Shown in pieces: positions 1-51,781 of a DNA stretch of 51,781 nt. Source of the DNA: Armatimonadota bacterium (GTDB lineage Bacteria; Armatimonadota; UBA10988). The DNA is taken from positions 1-51,781 of the forward strand of contig JACRKZ010000140.1 in the NCBI GenBank assembly GCA_016235455.1. The letters run 5' to 3'. Under the pieces are notes generated by a model. That model had not been told where the DNA came from, ran no database searches, and was given only the letters and a program-made list of their open reading frames with translations. Made by a program: the position numbers and the translations under genes. The number at the start of each line of letters is the position of its first letter. Within the stretch, counting starts at the first letter, position 1.

Positions 1-883
1 CCGTAGCGCGGAGGAAATGGTCAGCCGCATCGGCGAGGCGCTCGACCTCGGCGACCCGCGCTGGCGCGACATCTTGGTCGCCCAACTGATCGAGAAGGGT
101 CACCGCGAGGCGGCCGAGGCGCTGGTGGGCGATCCCTCGCAACTCGGCGACGACACGCTGGTCAGTCTGGCCTCGGCCAAGCTGCGCACGGGCGCCGCGG
201 CCGACGCGTTGGCCCTGCTGGCGCGCGTGCCGGCGAACTCGCGCGCGGCGCTGACCGCCAGCTGGAACCGAGTGCTGGCGCTGGCGCTGGTCGGCCGTGT
301 CGACGAAGCGCGCCAGGCGTTCGAGCGCGATGTGGCAGAGCAGGGCGAGGCCCCCTTGGTGGCGCTGTACCGCGGGCTGACCGCGCTGTGGTGCGGCGAG
401 CCGGCAGTTTACACGGCGGTCGGAGATCAGCTTAAGGTCCGCAACCATCTGGTCGAAGTGTTGGGTACGATGCTTGCGGCCGATGCCATGGAGTTGTTGG
501 CTTCGACTCTGCCCGCACTGGACTGGTTGGGCTGGAGCCCGGTGGAACAGGCGGCCCTGCTGGGTCAGCTCTACCACCATGCGGGCCGCGCCGACCAAGC
601 GATCGAAGCCCTGGCCATCGCCATCGACGGCGGCGACCGCGAGGTGGAGACCTGGCAGATGCTGGGCCTGCTCCTCCTGCGGCAGGGCGCCGCGGCCGAC
701 GCCGAGGCACTCCTGGCCGAGGCGATCCGCCTCGAGGCGGAGGCCGGAACGCTCACCGAACAGTCGGCGGCGCGCGCGGGCTGGCTGGCGGCCCTGGCCA
801 TGCAAGGCAAACAGGATGAGGCGGAACCACGGTGGCAGCAGTTAACGGGCACAGCACAGCGTACGGCTCGTCCGCCGGAGTAG
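1..883 (+). CDS. TPR-repeat protein, probably 5'-truncated by the window edge (possibly the C-terminal part of a flagellar-locus TPR/glycosyltransferase)
   Basis: The frame is open from base 2 (RSAEEM...). Ala/Leu-rich helical TPR-like repeats (LLGQLYHHAGRADQAIEAL; WQMLGLLLLRQGAAADAEALL). The glycosyltransferase link is inferred from context only. Confidence 0.65.
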   Translation, partial: RSAEEMVSRIGEALDLGDPRWRDILVAQLIEKGHREAAEALVGDPSQLGDDTLVSLASAKLRTGAAADALALLARVPANSRAALTASWNRVLALALVGRVDEARQAFERDVAEQGEAPLVALYRGLTALWCGEPAVYTAVGDQLKVRNHLVEVLGTMLAADAMELLASTLPALDWLGWSPVEQAALLGQLYHHAGRADQAIEALAIAIDGGDREVETWQMLGLLLLRQGAAADAEALLAEAIRLEAEAGTLTEQSAARAGWLAALAMQGKQDEAEPRWQQLTGTAQRTARPPE

Positions 884-1410
884 AACGCCACGGCGGCGGG
901 TATTTGACGGTTCGCGAGACGGCCGATGTGCTGCACATGCACTTCATGTCGGTCTACAAGATGGTCCAGAGCGGCCGTCTGCCTGCGGTCAAGGTCGGCT
1001 CCCGCTGGAAGATTGACCCCGAGGCGCTACGCGCCTGGATGAGCCGCCAGAGCCAGGTGCAGCGCAACTGGGTGCTGGTCGGCTCGCGCGAATCCACCGC
1101 CCGCTCGTTGCAGGCGCTGCTGGGCACCGGGCATCGGGTGCAGGCAGTCGGCTTCGAGCATCTGCGCGAGACCATCGCCGAGGACCCCGACGCCATCCTG
1201 CTCGACTGCACCGTCGATGCCCACGCCGCGCTGGCCGCGCTGGACTACTGCCGACAGGTCGCGGCGACCTCGTATCTGGCCCTGTGCGTCGGCGAGCCGA
1301 GCGCCGAACTGCTGCGCGATGCGCTGGCCGGTGGGGTGGTGGCCCTGCTGGGCCTGCCCATCAACAGCCAGCATGTGGAGCAACTGACCGGCTGCCTGCG
1401 CAGTGCGTGA
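832..1410 (+). CDS. Excisionase-type (HTH_17/MerR-like) DNA-binding domain fused to a degenerate receiver-like domain
   Basis: YLTVRETADVLHMHFMSVYKMVQSGRLPAVKVGSRWKI is a typical HTH_17 motif. C-terminal PDAILLD... receiver-like pattern. Start uncertain. Confidence 0.75.
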   Translation: MAAVNGHSTAYGSSAGVERHGGGYLTVRETADVLHMHFMSVYKMVQSGRLPAVKVGSRWKIDPEALRAWMSRQSQVQRNWVLVGSRESTARSLQALLGTGHRVQAVGFEHLRETIAEDPDAILLDCTVDAHAALAALDYCRQVAATSYLALCVGEPSAELLRDALAGGVVALLGLPINSQHVEQLTGCLRSA

Positions 1411-1436
1411 CAGCGCGCCGGCGGCCCTTCCTGGCC

Positions 1437-1464
1437 CTACAGAACCTCGGTGTGCGGCCGACAG
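1437..1464 (+). promoter_or_regulatory. Putative sigma28 (FliA/SigD) promoter of fliD
   Basis: CTACA(1437-1441)-N15-GCCGACAG(1457-1464) versus consensus TAAA-N15-GCCGATAA, about 60 nt upstream of fliD. Confidence 0.6.
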
Positions 1465-1523
1465 GTAAGTAGGAATTGGTGCGGTGCACCCCGCGACCGC
1501 AGTGGTCGTGGTGGAGCGGGATC

Positions 1524-3344
1524 ATGGCTTCGACGAGTTCGACCAGTTCAGGTTCGGGCATCGACTGGAACAGTCTGGCCGACGCCCTCATGTCGATCGA
1601 GCACAAGCCGGTCGATCTGCTGACGGCTCAGCAGGAGAAGATCACCGGCAAGAAGGCGCTCTACGCCGAGATCAAGAACGCCCTGGACTCGGTCAAGACC
1701 GCCGCGGCCGCGGTTGCCAAGCCCAAGAGCATCAGCCTGGCCAAGGCCACGTCGTCGGCGACGGAGTACCTGACCGCCTCGGCGGAGAACTCGGCCGCCA
1801 CGGGCACCTACAAGGTGACCGTGCACCAGTTGGCCACCGCGACCCGCGTGACCTCAGGCTTCGCCACGGCTCTCGGCATCAGCGCCAAGGCCGACACGAC
1901 GCAGACACTTAACAGCACCGCGTCGCATCTCGGCTCCACCTTCACCGACGGCACCGTGACCATCAACGGCAAGCAGATCAGCATCGACGCCGACGTGGAC
2001 ACGATGGACTCGGTCATCGCCAAGATCAACGCCGACGTCGCTGGCGTCACTGCATCCTACGACAGCGCCACGGACATGTTCAAGTTCAGTTCGGCCAGCG
2101 CCATCACCGTCGGCGCCGTGGGCGACACCAGCAACTTCCTCGAGCTGACCGGCATGACCGCTTCGCCCGACAGCCTCAACGGCGTCGACCATGAGCGGGT
2201 TTCGGTGCACCGGCAGGGCCGCATCCGCACCAACGAGGCGCTGGACACGCAGGCGCTCAGCGGCACGCTCAGCGGCACCGGCACGTTCAGCATCAACGGC
2301 GTGAGCATCGACTACGACACCAGCACCGACAGCCTGAACTCGATCATCTCGCGGATCAACACCAAGGTCTCGACCGTGGTGGCCAGCTACGACAGCCAGA
2401 CCGACAAGCTTGTGCTGGCCAGTCGTCAGAACGGCAGCCTGGACGTCGCCCGCTCCGATACCAGCGGCACGTTCCTGCAGGCGGTCGGTCTGCTGGGCAA
2501 CAGCGGAGACAGCCGCGCGGTCTCCACGCTGGGTCAGAACTCCAAGGTGACCGTCGACGGCTTCAACAACGGCAACCCCATCTACAGCACATCGAACACC
2601 GTGGCCAACGCCATTCCAGGTGTGTCGCTGACCCTGCTGCAGGCGGACCAGGCCAAGACCGTGAACGTCACCGTGACGCGCGACACCTCCGACCTGAAGA
2701 GCAAGGTGAACGACCTGGTCAGCAAGTACAACGCCGCCATGTCGCTGATCAGCTCGCGGCTCACCGAGGATCCCATCGCCAACGCCACCAGCACCACCGC
2801 CCAGCGCGTGGGCCTGCTCAAGGGCGATACGATGCTGGCGACCATGAAGACGTCGCTGACGCGCATCATCACCGAGTCGCTCACCGGCCTGCCCAGCGCT
2901 GCCAATCGGTTGGGCGCCCTGGGCATCACCACGTCGAAGACCGACTACAAGACCGGCCAGATCTCCTTCGACCAGACCAAGTTCGACGACGCTTTCGCCA
3001 GCAACTACGAGCAGGCTTACGACGTGCTGTTCAGTGACACCGACAACGACGGCACCGTGGACGCGGGTGAGGGCGGCGCCATCCCCAAGATGCTCGACAA
3101 GCTGACGCAGCTGGTCGACACGACGCTGGGTACGTCGACCAGCGGCGCCAGCCTGCCCAAGGGCGACATCCCGCGGCGCAACGCCACGCTGGACAGCGAG
3201 TACAACACCCTCAAGAAGCGCATCGCCGATATGGAGGCGCGCCTCGAACTGCGCGACGCCGCGATGAGGGCCCGATTCCAGGCGGCGGAGAGCCAGATCA
3301 ACGCCTATCGTAACCAGGCGAGCAGTCTGTACAGCTACGGCTAG
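1524..3344 (+). CDS. fliD: Flagellar filament cap protein (hook-associated protein 2)
   Basis: N-terminal SGIDWNSLADALMSIE, GTYKVTVHQLATA, SNTVANAIPGVSLTL, and C-terminal RLELRDAAMRARFQAAESQI. GGAG RBS precedes ATG 1524. Confidence 0.93.
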   Translation: MASTSSTSSGSGIDWNSLADALMSIEHKPVDLLTAQQEKITGKKALYAEIKNALDSVKTAAAAVAKPKSISLAKATSSATEYLTASAENSAATGTYKVTVHQLATATRVTSGFATALGISAKADTTQTLNSTASHLGSTFTDGTVTINGKQISIDADVDTMDSVIAKINADVAGVTASYDSATDMFKFSSASAITVGAVGDTSNFLELTGMTASPDSLNGVDHERVSVHRQGRIRTNEALDTQALSGTLSGTGTFSINGVSIDYDTSTDSLNSIISRINTKVSTVVASYDSQTDKLVLASRQNGSLDVARSDTSGTFLQAVGLLGNSGDSRAVSTLGQNSKVTVDGFNNGNPIYSTSNTVANAIPGVSLTLLQADQAKTVNVTVTRDTSDLKSKVNDLVSKYNAAMSLISSRLTEDPIANATSTTAQRVGLLKGDTMLATMKTSLTRIITESLTGLPSAANRLGALGITTSKTDYKTGQISFDQTKFDDAFASNYEQAYDVLFSDTDNDGTVDAGEGGAIPKMLDKLTQLVDTTLGTSTSGASLPKGDIPRRNATLDSEYNTLKKRIADMEARLELRDAAMRARFQAAESQINAYRNQASSLYSYG

Positions 3345-3367
3345 GCCAAGGACATTGCGCGCTGGTG

Positions 3368-3396
3368 TTGACGTCGTGGCCCGGTGGCGGAATGCT
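3368..3396 (+). promoter_or_regulatory. Putative housekeeping-sigma promoter of sucD
   Basis: TTGACG-N17-AATGCT; an alternative -10 TAGGAT lies at 3403-3408. Confidence 0.35.
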
Positions 3397-3416
3397 AGCC
3401 CATAGGATTCGAACCC

Positions 3417-4280
3417 ATGGGTATTCTCGCCAACCGTGACACGCGCGTTCTGGTGCAAGGGCTGACCGGCCGCGAAGGCACTTTCCACAGCGAGGCCATG
3501 CTGGCCTACGGCACTCAGGTTGTCGGTGGCGTCACGCCGGGCAAGGGTGGCACCACGCATCTCGGCGTGCCGGTCTTCGACACCGTGAGCGAGGCCGCGG
3601 CCCAGACCGGCGCGGTGGCGAGTTGCATCTTCGTGCCCGCGCCATTCGCCGCGCAGGCCGTCTGCGAGGCCGCCGACGCCGGGCTGCAACTGGTGGTGTG
3701 CATCACCGAGGGCATTCCCGTGGGCGACATGGTGCGTGCCGTGGCCTATGCCCAGGCGCGGGGCACCCGGCTCATCGGGCCCAACTGCCCGGGCCTGCTC
3801 ACCGCCGGCGAGGCCAAGATCGGCATCATCCCCGGCCACATTGCCAAGCCCGGCCGTGTCGGCGTCGTCTCACGCAGCGGCACGCTGACCTACGAGATCG
3901 TGGACGCGCTGACCAAGGCCGGGCTCGGCCTGACCACCTGTGCCGGCATCGGCGGCGACCCTGTCCTGGGCACGCGCTTTGCTGACGTGCTACCGCTGTT
4001 CGAGGCCGATCCTGCCACCGAGGCGGTGGTCATGATCGGTGAGATCGGCGGCAGCGACGAAGAGGACGCGGCTGCGGTCATCGCTACCATGACCACCCCG
4101 GTGGTCGCCTTCATCTCCGGCCGCAGCGCGCCCGAGGGCAAGCGCATGGGCCACGCCGGCGCCATCGTCTCCGGCGGCAAGGGCACCGCGCAAAGCAAGG
4201 TTGACGCGCTCGGCGCGGTCGGCGTGCCGGTGCCCGAGACCGCGCCCGAGGTCATCGCCCTGCTGCGCGAACGACTGTAG
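3417..4280 (+). CDS. sucD: Succinyl-CoA synthetase alpha subunit
   Basis: [37 protein letters not shown] and the phospho-His motif RMGHAGA. Confidence 0.97.
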
Positions 4281-4317
4281 GGCGGCGCGCGCTGGTGAGG
4301 CCCGCCCCGTGCCCGCA

Positions 4318-4346
4318 TTGCCAACGGGGCCGCGCAATGCTATCCT
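4318..4346 (+). promoter_or_regulatory. Putative sigma70-type promoter
   Basis: TTGCCA-N17-TATCCT with extended TG. Confidence 0.55.
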
Positions 4347-4364
4347 GCGGACGGACGACTCCCC

Positions 4365-7136
4365 GTGGCATTCCTTGCGTGGCTTCGACGTGGCTGGCCG
4401 CTGTGGCTGCTGGCCGCGCTGGTACTCCTCCTTCGTGCAGCCTACTGGTACACCGAGGCGGCTTGGTTTGCGTCGCTGGGCTACTCCGAGGTGTTCTGGA
4501 CACGGTTTGCGGCCAGCGCGCTGCTGTGGTGCCTGGGCGTGGCCGCCTCGGCGCTGGTGTTGGGCGGCAACCTGGCGCTCTGCCGGCGTGCGCCGCGGCC
4601 GCGCTGGGCACTGGCCGACAGTGACGGGCTGACCATTGGCGTGTTCTTGTGGGGCGCGCTGCCGTGGCTGGTCGGTCTGGCCGCCGTGGGCGTGGGCTGG
4701 TGGTGCCAGGGCCTGTGGCGCGAGGCGCTCAGCGCCTGCTACGCCGTGGCCGATGGCCATGTCGACCCCGTATTTGGCCGCGATGTGTCGTTCTACATGC
4801 TGCAGTTGCCGCTCTGGGCTGAGTTCCAGAAGCGGCTGATGCTGCTCTCGCTGGTGGCGTGGGTCGGGCTGTACCTGCGTTACGTGGAACTACCGCGCAG
4901 CGGCGAGGACGACCAGCGCATCAGCCTCGAGAGCATTCCATCGTTCGGACGCGCCCATCTGTCGGCGTTGGGTGCGGTGGTGCTGCTGCTGTGGGCCTGG
5001 GGCTTTCATCTCACGCGCTACCGGCTGCTGACCTCGGCGCGCAGCGCAGTGGTCGCCGGCATCGGCTACACCGACGCTCATGTGCGCCTGCCGATGCTTA
5101 CCGCCCTGGTCGTGCTGGCGGTGGTCTGTGCCGGCGTGCTGCTGGCCAACTGCCGCACGCGGTCCGTGCGCCGCCTGTTCGGCACGGTGTTCGTGTTCTT
5201 CGCGCTCGTGGCCGCCGGCGTCACCGTGCCGGTTGCGGTGCAGCGCCTGATCGTGGCACCCAACGAGGTGACGCTCGAGAAGCCGTATCTGGCCCGCTGT
5301 ATCGAGGCCACTCGGCATGCATTGGGCCTCGACGCGTTGACCGTGCTCGACGCGCCGACCCCCAGCCGCAGCGCCAGCCTGCCGCCTGGCGCGCTGCGGG
5401 CGGTGGCCGACCTGCCGCTCTGGTCGCCGCACGAGCTCAGCGAGCAACTCGTGGGCACCGAGGCGCTGCGCACGTACTACTCGTTCAACCTGACCGACAT
5501 CGACCGCTACCAGCTCGACGGCCGTACCCAGCCGGTGGGCATCATGGTGCGCGAGATGCAGACCGACCGGCTCGACCCGACCTTCAGCACCTGGGTCAAT
5601 CGCACGCTGGTCTACACGCACGGCTACGGCGCGGTGATGGCCTATGCCAGCGGACGCGACGGCGTGGCGCCGTCCAAGCTGCTCAGCGGCTTGCCGCCCA
5701 CCGGTCGGCCGGATCTGGTGCCCACTCGGCCCGAGGTCTACTACGGCGAGACGCCGGCCGGTCCGGCCATCACCGGGCTGCGCGGCGAGAGCACCAAGGA
5801 GTTCGACTATCCCGCGGGCGACCGCAACGTCTTCTCGACCTACGCCGGGCATGGCGGCGTGCGCCTGGGCGGCTGGTTCAGCCGGCTGGCCTGGGCCATG
5901 CGCTGCCGTAGCGTCAACCTCATGCTGTCGGGGGCCGTGGGGCCAGACTCGCGCCTGCACTGGCGGCGGCCTGTGGCCGAGCGGCTGGAGGCGCTGGCGC
6001 CGTTCCTAGATTTCGATAGCGACCCGTTCCCCGTGGTCGCCGAGGGCCGTCTGCGCTGGATGGCCGACGGTTACACGGTCAGCGGTCGGTATCCCTACAG
6101 CTGGGCCTTCCCGCTGTTCTATGCTCGGGCGCTCAACGCTGAGCAGCCCGAGCAGTTCAGTCGGCTCACCTGCAACTACGCGCGCAACAGCATCAAAGCC
6201 GTGGTCGACGCCTACGATGGCTCGGTGAAGCTGCACTGGATCGACCCGGCCTGCCCCTTGGCGCGCACCTGGGCCCGCATCTTCCCCCGGCTGTTCGACC
6301 GGCAGCCGCTGCCGGACTCGCTGCGCTCGCACCTACGCTACCCCGGCGACCTGTTTGCGCTCCAGGCACGCGCCGCGGCGCGCTTCCACATGACCGACCC
6401 GCAAGTGTTCTACAACGCCGAGGACTTGTGGGACGTGGCCCATGAAGAGGCCACCGTCCGCGAGGCCGATGAGCGCGGCGAGTTTGTCTTCGCCAACCGC
6501 CACGAGCGGATGCTGCCGTACTACCTGTCGCTGGCCTTGCCCGGCGAGTCCGAGCAGGCTTTCCGGCTGATGCTGCCGTTCACCCCGGCCAGCAGCCGCG
6601 AGGCGCAGACCAGTCGCGACAATCTGACCGCCTACCTGACCGCCGACTGCGATCCCGAGCACTACGGCCGGCTCACGCTGGTGCGCTACCCCAAGGGGGC
6701 CCTGGTCTACGGGCCGTTGCAGGTGGAGGCGCGCATCAACCAGGAGCCACTGATCTCCGAGCAGTTGACGCTGTGGGGCCAGCAGGGCAGCCAGGTGTTG
6801 CGCGGCCGGCTGATCGTGGTGCCCCTGGGCGACACACTGCTCTACGTGGAACCGCTGTTCCTGACGGCCGAGCGCCGTGGTGCGTTGCCGGAGCTGCAGC
6901 GCGTGATCGTGGTCTACCGCGACCGCGTGGCCATGGCCCCCACCGTCAGCGAGGCGCTGCTGCAGGCGACGGGCCAGAGCCCATCACCGACCGCGGACAG
7001 CGGCACACGGCAGCGGCTGCACGAGGCGGACCAGGCCCTGACGGCAGCGGACTCCGCGCGTCGGGCCGGCGACCGGGTGGGCTACGGCCAAGCCATGGAA
7101 CGCGTCCGCAAGGCCCTGCGCGGCGCGGCTCCTTAG
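4365..7136 (+). CDS. UPF0182 family membrane protein
   Basis: WFASLGYSEVFWTR, DPVFGRDVSFY, GYTDAHV, YTHGYG, NYARNSIKAVVDAYDG, YVEPLF and LPELQRVIV; multiple TM segments. Confidence 0.93.
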   Translation: MAFLAWLRRGWPLWLLAALVLLLRAAYWYTEAAWFASLGYSEVFWTRFAASALLWCLGVAASALVLGGNLALCRRAPRPRWALADSDGLTIGVFLWGALPWLVGLAAVGVGWWCQGLWREALSACYAVADGHVDPVFGRDVSFYMLQLPLWAEFQKRLMLLSLVAWVGLYLRYVELPRSGEDDQRISLESIPSFGRAHLSALGAVVLLLWAWGFHLTRYRLLTSARSAVVAGIGYTDAHVRLPMLTALVVLAVVCAGVLLANCRTRSVRRLFGTVFVFFALVAAGVTVPVAVQRLIVAPNEVTLEKPYLARCIEATRHALGLDALTVLDAPTPSRSASLPPGALRAVADLPLWSPHELSEQLVGTEALRTYYSFNLTDIDRYQLDGRTQPVGIMVREMQTDRLDPTFSTWVNRTLVYTHGYGAVMAYASGRDGVAPSKLLSGLPPTGRPDLVPTRPEVYYGETPAGPAITGLRGESTKEFDYPAGDRNVFSTYAGHGGVRLGGWFSRLAWAMRCRSVNLMLSGAVGPDSRLHWRRPVAERLEALAPFLDFDSDPFPVVAEGRLRWMADGYTVSGRYPYSWAFPLFYARALNAEQPEQFSRLTCNYARNSIKAVVDAYDGSVKLHWIDPACPLARTWARIFPRLFDRQPLPDSLRSHLRYPGDLFALQARAAARFHMTDPQVFYNAEDLWDVAHEEATVREADERGEFVFANRHERMLPYYLSLALPGESEQAFRLMLPFTPASSREAQTSRDNLTAYLTADCDPEHYGRLTLVRYPKGALVYGPLQVEARINQEPLISEQLTLWGQQGSQVLRGRLIVVPLGDTLLYVEPLFLTAERRGALPELQRVIVVYRDRVAMAPTVSEALLQATGQSPSPTADSGTRQRLHEADQALTAADSARRAGDRVGYGQAMERVRKALRGAAP

Positions 7137-7173
7137 GTCGACCGAGTTGGCGACTCGCGACGCCGGCCGGAGG

Positions 7174-8130
7174 TCAGGAGGCCCGCGCGATCCGTCGCCA
7201 TTCGTCGAGTACCTCGGCGAGGCAGTCCTCAGCCCGTCGTTCGGCCTGCCAGCCGCACGCCGCGCGCAGCTTGGCCGCCGAGCCGACAATGACCGACTGG
7301 GGACCGGGCCGTAGCCGGGCCGGATCGACCTCGACCTCCACCGGCACCTTGGCCAGCGCGACCAACTGATCGACCAGGCTCTGCACGGCGATGGTGCGTT
7401 CGCTGCACAGGTGATAGGCCTCGCCCGGCGTGCCCTGTTCGGCCAGCAGGCGGTACCCGCGGACGATGTCGCGCACGTCGGAGAAGTCGCGGCCGGAACT
7501 CAGGTCGCCCACGCGCAGTACCGGGTCTTGCTGGCCCAGTTCCATGGCGGCGATCTGGCTGGCGAAGTCAGGCACCACAAAGCCCTCGCTCTGGCGCGGG
7601 CCGATGTGGTTGAACGGCCGTGCCTCGATGACCTCGATCCCGTGGGCGGAGTGTAACTGGCGACCGAGGTAGTGGGCGCAGACCTTGCTCACCGCATAGG
7701 CGTTGGGCGGTGCGAACGGCGTGTCCTCGGTCAACGGCTCTGGCGAACTGGGCACGCCGTACATGTCGGACGACGTCACCAGCAGCACTCGCGGCGGCAC
7801 GGCGCACCGCTGGCAGGCACCCATCACCGAGGCCGTGATGGCCACGTTCTCGCTGAGCGTGCGCACCGGCTCGTGGTAGGCCTGCCGCGCCGAGGCCAGC
7901 GCCGCCAGGTGGTAGACGACCTCGGGCTGCACATCGGCGATGAGTTGCCGCACGGCGCGGGCTTCAACCAGGTCGCCGCGCAGAATCTCGATCTTGCCAT
8001 GCAGCGCCGACAGGTGCTCGGGCCAGCGGTCCGACCGCGTAATGCCCGTCACCTCGTCGCCGCAAGCCACCAACCAGTCGGCCAGATGACTGCCCGCGAA
8101 TCCGCCGATCCCGGTAATCAGTGCGCGCAT
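7174..8130 (-). CDS. NAD-dependent epimerase/dehydratase, GDP-mannose dehydratase / GDP-4-keto-6-deoxymannose reductase (Rmd-like)
   Basis: ITGIGGFAGSHL, YAVSK (YxxxK), RPFNHIGPRQ, RDFSDVRD. The ATG overlaps the upstream TGA (TGATG). Confidence 0.88.
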   Translation of the reverse strand: MRALITGIGGFAGSHLADWLVACGDEVTGITRSDRWPEHLSALHGKIEILRGDLVEARAVRQLIADVQPEVVYHLAALASARQAYHEPVRTLSENVAITASVMGACQRCAVPPRVLLVTSSDMYGVPSSPEPLTEDTPFAPPNAYAVSKVCAHYLGRQLHSAHGIEVIEARPFNHIGPRQSEGFVVPDFASQIAAMELGQQDPVLRVGDLSSGRDFSDVRDIVRGYRLLAEQGTPGEAYHLCSERTIAVQSLVDQLVALAKVPVEVEVDPARLRPGPQSVIVGSAAKLRAACGWQAERRAEDCLAEVLDEWRRIARAS

Positions 8131-9833
8131 CAGCCTCTTGCTCGCTCCACCCCTTGCATCAATGCTGCCCAGCACTCGCGCAACTGGGGCAAGCAGCTCT
8201 CGTCGACGCTCTCGGGAGTATACTCGGCCGCCTCATACAACCACGTTAGGTCCTCAATGTGACCTCGCCAGTTACTCGTGGAAGGTGGCAGCTCGGCGAG
8301 GAACTCGCGGGCCGTGACATCGGGCCGCCGCGCATGGCCGGCCAGCTCACAATAGGCTCCGAAGGCCCGGTAGACGTGTCGCACGACCTCCGCCGGCGGC
8401 TGGCCGCGCAACGGCGAGCGTGGGCCGAACGGGTCGACAAACGGGTCGCGCGTCGGCACGTAAGGCGCCGGCTCGCGAGGAGTCCGCGCTGGCCAACGCA
8501 GTCGGCGCCACCAGCCGGCCTTGGCCAGGCGCCACAGCCCGTAGCCCACCGCGGCCAGGACCAGCAGCACGCCGAGCAGCTTGCCCAGCACACCGGCCAG
8601 GCCGCCGCCGGCGTTGTGGGGCAGGCCGCCCGACTGGCCGCCCGACTTGGTGCCGGCTTGCTTGCGGCCCTGCGACGAACGGCCTTGCTGGGATCCCTGG
8701 CCGCCCTGGCCGCCACGGCCCTGGCCCGAGCTGCCGCCCTCGCCGCCGGCGCCTTGGCCGGAGCCGCTCGCCTTGCCGCCCTGGCCCTGCTGCCCGTCGG
8801 CCTGCTGGCCTTGCGGCGACTGGCTGCGCGGACCGTTGTTGCCGGTCGAGCGTTGGTCGGCGCGCTGGCTTTGCGTCGCACCAGGCCGGCGCGAGTCGCG
8901 CATGCCCTCCACCGGCGCGTGCGACAGCTCGGTCTGGCCCAGGCCGCCGACCACCACGCGCGGCGCCCAGGAGTTGGGCTGTGGCGCCAGCCGCGGCGAC
9001 ACCAGTGCCGCCGCCACGATGCCCGCCACCAGCGGCCCGGCCAGCGCCAGCCACACGGCCGGCACGCTGGCCGGCAGGCGGGTGCCGCGCGACCGGGCGT
9101 AGAGCTGCAGGCCGCTCAGCGCCGTCAGTGACAAGACGGCTAACGCGGTCAGCGAGTAGACCACCATGCACCAGAAGGCATGGCCCGCGAACTGCGGGTT
9201 GCCCGCCAGCTCGCGGTGGCCCAGTCCAAAGATGGCCACCGCCACGGCCGACAGGACGATCACCGCGCGACCCGGATGGGGTCGGCACCGCACGGCCTCG
9301 GCGCGGGCGCCCTGCGCCTCCCAGGCGTCGCTGGTGAGTGCTTCGCGTTCGTCCACGGCCACGTCGTCGGGCGACAGCGTGGTGCTGGCCACGATGTAGT
9401 TGGCCGACCACCAGACGAAGGCGATGGTGGCATACAGCAGCATCACCGAGCGCACCGGGTTCTCGCCGCCGTAGCCGCCGCCCAACGCGCCGCCGCCGAA
9501 GCTGTACATCCAGCCGAACAGGCCCATGGCCCCGGTCAAGCCCAGGGCGAACGGCGTGGCTGACCAGGAGCCGTCGCGCGCCTTGATGCGGGCGATGCCG
9601 ACCACCGCGAGCGTGAAGCAGAAGAACACCCAGCGCAGCAACCGCGTCGGGCCGTTGGCCAGCGCGGAGTGGACATCGACGATGAAGAACAGCAGGCTGC
9701 CCACCATGACGAACAGCAGCAACGGCAGCACCACGTCGGTCTGCAGGTCGAAATCCAACGGCGCGTCGGACGCCGCCGCGTCGGACGCGGGCGGGCCAAG
9801 GCTGAGGGCTGGTCGGTCGACTGGGCTGCTCAT
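8130..9833 (-). CDS. Multi-pass membrane protein with Gly/Gln-rich linker and C-terminal DUF4129-like domain
   Basis: About 8 hydrophobic segments, QGQGGKASGSGQG low-complexity linker, C-terminal RRPDVTAREF...LTWLYEAAEY. Confidence 0.75.
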   Translation of the reverse strand: MSSPVDRPALSLGPPASDAAASDAPLDFDLQTDVVLPLLLFVMVGSLLFFIVDVHSALANGPTRLLRWVFFCFTLAVVGIARIKARDGSWSATPFALGLTGAMGLFGWMYSFGGGALGGGYGGENPVRSVMLLYATIAFVWWSANYIVASTTLSPDDVAVDEREALTSDAWEAQGARAEAVRCRPHPGRAVIVLSAVAVAIFGLGHRELAGNPQFAGHAFWCMVVYSLTALAVLSLTALSGLQLYARSRGTRLPASVPAVWLALAGPLVAGIVAAALVSPRLAPQPNSWAPRVVVGGLGQTELSHAPVEGMRDSRRPGATQSQRADQRSTGNNGPRSQSPQGQQADGQQGQGGKASGSGQGAGGEGGSSGQGRGGQGGQGSQQGRSSQGRKQAGTKSGGQSGGLPHNAGGGLAGVLGKLLGVLLVLAAVGYGLWRLAKAGWWRRLRWPARTPREPAPYVPTRDPFVDPFGPRSPLRGQPPAEVVRHVYRAFGAYCELAGHARRPDVTAREFLAELPPSTSNWRGHIEDLTWLYEAAEYTPESVDESCLPQLRECWAALMQGVERARG

Positions 9834-11113
9834 AGTCGGGTCAATGCCAGTTGCGCCAGGTGCGCGTCGTCGTCGATGCCATAGGAATGCACGCCGGCAG
9901 CCAACAGGCGGCCGCGTTGACGAAGCAGGCTGGCCTCGTTGCCAAACACGAAGACATGAACGACGAAGCCCGAGCGGCGCATGGCCGAACAGGCCTCCAC
10001 CAGGCTCTGCTCCACTCGCGGGGTGAGCACCAGCACGCTCACATCGCGGGGCAGGCGCGGGTACTCGCGCAGCAGCATGGCACCCACCGGCTGAAAGTCG
10101 CTCAGCTCCACGCGTGCGGTGGCGTCGAGGATGTGGTTCAGCGTGGTCGGCCCGCGGCCGACCGGCACCTCGAACGGGCGTAACCGGTGAGACTGCTCGG
10201 CCATGCGAGCCAGCCGTAGCGCCTGGCTGCGCGAGCCGGCCTCGAAGTCGATGGGGTCGAACCGCGCGCGGTCGGCCGCGTCGCGGCCGTTGCTGGCAAA
10301 GCCCACGCGCTGGTTGGCCGAGCTGATGTAGCTGGCCAGGGAGGCGGCCGCGGTGACCGCCAACTCGCTCCGCTGGTCCACGCCACGGCCTTCAAAGGCC
10401 GGAATGAACATGTCCAGGCAGATCAACGCGCCGATCATCGTCGTCGGTTCGAAGACCTTGGTCTGCAGGGCAGCGGCGCGGGCGCTGGCGCGCCAGTGAA
10501 CATGGCTGAGCTTGTCGCCGGCCCGGTACTCGCGCACTCCGCGCAGCCGGCTGGGATCCTCGAAGATGCGGCGTTCGGCGCGCACTTCGCCGATCGGCCG
10601 GTTGGTGGCTACGCTGTAGCCGCCGATGGGCACGATGCGGGGATGGACCAGCAGGTAGTGCGCCTGGTCGCCGGCGCTGAACTTGCGCGCCAGGCCGAAC
10701 AAATCGCCCGTCTCCAGCAGCAGTGGGCCGATCTGATGGTAGCCGCGCCGCGTGGCTGTGAGCTGGTAGCGCAGCGTCACCGTCTGGCCCGGCCGCAGCG
10801 GCGTGATTCGGGTCGCCTCACCCGTCCGCGGCAGCGCGGCCGGCGTCAGGTCCTCGATCATCACCCAGGGCAGCGGCCACCGGCCCTCGTGCCGCAGTTC
10901 GATGCTGACGTCGACCAGTTCGCCGAGCTTGGCACGGCGCCGGTGGCAGAGGCGGCGATGGTGTAGCGAACGCAGACCGCGGCCGACGGTCAAGCGCGAG
11001 GCCAGCAGCAACCACAGCACCACGTACAGCGCGAACGTGGCGAACCCGGCGCGCAGCACGTAGCTGAGCGCAAGCACGCCCACCACCAGAGCCAGCCAAC
11101 GGCCGCGCGACAC
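9830..11113 (-). CDS. DUF58 domain protein (MoxR-associated family)
   Basis: RRGYHQIGPLLLETGDLFG, GVREYRAGDKLSHVHWRASAR, ELAVTAAASLA. Start placed at GTG 11113 (VSRGRWL) to avoid overlapping the divergent gene. Confidence 0.85.
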   Translation of the reverse strand: MSRGRWLALVVGVLALSYVLRAGFATFALYVVLWLLLASRLTVGRGLRSLHHRRLCHRRRAKLGELVDVSIELRHEGRWPLPWVMIEDLTPAALPRTGEATRITPLRPGQTVTLRYQLTATRRGYHQIGPLLLETGDLFGLARKFSAGDQAHYLLVHPRIVPIGGYSVATNRPIGEVRAERRIFEDPSRLRGVREYRAGDKLSHVHWRASARAAALQTKVFEPTTMIGALICLDMFIPAFEGRGVDQRSELAVTAAASLASYISSANQRVGFASNGRDAADRARFDPIDFEAGSRSQALRLARMAEQSHRLRPFEVPVGRGPTTLNHILDATARVELSDFQPVGAMLLREYPRLPRDVSVLVLTPRVEQSLVEACSAMRRSGFVVHVFVFGNEASLLRQRGRLLAAGVHSYGIDDDAHLAQLALTRL

Positions 11114-11258
11114 GGAGTCTCTCCGAGCGACCACTTGCCCGCGGCGGCCGCGAATCCTCTCAGGCACACGGAGCCCGACCAACGCCCGGCCGACGGCGGC
11201 TGGGCTCTGTGGCGATTGCGGGAGGGAACAGGCCGCGGGCGGTGAACGTCGCTTTCGG

Positions 11259-12767
11259 ATGACGAGGAGTTGCCTGGTGACGTGCCGATGGGCGCTGGCG
11301 GCGCTGGTGTGTGGTGTGTGGCTGAACGCGGCTGCGGCGGTAGACGTGACGGGCAAGGTCACCGTGGCCGCCAAAGGCGATCCGACGGCCTGGCGCATGG
11401 CCGCCATGGCCGAGCCCGCGGCCGAACTGCCGGCCGACCTGGCCACCGTACCCGTGGCGGCGGACGGCAGCTTCACGCTGCCCAACGTCACCCTCGGCAC
11501 GGTGTGGGCCGTACCTTACCTGGGCCGCTTCATGGACCAGCGCGCCATGCCAGCCGCGCGCATCGCTTCCGCCGAGCCGCTGGCCATCGAGGTCACCGGC
11601 CTGCGTAAGCAGCTTGTGCTGACGGTGCTGGGCCCTAACCGGGCGCCGCTTGGCCGATCGCTCACCGCGCACCTGTTTGGCCCCTGGGGTGCCTACGATG
11701 CCAGTACCGGCGGCACCAAGGTGGGCGCGGACGGCACCGCCACGTATGAAAACCTGCCCGCCGGCGCCTACGACCTGTGGGTCGACACCGTCCAGGGCGC
11801 GCCGTCACCCACCGAAGCTGCCGCGGTGTTGACGCGGCACATCGAGGTGACCGCCAGCGCCCAGCCGCAGCGGGTGACCGTCAATCTGCCCGCCGCCGGC
11901 GCGCTGCGCGGCACGCTGCGGCTGGGTGCGGGCCAGGCGCGCGGCTGGGTGGTCTCCACCGGTACCGGCGGCGAGCCACAACCCGGCGAGAAGTCGCCCG
12001 AGGCCGCCTACGCGGCCGGCGCGGCCAATGGCTACGCCTGGGCCGAAGTGGCCGAAGACGGCTCGTTCACGCTGCCCCAGTTGCCCGAGGGCCCGGTGCA
12101 ACTCGACGTGCGCCGGCCGGGCGAGGCGCGCGCCTGGTGGAGCTTCGAGGCCGACATCAAGCCCGGCGCCGTGACCGACGCGGGCGAGCTCCGAGTACCG
12201 GCCGAGAGCTGGAAGCACTTGTTCGGTGGCCGTGACATGAGTGGCTGGGCTGATGCCGCGCTGACCGGGCACAAGCCCGCTTGGGTTGGCAGCCGGCGCC
12301 TGTTTGTGCCGCTCGGCGAAGACCTGAGCGGCGTGGTCTACAAGGGCGGCGAGATCCCCAAGTGGAACTACGAAGTGACCTTGCAGGGCATGCGAACCGA
12401 GGGCCATGACTTCTGGTGCGGGCTCACCTTCCGCGTGGGCGACGACCCCTGCACGCTGGTCATGGGCGGCTGGGGCGGCTCGGTGACGGGCCTGTCCAGC
12501 ATCGACGGTGAGGACGCCTCGGCCAACTCGACCAGCACGTTCGTCGAGTACGAGGACTGGCGCTGGTACCGCGCCCGGGTGCGGGTCACGCCCAAGCGCA
12601 TCCAGTGCTGGCTGGACGACAAGCGCATCATCGATCAGGCCGTGCCGAACCACAAGATATCGGTGCGCTGGGAAGTGGAGCCGACCATTCCGTTCGGCAT
12701 CGCTACCTGGCGTACCACGGGCGCGCTGCGCGACATCCGGGTGCGTGAACTGCCCACGGAAGGCTAG
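11259..12767 (+). CDS. Secreted protein: carboxypeptidase-regulatory-like beta repeats plus C-terminal DUF1080 (3-keto-disaccharide hydrolase-like) domain
   Basis: Signal peptide; ADGSFTLPNV / EDGSFTLPQL repeats; C-terminal WKHLFGG...DFWCGLTF...GGWGGSVTGLSSIDG...RDIRVREL. Confidence 0.7.
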   Translation: MTRSCLVTCRWALAALVCGVWLNAAAAVDVTGKVTVAAKGDPTAWRMAAMAEPAAELPADLATVPVAADGSFTLPNVTLGTVWAVPYLGRFMDQRAMPAARIASAEPLAIEVTGLRKQLVLTVLGPNRAPLGRSLTAHLFGPWGAYDASTGGTKVGADGTATYENLPAGAYDLWVDTVQGAPSPTEAAAVLTRHIEVTASAQPQRVTVNLPAAGALRGTLRLGAGQARGWVVSTGTGGEPQPGEKSPEAAYAAGAANGYAWAEVAEDGSFTLPQLPEGPVQLDVRRPGEARAWWSFEADIKPGAVTDAGELRVPAESWKHLFGGRDMSGWADAALTGHKPAWVGSRRLFVPLGEDLSGVVYKGGEIPKWNYEVTLQGMRTEGHDFWCGLTFRVGDDPCTLVMGGWGGSVTGLSSIDGEDASANSTSTFVEYEDWRWYRARVRVTPKRIQCWLDDKRIIDQAVPNHKISVRWEVEPTIPFGIATWRTTGALRDIRVRELPTEG

Positions 12768-12776
12768 GGAAACGTG

Positions 12777-13859
12777 ATGACGAAGCTGTTGTGTGTGTGT
12801 GCGGCATTGCTGGCCGCGGTAGGCGGCGCGTGGGCGCAGGCCGAGGCGACGCCGTATGTGTCGCAGTGGATGGTGGTCGGCCCGTTCGCCAACGAGGCGG
12901 CGGCCGGCTTCGATGCGGTCTATGGGCCGGAGCAGGACAAGGATTTCCGCGCCGGCACCTTCTACGACGGGCTCGGCGGCAAGGTCGGCTGGACCATGGC
13001 CGAGGCGGCCGATGGCGTGCTCAACTTCGTGCCGCTATACCCCGAGCACCACGAGAACGTGGCGGCCTATGCGTACGTCCGCATCGTGGCGCCCAAGGCG
13101 CTCGAGTGCGACCTGAGCCTGGGCAGCGACGACGGCTGCAAGGCCTTCCTCAACGGCGAGTTGGTGCACTCCAACCCCGCCGACCGCGCCTGCGCCAAGG
13201 ACTCGGACAAGGCCAAGCTCGCGCTGCGCGAGGGCGACAACGATCTGCTCATCAAGGTCGTGCAGGGCGGCGCCGATTGGGCGCTAGCGGCGCGGCTGAC
13301 CAAGCGCGAAGCCGCCCTGGACGGCGTGCGCTTCACGCTCGGCCGGCTCGGCGGCCAGACCACGCCGATGGTCACCAAGTACATGGTCATCGGCCCGTTC
13401 GATAACGATGGCGGCGTTGGCTTCGATGCGGAGTATGCGCCCGAACGGCGCGTCGACCTCAAGCGCGCGGCCGACGGCCTCGGCGGCAAGGTCAAGTGGC
13501 AGCCATTGACCACCGGCGACAACGGCATGGTCAACTTCAAGGCGGCCTTCCCGGACCGCCAAGAGAACGCCGTGGCCTACCTGTACCTGACGCTGAACGC
13601 ACCCCGCGAGGTGCCCTGCCGGATGCTGCTCGGCAGCGACGATGGCGTCAAGGTATGGCTGAACGACACGCTGGTCCATGCCAACAACGCCTCACGTCCG
13701 TGCCAGGCCGACGAGGACAAGGTGCCCGTCACGCTGCAGGCCGGTGAGAACAAGCTGCTGGTCAAGGTCACCCAGAGCGCTGGCGGCTGGGAATTCTGCC
13801 TGCGCTTTGCCCAGACCGGCGAGAGCCTCGACGGCGTCACCTTCGGCCTGCCCGAGTAG
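12777..13859 (+). CDS. Secreted protein with two tandem galactose-binding/PA14-like beta-sandwich repeats
   Basis: Signal peptide ending AWA-Q; duplicated unit (W/Y)MV.GPF...LGSDDG.K..LN..LVH.N...R.C..D.DK..L..G.N.LL.KV.Q..G.W. Confidence 0.7.
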   Translation: MTKLLCVCAALLAAVGGAWAQAEATPYVSQWMVVGPFANEAAAGFDAVYGPEQDKDFRAGTFYDGLGGKVGWTMAEAADGVLNFVPLYPEHHENVAAYAYVRIVAPKALECDLSLGSDDGCKAFLNGELVHSNPADRACAKDSDKAKLALREGDNDLLIKVVQGGADWALAARLTKREAALDGVRFTLGRLGGQTTPMVTKYMVIGPFDNDGGVGFDAEYAPERRVDLKRAADGLGGKVKWQPLTTGDNGMVNFKAAFPDRQENAVAYLYLTLNAPREVPCRMLLGSDDGVKVWLNDTLVHANNASRPCQADEDKVPVTLQAGENKLLVKVTQSAGGWEFCLRFAQTGESLDGVTFGLPE

Positions 13860-13945
13860 GCGAGCGGCGCCTGGGCGTGAGGCGCTACCGGCTCGCAGAG
13901 CCTGCGTCCCCACGCCCAGCGCGCCCAGCGCGCCACGCCTCACCC
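13860..13945. repeat. Hairpin plus 9-bp tandem repeat downstream of the CDS
   Basis: GCGAGC..CGCCT-loop-AGGCG..GCTCGC hairpin (13860-13896); CGCCCAGCG x2 at 13913-13930; CTGGGCGTG (13871-13879) is complementary to CACGCCCAG (13911-13919). Confidence 0.45.
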
Positions 13946-13994
13946 CTACGCCGCGCGCCACGCCAGTGACGCCTTGCCGGGAGTCGGCGCGCGC

Positions 13995-14023
13995 TTGCGG
14001 CACGTCTCGCCAGTCGCTATACT
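13995..14023 (+). promoter_or_regulatory. Putative sigma70-type promoter of yggS-sepF-proC
   Basis: TTGCGG-N17-TATACT. Confidence 0.55.
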
Positions 14024-14058
14024 CGGTTCGGCTAACGGCCTTTAGGTGCCAACTGGGT

Positions 14059-14754
14059 ATGGTGGATCTAGCAGACAGGGTGAAGGCGTTACGACAGCGC
14101 ATGGCGGCGGCCGCCGCGTCCAGCGGGCGCCCGCCCGAGGCGGTCACGTTGGTCGCCGCGAGCAAGACACGCAGCGCGGCTGAAGTGGCCGCGGCGCTGG
14201 CTGCCGGCGTCGACCAGATCGGCGAGAACTATGTGCAGGAGGCGCTGGCCAAGCGGCCCCAAGTGCCCACGCCCGCGGTCTGGCGACTGATCGGTCCGCT
14301 CCAACGCAACAAGGCCGGCCACGCGCTGCGTGGGTTCAATGCGGTCGACACCCTTGACAACCTGGAGTTGGCGCAGACGCTGTCGCGCCGTTGGGAGTCG
14401 GCGGATCCGCCCGGCGAGCCGCTGGAGGTGCTGATCGAGGTGCATCTGGGCGGTGAGGCCACCAAGTCGGGCATCGAGCCCGCGCAGGTCGGCGAACTGC
14501 TCGACAGGCTGCAACTTCTGCCTGGTTTGCAGTGTCTCGGATTGATGACCATGCCGCCTCCGCTGCCTGCCGAGCAGGTGCGCGGCTACTTCGCCCAGCT
14601 GCGTGAGCTGGCGGGCGACTTGCGGGCCAGGTCGGGTTTGGCATTGCCGGTGTTGTCCATGGGCATGAGCGCCGACTTCGAGGTGGCCATTGCCGAAGGG
14701 GCGACGCAGGTGCGGCTGGGTACGGTGCTGTTCGGGCCGCGCGGGCCTCGTTAG
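14059..14754 (+). CDS. yggS: PLP homeostasis protein, YggS family
   Basis: LVAASKT, GENYVQE, IGPLQRNK, GLMTM, LSMGMSADFEVAIAEGATQVRLG. Confidence 0.95.
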   Translation: MVDLADRVKALRQRMAAAAASSGRPPEAVTLVAASKTRSAAEVAAALAAGVDQIGENYVQEALAKRPQVPTPAVWRLIGPLQRNKAGHALRGFNAVDTLDNLELAQTLSRRWESADPPGEPLEVLIEVHLGGEATKSGIEPAQVGELLDRLQLLPGLQCLGLMTMPPPLPAEQVRGYFAQLRELAGDLRARSGLALPVLSMGMSADFEVAIAEGATQVRLGTVLFGPRGPR

Positions 14755-14806
14755 TGTGGGCGCGCGCGAAGGTTATAGCAGTCTAGTTCGAGAAGGAGAC
14801 AGGCCG

Positions 14807-15349
14807 ATGGCGCGGTCTTTTGGCAAGTTCTTCGAGTGGTTCCTGGGCGACAAGCCCGAGGACGACTACGCCGAGGAGGAGGTCCGCTATGAGCAGCGGC
14901 CCTACAGCTCCCAGGCCAGCAGCGCGCCGCCGCCGGTCGACCACGACCCCGTCGACGATGAGCAACAGACCTCGCGTGGCGGTTTCTGGAGGTCTCGTAT
15001 GAGTAGAGAGGCGGATGTCGTGGAGATGCGTCCCAGCCAACCCACGACCAGCGTGTTGTACCCACGTTCGTTCGACGACGCCCAAGGCCTGGCCGACCAG
15101 TTCAAGCGCGGCACATTCCTCATCCTCGACCTGGAGAAGGTCGAAGAGAAGGACCGCGCCCGGCTGGTGCACTTCCTCTGCGGCGTGGCCTATGGCTGCG
15201 ACGGCAAGTCGCACCGCATCAACGAGTTGACCTTCGCCTTCGCGCCGCGCAGCCATGCGCTGGACACCGAAGCCAGCACTGCCGACGCCCGACACGCCCC
15301 CGAGCCGCGTGGGCAGTTCGAGTTGCCGCGTTTCAGCCTGCCCGGTTAG
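14807..15349 (+). CDS. sepF: Cell division protein SepF
   Basis: PRSFDDAQGLADQFK...ILDLE...RLVHFLCGVAYGCDG...FAFAP; AAGGAG RBS; yggS-sepF-proC synteny. Confidence 0.85.
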   Translation: MARSFGKFFEWFLGDKPEDDYAEEEVRYEQRPYSSQASSAPPPVDHDPVDDEQQTSRGGFWRSRMSREADVVEMRPSQPTTSVLYPRSFDDAQGLADQFKRGTFLILDLEKVEEKDRARLVHFLCGVAYGCDGKSHRINELTFAFAPRSHALDTEASTADARHAPEPRGQFELPRFSLPG

Positions 15350-15359
15350 GCGGCCGATC

Positions 15360-16160
15360 ATGTCCAATCTGGGTTCAGTCGCCGTCCTGGGTGGCGGCGC
15401 CATGGGTTCGGCGCTCATTCGCGGCTGGCTGCGGGCCGGTCTGCTCGAGCCGAGTGCCATCACGGTCTACGACATCATGCCCGGCCGCGCGGCCGGGCTG
15501 GCCACCGCGCTTGGCATCCGTGGCGCCGAGACGCCGGCCGAGGCCATCGCCGGCGCTGATGTGCTGCTGGTAGCCGTCAAGCCGGCCGACGTGGCCAAGG
15601 CGCTGGCCAGCGCCCAGTTGGCCGACGGTGCGCTGATCGTCTCCATCGCCGCTGGCGTGACCATCGCCAAGCTGGAGAGCGTGGCGCCCGGCAAGGCCGT
15701 GGTGCGCGTCATGCCCAACACGCCGGCCCTGGTGGGTCAGGGCGCCAGCGCCTTCGCGCGCGGTACCCACGCGAGCGATGAGCACGCCGCTAAGGTGCAG
15801 GCCCTGCTGGACGCCGTGGGCCTGGCCTTCGAGGTCAAGGAGAGCCTGCTCAACGCCGTCACCGGCCTGAGCGGCAGCGGCCCGGCATACGTCTACATCA
15901 TGATCGAGGCGCTGGCCGACGGCGGCGTGCGCGCGGGCCTGCCGCGCGATATCGCCCTCAAACTGGCGGCGCAGACGGTGGTGGGCTCGGGCCAGATGGT
16001 GGTCAGCACGGGCGAGCACCCCGGTGTGCTCAAGGACCGCGTCTGCTCGCCGGCCGGCACGACCATCGCCGGTGTGGCCGAACTGGAGGCCAACGGCTTC
16101 CGCTCGGCGCTGATCGAGGCTGTCACGGCGGCGACCGCTCGCGCGGCGGAGCTGGGGTAG
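15360..16160 (+). CDS. proC: Pyrroline-5-carboxylate reductase
   Basis: GGGAMG, AVKP, SIAAG, RVMPNTP, TGLSGSGPAY, VCSPAGTTI. Confidence 0.97.
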   Translation: MSNLGSVAVLGGGAMGSALIRGWLRAGLLEPSAITVYDIMPGRAAGLATALGIRGAETPAEAIAGADVLLVAVKPADVAKALASAQLADGALIVSIAAGVTIAKLESVAPGKAVVRVMPNTPALVGQGASAFARGTHASDEHAAKVQALLDAVGLAFEVKESLLNAVTGLSGSGPAYVYIMIEALADGGVRAGLPRDIALKLAAQTVVGSGQMVVSTGEHPGVLKDRVCSPAGTTIAGVAELEANGFRSALIEAVTAATARAAELG

Positions 16161-16170
16161 TCCGGTTCAT

Positions 16171-16250
16171 CCCCCCTTTAGTGCCCCCGCGAGCGGGGGG
16201 ACGGGCATGCGACTCCCTCCCCGCTCGCGGGGAGGGCTGGGGTGGGGGGC
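16171..16250. repeat. Inverted pair of REP-like GC hairpins between convergent proC and marC
   Basis: CCCCCGC-GA-GCGGGGG and CCCTCCCCGC-TC-GCGGGGAGGG; the cores CCCGCGAGCGGG and CCCGCTCGCGGG are reverse complements. Confidence 0.65.
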
Positions 16251-16257
16251 GCTGTGC

Positions 16258-16896
16258 CTAGGATCGCCCCATCAACCCCGGCATCAGCACGGTCAGCCCG
16301 TCGATGATGAAGCGCACCGCCAGGGCCGCCAGCAACAGCCCTTCGAGGCGGGTGGCGATGTTGATGCCGGTGCGCCCGAGCACGCGACGAATGCCGTCGG
16401 CGCCGCGTAGCGATACCCAGGTAGCCAGCGCCACCAGCAAGGCCACGAACACCAGCCAGAGCCGCCCTTGCGGCGTGCTCAGCGTGTCGGCCTGGATGAT
16501 GGCGGTGGAGATGGAGCCCGGCCCGGCCAGCAGCGGGGTGCCCAGCGGCACCGCACCCACCTGCTCGCGCTCACTGGCCTCGCCCATCTCCTCCGGCGTC
16601 TCTCGTGAACGGCTGGGCTGAGCGTTGAGCATGGTGGTGGCCACCAGCAACAGCATGATCCCGCCGCCCACCTTGAAGTGCTGCACGTCGATGCCGACGA
16701 ACATCAGAATGGCCTTGCCGGCGAAGATGGAGGTGATCAGCAGCACCGCCACCGACACGGCCGCGACGCGGGCGGTGACGGCGCGTTCGCGCGGACCCTC
16801 GTCGCCGGTCAGCGCCAGAAAGGCCGGTACGGCGCCGAGCGGATTGACCACCACGAACAGCGCCACCAAGGCGCGCAAGTACTCACTGGACGGCAC
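16258..16896 (-). CDS. MarC family (NAAT) membrane protein
   Basis: LFVVVNPLG, GGIMLL, VPLGTPLLAGPGSI, LGRTGINIATRLEGLLLAALAV. Confidence 0.92.
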   Translation of the reverse strand: MPSSEYLRALVALFVVVNPLGAVPAFLALTGDEGPRERAVTARVAAVSVAVLLITSIFAGKAILMFVGIDVQHFKVGGGIMLLLVATTMLNAQPSRSRETPEEMGEASEREQVGAVPLGTPLLAGPGSISTAIIQADTLSTPQGRLWLVFVALLVALATWVSLRGADGIRRVLGRTGINIATRLEGLLLAALAVRFIIDGLTVLMPGLMGRS

Positions 16897-17619
16897 TCAA
16901 CGCCTACCTTTCGGCCCCCGGTAGATGATACCACCATCGGTTGTATCGCCTGAACCGTCGGTCGGGCCGGTGTCCGTGCCGCCCGTGTCTCCGCTGGTTC
17001 CACCGGTGTCGGTACCTGTGTCGGTGCCGCCCGTGTCGCCGCCACTCGTGTCCGTGCCGGTCCCGCCGGTGCTGCCGCCGCCGCTCGTGGTGTCCCACGA
17101 GTCGTGCGTCCAGTCGTCGTACCAGTGCGGGCTGTCGTAGTCGTTGTGCAGCGCGGGCGGCCAGGCCTCGTGGTAGGCGACCGCGGCGCCGGTGTGGGCG
17201 CTGGCGTTGCTGGGGCGGGTCCATGTGGCGCCGAACTCGACGCCGCGCCACTCGTAGTAGCTGGAGTCCTGCGGATGGTATGCGCCGCGGAAGTCGCCCT
17301 CGATGACCAGGTCGCCGCCCTCCAGGCGCAGGTGGTTGGCCTGTGTCACCGGGCCGTTCAGGTCCAGAGGCACACCGGCGATGGTGGCCACGCCTTGGGC
17401 TTCGGTGGCCGAGACCAGGCGGAACCAGTAGGTTGCGGTACTGCCGTAGCCGCGCAACTGGCCGGCATAGCGGCCGGAGAGCGGCGCCGCCTGGTGGTTG
17501 ACGGTGCTGCCGCCCTGGTCGTAGTCAGACCAGTTGAAGCCGCTGCTGCAGCCATGCAGAAGCAGAGCGGACGCGAGCGCCAGCCCGAAGATGATGGCCG
17601 ACCGTCGTTGTCGTCTCAT
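16897..17619 (-). CDS. Putative lipoprotein with Thr/Gly/Asp-rich repetitive C-terminal tail
   Basis: Basic N-terminus, hydrophobic core and LLHG-C lipobox; tail with GGDTGGTDTG-like repeats. Confidence 0.65.
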   Translation of the reverse strand: MRRQRRSAIIFGLALASALLLHGCSSGFNWSDYDQGGSTVNHQAAPLSGRYAGQLRGYGSTATYWFRLVSATEAQGVATIAGVPLDLNGPVTQANHLRLEGGDLVIEGDFRGAYHPQDSSYYEWRGVEFGATWTRPSNASAHTGAAVAYHEAWPPALHNDYDSPHWYDDWTHDSWDTTSGGGSTGGTGTDTSGGDTGGTDTGTDTGGTSGDTGGTDTGPTDGSGDTTDGGIIYRGPKGRR

Positions 17620-17697
17620 GGCAGTGTCTCAGCCCATCGCAACTAGGGACGCGGCCTGGCCGGGCCGTGTCAACCTGCCATCGTGGTACGCGGGAGC

Positions 17698-18612
17698 CTA
17701 CTCCGGTCGCACCCCCGCCAGTCCGGTCACCAGGTCGCGCTCCAGCGCCGCGGCCTGGGTCAGGATGGCGATCTTGTCGTCCGCGGGCAGTGCTTTGTCC
17801 GCCGCGCGCTTGAGCCATTCCGACACCCGGGCGTAGCCTTCGGCCAGTTCGTTGGCGACGGCCGCCGCGTGGGGATAGAGGTTGCCGACCTCGCGCAGGT
17901 AGCCGGCGGCCTGGTCGCGGCACTCGGCATAGACCGTGCCGTTCCACCAGTTGCCGTGGCTGTCGCCGTGGCCGTCGCGCACGGCCTGGATCCAGTAGTC
18001 GTAGCCCCGCGGCCCCAAGCCGTAGTCGCTGGCGGCAGTGGTGCCGTCGGCCGCCTCGGACCACATGCCGCGCGCCTGGTCGAAGCTCTCGGCGATGGCG
18101 GCGCCGAGCTCCTTGGCCGGCGTGGGCCGGGTGATGTAGAAGTCGATGTGGATCTCGCTGCCCAGTTCGGACCAGGTCTCGAAGGTCAGGTGCTTGGGCG
18201 GGAAGTCAACATGCGGTGCCCAGGGCTGCGCGGTGACGAAGCCGGTCTCGTCGTAGCCCAGGATGAGTTGGTACTCCATGTTGACCAGGTAGCAGGCCAG
18301 GCCCTCGTCCACCGCGCCGCGCAGGCGCTGCTCCAACTCGGCGCGCGGCATGGCACCGCCTTCGGTCCAGAAGAAGCCCAGGGGCTCGGTGGCCAGGCCG
18401 GCGTTGGCCAACAGCTTGAAGAACGGCGCGCGATCCCAGCAGTACGGGCCGCTGGGGCAGAGCTGGCGGTGGATGTTGATCAGCCAGGCATGGCCGCTGA
18501 GGCCACAGAGCATGGCCGGGCTTACCGGCAGGCCGTAGTGTTTGGCCGCGCCGCTGACGCAACCGAGCAGTGTCGAGTTGTTGCAGGGCTGGCTGAGCGT
18601 CTGTAGTAGCAT
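17698..18612 (-). CDS. Hypothetical protein (Cys-containing; possible BtrH/papain-like fold)
   Basis: Strong GC3 codon pattern and AGGGGAG RBS; STLLGC...GLSGHAW...LCPSGP...LILGYDE motifs. The fold is a guess. Confidence 0.6.
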   Translation of the reverse strand: MLLQTLSQPCNNSTLLGCVSGAAKHYGLPVSPAMLCGLSGHAWLINIHRQLCPSGPYCWDRAPFFKLLANAGLATEPLGFFWTEGGAMPRAELEQRLRGAVDEGLACYLVNMEYQLILGYDETGFVTAQPWAPHVDFPPKHLTFETWSELGSEIHIDFYITRPTPAKELGAAIAESFDQARGMWSEAADGTTAASDYGLGPRGYDYWIQAVRDGHGDSHGNWWNGTVYAECRDQAAGYLREVGNLYPHAAAVANELAEGYARVSEWLKRAADKALPADDKIAILTQAAALERDLVTGLAGVRPE

Positions 18613-18633
18613 GGTCTTCTCCCCTGAGGTGTG

Positions 18634-20130
18634 TCAGTCGCGGCCCGCGGTCCACACCGTCGAGGCCGCCAGTACGCCACGGAAGGTCAGGTTGGCGTCG
18701 CCGGCGGGGTCGGGCACGCGACCGCGCGCCGTAGGCGTGCGCCACAGGTGGCCGGCGCCGCTGGCCGGGCCGCGCGGGTCATAGAGCACCCGCTCGGGGT
18801 CATAGGGCAGCAGTGGACAGCAGCCGTCAAAGTCATACAGCCGCTCAGGCAGCGTCAACTCGATGCCGCGCTCGGCGGCGCGGGTGGCATAGAGGGTGCG
18901 CTCCTCGGCGGTCATGGTCGGTCGGCTATCGGCGGCGAGTTGGCGCGTCTCGGGCACTTCGGCACCCACCATGGCCAGCAGCCACTGCGCCTCGGTGGGC
19001 AAGTGCTTGCCGCACCCGGCCACGTAGGCGCGTGCTGACTGGTAGCTGACACCGGTGATCGGCGACTGGCGCATGGCGCGCGGCGGCTGGTCGGCGGACC
19101 AGTGCGGCAGGTAGGTGTCGCGGTCGACGGCATGGCGCGAGACGCGCGAAGGACGCCACAGCGGGTGCGTGCGCGTGAACTCGGCGAAGCGCTCGTTGCT
19201 GATCGGCTCGCGGTCGATGAAGAAGGCCGGCACCACCGCCCGGGCCAGACAGAAGACCGTGCCCTCGCTGGTCAGGTTGGGCGGCTTGAGCCAGGGCCGG
19301 CCGTTCAGGTAGGCCTCCTCGCGGCGGGCGAAGGCGCGCAGGAAGATCTGGCGGCCGCGCGGCGTGAGGCCCAGGAAGATGCGGGCGATCTCCGGCGGTG
19401 CGTCGCGCTTGAAGGAGTCGCGGCGGGTGGGCATGCCCGGCAGGTCGAGCAGGCGGGTCAGCGGCATGGGCACGGGCAGCCGGAACTCGCCGCCGCTGAC
19501 GAAGACCATGATGCTGCCGTCGGCGGCGCGCTGGTCGGTGGTTACCAGGCGGAACCGCTCGGCTTGTCGGGCCGACTCCTCGCGGTCGCGCGCGGCCCGG
19601 CAGACGGCCTGCGCCAGCAGCCAGCGGCCATAGGGCGAGAGCATGTCGGGCGCCTGATGCAGCAGCGGATAGGCCGCGCCGATGGCCCCGCGCGCGGTCG
19701 CGCCGCCGGCGGCCACAGCCGAGGGCAGCAGCGCCACGAGTAGGCGGTAGCGCACCATGGGCAGCGGGTCGTCGACGGGCGCGCTCAGTTCGGCCAGGTC
19801 GGCGCCGCGACCGGTGGTCTGGCGCCACAGCCGCTCGGCGAGGGCCTGTTCCTCGGGCAGCATCGGTGGATAGGCGGGGGCGGTGGCCAGGCTGTAGCCG
19901 ACGGCTGCGGCCTTGGCCTCGTCGACGCGGTACCAGGCCAGCGCCAGGTCGCTGAGGCGCTGCTCATCAATGACCCGGCGCAGGCGCAGCAGCGCCTCCG
20001 ACAGCGGATCGGTAGTGGGTGCGGTGGGCTGGGCGAGCCGTTGGGCGGCGGCCAGGCCCGCCCGACCGGCGAGCGAGACACGGCGTCGTCGGCGCCACCA
20101 CCAGCGTAGCCGGGCTCGCCAGCGCCGCAT
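18634..20130 (-). CDS. Protein with C-terminal formylglycine-generating-enzyme-like (SUMF1/FGE-sulfatase) domain
   Basis: MVFVSGGEF, AFFIDREPISNERFAEF, PITGVSYQSARAY..GKHLPTEAQW, LTFRGV. Start placed at ATG 20130. Confidence 0.7.
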   Translation of the reverse strand: MRRWRARLRWWWRRRRRVSLAGRAGLAAAQRLAQPTAPTTDPLSEALLRLRRVIDEQRLSDLALAWYRVDEAKAAAVGYSLATAPAYPPMLPEEQALAERLWRQTTGRGADLAELSAPVDDPLPMVRYRLLVALLPSAVAAGGATARGAIGAAYPLLHQAPDMLSPYGRWLLAQAVCRAARDREESARQAERFRLVTTDQRAADGSIMVFVSGGEFRLPVPMPLTRLLDLPGMPTRRDSFKRDAPPEIARIFLGLTPRGRQIFLRAFARREEAYLNGRPWLKPPNLTSEGTVFCLARAVVPAFFIDREPISNERFAEFTRTHPLWRPSRVSRHAVDRDTYLPHWSADQPPRAMRQSPITGVSYQSARAYVAGCGKHLPTEAQWLLAMVGAEVPETRQLAADSRPTMTAEERTLYATRAAERGIELTLPERLYDFDGCCPLLPYDPERVLYDPRGPASGAGHLWRTPTARGRVPDPAGDANLTFRGVLAASTVWTAGRD

Positions 20131-20135
20131 GGGAG

Positions 20136-20831
20136 TTAACCCGTCAGCCGCGCGAACCAGTCGCGCTGCTCGGGCAGCAGTTCCTCGACCCAAGCCATGA
20201 TGGTGGGACCCTCCACCTCCGTGAGTGCCTTGGCAAACAGCTCGGCCACGTCGTCGGGCGACTGGCCACGCCGCAGCATGGCCGTGCCCTGCAGATAGAT
20301 GGCCGTATGCGCGTGGCTGTCGATGGTGATAGCCTCCCGGCAGCGGCGTATGCAGCCGTTCCAGTCCTCGGCGGCCAGCGCCAGCGCGGCCAGTGACACC
20401 AGCAGTCGGGCCTCGAACTCGTCGCCCAGGATGCCCTGGTCCTCGAGGATGAGCGGTTCGGCGTCGCGCCGCTGGAGCACATCGTGCATCAGGTCGACGG
20501 CGCGCTGGTAGCAGTCCCAGGCCTCGCCATCCTGGTCGAGTGCATCGTGGGCCTGCGCCAGCAGGTAGGCGATGAGCACGTTGTGCCCGCAGTCGGTCGT
20601 GGCGTAAGGGGTAAGAATCTCGATGATCTGCGGGGCGTTGCCGGGGGTCACACCGTCGTCGGCCAGGGCGCGCGCCCGCCGGTACTCGCGTTCGGCGAGC
20701 ATCTCCGCTGCGCTCTCGGCGAGGAAGCCGGACTTGCTGGCCGCCACCTGCTTGGCCAGCTTCTCGGCACCCTCGGCGGCCTGGCTGGCCGCGCGTGAAG
20801 CTGCAACGCGCAATCGATCGAAGAAGCCCAT
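20136..20831 (-). CDS. TPR-repeat protein
   Basis: MGFFDRLR N-terminus; YLLAQAHDAL...AWDCYQRA and CREAITIDSHAHTAIYLQG TPR-like helices. Confidence 0.7.
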   Translation of the reverse strand: MGFFDRLRVAASRAASQAAEGAEKLAKQVAASKSGFLAESAAEMLAEREYRRARALADDGVTPGNAPQIIEILTPYATTDCGHNVLIAYLLAQAHDALDQDGEAWDCYQRAVDLMHDVLQRRDAEPLILEDQGILGDEFEARLLVSLAALALAAEDWNGCIRRCREAITIDSHAHTAIYLQGTAMLRRGQSPDDVAELFAKALTEVEGPTIMAWVEELLPEQRDWFARLTG

Positions 20832-20851
20832 AACACGTCCACCACAGCTCC

Positions 20852-20924
20852 ATTATACGCTTGCCACGAGTGCCCGCGCAATGCGCGGCGGGTGGTTGGT
20901 GTCAGCGGCGCGGTGTGCTATGGT
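20852..20924. promoter_or_regulatory. Back-to-back divergent sigma70-type promoters
   Basis: Minus strand TTGCGC(20881-76)-N18-TATAAT(20857-52); plus strand TTGGTG(20896-901)-N17-TATGGT(20919-24) with extended TG. Confidence 0.55.
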
Positions 20925-20975
20925 TCGCGTTTGGCAGGGCCTGTCGCCACGCGCGGGCCGAGATGGAGGAAGAGC

Positions 20976-21977
20976 ATGAAGTTGGCGCTGCTGAGTGGGG
21001 CGCATGTGCACACCCCCGGCTATCTGAAGACCATCCGCGAGCGCGACGACCTGGAACTGGCGGTGGTGTGGGACGACATGCCCAGCCGCGGGCAGGAGAT
21101 CGCCGAGAGCATGGGTTGCCCGTTCCAGGCCGACCTGGCCCAGGCGCTGGCCACCGCCGGGCTCGACATTGCCGTCATCTGCGCCGACAACGCCAGCCAT
21201 CGCCCGCTGGTCGAAGCGGCTGCCGCGGCCGGCCTGGACATCTTCTGCGAGAAGCCGCTGGCCCTGACCGTGGCCGATGCCGACGCCATGCTGGCCGCCG
21301 TGCAGTCGTCCGGCGTGAAGTGCGTGATCGGCTTCTTCCAGCCCTATCCCGGCGCCGCCATCGCCGCGCGCCGTTTCCTGGCCGAGGGCGGCCTGGGCGA
21401 ACTGACCCACGTCGGCTATCGCAACGCGCACCACGCGGCCTACGGACACTGGTTCGACTCGCCGAGCCACCAGTGGTTCGTGGACAAGTCCAAGTCGGGC
21501 GGCGGTGCGTTCTGCGACATGGGCGCCCATGCCATGCACTTCGCGCGGCTGTTCTTCGGCCCGGTCAGCACGGTCATGGCCGACATCTCCAACAAGTCCG
21601 CCGAGTACCCGACCGTGGACGACCACGGCGTGGCCCTGCTGCAGTTCGCCAGCGGCGCCACCGGCATCCTGGTCGCCTCCTGGGTCCACACCGGCGGGCC
21701 CGGCGGCCTCGAAGTCGTCGGCTCCAAGGGTCGGCTGCGCCTGGAGGGCAACACCTGTCGGGTCACGCCGTTCATCGACGGCCGTGGCGGCGAGACCTAT
21801 GAGCTGACGCCGGCCGACGGCCAGTCGTCCAGCCTGCAGCGGCTGTTCGACCTGCGTGACGGCAAGCTCGACGCCGACGAGGCGGCCTACGACCTGCTGT
21901 GCGCGCGCGACGCCGTGGCCATCAGCGTGGCTGCCTATGAGTCGGCCGCCACCGGCCAGCGCGTGGCGGTGGCGTAA
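20976..21977 (+). CDS. Gfo/Idh/MocA family oxidoreductase
   Basis: DIFCEKPLA, GGGAFCDMGAHAMH; GGAGGA RBS. Confidence 0.92.
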   Translation: MKLALLSGAHVHTPGYLKTIRERDDLELAVVWDDMPSRGQEIAESMGCPFQADLAQALATAGLDIAVICADNASHRPLVEAAAAAGLDIFCEKPLALTVADADAMLAAVQSSGVKCVIGFFQPYPGAAIAARRFLAEGGLGELTHVGYRNAHHAAYGHWFDSPSHQWFVDKSKSGGGAFCDMGAHAMHFARLFFGPVSTVMADISNKSAEYPTVDDHGVALLQFASGATGILVASWVHTGGPGGLEVVGSKGRLRLEGNTCRVTPFIDGRGGETYELTPADGQSSSLQRLFDLRDGKLDADEAAYDLLCARDAVAISVAAYESAATGQRVAVA

Positions 21978-21988
21978 CCCTCTCTCGC

Positions 21989-22057
21989 TTGTGGTTCGGC
22001 CTTCAGCCGGTTGCCGTTGGCACGGTCGGCTGCGACCGCCTGACGGCCGAACTACAA
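21989..22057. repeat. GTAG-type REP doublet (inverted repeat)
   Basis: TTGTGGTTCGGCCTTCAGCCGG (21989-22010) versus the reverse complement of 22036-22057, TTGTAGTTCGGCCGTCAGGCGG: 19/22 identical. Confidence 0.75.
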
Positions 22058-22086
22058 ACGAGGGCCCCCATTTCGAGGTAGTACCC

Positions 22087-23337
22087 ATGCCCATCGCGGC
22101 CGACGCGGTCCGGCCTCCAGCCGACCCCGCGGAGTTCGACGCCTGGTATCAGGTCTTCATCGACACCTTCTTCACCGACGGCGACAAGGACGTGATCTGC
22201 CGCGTCTACCGTGCCTACATGGAAGGGCTGCCGACGTACCGGCCGTCGCTCTGCCGCGGCATCTGGCGCGACGGCCGCCTGGTCTCGCGCTACGGCTTCT
22301 TCGACCGCGAGTTGCTGGTCGGTCCCAGCCGGCTGCGCTGCGGATGCATCTGCGGCGTTGCCACGCTGCCCGAAGCACGCGGGCAAGGCCTGGGCGCACG
22401 GCTCATGTGGGACAGCGTGGAGGTGGCGCGCGCCGAGCGCTGGCCGCTGCTGCTGCTGGCCGGCATCAGCAACTTCTACCACCGGTTCGGCTACATCGAC
22501 TGCCTGGACACCGTCGAGCACTCGTTCACCCTTGAGGCCGCGTCCGCGCTGCCGGCGAGCAGCTACACTGTTCGTGAGACGACGCCCGACGACGCAGCCG
22601 CCATCCTGCGGCTGTACCACGGCTCGTTCGGGCATCTGACCGGCTGCTTCGACCGCACCTTGGCCGAGCAGCGCCTGCGCCTGGATCTGCTGCCGCCCGA
22701 GCGCGCGCAGGTGGTCGCGGTCGATGGCGACGGGGTGGTGCGTGGCTGCCTGAACCGCGAGTGGCGCGGCTGGGGTGACGCCGCGGAGGAGGTCACGGCC
22801 GAGGACGAGCAGGCCTTGCTGGCGCTGCTGCATCGGCATGTCCAGGAGGCGGGCAAGCTCGATCCCGTGCCCGAGCGGCTGCGCTGGTACCCGCCCGAGG
22901 CCAGCCGCGAGCTGTACATGCTGGAGAGGCTGGTGGGCCTGCACAGTCAGCGCTGGTCGCGTCCGCGCGGCGGCTGGATGGCGCGCATCGGCCATGTAGG
23001 CGCCTTCTGGGAAGCGATGCTGCCCGTGCTCGGCCAGCGTTGGGACCTACGGCCCGAGCGGCGGCTGACCATGGTGGTCGATGGCGAGGAGCACGGCCTG
23101 CACCTGGCCGGCTCGAGCGCGCGACTCGCGGCGCCCGATGGCGACCGCGTGGTCTGGAGCCAGGAGGCGCTGACCCAGGCGGTGTTCGGCTTCCGGCCGG
23201 TGCGCTGGCTGGCCCAAGGCCGTGGCCTGGCACAAGGCCAGGCCCTTGGGCTGGAGGCGGCCGACGACCTGTTGCCGGCGCTCGAAGCGCTGTTCCCGCT
23301 GGGCCGCCCGACCATCGCGCGGACCGACGATTTCTAG
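22087..23337 (+). CDS. Eis-like multi-domain GNAT acetyltransferase
   Basis: GVATLPEARGQGLG acetyl-CoA motif, FYHRFGY, SCP2-like C-terminus ending in DDF. Confidence 0.85.
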   Translation: MPIAADAVRPPADPAEFDAWYQVFIDTFFTDGDKDVICRVYRAYMEGLPTYRPSLCRGIWRDGRLVSRYGFFDRELLVGPSRLRCGCICGVATLPEARGQGLGARLMWDSVEVARAERWPLLLLAGISNFYHRFGYIDCLDTVEHSFTLEAASALPASSYTVRETTPDDAAAILRLYHGSFGHLTGCFDRTLAEQRLRLDLLPPERAQVVAVDGDGVVRGCLNREWRGWGDAAEEVTAEDEQALLALLHRHVQEAGKLDPVPERLRWYPPEASRELYMLERLVGLHSQRWSRPRGGWMARIGHVGAFWEAMLPVLGQRWDLRPERRLTMVVDGEEHGLHLAGSSARLAAPDGDRVVWSQEALTQAVFGFRPVRWLAQGRGLAQGQALGLEAADDLLPALEALFPLGRPTIARTDDF

Positions 23338-23350
23338 AGGAGCTGGCCCG

Positions 23351-24448
23351 ATGGCTGAGGCCGAACCGCTGGTACTGCTGACCGACGAGGAGCGCGACCA
23401 GGGCCTGATGGTGCTGGCGCGCGTGTTCGTGCCGCACGCCAAGCCCGAACGCGTGGCGAGCCGCTGGCGGCGGATGCTGCTTGAGGACCCGGGCTTCCTG
23501 GCCTTGCTGGGCGTGCGCGTGGACGGCGAGATGGCCGGCGCCGTCTGCCTGCTGCGGCGCCAGGTCTGCCTGGGCGAGGCGCAAGTTGATGTGGCGGTGG
23601 TCCGCAGTCTCGGCGTGCTGCCCGACCTGCGCCGCCAGGGCGTGGCCACGGCGTTGTGTGACCTGGCAGCCGAGACGTCTCGCACCGCCGGCGTGCCGCT
23701 CCTGGTCGTCAATGCGCCGACGGGCTTCTTCGGCGGGCGCGGCTTCGTCAAGGTGCACGACCCGCACCAGGTGCTGATCGAGATGCCGGCGGCCCGATCG
23801 CTGGTGCCGCGCATCGACCGCATTCGGCCTGCTGCGCTGGCCGATGTGCCGTTGCTGACGGAACTGTACTTGCGCCATTTCGCCGGCTACCTGGGTGCGC
23901 CCCGACGTGACCAGGGCGAGATCCGCCGCCGACTGCTCGAGCGCCTGCCCGACCAGGCGCCGATGCTGATGGTCGACGAGGCGGGCCAGGTGCGCGGCTA
24001 CTTCTGGCCCGGCGGCGGCGGCTGGCCGCCGCGGCCGGCGGAACTGCTGGCACTCGACGCCGAGGCCGCGCGCGACCTGGCGCAGTACCACGCGCACCGT
24101 TCGGGCGTATGGGGAGGCGTAGAGCCGATGCGGTGGGTGGTGCCGGCCGACGCGCCGACGGTTGCGGCCATCGCCGCGGTGCTGCCCGTTCGGGCCGAGA
24201 CCGACGCCGCCGATGACACCGGACCCATGGCCCGCGTGACCGATGCCCAGGCGCTGCTGGCGGCCATGGAGCCGGAGCTGGCGGCGCGGTCCGGCGAGCC
24301 GCGGCCGGACTTCGCGGCGGCGAGCGATGCGGTGCTGGCGCAACTGGTCTTCGGGCGGCGATCGCCGGCGGAACTGGGGCTCGACGGTGCGGCCTGGGCC
24401 GCCTACTTCCCGGTGCGGCCGGCGTGGATGCCGGAACTGGCGGGCTGA
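23351..24448 (+). CDS. Eis-like GNAT acetyltransferase (divergent paralog)
   Basis: LGVLPDLRRQGVA motif, FFGGRGF; same overall layout as the upstream gene. Confidence 0.75.
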   Translation: MAEAEPLVLLTDEERDQGLMVLARVFVPHAKPERVASRWRRMLLEDPGFLALLGVRVDGEMAGAVCLLRRQVCLGEAQVDVAVVRSLGVLPDLRRQGVATALCDLAAETSRTAGVPLLVVNAPTGFFGGRGFVKVHDPHQVLIEMPAARSLVPRIDRIRPAALADVPLLTELYLRHFAGYLGAPRRDQGEIRRRLLERLPDQAPMLMVDEAGQVRGYFWPGGGGWPPRPAELLALDAEAARDLAQYHAHRSGVWGGVEPMRWVVPADAPTVAAIAAVLPVRAETDAADDTGPMARVTDAQALLAAMEPELAARSGEPRPDFAAASDAVLAQLVFGRRSPAELGLDGAAWAAYFPVRPAWMPELAG

Positions 24449-24460
24449 GTTCGCATCTCT

Positions 24461-24555
24461 CGGTCGCACAAAGATCCACAGATGACGCAGATCACACAGA
24501 TGGCTGATCTTCGCGTCTGTGCCAACCGCGTAATATGTGGATCTTTGTGCGACCG
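24461..24555. repeat. 95-bp palindromic MITE/REP-like element with perfect 20-bp terminal inverted repeats
   Basis: CGGTCGCACAAAGATCCACA (24461-80) / TGTGGATCTTTGTGCGACCG (24536-55); internal 9-mers CACAGATGA-CGCAGATCA-CACAGATGG; fills the gap between convergent genes. Confidence 0.85.
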
Positions 24556-24557
24556 CG

Positions 24558-27500
24558 CTACATCTCCGCCCCACGCCGCAGACACACCTGGATGCTCGTC
24601 TCCATGTCCTGGTTGATAAGCTTGGGCAGTTCCGCGCGCTCTTCGGCGTTGCTCAGCGCCACCAGTGCCACCGCGGCCGCGTAGCGCGTGTCGATCGCGT
24701 TGAGGTCGCTGGTGATCACCGCGCGCAGCGGGGCGATGGCTCGCCGGTCGCCGAGCCGGCCCAGCGCCCAGGCGCACTCGGCCCGCCAGCAGGGGGTGAG
24801 GTCGTTGTGCAGGAAAAGCACGCCCGGCCCCAGCGGATCCGGCCGGCCATGTGCGGCTTCGGGCTCGCTGGCCAGGCCAGCCAGCAGGCTGTCCGCGGCG
24901 CTCGGGTCGCCCATCTCGCCCAGCGCGCGCGCCAGGAAGAAGCTGACCCAATGGCGCGCGGGCAGTTCGTCGACGACCGGGATGCCGCGGTCGAAGACGC
25001 GCTTGATGGCGCACGGCGCTTGCCGCCAGCGGTCCAGCGCGGCGCACAGGCGCGGCACATAGCGCTTGTCGCGGCACAGGGCCGACAGCGTCTGCGCGGC
25101 CCGGATGTCACCGCCCGGTGAGCCGGCCCAGGCGCCATGCTTGGTGCTGATGGCCGCGGCCAGGGCCGGATCGCTCTTGGCCGCCTGGTCACCCAGCAGC
25201 GCCAGGCATGTCTCGATCACGGCCTCGGCCTGAACCGAGCGGCGGATGACGCGGCCGGCCAGTGCTTCGTAATCGTCGGTGCCATAGGCCAGCAGGCGGT
25301 CGGGGTCGGTGGGGATGGAGCGCAGGATGGCCGGCACCACCGGCCCGGCCTGCGTCGATCCCAGGCGGTCGAGGGCTTCGAGGATGAGGTAGTGCGGCGG
25401 CGAGGCATGGCAGGCCATGAGCGCGGGGTGGTCGCCGTACCACTCCGACAGCCGCCAGTGCTCGCGCAGGTTGCCAAAGGCAGCGATCAGTGCGGCCTCG
25501 GCCGGCTTGGTGCCGATGCTGCCCAATGCCTCGGCGCAAGCCTCGGCCAGGAACAGGTTGCCTGGGCCGGGATCGCCATACTTGCCCAACGCCTCGGCCA
25601 GCAGCGGTACCAGGCTCTCGTCACCCAGTCGGCCCATGGCCCGGGTCACGGCCTGCAAGGTGCGCGGGTTCTCAGCCGAGGCGCTGTTGAACTGCGCCGC
25701 GTCGGACACGTGGCCCTGGGCGCGCCAGGTCGGGTAGGGGTTCACGTCGCGCTGCGCGGTGAACCACGCCTTGAGCGCCGGCACGGCCGAGGCATCGCCG
25801 CTGTGCGTCAGTGTGACGGCGGCGCGCCGCACCTGGTCGCGGGTGCCCGAGGCGAGGCGGTCGAGCAGTTCGGCCTGGCGGGCCGGCCACGCTTCGGGCG
25901 AGCACGCGGCGCGCCAAGCGGCAATCTGCGCCGAGCGCTTGTCCGCCGATGCAAAGGCGTCGAACTCGCCGCGCCAGCCAGTCAGGTTCTCCACCGCCAC
26001 CGCGGCGCCTTGGGCGACGATGGGGTCGGCGTCGGCCAGCGCATCGAGCAGCGCCGGCACGCTGGCCCGGTTGCCACACGAGGCCAGCGCCATGGCCGCC
26101 GCCAGCCGCAGCTCACGGTCGCCGCTCTTGAGGCAGCTGGCCAGCGCCGGCGCGGCCTTGGGGTCGCGGAACATGGCCAGGCGCTGGATAGCGCCGATAC
26201 GCTGGTCGTCCGGCCCTTCGGCGGCGACGTTGGCCAGCGCGGCCACCTCGGCTGCGCCGGTGTCGCCGGGGAGGCCATCGTGGCGATTGAGACCGGCGAT
26301 CTCGCGGAAGCGGTCGAACTGCAACTCCATCATGCCGGTGACGGCGGGGTTGTTGCCGCGGAACTGGAAGGGCCGGCGGTCGGGGACCAACCGCACGGGC
26401 TTGACCTTGGCCGCCAACGGCGCACCGGCCAGCGGCTCTCCGCCGCGTGGCGCGACCTGGCGCGGCTGATGGCAGCCCACGCAGCCGCGCTTCTCGCCCG
26501 GCCGCACGAAGATCCACGACATCTCGTTGAGCTCCGAGCGGCCTTCGGCATCGACGGCCTGCAGCGCGATGGCGGTGTCGGCGGGCACCTCGATGGCGAA
26601 GGAGCCGTCGGCGGCCAGCGGCACGGTGCCCAGCTCGGTGACCGTGTTGCCCGCGTGGACGATGTAGGAGTGCGACGAGCGCAGCGTCTGGCCACCACCG
26701 GCCAGCACGCGAATGGCCCGCACATGCGACCAGCCGGCCGCCGTGTTCTTGGTCAGCCGCGCGTTCTGGCAGACCAGGATGCCGGTGGATGACGGGCTGT
26801 CCTCCTTGGCGCGGTCGACACCCGACGCGATGACCGGCGGCCGGCGGCGGGCGAGCAGGCTGACCGGCGAGTGCAGGCCGGTCTCGAAATTCTTGAGCAG
26901 GATGACAGCCCCCGGCTGGGCCTGACTGGGATCGACCAACGCCAGCGTCCGGTAGGTGCGTTCGTGGGCCCCGCCGCCCTTGACCATCTCCGACACGGCC
27001 AACCGCTTGGGCAGGCTGACCAGCAGGCGCCCGTCAGGCATGGCGGCGACGTCGCCGGCCTCCACGTTGAGGTGGCGTATATCGCCTGGCGTGCCGCCGG
27101 GCCGGCCGATGGCCACGCCGGAGCCCGTCAGGAAGGCCACGCGGCCGTCGGGCAGGGGGGCTGGGCTGCCGACGTTGTAGGCGCGCAACCGACCGCCATA
27201 GTCAGGCCCGAGATCGAGTCCGAACTCGGTGTAGCCATGCGTGCCGTCGGGATGGACCGCGTGCAGCAGTGTCTCCACCTTGCCGCGGTCGAAGAAGTTG
27301 TCCGAGCGGATGAAGATGATGCGGCCGTCGGCCATGACCTCGGGCTCGTTGTCGAAGATGAACGTGCGTGTGAGCGGGCGGATGTCGCTGCCATCGGCCT
27401 GCATGGTGTACAACGCGCGCGACGGCGGGCTGTGGTACTCCTCGAACGTGCCGGCGCGCGTCGAGGTGAACACGATGCGGCCGTCGGGCAGTTCGGCGGG

Positions 27501-28529
27501 GTCGATGTCGTGGTGCGTGCCGCGCGTGAGTTGGACCGGTGGGGTGCCGTCGAGCGCCAGCCGGTAGATGTGGTAGAAAGCCTCGCCGGCGGGCACGTAG
27601 CTGATCAGTAGTGCCTTGCCGTCGAACGTCGGGCTGGGCGAGCCCACCGCGCCGGCGCCGGCGTCGAACAGGATCGTCGGCTTGCTGTCCGGCCCGTCGG
27701 AGCGCAGCCGATAGAGCTTGTGCCCGACCTTCATCGGTGCGGGCAGGTCGTGCTCGGGGAAGGCGCGGCTGTCGCGCGGGTTGAAGATGGTCACGCTGAG
27801 GCTGTCGTAGCTGTTGCCGGTCCCGCCGGTGGGTCGGTACAGGCTGCAGTCGTCACCCACAAAGGCCATGTCGGCCGGCCACACGAAGTCGGCCGGCGGC
27901 GCGGCGTCGGGCCCGGCATCACGCTGGCCCACGGGTAGCTTGGCCGCGCCGGCGGCCACGCCGCCCCACGGCGCACTGCCCCACGGCGCGATGACTGTGG
28001 CCTGGGCCCAGGCCTGGTCGTTGAACTCGGGCTGTTGCCAGTTGTTCTCTTCGGTTCGGGTGGCCTTCCAGGCGGGCCCGGTGGCGAGCTCGAAGTGCTG
28101 GCCATCCTCCAGGTCGACGACCATCTTGAACAGCAATCCGGCCGGCCCCGGTGCGGTGTTGGCGGCCTCGATGGCGACGGTATTGTGGCCGGCGCTGAGC
28201 AGCGATGCCACGTCGAAGCGCTTGGGTCGGTTCCAGGCGTCGGGGTTGGGCTCGCCCTCACCGGCGAAGCGGCCGTTGATGAAGAAGGTGTAGAGGTTGT
28301 CGCAGGTGACGATGACCTCGGCCGACTTGATGCGCGCCTTCTCCGAGATGGCCACTTGCGCCCGCAAGTAGCAGGTGCCGCGCGGCATGTCCATCAGCGC
28401 CACGCCGGGGTCTGGCGCGTGCCACACCCAGTTGGCGCCCTGGAAGGTGGCTTGGGCATTGGCGGGTAGGACGCCAATGGACAGGACGAGCGCGCCAACG
28501 GCGGCCAGGCCGTACAGTCTGGTTGTCAT
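24558..28529 (-). CDS. Large secreted multidomain protein: lectin/rhamnosidase-N-like domain, TolB-like propeller, hydrazine-synthase-alpha-like middle domain with CxxCH, HEAT repeats
   Basis: Signal peptide; ANWVW...TCDNLY...GHNTVAIEA...GPAGLL...WK; DIDPAELPDGRIVFTSTR; LGTVPLAADGSFAIEVPADTAIALQAVDAEG...RPGEKRGCVGCH; PBS-lyase HEAT repeats. Confidence 0.8.
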   Translation of the reverse strand: MTTRLYGLAAVGALVLSIGVLPANAQATFQGANWVWHAPDPGVALMDMPRGTCYLRAQVAISEKARIKSAEVIVTCDNLYTFFINGRFAGEGEPNPDAWNRPKRFDVASLLSAGHNTVAIEAANTAPGPAGLLFKMVVDLEDGQHFELATGPAWKATRTEENNWQQPEFNDQAWAQATVIAPWGSAPWGGVAAGAAKLPVGQRDAGPDAAPPADFVWPADMAFVGDDCSLYRPTGGTGNSYDSLSVTIFNPRDSRAFPEHDLPAPMKVGHKLYRLRSDGPDSKPTILFDAGAGAVGSPSPTFDGKALLISYVPAGEAFYHIYRLALDGTPPVQLTRGTHHDIDPAELPDGRIVFTSTRAGTFEEYHSPPSRALYTMQADGSDIRPLTRTFIFDNEPEVMADGRIIFIRSDNFFDRGKVETLLHAVHPDGTHGYTEFGLDLGPDYGGRLRAYNVGSPAPLPDGRVAFLTGSGVAIGRPGGTPGDIRHLNVEAGDVAAMPDGRLLVSLPKRLAVSEMVKGGGAHERTYRTLALVDPSQAQPGAVILLKNFETGLHSPVSLLARRRPPVIASGVDRAKEDSPSSTGILVCQNARLTKNTAAGWSHVRAIRVLAGGGQTLRSSHSYIVHAGNTVTELGTVPLAADGSFAIEVPADTAIALQAVDAEGRSELNEMSWIFVRPGEKRGCVGCHQPRQVAPRGGEPLAGAPLAAKVKPVRLVPDRRPFQFRGNNPAVTGMMELQFDRFREIAGLNRHDGLPGDTGAAEVAALANVAAEGPDDQRIGAIQRLAMFRDPKAAPALASCLKSGDRELRLAAAMALASCGNRASVPALLDALADADPIVAQGAAVAVENLTGWRGEFDAFASADKRSAQIAAWRAACSPEAWPARQAELLDRLASGTRDQVRRAAVTLTHSGDASAVPALKAWFTAQRDVNPYPTWRAQGHVSDAAQFNSASAENPRTLQAVTRAMGRLGDESLVPLLAEALGKYGDPGPGNLFLAEACAEALGSIGTKPAEAALIAAFGNLREHWRLSEWYGDHPALMACHASPPHYLILEALDRLGSTQAGPVVPAILRSIPTDPDRLLAYGTDDYEALAGRVIRRSVQAEAVIETCLALLGDQAAKSDPALAAAISTKHGAWAGSPGGDIRAAQTLSALCRDKRYVPRLCAALDRWRQAPCAIKRVFDRGIPVVDELPARHWVSFFLARALGEMGDPSAADSLLAGLASEPEAAHGRPDPLGPGVLFLHNDLTPCWRAECAWALGRLGDRRAIAPLRAVITSDLNAIDTRYAAAVALVALSNAEERAELPKLINQDMETSIQVCLRRGAEM

Positions 28530-28613
28530 GCGTAGGATGCCCCAAAGACCCAGAAGGAGGTCACAGTTGCCAGTTGGACGCCGCGCCGCGGCCTCCTTCG
28601 TTGCGCTCGGGCA

Positions 28614-29756
28614 CTACACCCACCGCGCATAGGCGCCATAGGTGCGCGCCGTCTCCACCATGGCGTGCAGGTTCGCGTCCGGGGTGTCACGGCCACACTG
28701 ATCGCCGGTCGACAGCACGAACCCGCCGCCCTTGGCCGCCGCGTCGATGGCGTTGCGGCTGGCGCGCGCCACCTCGTCCGCGCTGCCGCGCAACATGGTG
28801 GTCGTGGTGTGCAGGTTGCCCTTGAGCACGATCTGGTCGCCGTACAGTCGCTTGAGCTCGGCCAGGTCGCAGTCGCCCATGGGCGGGATCTCCAGCGGGT
28901 CGATGATGGTCAGCTTGGTTTCCAGTGCTGCCATCTTGACCAACTCGGTCTCCGGTCCGCAGGAGTGCACATGGGTCGGGATGCCCAGATCCCAGGCCAG
29001 TTCCGTGGCGCGCTTCAGCACGGGCAGCGCCAGCTCGCGGACGATAGCCGGAGTCTGCCAGATGAGCGTGCCCGAGCTGCCGCAGAAGAGCAGGTCTGGC
29101 CGGCGCTTCATGGCCGCGATGTGCTCCATGCGCCGTTCGACGCGAGCCAGCATCCGCGCCGAGTTCTCTCTGAACGGCCGGGGATCATCGTAGTAGGCGT
29201 AGATCTGCTCTTCGTTGCTGAGATGGGTGGTGTAGCACCCGCTGGAGATGCCGACGATGCCTTGGTCGCCCATCTCTTCGACGACCAGGTCGTAGAGATC
29301 AAGACCCGTCGGCCACTGCTTCACGCCGGTCACCGGCTCCCACGCGCTGGGCACGGCGGGCAGACCGATGACCGCGGGATCGATGCCGCCCGCCGGCGGG
29401 GCGCCGCGCCAGTAGACGGTGACCCGGGGATGCCAGTCGCCGGTCGTCGTGTTGAAGAGCTGGGTCACCGGCGCGTCGTCGGTGTGGCGCGCCACGATGC
29501 GCTCCTCCCACGGCGACGGCGCCTGCTCCTCAAACTCGACGCCGATCGAGTAGACCTCGATCCCGGCATCGAGGTCGAAGTGCTTGGCGGCGTCGATGTG
29601 CGCCTTCCACAACGGCGGGTTCTGGTAGAGGTAGATCTCCCAGAACGGCTTGCCCGTCAGTCGGCAGGGCACCATGTTCGAGATATCCGGGTCAACCGGC
29701 ACACAGTCGGGCAGTTCACCGTGCAATACCGCCAGCAGCCGCTCGCGCGAGGTCAT
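28614..29756 (-). CDS. Uroporphyrinogen decarboxylase / MtaA-CmuA superfamily protein
   Basis: MTSRERLLAVLHGELPDCVPV, HVHSCG, LKGNL, GGFVLSTGDQ...TPDANL. Confidence 0.85.
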   Translation of the reverse strand: MTSRERLLAVLHGELPDCVPVDPDISNMVPCRLTGKPFWEIYLYQNPPLWKAHIDAAKHFDLDAGIEVYSIGVEFEEQAPSPWEERIVARHTDDAPVTQLFNTTTGDWHPRVTVYWRGAPPAGGIDPAVIGLPAVPSAWEPVTGVKQWPTGLDLYDLVVEEMGDQGIVGISSGCYTTHLSNEEQIYAYYDDPRPFRENSARMLARVERRMEHIAAMKRRPDLLFCGSSGTLIWQTPAIVRELALPVLKRATELAWDLGIPTHVHSCGPETELVKMAALETKLTIIDPLEIPPMGDCDLAELKRLYGDQIVLKGNLHTTTTMLRGSADEVARASRNAIDAAAKGGGFVLSTGDQCGRDTPDANLHAMVETARTYGAYARWV

Positions 29757-29791
29757 CGCTCAGCTCCCGTGCGGAGTATACCCGATCGCGC

Positions 29792-32239
29792 TCAACCGCC
29801 CCAACTGACCAGATTGGCCAGCAGACGGTAGGCGCCCGGCACCCCGGCCGGCCACTGGCGGAACAGCGCCAGAGCGCAGTACACGTAGCGGCCGGTGCCC
29901 ACCGATGCGGTCAGCATGATGCCGTCCTTGTCGGGCTCGCCCGGGTCGTGACTGGCCAGCAGCGGCGTGTAGGCGGGGTCGTGGGTGCCCGCGAAGTACA
30001 GCCCACGCTCCTGGGTCCAGCCGTCGAAGTCCGGCGCGCCAAGCCTGTTCGGCGTGGTGAGCAACGGATGGTCGGGTTGCAGCAAACGCACCTCGGCTGT
30101 CTCGTCCGTGACGCGGTCGTGCGGCTGAGCGAAGCCGATGGGGAACGGCGCAAAGCGGCCAGTGGCGAAGGGGTACTTCTGGTAGAACACGACCAGCGTG
30201 CCGCCCGCGCGGGCCCAGTCGAGCAGGCGCGCATTGGCCGCGCCGAGCGCCGGGTTGGTCTCATAGGCGCGCGCGCCGATGACGATCGTGTTCAGCCCCT
30301 CAAACGCGCCGCTGGCCAGTGCCGCGTCGTCGAGCACGCGCGGTTTGAGGCCCAGCCGCCGCAGCGCCGGCATGGTCTCGTCTTCCGGCCCGACCACCAC
30401 GCCGATGCGCCGGTCGGTGGCCAGCTTGACCGCCACTTCGGCCACGCGCAGCCGCGCCGGCTCGAGCCAGACGTACGGCGGCAGATGCTCGTAGGCCACG
30501 CTGTGCAGCGTAAGCAGCGGCGCGGCCGAGCCGGGCACCTGGAGCGGACCGTCCAGCGCGGGCACGTCAACCACGCTGGGCTGCACATTGTCCAGCTTGA
30601 GTTGTGCGGGCGGTGGGTCCTGGCCCGGCGCGTGGAGGATGACCGCGTCCAACGGCCGACCAGTGACGGCGGGCACCAGCGCCACGGCGCGGCGGCGCTC
30701 ACCCAGTCGCGGATCGGACCAGCGGTACTCCACGGGTCGGGTGATGGTCAGCGGCACGCCGTCGACCACCGTGGCCAGCGTCACCGTGAGCGGCGGGGGA
30801 TCGAGCGGGCGGCCCAGATCGCGCAGGTTCGGCACGGTATAGCGCCAGCCCGCGCGCGGCGCGCGCAGCCAACTGGGCGGCAGCGGCTCAGCGCTGCTGG
30901 GTGCCGTCACGGCAAAGCCCATGGCCACCTGGCCGGGGCCGTTGCCCAGCAGCGGCGGGGGGCCGTCGAGCGCCTGGTTGGGCCAGCCTTGCGGCGTGTT
31001 GAGCGTGATGCGCACGGTGTCCAGCGGCGTGCTGAGCGGCGCCAGAGCCTGGGCCGACACGGTGGCCTGCTCGCCGGGCGTCAGCAGGCCATGGTCGCAC
31101 AACGCATCGAGCCGCACGCCGGCGGCCTCGGCCAGCGCCAACTGCGCGAGCGCGATCTTGGACCGCACGGCCAGCCGCTGCGTGGCGCTGTCGCTGGTCG
31201 GCGGCGCGCCGTCGTCCATCAACTCGTCCGCGCGGCGCAGGGCGCGCAGGGCCTTGGCCGTTTCGCCGACGATGGTGCGCGGGTAGAGCCCGACCCCAGG
31301 CAGGCTGGCCGACGCCGTGGTAACCGCCTCCTGCGCTTCGCCGAGTACCGCCCTGAGTCGTGCATCGCCGCCGGCCAGGCCAACCAGGCTCAGATCCAGG
31401 CCGGCCAGCAGGTCGTCCGTGGGCCGGGTGGGCACGGTGGAGTCCAGCACCTTGAGGCGCGAGGCGGCCTGGCCCAGCGGCTGCACCATGCCCATGTCCT
31501 GGCTGCGGTGCTGGCTGCGGCCCAGGGCGGCGAGCTCGGCCGGGGACCTGCCATAAAGCGGCAGCCAGTTGCCCAACGGCACGAGGCAGTCGGCGCCGGG
31601 CAGCGCGCCGCGGTCAAGGTAGAGCCGCTGTGCCTGCCACGGCAGGTAGCCCGCGGCGATCTGCTCGGGGAACTGCGTCGGATCGGCGGCGGCACGGAAG
31701 GCGCGGCGGCAGAGCAGGCCCGATGCCTGGTGGTGGCCGTGGCCATCGCCGGGGTCGCCGGCGAACCGCTGCACCACCACTTGCGGACGGTAGCGGCGGA
31801 TGGCCAGCACGATGTCGCCCAGCGCCGCCTGCTCACCCCACAAGCGCAGGGCCTCGTTCGCGCTCTTGGAGAAACCGAAGTCGTAGCACGCGCCAAATGT
31901 CTGCTCGGCGCCGTCGATGGCGCGCGCGGCCAGCAGTTCGTGGGTGCGCAGCAGGCCGAGCGCCGGGCCGAGTTCGGGACCGATGCTGTTCTGGCCCCCT
32001 TCGCCGCGCGTCAGCGAGAGGTAGATCGTCTGCGCGCCGCGCTCGCGTACCAGGGCGGCCAGCAGCGCGCTGTCCTCGTCGTCGGGATGGGCCGCGACGT
32101 GCAGTACGCGCGCGGTGGTGCCTAGAGCCTGCAGGTGCTGGGCGAGGTCGACCAGCCCTTGCGCGGCCGCGACACGCGCCGTGCCGGCCAGGACGGGCAG
32201 TAGCAGCAGCAGCCAGCGGTATCGGCGAGCAAGGCCCAT
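29792..32239 (-). CDS. Secreted PIG-L family deacetylase with C-terminal glutamine-amidotransferase-like domain
   Basis: AHPDDE, TRGEGGQN, DFGFSKS, HGHHQAS, SQHRSQ, FDGWTQERGLYF, LFRQWPAGVPGAYRLLANL. Confidence 0.9.
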   Translation of the reverse strand: MGLARRYRWLLLLLPVLAGTARVAAAQGLVDLAQHLQALGTTARVLHVAAHPDDEDSALLAALVRERGAQTIYLSLTRGEGGQNSIGPELGPALGLLRTHELLAARAIDGAEQTFGACYDFGFSKSANEALRLWGEQAALGDIVLAIRRYRPQVVVQRFAGDPGDGHGHHQASGLLCRRAFRAAADPTQFPEQIAAGYLPWQAQRLYLDRGALPGADCLVPLGNWLPLYGRSPAELAALGRSQHRSQDMGMVQPLGQAASRLKVLDSTVPTRPTDDLLAGLDLSLVGLAGGDARLRAVLGEAQEAVTTASASLPGVGLYPRTIVGETAKALRALRRADELMDDGAPPTSDSATQRLAVRSKIALAQLALAEAAGVRLDALCDHGLLTPGEQATVSAQALAPLSTPLDTVRITLNTPQGWPNQALDGPPPLLGNGPGQVAMGFAVTAPSSAEPLPPSWLRAPRAGWRYTVPNLRDLGRPLDPPPLTVTLATVVDGVPLTITRPVEYRWSDPRLGERRRAVALVPAVTGRPLDAVILHAPGQDPPPAQLKLDNVQPSVVDVPALDGPLQVPGSAAPLLTLHSVAYEHLPPYVWLEPARLRVAEVAVKLATDRRIGVVVGPEDETMPALRRLGLKPRVLDDAALASGAFEGLNTIVIGARAYETNPALGAANARLLDWARAGGTLVVFYQKYPFATGRFAPFPIGFAQPHDRVTDETAEVRLLQPDHPLLTTPNRLGAPDFDGWTQERGLYFAGTHDPAYTPLLASHDPGEPDKDGIMLTASVGTGRYVYCALALFRQWPAGVPGAYRLLANLVSWGG

Positions 32240-32266
32240 CGTGCACCTCCGCTGGCTATTGTAACG

Positions 32267-33232
32267 TCAGCGGCGCTTGGCGGTCGGCTCCGGCTGCGGC
32301 GTTTGCGCCTGGAGCCCGTCGAGGTACGCGTGGCACTCAGGCGGCAGCGTGGCGGCGACGCCGTCCTCGGGGTACCAGTCGTGCGGTTGGCCGCGCTCGG
32401 CGAGCAGCTTGATGCGGATGCGTGCGCCCACCACAGCGGCCAGCATCATAGCCAACGACAGCGCCTGGCCGCCGTTGAACACGTGCGGGATGATCCAGAT
32501 GCTCTCCTCCCGCGCGAAGTCGGTGAGGATGCGCATCAGCCCGTAGCCGCCGAGGAACCAGAAGCAGGTGAAGCCCGGCACGCGATCGAAGCGTGTGCGC
32601 GGCTTGCGGCGCAGCAGGTAGAGCAGCCACAGGCCCAGCGCCCAGTGTGTGAGCGCCGAGTAGAGCTGCACGGGATGGCGCGGCACGTTGATGCCGTTGA
32701 TCCACTCGCTGGGCGGCAACCGGTCGAAGATGACCCCCCAGCCGCCGGCGGTGGGGATGCCGACCAGCTCCGAGTTGATGTAGTTGGCCACGCGCCCGAA
32801 GCCCAGCGCGATGGCAAAGATCCACATGATCCGGTCCGACGCGTGCCAGAATCCGAGGCGGTGCTTTCGGCAGTAGAAGTACTCGGCGACGAACAACGTG
32901 AACGCGGCGCCGAAGAAGGCCATGCCGCCATGCCACACCTTGGGCACCTCGGCCCAGCCCTGCCAGGTCAGCAGCGAGGCGGGCTGGTTGAGCACGAAGT
33001 AGCCCACGCGCCCGCCGACGATGATCGACAGGATGAGCAGCAGCGCGCCCTCTTCCAGTCGGTCCATATCGGCGTTGGGGATCTTGCGTGACACCGTCGC
33101 CCGGTACAGCGCGGTGTAGATGGACAGGAAGCAGATGATGTAGGGCAGGCTGTACCAGCGCACGCCCAATTCCTGGCCGGCAAGGTGCCACGGGCCGAGG
33201 ATGAACGGGTCGAGGTTGTTGTGCCAGATCAT
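32267..33232 (-). CDS. lgt: Prolipoprotein diacylglyceryl transferase
   Basis: VRWYSL, GGRVGY, WHGGMAFFG, GRVANYINSELVG, RHPVQLY. Confidence 0.93.
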   Translation of the reverse strand: MIWHNNLDPFILGPWHLAGQELGVRWYSLPYIICFLSIYTALYRATVSRKIPNADMDRLEEGALLLILSIIVGGRVGYFVLNQPASLLTWQGWAEVPKVWHGGMAFFGAAFTLFVAEYFYCRKHRLGFWHASDRIMWIFAIALGFGRVANYINSELVGIPTAGGWGVIFDRLPPSEWINGINVPRHPVQLYSALTHWALGLWLLYLLRRKPRTRFDRVPGFTCFWFLGGYGLMRILTDFAREESIWIIPHVFNGGQALSLAMMLAAVVGARIRIKLLAERGQPHDWYPEDGVAATLPPECHAYLDGLQAQTPQPEPTAKRR

Positions 33233-33239
33233 GACGGCA

Positions 33240-33268
33240 AGGGTACGCGCGTCCGTGGGTGCGGTCAA
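33240..33268 (-). promoter_or_regulatory. Sigma70-type promoter giving a probably leaderless lgt mRNA
   Basis: TTGACC-N17-TACCCT-N7-ATG with no Shine-Dalgarno sequence. Confidence 0.6.
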
Positions 33269-33287
33269 GCTCGCTTCGCTCGCGGCC

Positions 33288-33370
33288 GGGACGTGGGTGG
33301 TGGGACGTGGGACGTCGGCCCGATGGCGCCCAGAGCGCACCGACGACCGACGTCACGCCACCCGCATCCC
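33288..33370. repeat. Inverted heptamer tandem arrays
   Basis: GGGACGT GGGTGGT GGGACGT GGGACGT (33288-33315) facing ACCGACG ACCGACG TCACGCC ACCCGCA TCCC (33339-33370). Confidence 0.6.
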
Positions 33371-33380
33371 AGGCGCGAGA

Positions 33381-34025
33381 CTATCCGCGGGCCTGCCGGA
33401 CCGCATCGACGAACCGGGTGGCCAGGGCGGCGATGCCGTCCCAGTCGCGCGCGGCGATGAGCCGGCCGACCATGAGCGACGAGCCCACCGCCACGGCGCT
33501 GGCGCCGGCCCGGATGTGCTCGGCCACGTTGTCCAGGTCGATGCCGCCGGTGGGTACCAGGTCGATCTGCGGCAGCGGCGCCTTGAGCGCCTTGATGTAC
33601 TTGGCGCCGCCCATGTTGTCCACGGGGAAGACCTTGACCAGGTCGGCGCCCTGCTCCCAGGCGGTGACGATCTCGGTCGGTGTCAACGCGCCGGGCAGCG
33701 AGACGATGCCGTAGCGGCGGCAAAGCTCGAGCGTCTCGCGCCGCGTGTTGGGCGAGACGATGAAGGAGGCGCCGGCGTCGATGGCGGCGCGCGCCGATTC
33801 GGGGTCGAGCACGGTGCCCGCGCCGATGCAGAACCGGTCGCCATACTCGGCGCGCAGCTCGGCGATGACGCGCAGCGCGCCCGGCGTGGTCAGCGTGACT
33901 TCCAGGCACGGTATGCCGCCGCGCAGGATGGCTTCAGCGATATGCTTGGCCGTCTCGGCGCTGTCGATGCGGATGATCGGCACCAGGCCGACATTGAGGA
34001 TCTGAGCCTGTACGGTCTGCTTCAT
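33381..34025 (-). CDS. eda: KDPG/KHG aldolase
   Basis: [34 protein letters not shown]. Confidence 0.93.
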
Positions 34026-34038
34026 CGGGTTGCTCCGC

Positions 34039-35064
34039 TCACCGCTTCACGCGCAGGCCGCCGCCGCGCAGCACGGCTTCGACCTCGCCCTTGGTGACCC
34101 AGTTGAAATCGCTGGGGATGCTGTGCTTGATGGCCGAGAAGGCGTTGCCAAATCGCAGCGCGTAGTCGACATCGCCGTTCAAATAGCCATAGATGAACCC
34201 GCCGGCGAAGCTGTCGCCACCGCCGAAGCGGTCGACGATCTCGACTTCGCGGCTGACATCGCTGTAGATGCGGCCCTGCTGCCAGGCGATGGCGCTCCAG
34301 CCGTTGAACCACACCGACGGGTTGGAGCGCAACGTGATGGCCACGGTATCGTGTCCGAAACGCTCGCCGAGCTTGGCCGCCACCTGGGCGTAGGTCGAGG
34401 CTTCGACCTCGGCAAAATGCTCGTCCTGGCCGCCGTCGGCCTCGATGCCGAAGACCACCTTGGTATCTTCCTCAGTGGTGATGAGCACGTCCACCAGCGG
34501 CATCAGTGGCTCCTGCACCTCGCGGGCGCGCTCGGGGCTCCACAGCTTGCCGCGGAAGTTCAGGTCGTAGCTGGTGGTCAGGCCGGCGGCCTTGGCCGCG
34601 ACCAGCGCCTCGCGGGTCACCTCGGCCAGGCTGTCGGAGAGCGCCGGCGTGATGCCCGAGGTGTGGAAGTGGCGACTGCCCGCGAACAGGCTCGCCCAGT
34701 CCACCTCGCCCGGCTGGAGGCGCGTGATGGCCGCGCCCGCGCGGTCGTACAGCACGTTGGTGGCGCGCGGCGACGCGCCGAACTCGACGTAGTAGACGCC
34801 GACGCGCTCGTCGCTGCCGCCCCACACGATGCCTTCGTCGCTGATGCCCTGCTCGCGCGCCTTGTTGCGGATGTGCCGGCCGAGCGGCTGGTCGGGCAGA
34901 CGCGAGACCCAGGCGGTCCGCAGCCCTAGCCGTGCGCAAGCCACGGCCACGTTGAGCTCCGCGCCGCCGGGCCGCATGTCGAGGCTGTTGGCCTGTTCGA
35001 GCCGTTCGAAGTTGGGTGGCGCGAGCCGCAGCATGGCCTCGCCGAAAGTGATCACGTCGTACAT
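34039..35064 (-). CDS. kdgK: 2-keto-3-deoxygluconate kinase (PfkB family)
   Basis: FGEAMLRL, GGAELNVA, HTSGITPAL, DLNFRGKLWS, VDRFGGGDSFAGG; adjacent to eda. Confidence 0.88.
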   Translation of the reverse strand: MYDVITFGEAMLRLAPPNFERLEQANSLDMRPGGAELNVAVACARLGLRTAWVSRLPDQPLGRHIRNKAREQGISDEGIVWGGSDERVGVYYVEFGASPRATNVLYDRAGAAITRLQPGEVDWASLFAGSRHFHTSGITPALSDSLAEVTREALVAAKAAGLTTSYDLNFRGKLWSPERAREVQEPLMPLVDVLITTEEDTKVVFGIEADGGQDEHFAEVEASTYAQVAAKLGERFGHDTVAITLRSNPSVWFNGWSAIAWQQGRIYSDVSREVEIVDRFGGGDSFAGGFIYGYLNGDVDYALRFGNAFSAIKHSIPSDFNWVTKGEVEAVLRGGGLRVKR

Positions 35065-35091
35065 CGTGGGCCGTCTCCCGCAGCCGTCGGC

Positions 35092-35120
35092 ATTCTAGCC
35101 CAGAGGTCGGGTGGTGGCAA
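35092..35120 (-). promoter_or_regulatory. Putative sigma70-type promoter of kdgK-eda
   Basis: TTGCCA-N17-TAGAAT. Confidence 0.6.
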
Positions 35121-35204
35121 CGGTTGCCGGCCAGTACGGCAGACGAACGACATCGTCGGCACGGCGGTTCGCCGTCCCGCGTCCCACCGCTTGCCACGGG
35201 CGCC

Positions 35205-36482
35205 TCAGTGGTACCCGTCGCCTTGGGCTTCGAGGATGGCCACGATCGGGTCGAACATCGTCTCGATGGGCGCCAGTTCCCGCTCCAGCCGGCATTCGGG
35301 CTGGTAGGTGAAGGGGTCGTTGCCGTCGGCCAGGCCGCGGCCGAGCTCCACCAGGTAGAGGAATGTGCGCAGCGGCACATCAGGTGGCACGCCGTGGTCG
35401 ACCGTGGGGATGTAGCGCCCGTAGTGCCAGGCCTGGCGGTAGCGGCGGGTGGTCTCGGCACGCGCCTGCGGCTTGTCGAAGCGCAACTCACGCTTGTCGA
35501 TGCCGCCGTCGAGCAGCAGACGGGGGAAGGCTTCCAGGTAGTCGCCGGGGTCGTTGTCCGAGGCGATCTCTACGGGTGAGATGCCGTCGATGACGCCCGC
35601 CTCGCCGTGAAAGACGGGCACGATCTGGCCGATGTGGCCGTCGCTGTCCATCATCACCGCCTGCACGCCATGGCCCTTGAAGAACTCATACAGCCGGCGG
35701 TAGCGCGGCACCATGAACTCGCGCATCATGGCCGGCGAGAGCATCGCGGCATGCTTGTAGGCCATGTCCTCGTTGAGGATGACCTGGTCGATGCGCACGC
35801 GCGACAGCGGTTCGTCGAGCAGGTCGATGATGAAGTTGGTCCAGTGCTCCATCATGGCGTGTACGCAGGCGGGTTCCAGGCTGGCCAGCAGGCTCAGGCC
35901 CTCGAACCCGGCCCAATCGCGCGCAGTCCAGTAGAGGCCCGGCACGGTCAGCGTCGTCGGCGCGTCACCAAGGTTCAGGCGCGCGGCGTGGGCCGGGTCG
36001 TCATAGGCGGTCCCGGCGTGATGCACGCGGTAGCCGTCGGGGTTGTAGGTCGGCCGCTCGTTCTCGCCGGGTTGCGGCACGAGCCGGCCCGGGGTCCGCG
36101 CGTCGTAGCGGAAGCGCATGGCCTCGAAGTCGGCCAGCGACTTGACGGGGAACTCCAGATACTGCCGCGTGGCGAACCCCGCCGTCGGCTGCCGGATGGC
36201 GTCGACGCGCCGCACGCCCCATTCGTCGCACCACTCGCGCTGGTTGCCCTCTTCGCGGATGATGCGGACATCGAAGAACGGGATCGGCTGGCAGTTGAGC
36301 TTGCCGAAGCCGACCCACGGGTCGCCGCCCAGCCACGACCAGAAGCGACCATCGAGCTCGGGCGTCAGGCCTTGGCGTCGCCAAGCCGCCATGGTGCTCT
36401 GGCGGGGCCCGCCAAAGGCGTACGGCAGGCGATCCAGTCGCTCACCTTGCACATAGGCGCGGTAGCGCTCACGGGGCGTCAT
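35205..36482 (-). CDS. Uroporphyrinogen decarboxylase / MtaA superfamily protein (second copy)
   Basis: MTPRERY, DEWGV, NEDMAYK..MLSP, MDSDG, GGIDKR, YIPTVDHGVPPDV. Start could be 36494. Confidence 0.85.
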   Translation of the reverse strand: MTPRERYRAYVQGERLDRLPYAFGGPRQSTMAAWRRQGLTPELDGRFWSWLGGDPWVGFGKLNCQPIPFFDVRIIREEGNQREWCDEWGVRRVDAIRQPTAGFATRQYLEFPVKSLADFEAMRFRYDARTPGRLVPQPGENERPTYNPDGYRVHHAGTAYDDPAHAARLNLGDAPTTLTVPGLYWTARDWAGFEGLSLLASLEPACVHAMMEHWTNFIIDLLDEPLSRVRIDQVILNEDMAYKHAAMLSPAMMREFMVPRYRRLYEFFKGHGVQAVMMDSDGHIGQIVPVFHGEAGVIDGISPVEIASDNDPGDYLEAFPRLLLDGGIDKRELRFDKPQARAETTRRYRQAWHYGRYIPTVDHGVPPDVPLRTFLYLVELGRGLADGNDPFTYQPECRLERELAPIETMFDPIVAILEAQGDGYH

Positions 36483-37593
36483 GGTGGACTCCATTGCCGC
36501 GATGGCGCCAGCAGACCACGCCGCGGCGGTTGATGTCGCAGGGCAGCACGCGCACGCCCTGCAGGCGGTCGAGCGCGCGGACCACCCAGCCCACGGAGTC
36601 GGGCTCGGCCAGCAGCGTGATGGTCCCGCCCATGCCGGCGCCGTTGACGTTGGCCGCGCGCACACCCAGGCCCCGAGCCATGGCCACTACGTCGTGCATG
36701 ATGGGCAGGATCATCTGGGGATGCAGCAGGTGCTGTGCCTGCCAGGTGAGGTCGAGCGCGGCGCAGAAAGCCTCGAAGTCGCCGGACGTCAACGCGGCCT
36801 GCACACCGGCCTCGGCGCCGGCCAGCAGGTCGAAGGCGCGTACACTGTCGGGATGCCGTTCCTCCAGCCGCTCGAACACGTTCATGTGAGCGGCGTGGCT
36901 GCTGTGCGGCGTACCGAAGTCGACGACGATCATGCCGGCATCGATGGTCTCCAGCAGCAGAGGATTGACATCCACCGGCCGGATCTCGATGGCCTCGCGA
37001 TCGCCTTCGAAGCGTGTGTGGTAGTTGGCGATGCCGCCGTGCACCGCCGCAGACTGGTCCTGGAACCCGCAGCTCATGCCCAGCACGTAGGTCTCCGGCA
37101 GGCGCGCGGCATAGATCAGGTCGGTATCGCTCAGGGTGCGGCCGGCGGCCTCGGCCAGCACGCGGACCAGCGTCACCTGCAGCGCGGCCGAGGTGCCAAG
37201 GCCGGTCGCCGCGGGGATGCCCTTGGCGGTGCAGCGCAACTCGAGGCCCGCCGGCGGCTGCGCCGCGTGGAGCAGCGCACGGATCATCGCGTGCGGCTCA
37301 TCGGGCCGCGGCGGCATGGCCAGTTCGCGCGGGGTGAGCCGCAGTTGCAGGTCGACATCGGGCGCCAGCAACGTGATGTGGTCGCGGTCGTCGCCCAGGC
37401 GGAGCGAGGTGGAGGCACTGGCGGTCAGGGCCACGTTGGTGCAATCGCCGCCGCCGCCGCGCGGCACATCGCGCCAGCCGCTGAGCATCCAGCGCATGGG
37501 CGCCCGCGCCATGACCGTCTCGCCGGGCTCCAGGAACAGGCCGTCGCCGAACAACGGGTACAGCGCCGCAAAACGCTCACTCGAAGACATCAT
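36469..37593 (-). CDS. GHMP family sugar kinase (HddA / heptose-7-phosphate kinase-like)
   Basis: ARAPMR, PAATGLGTSAA, GFQDQ..AVHGG, NGAGMGG. Confidence 0.82.
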   Translation of the reverse strand: MMSSSERFAALYPLFGDGLFLEPGETVMARAPMRWMLSGWRDVPRGGGGDCTNVALTASASTSLRLGDDRDHITLLAPDVDLQLRLTPRELAMPPRPDEPHAMIRALLHAAQPPAGLELRCTAKGIPAATGLGTSAALQVTLVRVLAEAAGRTLSDTDLIYAARLPETYVLGMSCGFQDQSAAVHGGIANYHTRFEGDREAIEIRPVDVNPLLLETIDAGMIVVDFGTPHSSHAAHMNVFERLEERHPDSVRAFDLLAGAEAGVQAALTSGDFEAFCAALDLTWQAQHLLHPQMILPIMHDVVAMARGLGVRAANVNGAGMGGTITLLAEPDSVGWVVRALDRLQGVRVLPCDINRRGVVCWRHRGNGVHHDAP

Positions 37594-37646
37594 CATGATG
37601 AGCGGCGCATTGGCCGGCTTGGCGGGCTATCCTTCGGACGGCCCCC

Positions 37647-37680
37647 AAAAACGCCAAGGCCACCGATGTGCCGGTGGCCT
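37647..37680 (-). terminator. Intrinsic terminator
   Basis: AGGCCACCG-6nt-CGGTGGCCT perfect 9-bp stem followed by TGGCGTTTTT on the minus strand. Confidence 0.75.
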
Positions 37681-37814
37681 CAGTGCATAGTCAGCACAGT
37701 CATGAGTTGCGCCGCCTATGATGGTCTGTTCATCGAGGTCTGTCTGCCGCTGGTGCCTTGTCCTTGCGTGTCTTGTGTCTCACACACTGGGATGACACCG
37801 CTGGACTGATGGTA
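37647..37814 (-). ncRNA. Candidate structured small RNA or cis-regulatory leader
   Basis: Sigma28-like promoter upstream, 5'/3' closing stem, six RGACM motifs and a terminator; lower GC than the flanking CDSs. Confidence 0.45.
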
Positions 37815-37820
37815 CATAGA

Positions 37821-37847
37821 GCATCGGCCAGCGGAAACGGCTATTTC
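37821..37847 (-). promoter_or_regulatory. Putative sigma28-like promoter
   Basis: GAAA(37847-44)-N15-GCCGATGC(37828-21). Confidence 0.45.
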
Positions 37848-37872
37848 GCCCAGGGGTAACGCGTATGCAACA

Positions 37873-39168
37873 TCAGGCCGTCGATTTGCAGATCGCGAAG
37901 GCTTCGCGCGCCGCGGCGAGGGTGGTGGCCACCGCTTGCGCGTCGTGCGCCAGCCCCGGGAACCAGGCCTCGAACTGCGATGGCGGCAGGTAGACGCCGC
38001 GCTCGAGCATGGCCCAGAAGAACGCGGCGAACCGCGCCGTGCTGGCCTGCTTGGCCGTGGCATAATCGGTCACCGGCTGGTCGGTGAAGAAGGCGGTGAA
38101 CATGCTGCCCGCGCGGTTGACGACCAGCGGCACACCGGCGGCCGCCGCGGCATCGGCCAGCCCGTCGGCCAGACGGGCCGAGGTGGCTTCGAGCTGCTCA
38201 TACACGCCTGGCTGGGCCAGCGCGCGCAGGGTCGTCAGGCCCGCGCTGACGGCCACGGGGTTGCCGGCCAAGGTGCCAGCCTGATAGATCGGGCCGGCCG
38301 GCGCGATCTGGCGCATGAGGTCGGCGCGCCCACCATAGGCCGCCAGCGGATAGCCGCCGCCGATGACCTTGCCGAGCATGGTCAGATCAGGCTTGATGGC
38401 ATCCCGGCCCTGCACACCGCCGCGCGCCACGCGGAACCCGGTCATCACCTCGTCGAAGATGAGCAGCACGCCGTAGCGGTCGCACAGCAGGCGCAGGCCA
38501 GCCAGCCAGCCACGGCCCAGGTCGACCACACCCATGTTGCCAGCCACCGGCTCGACGATGATGGCGCCGATCTTCTCGCCGTGGCCAGCCAGCACCGTCT
38601 CCACCGCGTCCAGGTCGCCATACGGCAGCGACCAGGTCAGCGCGGCCAGTTCGGGCGGCACACCAGGCGAATCGGGCAGGCCAAGCGTGGCCACGCCAGA
38701 CCCGGCGGCGACCAGCAGGCTATCGGCGTGGCCGTGGTAGCAGCCGTCGAACTTGATCAGCCCCATGCGGCCCGTGGCGCCGCGCGCCAGGCGCACGACG
38801 GCCATGCCGGCCTCGGTGCCCGAGCAGACCAGGCGCACGACCTCGATGCTCGGTACCGCCTCGACGATGGCCTCGGCCAGCTCCACCTCCAGCGGCGATG
38901 GCGCGCCGAAGCTCGACCCGGCGGCCACGGCGGTCTGCGCGCTGGCCGTCACGTCGGGGTGGGCATGGCCCAGGATCAGCGGGCCCCAGCTCATCACGTA
39001 GTCGACATAGCGGTTGCCGTCGACATCGGTGAGATAGGCTCCGCTGCCCGAGGCGAAGAAGCGGGGTTGGCCGCCGACGCCGCGGAAGGCGCGCACAGGG
39101 CTGTTCACACCGCCGGGCAGGCGTTGGCCGGCGCGCACCCAGAGGGCGTCGGAGCGCGAGGTATCCAT
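37873..39168 (-). CDS. hemL: Glutamate-1-semialdehyde 2,1-aminomutase
   Basis: [58 protein letters not shown]. Confidence 0.97.
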
Positions 39169-39186
39169 GCATTGACTCCGCGTGGG

Positions 39187-39795
39187 CTAGACCAGCGTAA
39201 AGAGCAGCCAGGCGAACGTGGCGATCGTGGCCAGGCCCACAAGGATGCCGCCGCCGCAGCCCGACTTCTTGGCCGTGGCCTTGGCGCCACCGCTCTGCTG
39301 TTGCTTGAGTTCGCTCAGCGCGCCGGCCAGCGGGTCACTCGAGGCCTGCTTCTTGCCGGGCAGGTCCATCTCCAGGTTGAGGATGTCGATCGAGCCCAGC
39401 CCGCCGGGCATCACCGCGGAACTGCCGTCCGTGGTGACCTGGGCGGCAGCGGCCTTGGTCTGCTCGAACGCCGCCTGCGCCTTGGCGTGGTTGGGGTTGT
39501 TGAGCAGCGCCACGTGGAACATGCTGTTGGCTTCGCGTAGGCGGCCGAGCTTGACCATGGCCACGCCGGCGTAGAACGGGTACTCCGCCGAGGCGCCGTC
39601 GAGGTCGCAGGCCTTCTCGAATTCGCGCACGGCGTCGGCCCACTTGTCGCGCTTGCCCCAGCACATGCCCAGGTACATGTGCAGGTCGGCCCGCGTGGGC
39701 TCCTCCTCGACTGCCTGCCGCAGCAGCGGCATGGCTTCCTCGTTCTGGCCGGACCGGTACAGGGCGATGCCCTTCTCGGCGGGTGACTGCGCCAT
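39187..39795 (-). CDS. TPR protein with C-terminal membrane anchor
   Basis: Three TPRs (HMYLGMCW...EFEKAC; FYAGVAMVKLG) and a hydrophobic C-terminus after KKSGCGG; AAGGAG RBS. Confidence 0.75.
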   Translation of the reverse strand: MAQSPAEKGIALYRSGQNEEAMPLLRQAVEEEPTRADLHMYLGMCWGKRDKWADAVREFEKACDLDGASAEYPFYAGVAMVKLGRLREANSMFHVALLNNPNHAKAQAAFEQTKAAAAQVTTDGSSAVMPGGLGSIDILNLEMDLPGKKQASSDPLAGALSELKQQQSGGAKATAKKSGCGGGILVGLATIATFAWLLFTLV

Positions 39796-39836
39796 CAATC
39801 GCTCCTTGATCGTGTCGGTCGTTCGGAAAGGCTGCG

Positions 39837-41354
39837 CTACTGCGCGGTGATGTTCAGCGTCGGCGCGCCGGGCGCCACCAGCACGCCACGGCGGAAGCGT
39901 CCGCTGTCGCCGGCGGCCAGCGCCAGTCCGTTGAGCGTGACCTGATGACCGCGGGCGATGCGGCCGGAGGCCAGCACTTCCACGGGTGTGTCACGGTCGA
40001 GCAGCCGCTCGAGCACGCTGGCGGCCTCGCCGCGGGTCAGCGTCTGGGTCGGCTGGAAGCGGTTCTCGCCAAAGCCCACGGCGAACATGCGGCCCTGGCC
40101 GTCGGCCGAGCCACTGGTGGCTACCGCCACGTAGCCAATGGCCCAGCGCGGCACGTCCTGGGCGTCGTCGAAGCCCAGCACTTCGTTCATGCGGGCCTGC
40201 GCCTGCTCGGCCAGGCCGGCCGCGCGCACCACCATGACCGTGTTCTCAACGCGGCTGATAGGCGCCGACGGCTCGAACCGACGGCCGGGATAGCCCTTGA
40301 CGATGCCCCGCTCCTCGGCGGCGGCGACGTACGGCTGATACCAGGCGTCGGCCTTGACGTCGCGGAACTTGGACACCAGGTCGCGCGGCAGCGGCGTCAC
40401 GGTGACCACATTGACCGTACCGTCGAGCGTCTGCTCCACGCGCTGCTCGTCGGACACCTTGATCTCGTAGCGGTAGACGCCCAAGGGCACGGGGCTGCCG
40501 GCATCGTCGCGGCCGTCCCAGATGAGTTGATGCGTGCCGGCGGGCAGCGCCCAGGCCTTGGCCAGCGCACGCACCGGGCGGTTGCCGGGGCTGTAGAGCG
40601 TCACGTTCACGTCGGCTGGCCGGCGCAGCAGGAGGCTCAGGTTGACGCGGTCGCGAAGACCGGCCAACTGCTGGGTGGCGACGATCATCTTCGTCGCCTG
40701 CGCCCGCGTGACGGCCGCGCCGGGCCGGAACGCGCCATCGGGGAAGCCGCTGACCACGCCCAGGCCGATGAGCCGTTCATACAGCTCCTGGCCGGGCTCG
40801 GCGCCCAGGTCGATGAGCGGCTTGGGCAGTGCCGCCGAGGCGATCATGACATCCGGCACGGCGAACGCGGCGAGCAGCGGCACGCTGACCACCTCGGTGC
40901 CCGCAGGCTGGCCCAGACGCGGCTCGCCCATGCCGGCCGACCGCACTTCAGGCGTCGCCGACAGGGTCGTGCCTTCCAGGGTGGTGGCGACGCGGGCCTG
41001 CACCGAAACACCCGTCTCCTGGTCAGCGGCCAGGCTGGTCAGCTGCCAGACGAACCGGCGCTGAGCGGCCTCGTAGCGCACGCCCGGCGAGAAGGCCTGC
41101 GGCACCGGCTCCAGACCGGTGGGCAACGGCTGCGCGACGGTGACGGCGCGCTCGTCGCCCGGTCCCAGGTTGCGGCACAACAGCGTGAGCGTCACGACGT
41201 CGTCTGGTACGGCGCGCGGCTTGTCCACCAGGGCACGCACCTGAAGGCCCGTGCGCACCTGCCGGCCCGCCACCGCCACCGGCGTGGGCTCGGGCGCACC
41301 GTGAGCCGCCACGACGGCCAGAACTGGCGCCACCAACCATGCCACTCGCTTCAT
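39837..41354 (-). CDS. Secreted SLH-domain protein with DUF11 and FlgD-Ig-like domains
   Basis: Signal peptide; VDKPRAVPDDVVTLTL..RNLG; GFPDGAFRPGAAVTRAQ; WDGRDDAGSPVPLGVY; FRDVKADAWY...GYPGRRFEP; FDDAQDVPRWA...LTRGEA. Confidence 0.85.
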   Translation of the reverse strand: MKRVAWLVAPVLAVVAAHGAPEPTPVAVAGRQVRTGLQVRALVDKPRAVPDDVVTLTLLCRNLGPGDERAVTVAQPLPTGLEPVPQAFSPGVRYEAAQRRFVWQLTSLAADQETGVSVQARVATTLEGTTLSATPEVRSAGMGEPRLGQPAGTEVVSVPLLAAFAVPDVMIASAALPKPLIDLGAEPGQELYERLIGLGVVSGFPDGAFRPGAAVTRAQATKMIVATQQLAGLRDRVNLSLLLRRPADVNVTLYSPGNRPVRALAKAWALPAGTHQLIWDGRDDAGSPVPLGVYRYEIKVSDEQRVEQTLDGTVNVVTVTPLPRDLVSKFRDVKADAWYQPYVAAAEERGIVKGYPGRRFEPSAPISRVENTVMVVRAAGLAEQAQARMNEVLGFDDAQDVPRWAIGYVAVATSGSADGQGRMFAVGFGENRFQPTQTLTRGEAASVLERLLDRDTPVEVLASGRIARGHQVTLNGLALAAGDSGRFRRGVLVAPGAPTLNITAQ

Positions 41355-41380
41355 GTTCCGCACCTCTCACCCAGACTGCA

Positions 41381-41410
41381 AGTATAGAAGCTCGGCGCCC
41401 GCGGCGTCAA
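41381..41410 (-). promoter_or_regulatory. Putative sigma70-type promoter of the SLH-TPR-hemL unit
   Basis: TTGACG-N18-TATACT. Confidence 0.6.
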
Positions 41411-41427
41411 CGCGCATAGCGGCATCG

Positions 41428-41470
41428 GAAACGGTCCCTGACACCGTTTCGCCCCGTTTCGGCGTGGGGC
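41428..41470. repeat. REP-like palindrome plus GC hairpin
   Basis: GAAACGGT-CCCTGAC-ACCGTTTC (41428-50), then GCCCC-N10-GGGGC (41451-70). Confidence 0.55.
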
Positions 41471-42598
41471 CTAGAGCGCGATGCCGACCGCGCGGCAGCG
41501 CTCGGCGAAGGTGGCCAGCGGGCCGCGCCAGGCGGCCCAGAGGTCGTCGGGCGCCACGCCGTCGAGCAGCGCGTCGACCAGTGTGGCATCGTCGAAGCGG
41601 GCCGCCAGCGAGCCGCGGTTGATCTCGAACGCCTCGCCGCCGATGCGACGCATCAGGTCGATCAGGTGCAGGCCCAGCCGTGGCCCGTCGAACGCGTGCC
41701 GGTCGGTGATGTGGATCTGCATACCGCCGCAGATCTGTCCCTCGGCCTTGGAGAAGGTGGGGCAGAACGATGCGGGCCGCGCCAATACGCCGGGCAGGCT
41801 GCGGGCATTGAGTTCCTGGGCCAGCCGGTGCCCGTCCAGCCAGGGAGCGCCGAGCAGTTCGAACGGCCGGGTGGTGCCCCGGCCCTCGCTGGCGTTGGTG
41901 CCTTCCAGCAGCACGGTGGCGCCGAAGCAGAGCACGCTGTCGAGGGTTGGTAGGTTGGGCGACGGCAGCACCCACATGAGTCCGGTCTCGTCGTACCAGG
42001 CCGTGCGCGGCGCGGCGCACAGCGGCACGATGGTCAGGTCGACCGACCAGCCCAGCTCCGCCGCCGTCAGCCGCAGCAACTCGCCGTGGCTCAGGCCGAC
42101 GCGCATGGGCAGCGGGATCCGCGCGAAGTGGCCCGCGGCCACGTTGCCCGACTGCACGGTGCCGCCGAGCGGTGTCGGCCGGTCGAGCAGAATCATCGGG
42201 CGGCCGGCCTCGGCGCAGGTCTCCAGGCAGCCGCTGAGCGTCAGCGCGAAAGTGTAGGGCCGCGCGCTGGCATCCTGCAGGCAGCCGACGACGACGTCGA
42301 TATCGTCGAGCATGGCCACGGTGGGTCGCGCGGCGGCGCCATAGAGGCTGTGGACTGGCACGCCGCAGCGCGGGTCCACGCCGTCGGCCACGTGCACGCC
42401 AGCCTGCAGGTCCCCCCAAATGCCGTGTTCTGGTGCGAACAGCGCACGCAGCAGACCGTGCTCGGCCAACGTCTCGGCCACATGGCCCACGCCGTCCATC
42501 CAGCCCGTGGGGCCGGTCACCAGCCCGACGCGCCGTCCGCCGATGGCGCGCTGTAGCGCCGGCCAACCGCAATCCATCCCGCCTCTCCCGGAGCCCAC
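41471..42598 (-). CDS. DUF1343 / NamZ-like exo-beta-N-acetylmuramidase
   Basis: LFAPEHGIWG, VHSLYG, LDRPTP, WVLPSPNLPT, LLEGTNASEGRGTTRPFELLGAPW. Confidence 0.9.
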   Translation of the reverse strand: MGSGRGGMDCGWPALQRAIGGRRVGLVTGPTGWMDGVGHVAETLAEHGLLRALFAPEHGIWGDLQAGVHVADGVDPRCGVPVHSLYGAAARPTVAMLDDIDVVVGCLQDASARPYTFALTLSGCLETCAEAGRPMILLDRPTPLGGTVQSGNVAAGHFARIPLPMRVGLSHGELLRLTAAELGWSVDLTIVPLCAAPRTAWYDETGLMWVLPSPNLPTLDSVLCFGATVLLEGTNASEGRGTTRPFELLGAPWLDGHRLAQELNARSLPGVLARPASFCPTFSKAEGQICGGMQIHITDRHAFDGPRLGLHLIDLMRRIGGEAFEINRGSLAARFDDATLVDALLDGVAPDDLWAAWRGPLATFAERCRAVGIAL

Positions 42599-42605
42599 TT
42601 CGCCA

Positions 42606-45032
<2,427 letters not shown>

Positions 45033-45082
45033 CCTGTGGGTCCGTCGTCGCTGTAGGGTCAATCGGCCGCTGGCCTGGTTGC

Positions 45083-45937
45083 TTAACCCCGCGTCACGAT
45101 CGAGCCGCCCGCCGCCACGATCACCGGCTGGCCAGCCGGCCCGAGCCAGCAGCGCTGATCGGGGTATTTGGCCGCGCAGTACTCGGTGAACCGGGTCGGG
45201 TCCTCGCGATTGCCGTCGAACATGTCGAAGTGCGCCGGCACGGCCAGGCCCACGGGCAACATGCTGACCAGGTCGCAGGCCTCGGCGAAGGTCATGTTGC
45301 CGATGCAGTTGCGCCGGTAACGCTCGGCGTCGCGCCCGTTGATGGGTACGAACGCCACATCGATGGGCAGTTGCTCGGCCAATGCCGCCTGCAGCCCTTC
45401 CCACCAGACCGTGTCGCCACTGGTGTAGGCGGTGACGCCATTGCCGCGCATCACGTAGCCCAGGTACGGGTACAGACCGTCCGCGGTGCGGTCCAGGAAC
45501 TCGTGCGCGCTGGCCACCGCGGTGATGGTCACGTCGCGCACGGTAGCCGTTTCACCAGCGTTGAGCGCCACCAGTCGCGACTCGGGCACGCCCAGGTCGA
45601 CCATGCGCTGGCGCACGGCGCGCGGCGCGACAAAGACCGCCTGCGTCTGCTCGGCCAGTTGCGGGATGGCCCACGGGTCGATGTGGTCGGTATGGTCGTG
45701 CGTACAGACCATGACATCGAGGTCGGCGCACTCGGCGGGCGTGAGCAGTGGCGGCTTGTTGCGGTGCGGGCTGGGCTGGAGATACGGATCGCAGAACACC
45801 GTGGTCTGGCCCAGCTTGAGCAGGTAGGTGATCTGCCCGAACCACCAGAACGCCGCCTGACCCGCGGTCAGGTGGGTGTCGCGGATCGACCGCAGTAGTG
45901 CCTCGTGCTGGTTGGCAACGCTGGTATGATCGCACAT
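45083..45937 (-). CDS. MBL-fold metallo-hydrolase (UlaG-like)
   Basis: WWFGQ, DPYL, THDHTDHID, SGDT, VPINGR, VPAHFDMF. Start uncertain. Confidence 0.85.
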   Translation of the reverse strand: MCDHTSVANQHEALLRSIRDTHLTAGQAAFWWFGQITYLLKLGQTTVFCDPYLQPSPHRNKPPLLTPAECADLDVMVCTHDHTDHIDPWAIPQLAEQTQAVFVAPRAVRQRMVDLGVPESRLVALNAGETATVRDVTITAVASAHEFLDRTADGLYPYLGYVMRGNGVTAYTSGDTVWWEGLQAALAEQLPIDVAFVPINGRDAERYRRNCIGNMTFAEACDLVSMLPVGLAVPAHFDMFDGNREDPTRFTEYCAAKYPDQRCWLGPAGQPVIVAAGGSIVTRG

Positions 45938-45978
45938 CGCAAGGGCTCCCGTGCCGAGCATACATCAGGAGAGCGCGT

Positions 45979-46740
45979 TTGTCGGTCCTGCTAGACCTGG
46001 CCTATGCCGGCGATCATCCCAGGCAGCGCCTGGATCTGTACCTGCCCGATGGGCCACACACCGGCCCGCTGGTGGTGTTCTGCCATGGCGGGGCATGGCT
46101 CAGCGGCGATCGGTCCGACGTGGCGCACGTCGGCCGGTTCCTGGCCGGCAACGGCTGCGTCGTGGTCTGTCCCAGCTACCGGCTGGCACCAGAGCACAGG
46201 TTCCCCGCGCAGGCGCACGACGTGGTCAGCGCGCTGGTCTGGCTGGCGGCGGCGGCGGCGCCGCTGGGCCTTGACCGTGCGCCGCTGGTGCTGGCTGGGC
46301 ACAGCGCCGGCGCCCAGTTGGCCACGCTGCTGGCGCTCGATCCGCGATGGTTGCCGGCGAGCATCGAGCCAGCCGGGGTGGTCGGATTGTGCGGCGTGTA
46401 TGACCTGGTGGCCGCGGCGGGCAGCCGCTGGATGCGCAGCACCATGCTGCAGCCGGCGCTGGGCGACGACCCCGACCTGTGGCGCGAGGCCTCGCCCGTG
46501 ACCCACGCGCGGTCGCACCCGGCACGGTTCTGGCTGCACAACGCGCAGGTCGACTGGGGCTTGCACCGCCATACGGCGGCGCTGGCCGCGGCGCTGGCGG
46601 CCCACGGCACCGCGGTGCAAACCACGGTGGCCGAGGGCCGGCATCACCTTGACCTCGTGGCGCACCTGGGCGACGAGGGCGATGCCACCAGCGGGCTGTT
46701 GCTGGGCTTCCTGCGGTCGCTGGCAGGTGGCTCGCCGTGA
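45979..46740 (+). CDS. Alpha/beta hydrolase (HSL/esterase-like)
   Basis: LDLYLP, HGGAW, YRLAP, GHSAG nucleophile; AGGAGA precedes TTG 45979. Confidence 0.85.
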   Translation: MSVLLDLAYAGDHPRQRLDLYLPDGPHTGPLVVFCHGGAWLSGDRSDVAHVGRFLAGNGCVVVCPSYRLAPEHRFPAQAHDVVSALVWLAAAAAPLGLDRAPLVLAGHSAGAQLATLLALDPRWLPASIEPAGVVGLCGVYDLVAAAGSRWMRSTMLQPALGDDPDLWREASPVTHARSHPARFWLHNAQVDWGLHRHTAALAAALAAHGTAVQTTVAEGRHHLDLVAHLGDEGDATSGLLLGFLRSLAGGSP

Positions 46741-46772
46741 GCGTTCAATGTGAGCGGTCGGGAGGCGTGGTG

Positions 46773-49604
46773 ATGGCAGACTGGTCACGGCAGGTGGCGT
46801 CGACTTCGGGGGCTGAGGTGGTGGTGTGCGGCTGCGGCACAGCGGCGTTCTCGGCGGCGCTGGCGGCGCGCGCCGAGGGCCGCCAGGTGCTGCTGTGCGG
46901 GCCCGGCCCGGCGCTGGTCGACGAGGTCACGGTGTCGCTGGCGGGCGACCTGCCGACCAGCCCGACCGACGAGCACCTGGCGCGCCTGGTCGCGCGGGTC
47001 GAGTCGGTCGGCGGGCTGCGTGACGGCTGGCTCGACGGGCCGTTGACCGAAATGGCTGCGGACCGGCTGCTGGCCGAGGCCGGCGTGCAGGTGCTGCTCT
47101 ATGTGCAGCCGGTGGCCATCGTCGGCGGCGAGGCCGGCGCGCAGGGCGTGCTGCTGGCCGGTAAGCACGGGCTCGAGCTCGTCTCCGCCGGCAGTGTGGT
47201 CGATGCCACGGCGGACGGCGCGCTGTTCGCGGCCTCCGGTGTCGACTTCCTGGCGCCCGAGTCGGTCACGGTCGGCCGCTCGGCCTATCTTCAGTTCTGC
47301 GGTGAGGACCTGCGGGGCCTGCCCGATGAAGTGAACGGCATGGCGCTCGCCGCGCGACACACCCAGCCGGGCGAGGTTCGCCTGACGGTCACCACCGATG
47401 CGCCCTACGACGGCCTGCCGGTGCCCGACGAGGCGGCGGTCACCACGCGCGCGGCGGTGGAGGCCGTGGCCCGCGTGGCTCGCACGGCGTGCCCGGCGCT
47501 GGCCACGGCGGCGGTCTCCCACACTGGCCATCGGCCGCTGGCGCTCAACGTGCGCCGTACCTTGACCGACGGCCCGGCTCATCCACGTTGGGCCAATGTC
47601 TTCGGTGCGGGTGCCTGGGTGCACGGCGACCGGCCGGGAGATCTGGACCGGTTGGCCGTCGGCGGCACTCAGGCCGGCGCGCTGGCCGCGGCTCAGGCGA
47701 GGCAGCCGATGGGCTGCACCACCACCGCCGAGGTGTCGGCCGAGCGCGGCACGGTGGATGTGGTCGTGGCCGGTGGCGGCACTGGCGGTGCCGTGGCGGC
47801 CCTGGCCGCGGCACGGCTGGGCGCATCGGTGCTGGTCTATGAGGCCGGGCAGTTCTGCGGCGGCATCGGCACCGGCGGCGGCATCCACGTCTACTACCAC
47901 GGGGTGCGGGGCGGCTTGCAGGACGGCATCGACGAAGCCACGGAGCGCATTGGCGAGGCGCTCGGCGGCCGTGAGCGGTTCGTCGGCTTCAGCCCCGAGG
48001 CCAAGAAGATCGCCTTCGAGTGCGCGCTGGCCGGCGATGGCGTCGATGTGCGCTATGAGTGGACCGTGGCCGATGTCGTGGTGCGCGACGGCCGCGTGGC
48101 GGGCGTCGTGGCGGCTCGGCCGGGCCTGCTGGAGTACCAGCCCTGCGCTTGCGTGGTGGACGGCACCGGCGACGGCGATGTGGCCGCGCTGGCCGGCGCA
48201 CCGATGACCCACGGCCGTGACAGCGACGGCGTGGCTCACGCCTACAGCCAGAGCTGCGGCACGCTGCAAGGCGAGCGGATCAGCTTCACCAACTTCGATG
48301 CCGGCTACGTGGACGCCACCGACCCCGACGACCTGACCCGCGCGCGGCGCTTCGGCATCCAGGTCTACTGGCGCGACGAGCCGTGCCCGCCGGGCGAGCG
48401 GCTGCTCTACCTGGCGCCACTGCTGGGCCTGCGCCAGAGCCGCCACGCCGTGACGGACTACGTGGTGACCCTGGCCGACCAGTCGCGCGGCGCGAGCTTT
48501 GCCGATGATGTTGCCTATGGCCGCTGCCACTACGACAATCACGCCTTCGACTACGAGAACGAGAGCGATGAGGCGCGGTTCTGGTGCTGGACGCTGGGCC
48601 GCTGGCGCGACCACATGCGGCATGGCGTGCCCTACCGCAGTCTGCTGCCGCAAGGCATCGACGGCCTGGTGATGGGTTCGCGCGCGCTGGGCGTAAGCCA
48701 CGACGCGCACATGCTGTTCCGCATGCAGCGCGACATGCAGCGTATCGGCGAGGCCGCGGGTGCCGCGGCCGCCCTGGCCGCGCGCGGCGCCACCACGCCG
48801 CGGGCGCTGGGTGCCGAGCCCGTGCGGGCGGCGCTGGCGGCGACCGGCGCGCTGCTGTCCGACTGGGATTCGGCGGTGGTGGCGCCGGCCATCGACGAGC
48901 TGGTGCCCGCGCTGGCAGGCGACGGCGCGCGCACGGCGTCCTGGCAGCTGTACCTGGCCGGGGCCGCCGCCGTCGAGCCGTTGGTCGGCGTGCTCGCCGC
49001 CGAGTCGGCGCAAGCCCGCTGGTACGCCGCGGCGACGCTGGCCATGCTGGGCCGCGGCGAGGGCGTTGGTGAACTGCGGCGGGCGCTGGCCCAGCGCGAT
49101 GAGACACGGCCCATGAGCACGAGCGACACGCACCATGCCGAGCGCTCGGCGCCACGCTGGAAGTCGGCTATCGGCCTGCTGGGCCAGGTCGGCGACAGGG
49201 AGGCGGTACCGCTGCTGGCCGGCGTGCTGGCCGATCCGGCAGGCGATGCCGACGCCTTGGTCGGCGCCGTGCGGGCGCTGGGCCGCATCGGTTCGGCCGA
49301 GGCGCTGGCCGCGCTGGAGGCCTACGGCGAGCGTCTCGAGACCGGTGAGGACGTGCCCGAAGCCTACCTGCAGCTGTCGATGGGCGGCGGGCGGCGCTTA
49401 CCGCGCGACATCGCCTGGTTCGTGCGGTCGGCGCTGGTCGAGGCACTCAGTGCCCTGGGCGCTGATCACCGCCACCTGCTCGACGGCTATCTGGACGACG
49501 AGCGGGCCTGGGTGCGCGGCCGTGCCGTTCAGCTCAACGACATCGATCCGGCCGCGCGGCTGCGCGGCAGCGGCGAGGCAGCCCGGCTGCGCCTCCGGCA
49601 CTAG
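46773..49604 (+). CDS. FAD-dependent oxidoreductase with two tandem FAD-binding modules and C-terminal HEAT repeats
   Basis: [10 protein letters not shown]...VVDATADG, then [10 protein letters not shown]...[15 protein letters not shown]...VPYRSLLP; HEAT repeats at the C-terminus. Confidence 0.85.
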
Positions 49605-50401
49605 GGGTAGGTGTCGGGCCCCGAGCGGCGCGGGAAGTACCAGGCCAGATGCTTGCCGGGCGTGCTCGTCTGGTTGTTGTAGGGCGTGATGTCGTCGTAG
49701 TTGAGCCACTTCACGTGGCCGTCGCAGAAGGCTCCGAGCGAGCCGTTGGCGTGGCGTGAGGTGGCATCGGTCTGGCCGCAGGGCTGGTCCGACCAGTTGT
49801 TGGTCAGCTCGATGTAGAACAGGCTGTCGTTGTACTCGCCGTGCTGGAAGCCCAACACCGCGTCGTTCTCCTCGATGAACATGAAGGTCTGCGCGGGATA
49901 CTGCACGCGCGACTCCTTGATGCCCAGCCACTGCGCCGCGGCCGGCACGCTGGCGTTGTCCGGCGCGCCGCCGCTCGACAGTCGGCCGTTCATGGTGTAG
50001 CTGGTGCGCGTGTAACTGCCACCGTTGAAGGTCACGGTCTCCGCGGCGATCTCGGCGTTGGGGCAGACGTACATCTGCGCGTTCTTCACGTACGGATAGA
50101 TAGAGCCCAGTTCGACCGCCTGCGCGCCGGCCGTATCCGACTGGGTCACGCGCACCCAGTCGCAGCCGCGAGCGTTGGCCGCGCCGAACCCGTCGCCCGG
50201 GCTCGGGTAGCGACTGTCGTAGTCCATGGTGTACATGCGCGTGGCCAGGCCGAGTTGCTTGAGGTTGCTCGCGCAGGTAGCCTGCGTGGCCTTCTCGCGG
50301 GCCTTGGCGAACACGGGGAAGAGGATCGCGGCCAAGATGGCGATGATGGCGATCACCACCAGCAGTTCGATGAGCGTGAACGCGGTGCGGCGGCGTGTCA
50401 T
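49601..50401 (-). CDS. Prepilin-type N-methylation / DUF1559-like protein with H-x9-DG motif
   Basis: [32 protein letters not shown]...CASNLKQLG; [17 protein letters not shown]. Confidence 0.92.
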
Positions 50402-50501
50402 GGCGGACTCCTGGTTCTGGACGACCTAACCTAGTATGGTTCCCAGGCCGGCCGCTTGCCAAGCGGGTCGGCGCGACCCATGTCGCAACACGAGGGCAAC
50501 A

Positions 50502-50535
50502 AGAAAGCCGCCCTGGCTGGCCGGGGCGGCTTTCT
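50502..50535 (-). terminator. Intrinsic terminator between the two prepilin-like genes
   Basis: AGAAAGCCGCCCTGG-CTGG-CCGGGGCGGCTTTCT hairpin; T-rich tail on the minus strand. Confidence 0.75.
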
Positions 50536-50561
50536 CGAGGTGCTTGTCACTCACGCGCGGT

Positions 50562-51374
<813 letters not shown>

Positions 51375-51480
51375 TGTCGTTCCTCATCCGCCGCGCCCAC
51401 GGGCCTTCGCCACATGGCCGGTCTCGGATCTGCTGGGTTGGCTGGCGCACAACCATTCGGGCGTGACCAAGCTGGCCTTG

Positions 51481-51508
51481 TGGACGCTGAGGGTTCCCCC
51501 CAGGTTCC
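51481..51508 (-). promoter_or_regulatory. Putative ECF-sigma promoter
   Basis: GGAACC-N16-CGTCCA about 105 nt upstream of the GTG at 51374. Confidence 0.45.
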
Positions 51509-51670
51509 CGCCAGCCCCAAAAAGTTCGCGACGTTGTCTGTGGGTCGGGCCAGGCGGCCCGCCGACCGGCCGCGCGCATGTCTCGGGACCCAACCATCGC
51601 GCGATCAACACTGTACAGCAAGTGGTTGCAGGCCTACCCTAAGAGAAGGGTTGGAGGTCGCCCGCAGCGC

Positions 51671-51781
51671 ATGGCAAACCGCATCGAACGTCGCTTGGAC
51701 AATGGCTTTATGGTCCTTATCGAGCCATTGCACCGGCCTGCCGTGGCCACGAGCCTGCTGCTGCCCACCGGCGCCGCGGCC
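51671..51781 (+). CDS. M16 (pitrilysin) family peptidase, N-terminal fragment running off the window
   Basis: My translation MANRIERRLDNGFMVLIEPLHRPAVATSLLLPTGAAA matches the LxNG..V..E......V.......G start of M16 peptidases; GGAGG upstream. Absent from the supplied ORF track. Confidence 0.7.
   Translation, partial: MANRIERRLDNGFMVLIEPLHRPAVATSLLLPTGAAA

Follow-up and report, generated by a model that had tools for sequence, protein, structure and literature searches.

The 276-bp gap between hemL and a sugar kinase gene in an Armatimonadota genome harbours a real, conserved and narrowly distributed non-coding element that is centred on a transcription terminator. The gap lies in a window of 51,781 nucleotides, by which we mean the whole stretch of DNA that was analysed; this window is contig C118 of a 6.5-Mb genome (G000; 70% G+C, 93% complete). 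In the minus-strand gene run that extends from 45404 down to about 24558, positions 37597-37872 separate hemL (upstream) from the kinase gene (downstream). HemL (glutamate-1-semialdehyde 2,1-aminomutase; 37873-39168, minus strand) was identified by Pfam Aminotran_3 (1.2e-68) and by TIGR00713 (579.4 bits, cut-off 527.3). The first gene 3' of the gap (36469-37596, minus strand) encodes a GHMP-family sugar kinase (GHMP_kinases_N, 5.4e-13) for which no NCBIfam equivalog was found at cut-off, and its start position could be fixed because the N-terminus is conserved. It is followed by a URO-D-like gene, a KDG-kinase-like PfkB gene and a KDPG aldolase gene.

Several features of this gene run are worth recording in their own right. 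The window contains two URO-D-like genes (28614-29756 and 35205-36665) with weak Pfam matches, which stand amid genes for sugar kinases, an aldolase and PIG-L proteins. The one at 35205-36665 matched no NCBIfam family. With 197 nt of its longest ORF shared with the kinase gene, this gene probably has a later start. At 24558-28529, a protein of 1323 amino acids combines HEAT repeats, the middle domain of hydrazine synthase alpha (PF18582, 3.5e-16) and PD40 repeats.

Conservation and anatomy of the element

A blastn search with the gap against 41 relatives returned nothing above chance (best non-self match, E-value of 0.018 over 29 nt), a result that taken alone gave a false impression of no conservation. 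Using a protein-guided scan of metagenome contigs, we found the element between hemL and the GHMP kinase gene in two contigs, L038 and L036, and its 3' part in a third, L035. The kinase is 80% identical to that of the window in L038, where the gap to the upstream hemL measures 233 nt, and 66% identical in L036, where hemL is likewise upstream and the gap measures 305 nt; both gaps can be aligned to the window in their 3' part. The L035 contig (kinase 75% identical) has just 110 nt of upstream sequence, which keeps the last part of the element. A further contig, from run X9, is about 85% alike over 37300-37756 and 37939-38194, and 183 letters that are less than 80% alike stand in place of 37757-37938. 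The element is thus known from five lineages, three of them with full copies (G000, L038 and L036) and two with partial ones (L035 and the X9 contig), and its conserved portion begins near 37762.

The covariance model R1 matched 37597-37762 on the minus strand, the 3' ~165 nt of the gap, with scores of 169.5 bits for the window, 169.4 for L038 and 161.9 for L036. On L035, an independent sequence cut at its 5' end, it scored 32.1 bits (E-value of 5e-6). The remaining ~110 nt, at 37763-37872 on the minus strand, form a non-conserved spacer behind hemL: measured as a fraction of the longer sequence, pairwise identity to L038 and L036 was 0.32-0.50 in this 5' part, compared with 0.62-0.69 in the 3' part. 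Shortly beyond the U-tract, contigs from runs X2 and X8 show strain-level differences at window positions 37638 (A>G) and 37642 (C>G), with letters given for the plus strand; the remainder of the element is identical in them. In L038, hemL matched in two frames between 270 and 1573 (residues 1-43 and 46-406), which reflects either a frameshift or an assembly error.

Read 5' to 3' on the minus strand, the element consists of an A/C-rich stretch ending in ACAGAC, the block CCUCGAUGAACAGACnnUCAUAG, a hairpin that we labelled P2, the terminator, its U-tract, and the motifs AGG and G(G/A)CCAA(U/C). In the alignment of G000, L038 and L036, 21 of the 23 positions of the block are invariant, and a second copy of ACAGAC lies just upstream of it. 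This near-invariance of the core compares with an identity of merely 0.57-0.64 at fourfold-degenerate sites of the flanking genes. The invariant core, CCUCGAUGAACAGACCAUCAUAGG (37715-37738, minus strand), could form a weak hairpin, P1, with a predicted energy of -1.0 to -3.5 kcal/mol on its own. Because P1 has no sequence variation, covariation cannot probe it; it also overlaps P2 at CAUAG. The small CCU..AUGA/UCAU..AGG hairpin is weak as well (-3.5 kcal/mol).

P2 (37687-37719, minus strand) is built from AUAG and CUAU around an inner stem that changes sequence between orthologs. In a four-sequence alignment, two of its 11 pairs carry changes on both sides and 89.5% of cells are paired; its energy is -9.9 to -10.5 kcal/mol in three orthologs. 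Covariation is more extensive in the terminator, where both sides have changed in nine of 16 pairs and the four sequences have 96.9% of cells paired. In 500 shuffles, neither the pairing nor the covariation score ever came up to the values observed, with an alignment of four sequences that was fitted to the model and so favours structure. A possible further hairpin around CCAA, P4, had 78.6% of cells paired and a different register in L038, and we did not adopt it.

The terminator (37647-37683, minus strand) comprises a stem-loop at 37654-37683 and a U-tract at 37647-37651. Its stem, which the sequence-only reading had already picked out, was confirmed by a terminator scan and found to be conserved: it has a perfect 9-bp core, extends to 13 pairs when G-U pairs are included (eight of them G-C), closes on a 4-nt loop and is followed by CGUUUUUGGG, with a T5 tract. 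Terminator stems vary among orthologs with pairing always kept; their energies range from -23.7 kcal/mol, the value for the window copy, to -31.1 kcal/mol, and the U-tract is 3-5 U long. The U-tract follows the stem only on the minus strand, in the sense orientation of both genes.

In all three full orthologs, the core, P2 and terminator stand 50-65 nt before the kinase start. The interval holds the AGG and G(G/A)CCAA(U/C) motifs (37609-37633, minus strand), seen as invariant columns in four sequences; they are 17 nt apart, a spacing that is constant in all four, and they end 10-12 nt before the start codon. In G000, the GGCCAA motif falls within a 9-nt tandem duplication (37610-37628; plus-strand unit TTGGCCGGC, 2.1 copies) that yields two CCAA copies before the kinase start. 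GGCCAAY was considered as a general gene-start signal and showed no enrichment, occurring at about 2.8% of sites, like control motifs. The likeness of GGCGG to an ops/JUMPstart element was also dismissed (it agrees with the consensus at only five of 12 positions and had no Rfam match), as was an upstream ORF overlapping the start codon, which is present in only two of four sequences. No sigma70-type promoter-like site was found in 36400-39300, no conserved -10-like element in the ~50-65 nt from terminator to kinase start, and no Shine-Dalgarno sequence before the kinase start; many genes of the window show GGAG.

Distribution and loss

The element belongs to no curated RNA family. Rfam 15, 6S RNA included, gave no match at gathering score anywhere in the window, bearing out the earlier impression that no known family was involved. 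Within 37400-38100, the search returned three noise matches (E-values of 1.3-6.2; 12.7-15.7 bits against cut-offs of 35-88), and in L035, L036 and L038 there were no matches at E-values up to 1.

We next determined how widespread the element is. G000 was the sole genome matched by R1 among six family genomes, and again among 151 genomes of the phylum, with 18 candidates scored per genome. A second model, R2, covering the core and P2, found no second copy in 31 genomes (best match, E-value of 0.0146 per genome). Two exact-pattern scans of genome contigs, taking one genome per species, each gave zero matches. A 15-mer scan of viral contigs gave 56 loci, all of which scored 19.1 bits or less with R1 and were set aside as chance matches. 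The 16 runs listed as holders included no RNA runs. Within G000, near-matches to the core number 1, 6, 51 and 437 at up to 0, 1, 2 and 3 mismatches, and those inspected sit in coding-like DNA.

The genome of the same genus, G001, has no gap at this position: the TGA stop of hemL overlaps the GTG start of the kinase gene as GTGA, so the two genes are co-transcribed there. This junction looks like a clean deletion of the entire element. A kinase tree joins G000 with G001 (support 87/90) and places them beside L035 and L038, to the exclusion of L036. Since G001 is thereby sister to G000 within the element-bearing group, it most simply lost the element. The G001 kinase is longer by about eight N-terminal residues (contig C62; locus L029, 2610-2643). 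In the other four family genomes the element is absent, and hemL and the kinase gene are on separate contigs. There the kinase gene lies behind other sugar genes, for example those of a PfkB kinase or an epimerase, and hemL is closely trailed by another gene. Being missing from G001 and from these four genomes, the element is dispensable.

The sigma28-like site, the repeats and the small ORFs

The sequence-only reading had offered two options, of which one was a stand-alone RNA of ~165 nt, transcribed from a sigma28 (FliA) promoter at 37847-37821, closed by a long stem and titrating a protein through six RGACM motifs. The features described for the gap were all found at the coordinates given, though they differ in weight. 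The genome does encode flagellar genes, with fliD inside the window, and a FliA sigma factor (TIGR02479, 232.7 bits against a cut-off of 189.6). The proposed promoter, GAAA-N15-GCCGATGC, is present at 37821-37847 on the minus strand, and its GCCGAT -10 element and N15 spacing match those of real flagellin and FliS-like sites; against the sigma28 consensus TAAA-N15-GCCGATAA it scores 3/4 and 6/8. It is nevertheless a variant of chance frequency, and probably a chance match. The pattern [TG]AAA-N15-GCCGAT occurs 11 times genome-wide, and spacers of 12-18 give 3-15 occurrences, so that spacer 15 is not enriched over the others. All six TAAA-type sites are in DNA that looks non-coding, among them the sites upstream of the genes for flagellin and a FliS-like protein, whereas four of the five GAAA-type sites lie within coding sequence and the fifth is the site in the hemL/kinase gap. 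Base composition leads us to expect about one GAAA-type site by chance in all intergenic DNA. Canonical sites of the forms TAAA-N15-GCCGATAA and GCCGATGT stand 84 and 46 nt before the flagellin and FliS-like genes, on contigs C164 (about 12520, plus strand) and C174 (about 54782, reverse strand), and two of the six TAAA-type sites are followed by large ORFs (704 and 1290 amino acids) that are not flagellar. The site before fliD that had been cited as having the same geometry does not match N15-GCCGAT: the window reads GAAC..GCCGACAG at 1430-1475, with a spacer shorter than 15.

The site in the gap is not conserved either. It falls in the non-conserved part: it has no aligned counterpart in L038, CCGAT is missing from the L036 gap, and similarity to the X9 contig is below 80% there. 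A loose TATA-N15-TCCGATAG is found elsewhere in L038. The proposed closing stem can form, with a duplex energy of -14.3 kcal/mol that 1.4% of 1000 shuffles equal. It is absent from minimum-energy folds, however, and its 5' segment finds partners that are at least as good in other 18-nt windows of the gap (down to -15.6 kcal/mol). The 3' segment doubles as the 3' arm of P2, so that the stem competes with a hairpin that covaries.

The six RGACM motifs (37723-37780, minus strand) are all where they had been placed, and they form the sole cluster of at least six RGACM in 58 nt on both strands of the 6.5-Mb genome. Such a cluster arose in none of 5000 dinucleotide shuffles of the whole gap and in 0.02% of 5000 shuffles of its central 76 nt. 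Six copies in total were reached by 0.06-0.1% of these local shuffles, for a motif that was defined after the sequence was seen. What is conserved is smaller. RGACM counts are six in G000, three in L038 and two in L036, and the exact ACAGAC occurs twice in each, which in the window are the two 3' copies at 37738-37743 and 37724-37729. L036 contains five ACAG, a count matched by 0.1% of shuffles. Thus ACAGAC is conserved as a two-copy motif, and related motifs have multiplied independently in some lineages; this is the part of the repeat idea that survives. A partner for the repeats was not found either. PF02599, whose search controls E. coli, B. subtilis and T. maritima all matched, had no CsrA match in G000, and no Hfq gene was found in this 93%-complete genome, which leaves the analogy to CsrB without a partner. 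With its promoter at chance level, its closing stem in competition with P2 and two motif copies kept rather than six, we consider a sigma28-driven sponge very improbable.

A small protein, for example a leader peptide, was weighed as a further explanation and seems the most improbable of all. The candidates are a sense ORF of 33 amino acids that ends in MNRxS and a stop (37817-37716) and an antisense ORF that starts MxVCSSR. A 5-codon mini-ORF, AUG..UAG, is kept in all three orthologs, one robust indel of L036 measures 6 nt, and the antisense ORF is open in all three (25, 80+ and 42 amino acids). Against this, the sense ORF has 18 and 26 amino acids in the orthologs with differing starts, and the remainders cannot be aligned; the antisense ORF diverges fully after seven residues. 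GC3 is 0.35-0.61 in the sense ORF and about 0.6 in the antisense ORF, 0.35-0.62 overall, compared with about 0.89 for genes, and a Shine-Dalgarno sequence was not found. The five invariant codons are invariant at their third positions too, which indicates a constraint on nucleotides and not on protein. Coding-type conservation of the 33-residue ORF was thus tested with a negative result, and an RNA reading of the element survives.

A putative intercistronic attenuator

The other option of the sequence-only reading, a terminator-bearing element that precedes the GHMP kinase genes, fits the pattern of conservation. Our leading, though tentative, interpretation is that the element is a sense-strand intercistronic terminator or attenuator at which hemL transcripts end and which restricts read-through into the sugar-kinase genes. 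The terminator would end most transcripts that arrive through hemL, and the remaining fraction would read on into the GHMP kinase and URO-D-like genes, so that the kinase would be expressed by read-through. A factor that binds the invariant block might set this fraction. This interpretation is consistent with the location of the element between hemL and the kinase gene in L038 and L036, with the near-invariance of the core relative to fourfold sites and with the covarying terminator and P2. We favour it because no promoter-like element or Shine-Dalgarno sequence was found at the kinase gene and because G001 couples the kinase directly to hemL. A constitutive terminator together with an unrecognised kinase promoter would account for this anatomy too. 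It is also conceivable, though unlikely, that the invariant block and the two ACAGAC copies are the site for an RNA-binding factor or a small ligand that sets read-through, making the element an orphan class of attenuator. If so, the lineage-specific multiplication of motifs, with six RGACM in G000 and five ACAG in L036, would tune its sensitivity.

A switch between alternative structures is not apparent in the orthologs. Nascent-RNA folds differ between them and share no conserved antiterminator pairing. In eight tests of the terminator arms against downstream sequence, one gave a shuffle fraction of 0.026 and the other seven gave 0.17-0.98. Pairing of the core with the kinase start reaches -31.7 kcal/mol in G000 (equalled by 0.2% of shuffles), and was rejected as a shared feature at -15.2 kcal/mol in L038 and -19.9 in L036, no better than shuffles. 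In the window, 37580-37609 and 37708-37737 form a 30-nt inverted repeat that is 70% complementary and absent from L038 and L036. By this predicted pairing, the core and the 5' arm of P2 could mask the kinase start, AUGAUGAUG, in the RNA of G000.

Three other explanations were weighed. In the main rival, the terminator simply ends the hemL transcript, and the end of the hemL 3' UTR also yields a small RNA, processed or independently transcribed; the block and ACAGAC would be a trans-acting seed, and the motifs beyond the terminator would be part of a 5' UTR or promoter that serves the kinase separately. A spacer, an invariant block of ~23 nt, a hairpin and a terminator with a U-tail are the usual anatomy of such RNAs, and the conservation of the core, the covariation and the lack of a detectable antiterminator all fit. 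We nonetheless regard it as somewhat unlikely, given that Hfq was not found in G000, that neither the RNA nor the kinase gene has a conserved promoter, and that the inspected near-matches to the core in G000, which might have been a second copy or a target complement, lie in coding DNA. Alternatively, the signal could act at the DNA level, with the block, which includes the imperfect inverted repeat ATGA-N8-TCAT, serving as an operator and AGG-N17-CCAA as an unusual promoter of the kinase operon. Invariance of the block also at positions that would be unpaired, the 17-nt motif spacing shared by all four sequences, and sugar-catabolic neighbours of a kind often controlled by repressors speak for an operator. 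Its place ~30 nt upstream of a strong terminator would be an odd design, the inverted repeat is merely 4+3 bp, no regulator gene adjoins the gap and GGCCAAY is not a general start-region signal, which together make a DNA-level signal improbable. There is a similarly slim chance that this is an ordinary hemL terminator with no further function, its block being conserved for an unrelated or trivial reason. Such a view would accommodate the narrow distribution and the loss in G001 without an obvious replacement. It sits poorly with 21 of 23 invariant positions against a neutral identity of about 0.6, far beyond drift, and with the hemL genes of other family genomes, which a gene closely trails and which do without the element.

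Judged by analogy, the closest functional parallels of the element appear to be terminator-type leaders and internal operon attenuators. Among intercistronic attenuators and internal operon terminators, the one between rplL and rpoB in E. coli is an example. As in these systems, a terminator inside a co-directional array splits a housekeeping gene from downstream genes that lack a promoter, and the short U-tract is compatible with partial termination. The element differs in having a 23-nt invariant block and a covarying hairpin 5' of the terminator and in being confined to a few uncultured lineages. With terminator-type riboswitches and protein-dependent leaders (T-box, RAT/BglG, ANTAR) it shares a conserved sequence and a hairpin directly before a terminator, ahead of catabolic genes; unlike them, it has no Rfam match and no conserved antiterminator was found. 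ANTAR hairpins feature a hexaloop, whereas the hairpin loops of the element have 7-10 nt. In small RNAs derived from 3' UTRs, of the CpxQ, SroC and UhpU type, one likewise finds a variable spacer behind the stop codon, a conserved block resembling a seed, a hairpin and the same terminator as the parent mRNA. They differ with respect to Hfq, whose gene was not found in G000. CsrB/RsmZ sponges, whose many GGA motifs lie mostly in hairpin loops, also repeat a short motif in an RNA that ends at a terminator, but the motif here is RGACM/ACAGAC and not GGA, which occurs once between 37647 and 37847, upstream of the terminator. Two copies are conserved, and the gene for CsrA was not found.

The element is therefore an orphan: real, conserved and narrowly distributed. 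In the parts of the literature covered by our search, we found nothing relevant on it and no conserved regulatory RNA described for the phylum. For now, motif catalogues could usefully list it as a candidate, an orphan motif of five lineages that would come as no surprise to specialists. If it does meter read-through, it would show how a housekeeping gene, hemL, is uncoupled from a catabolic sugar-kinase unit within one array, and how a sister species re-coupled hemL and the kinase gene by a deletion down to the GTGA overlap. It would then also add a conserved regulatory RNA to a little-studied phylum.
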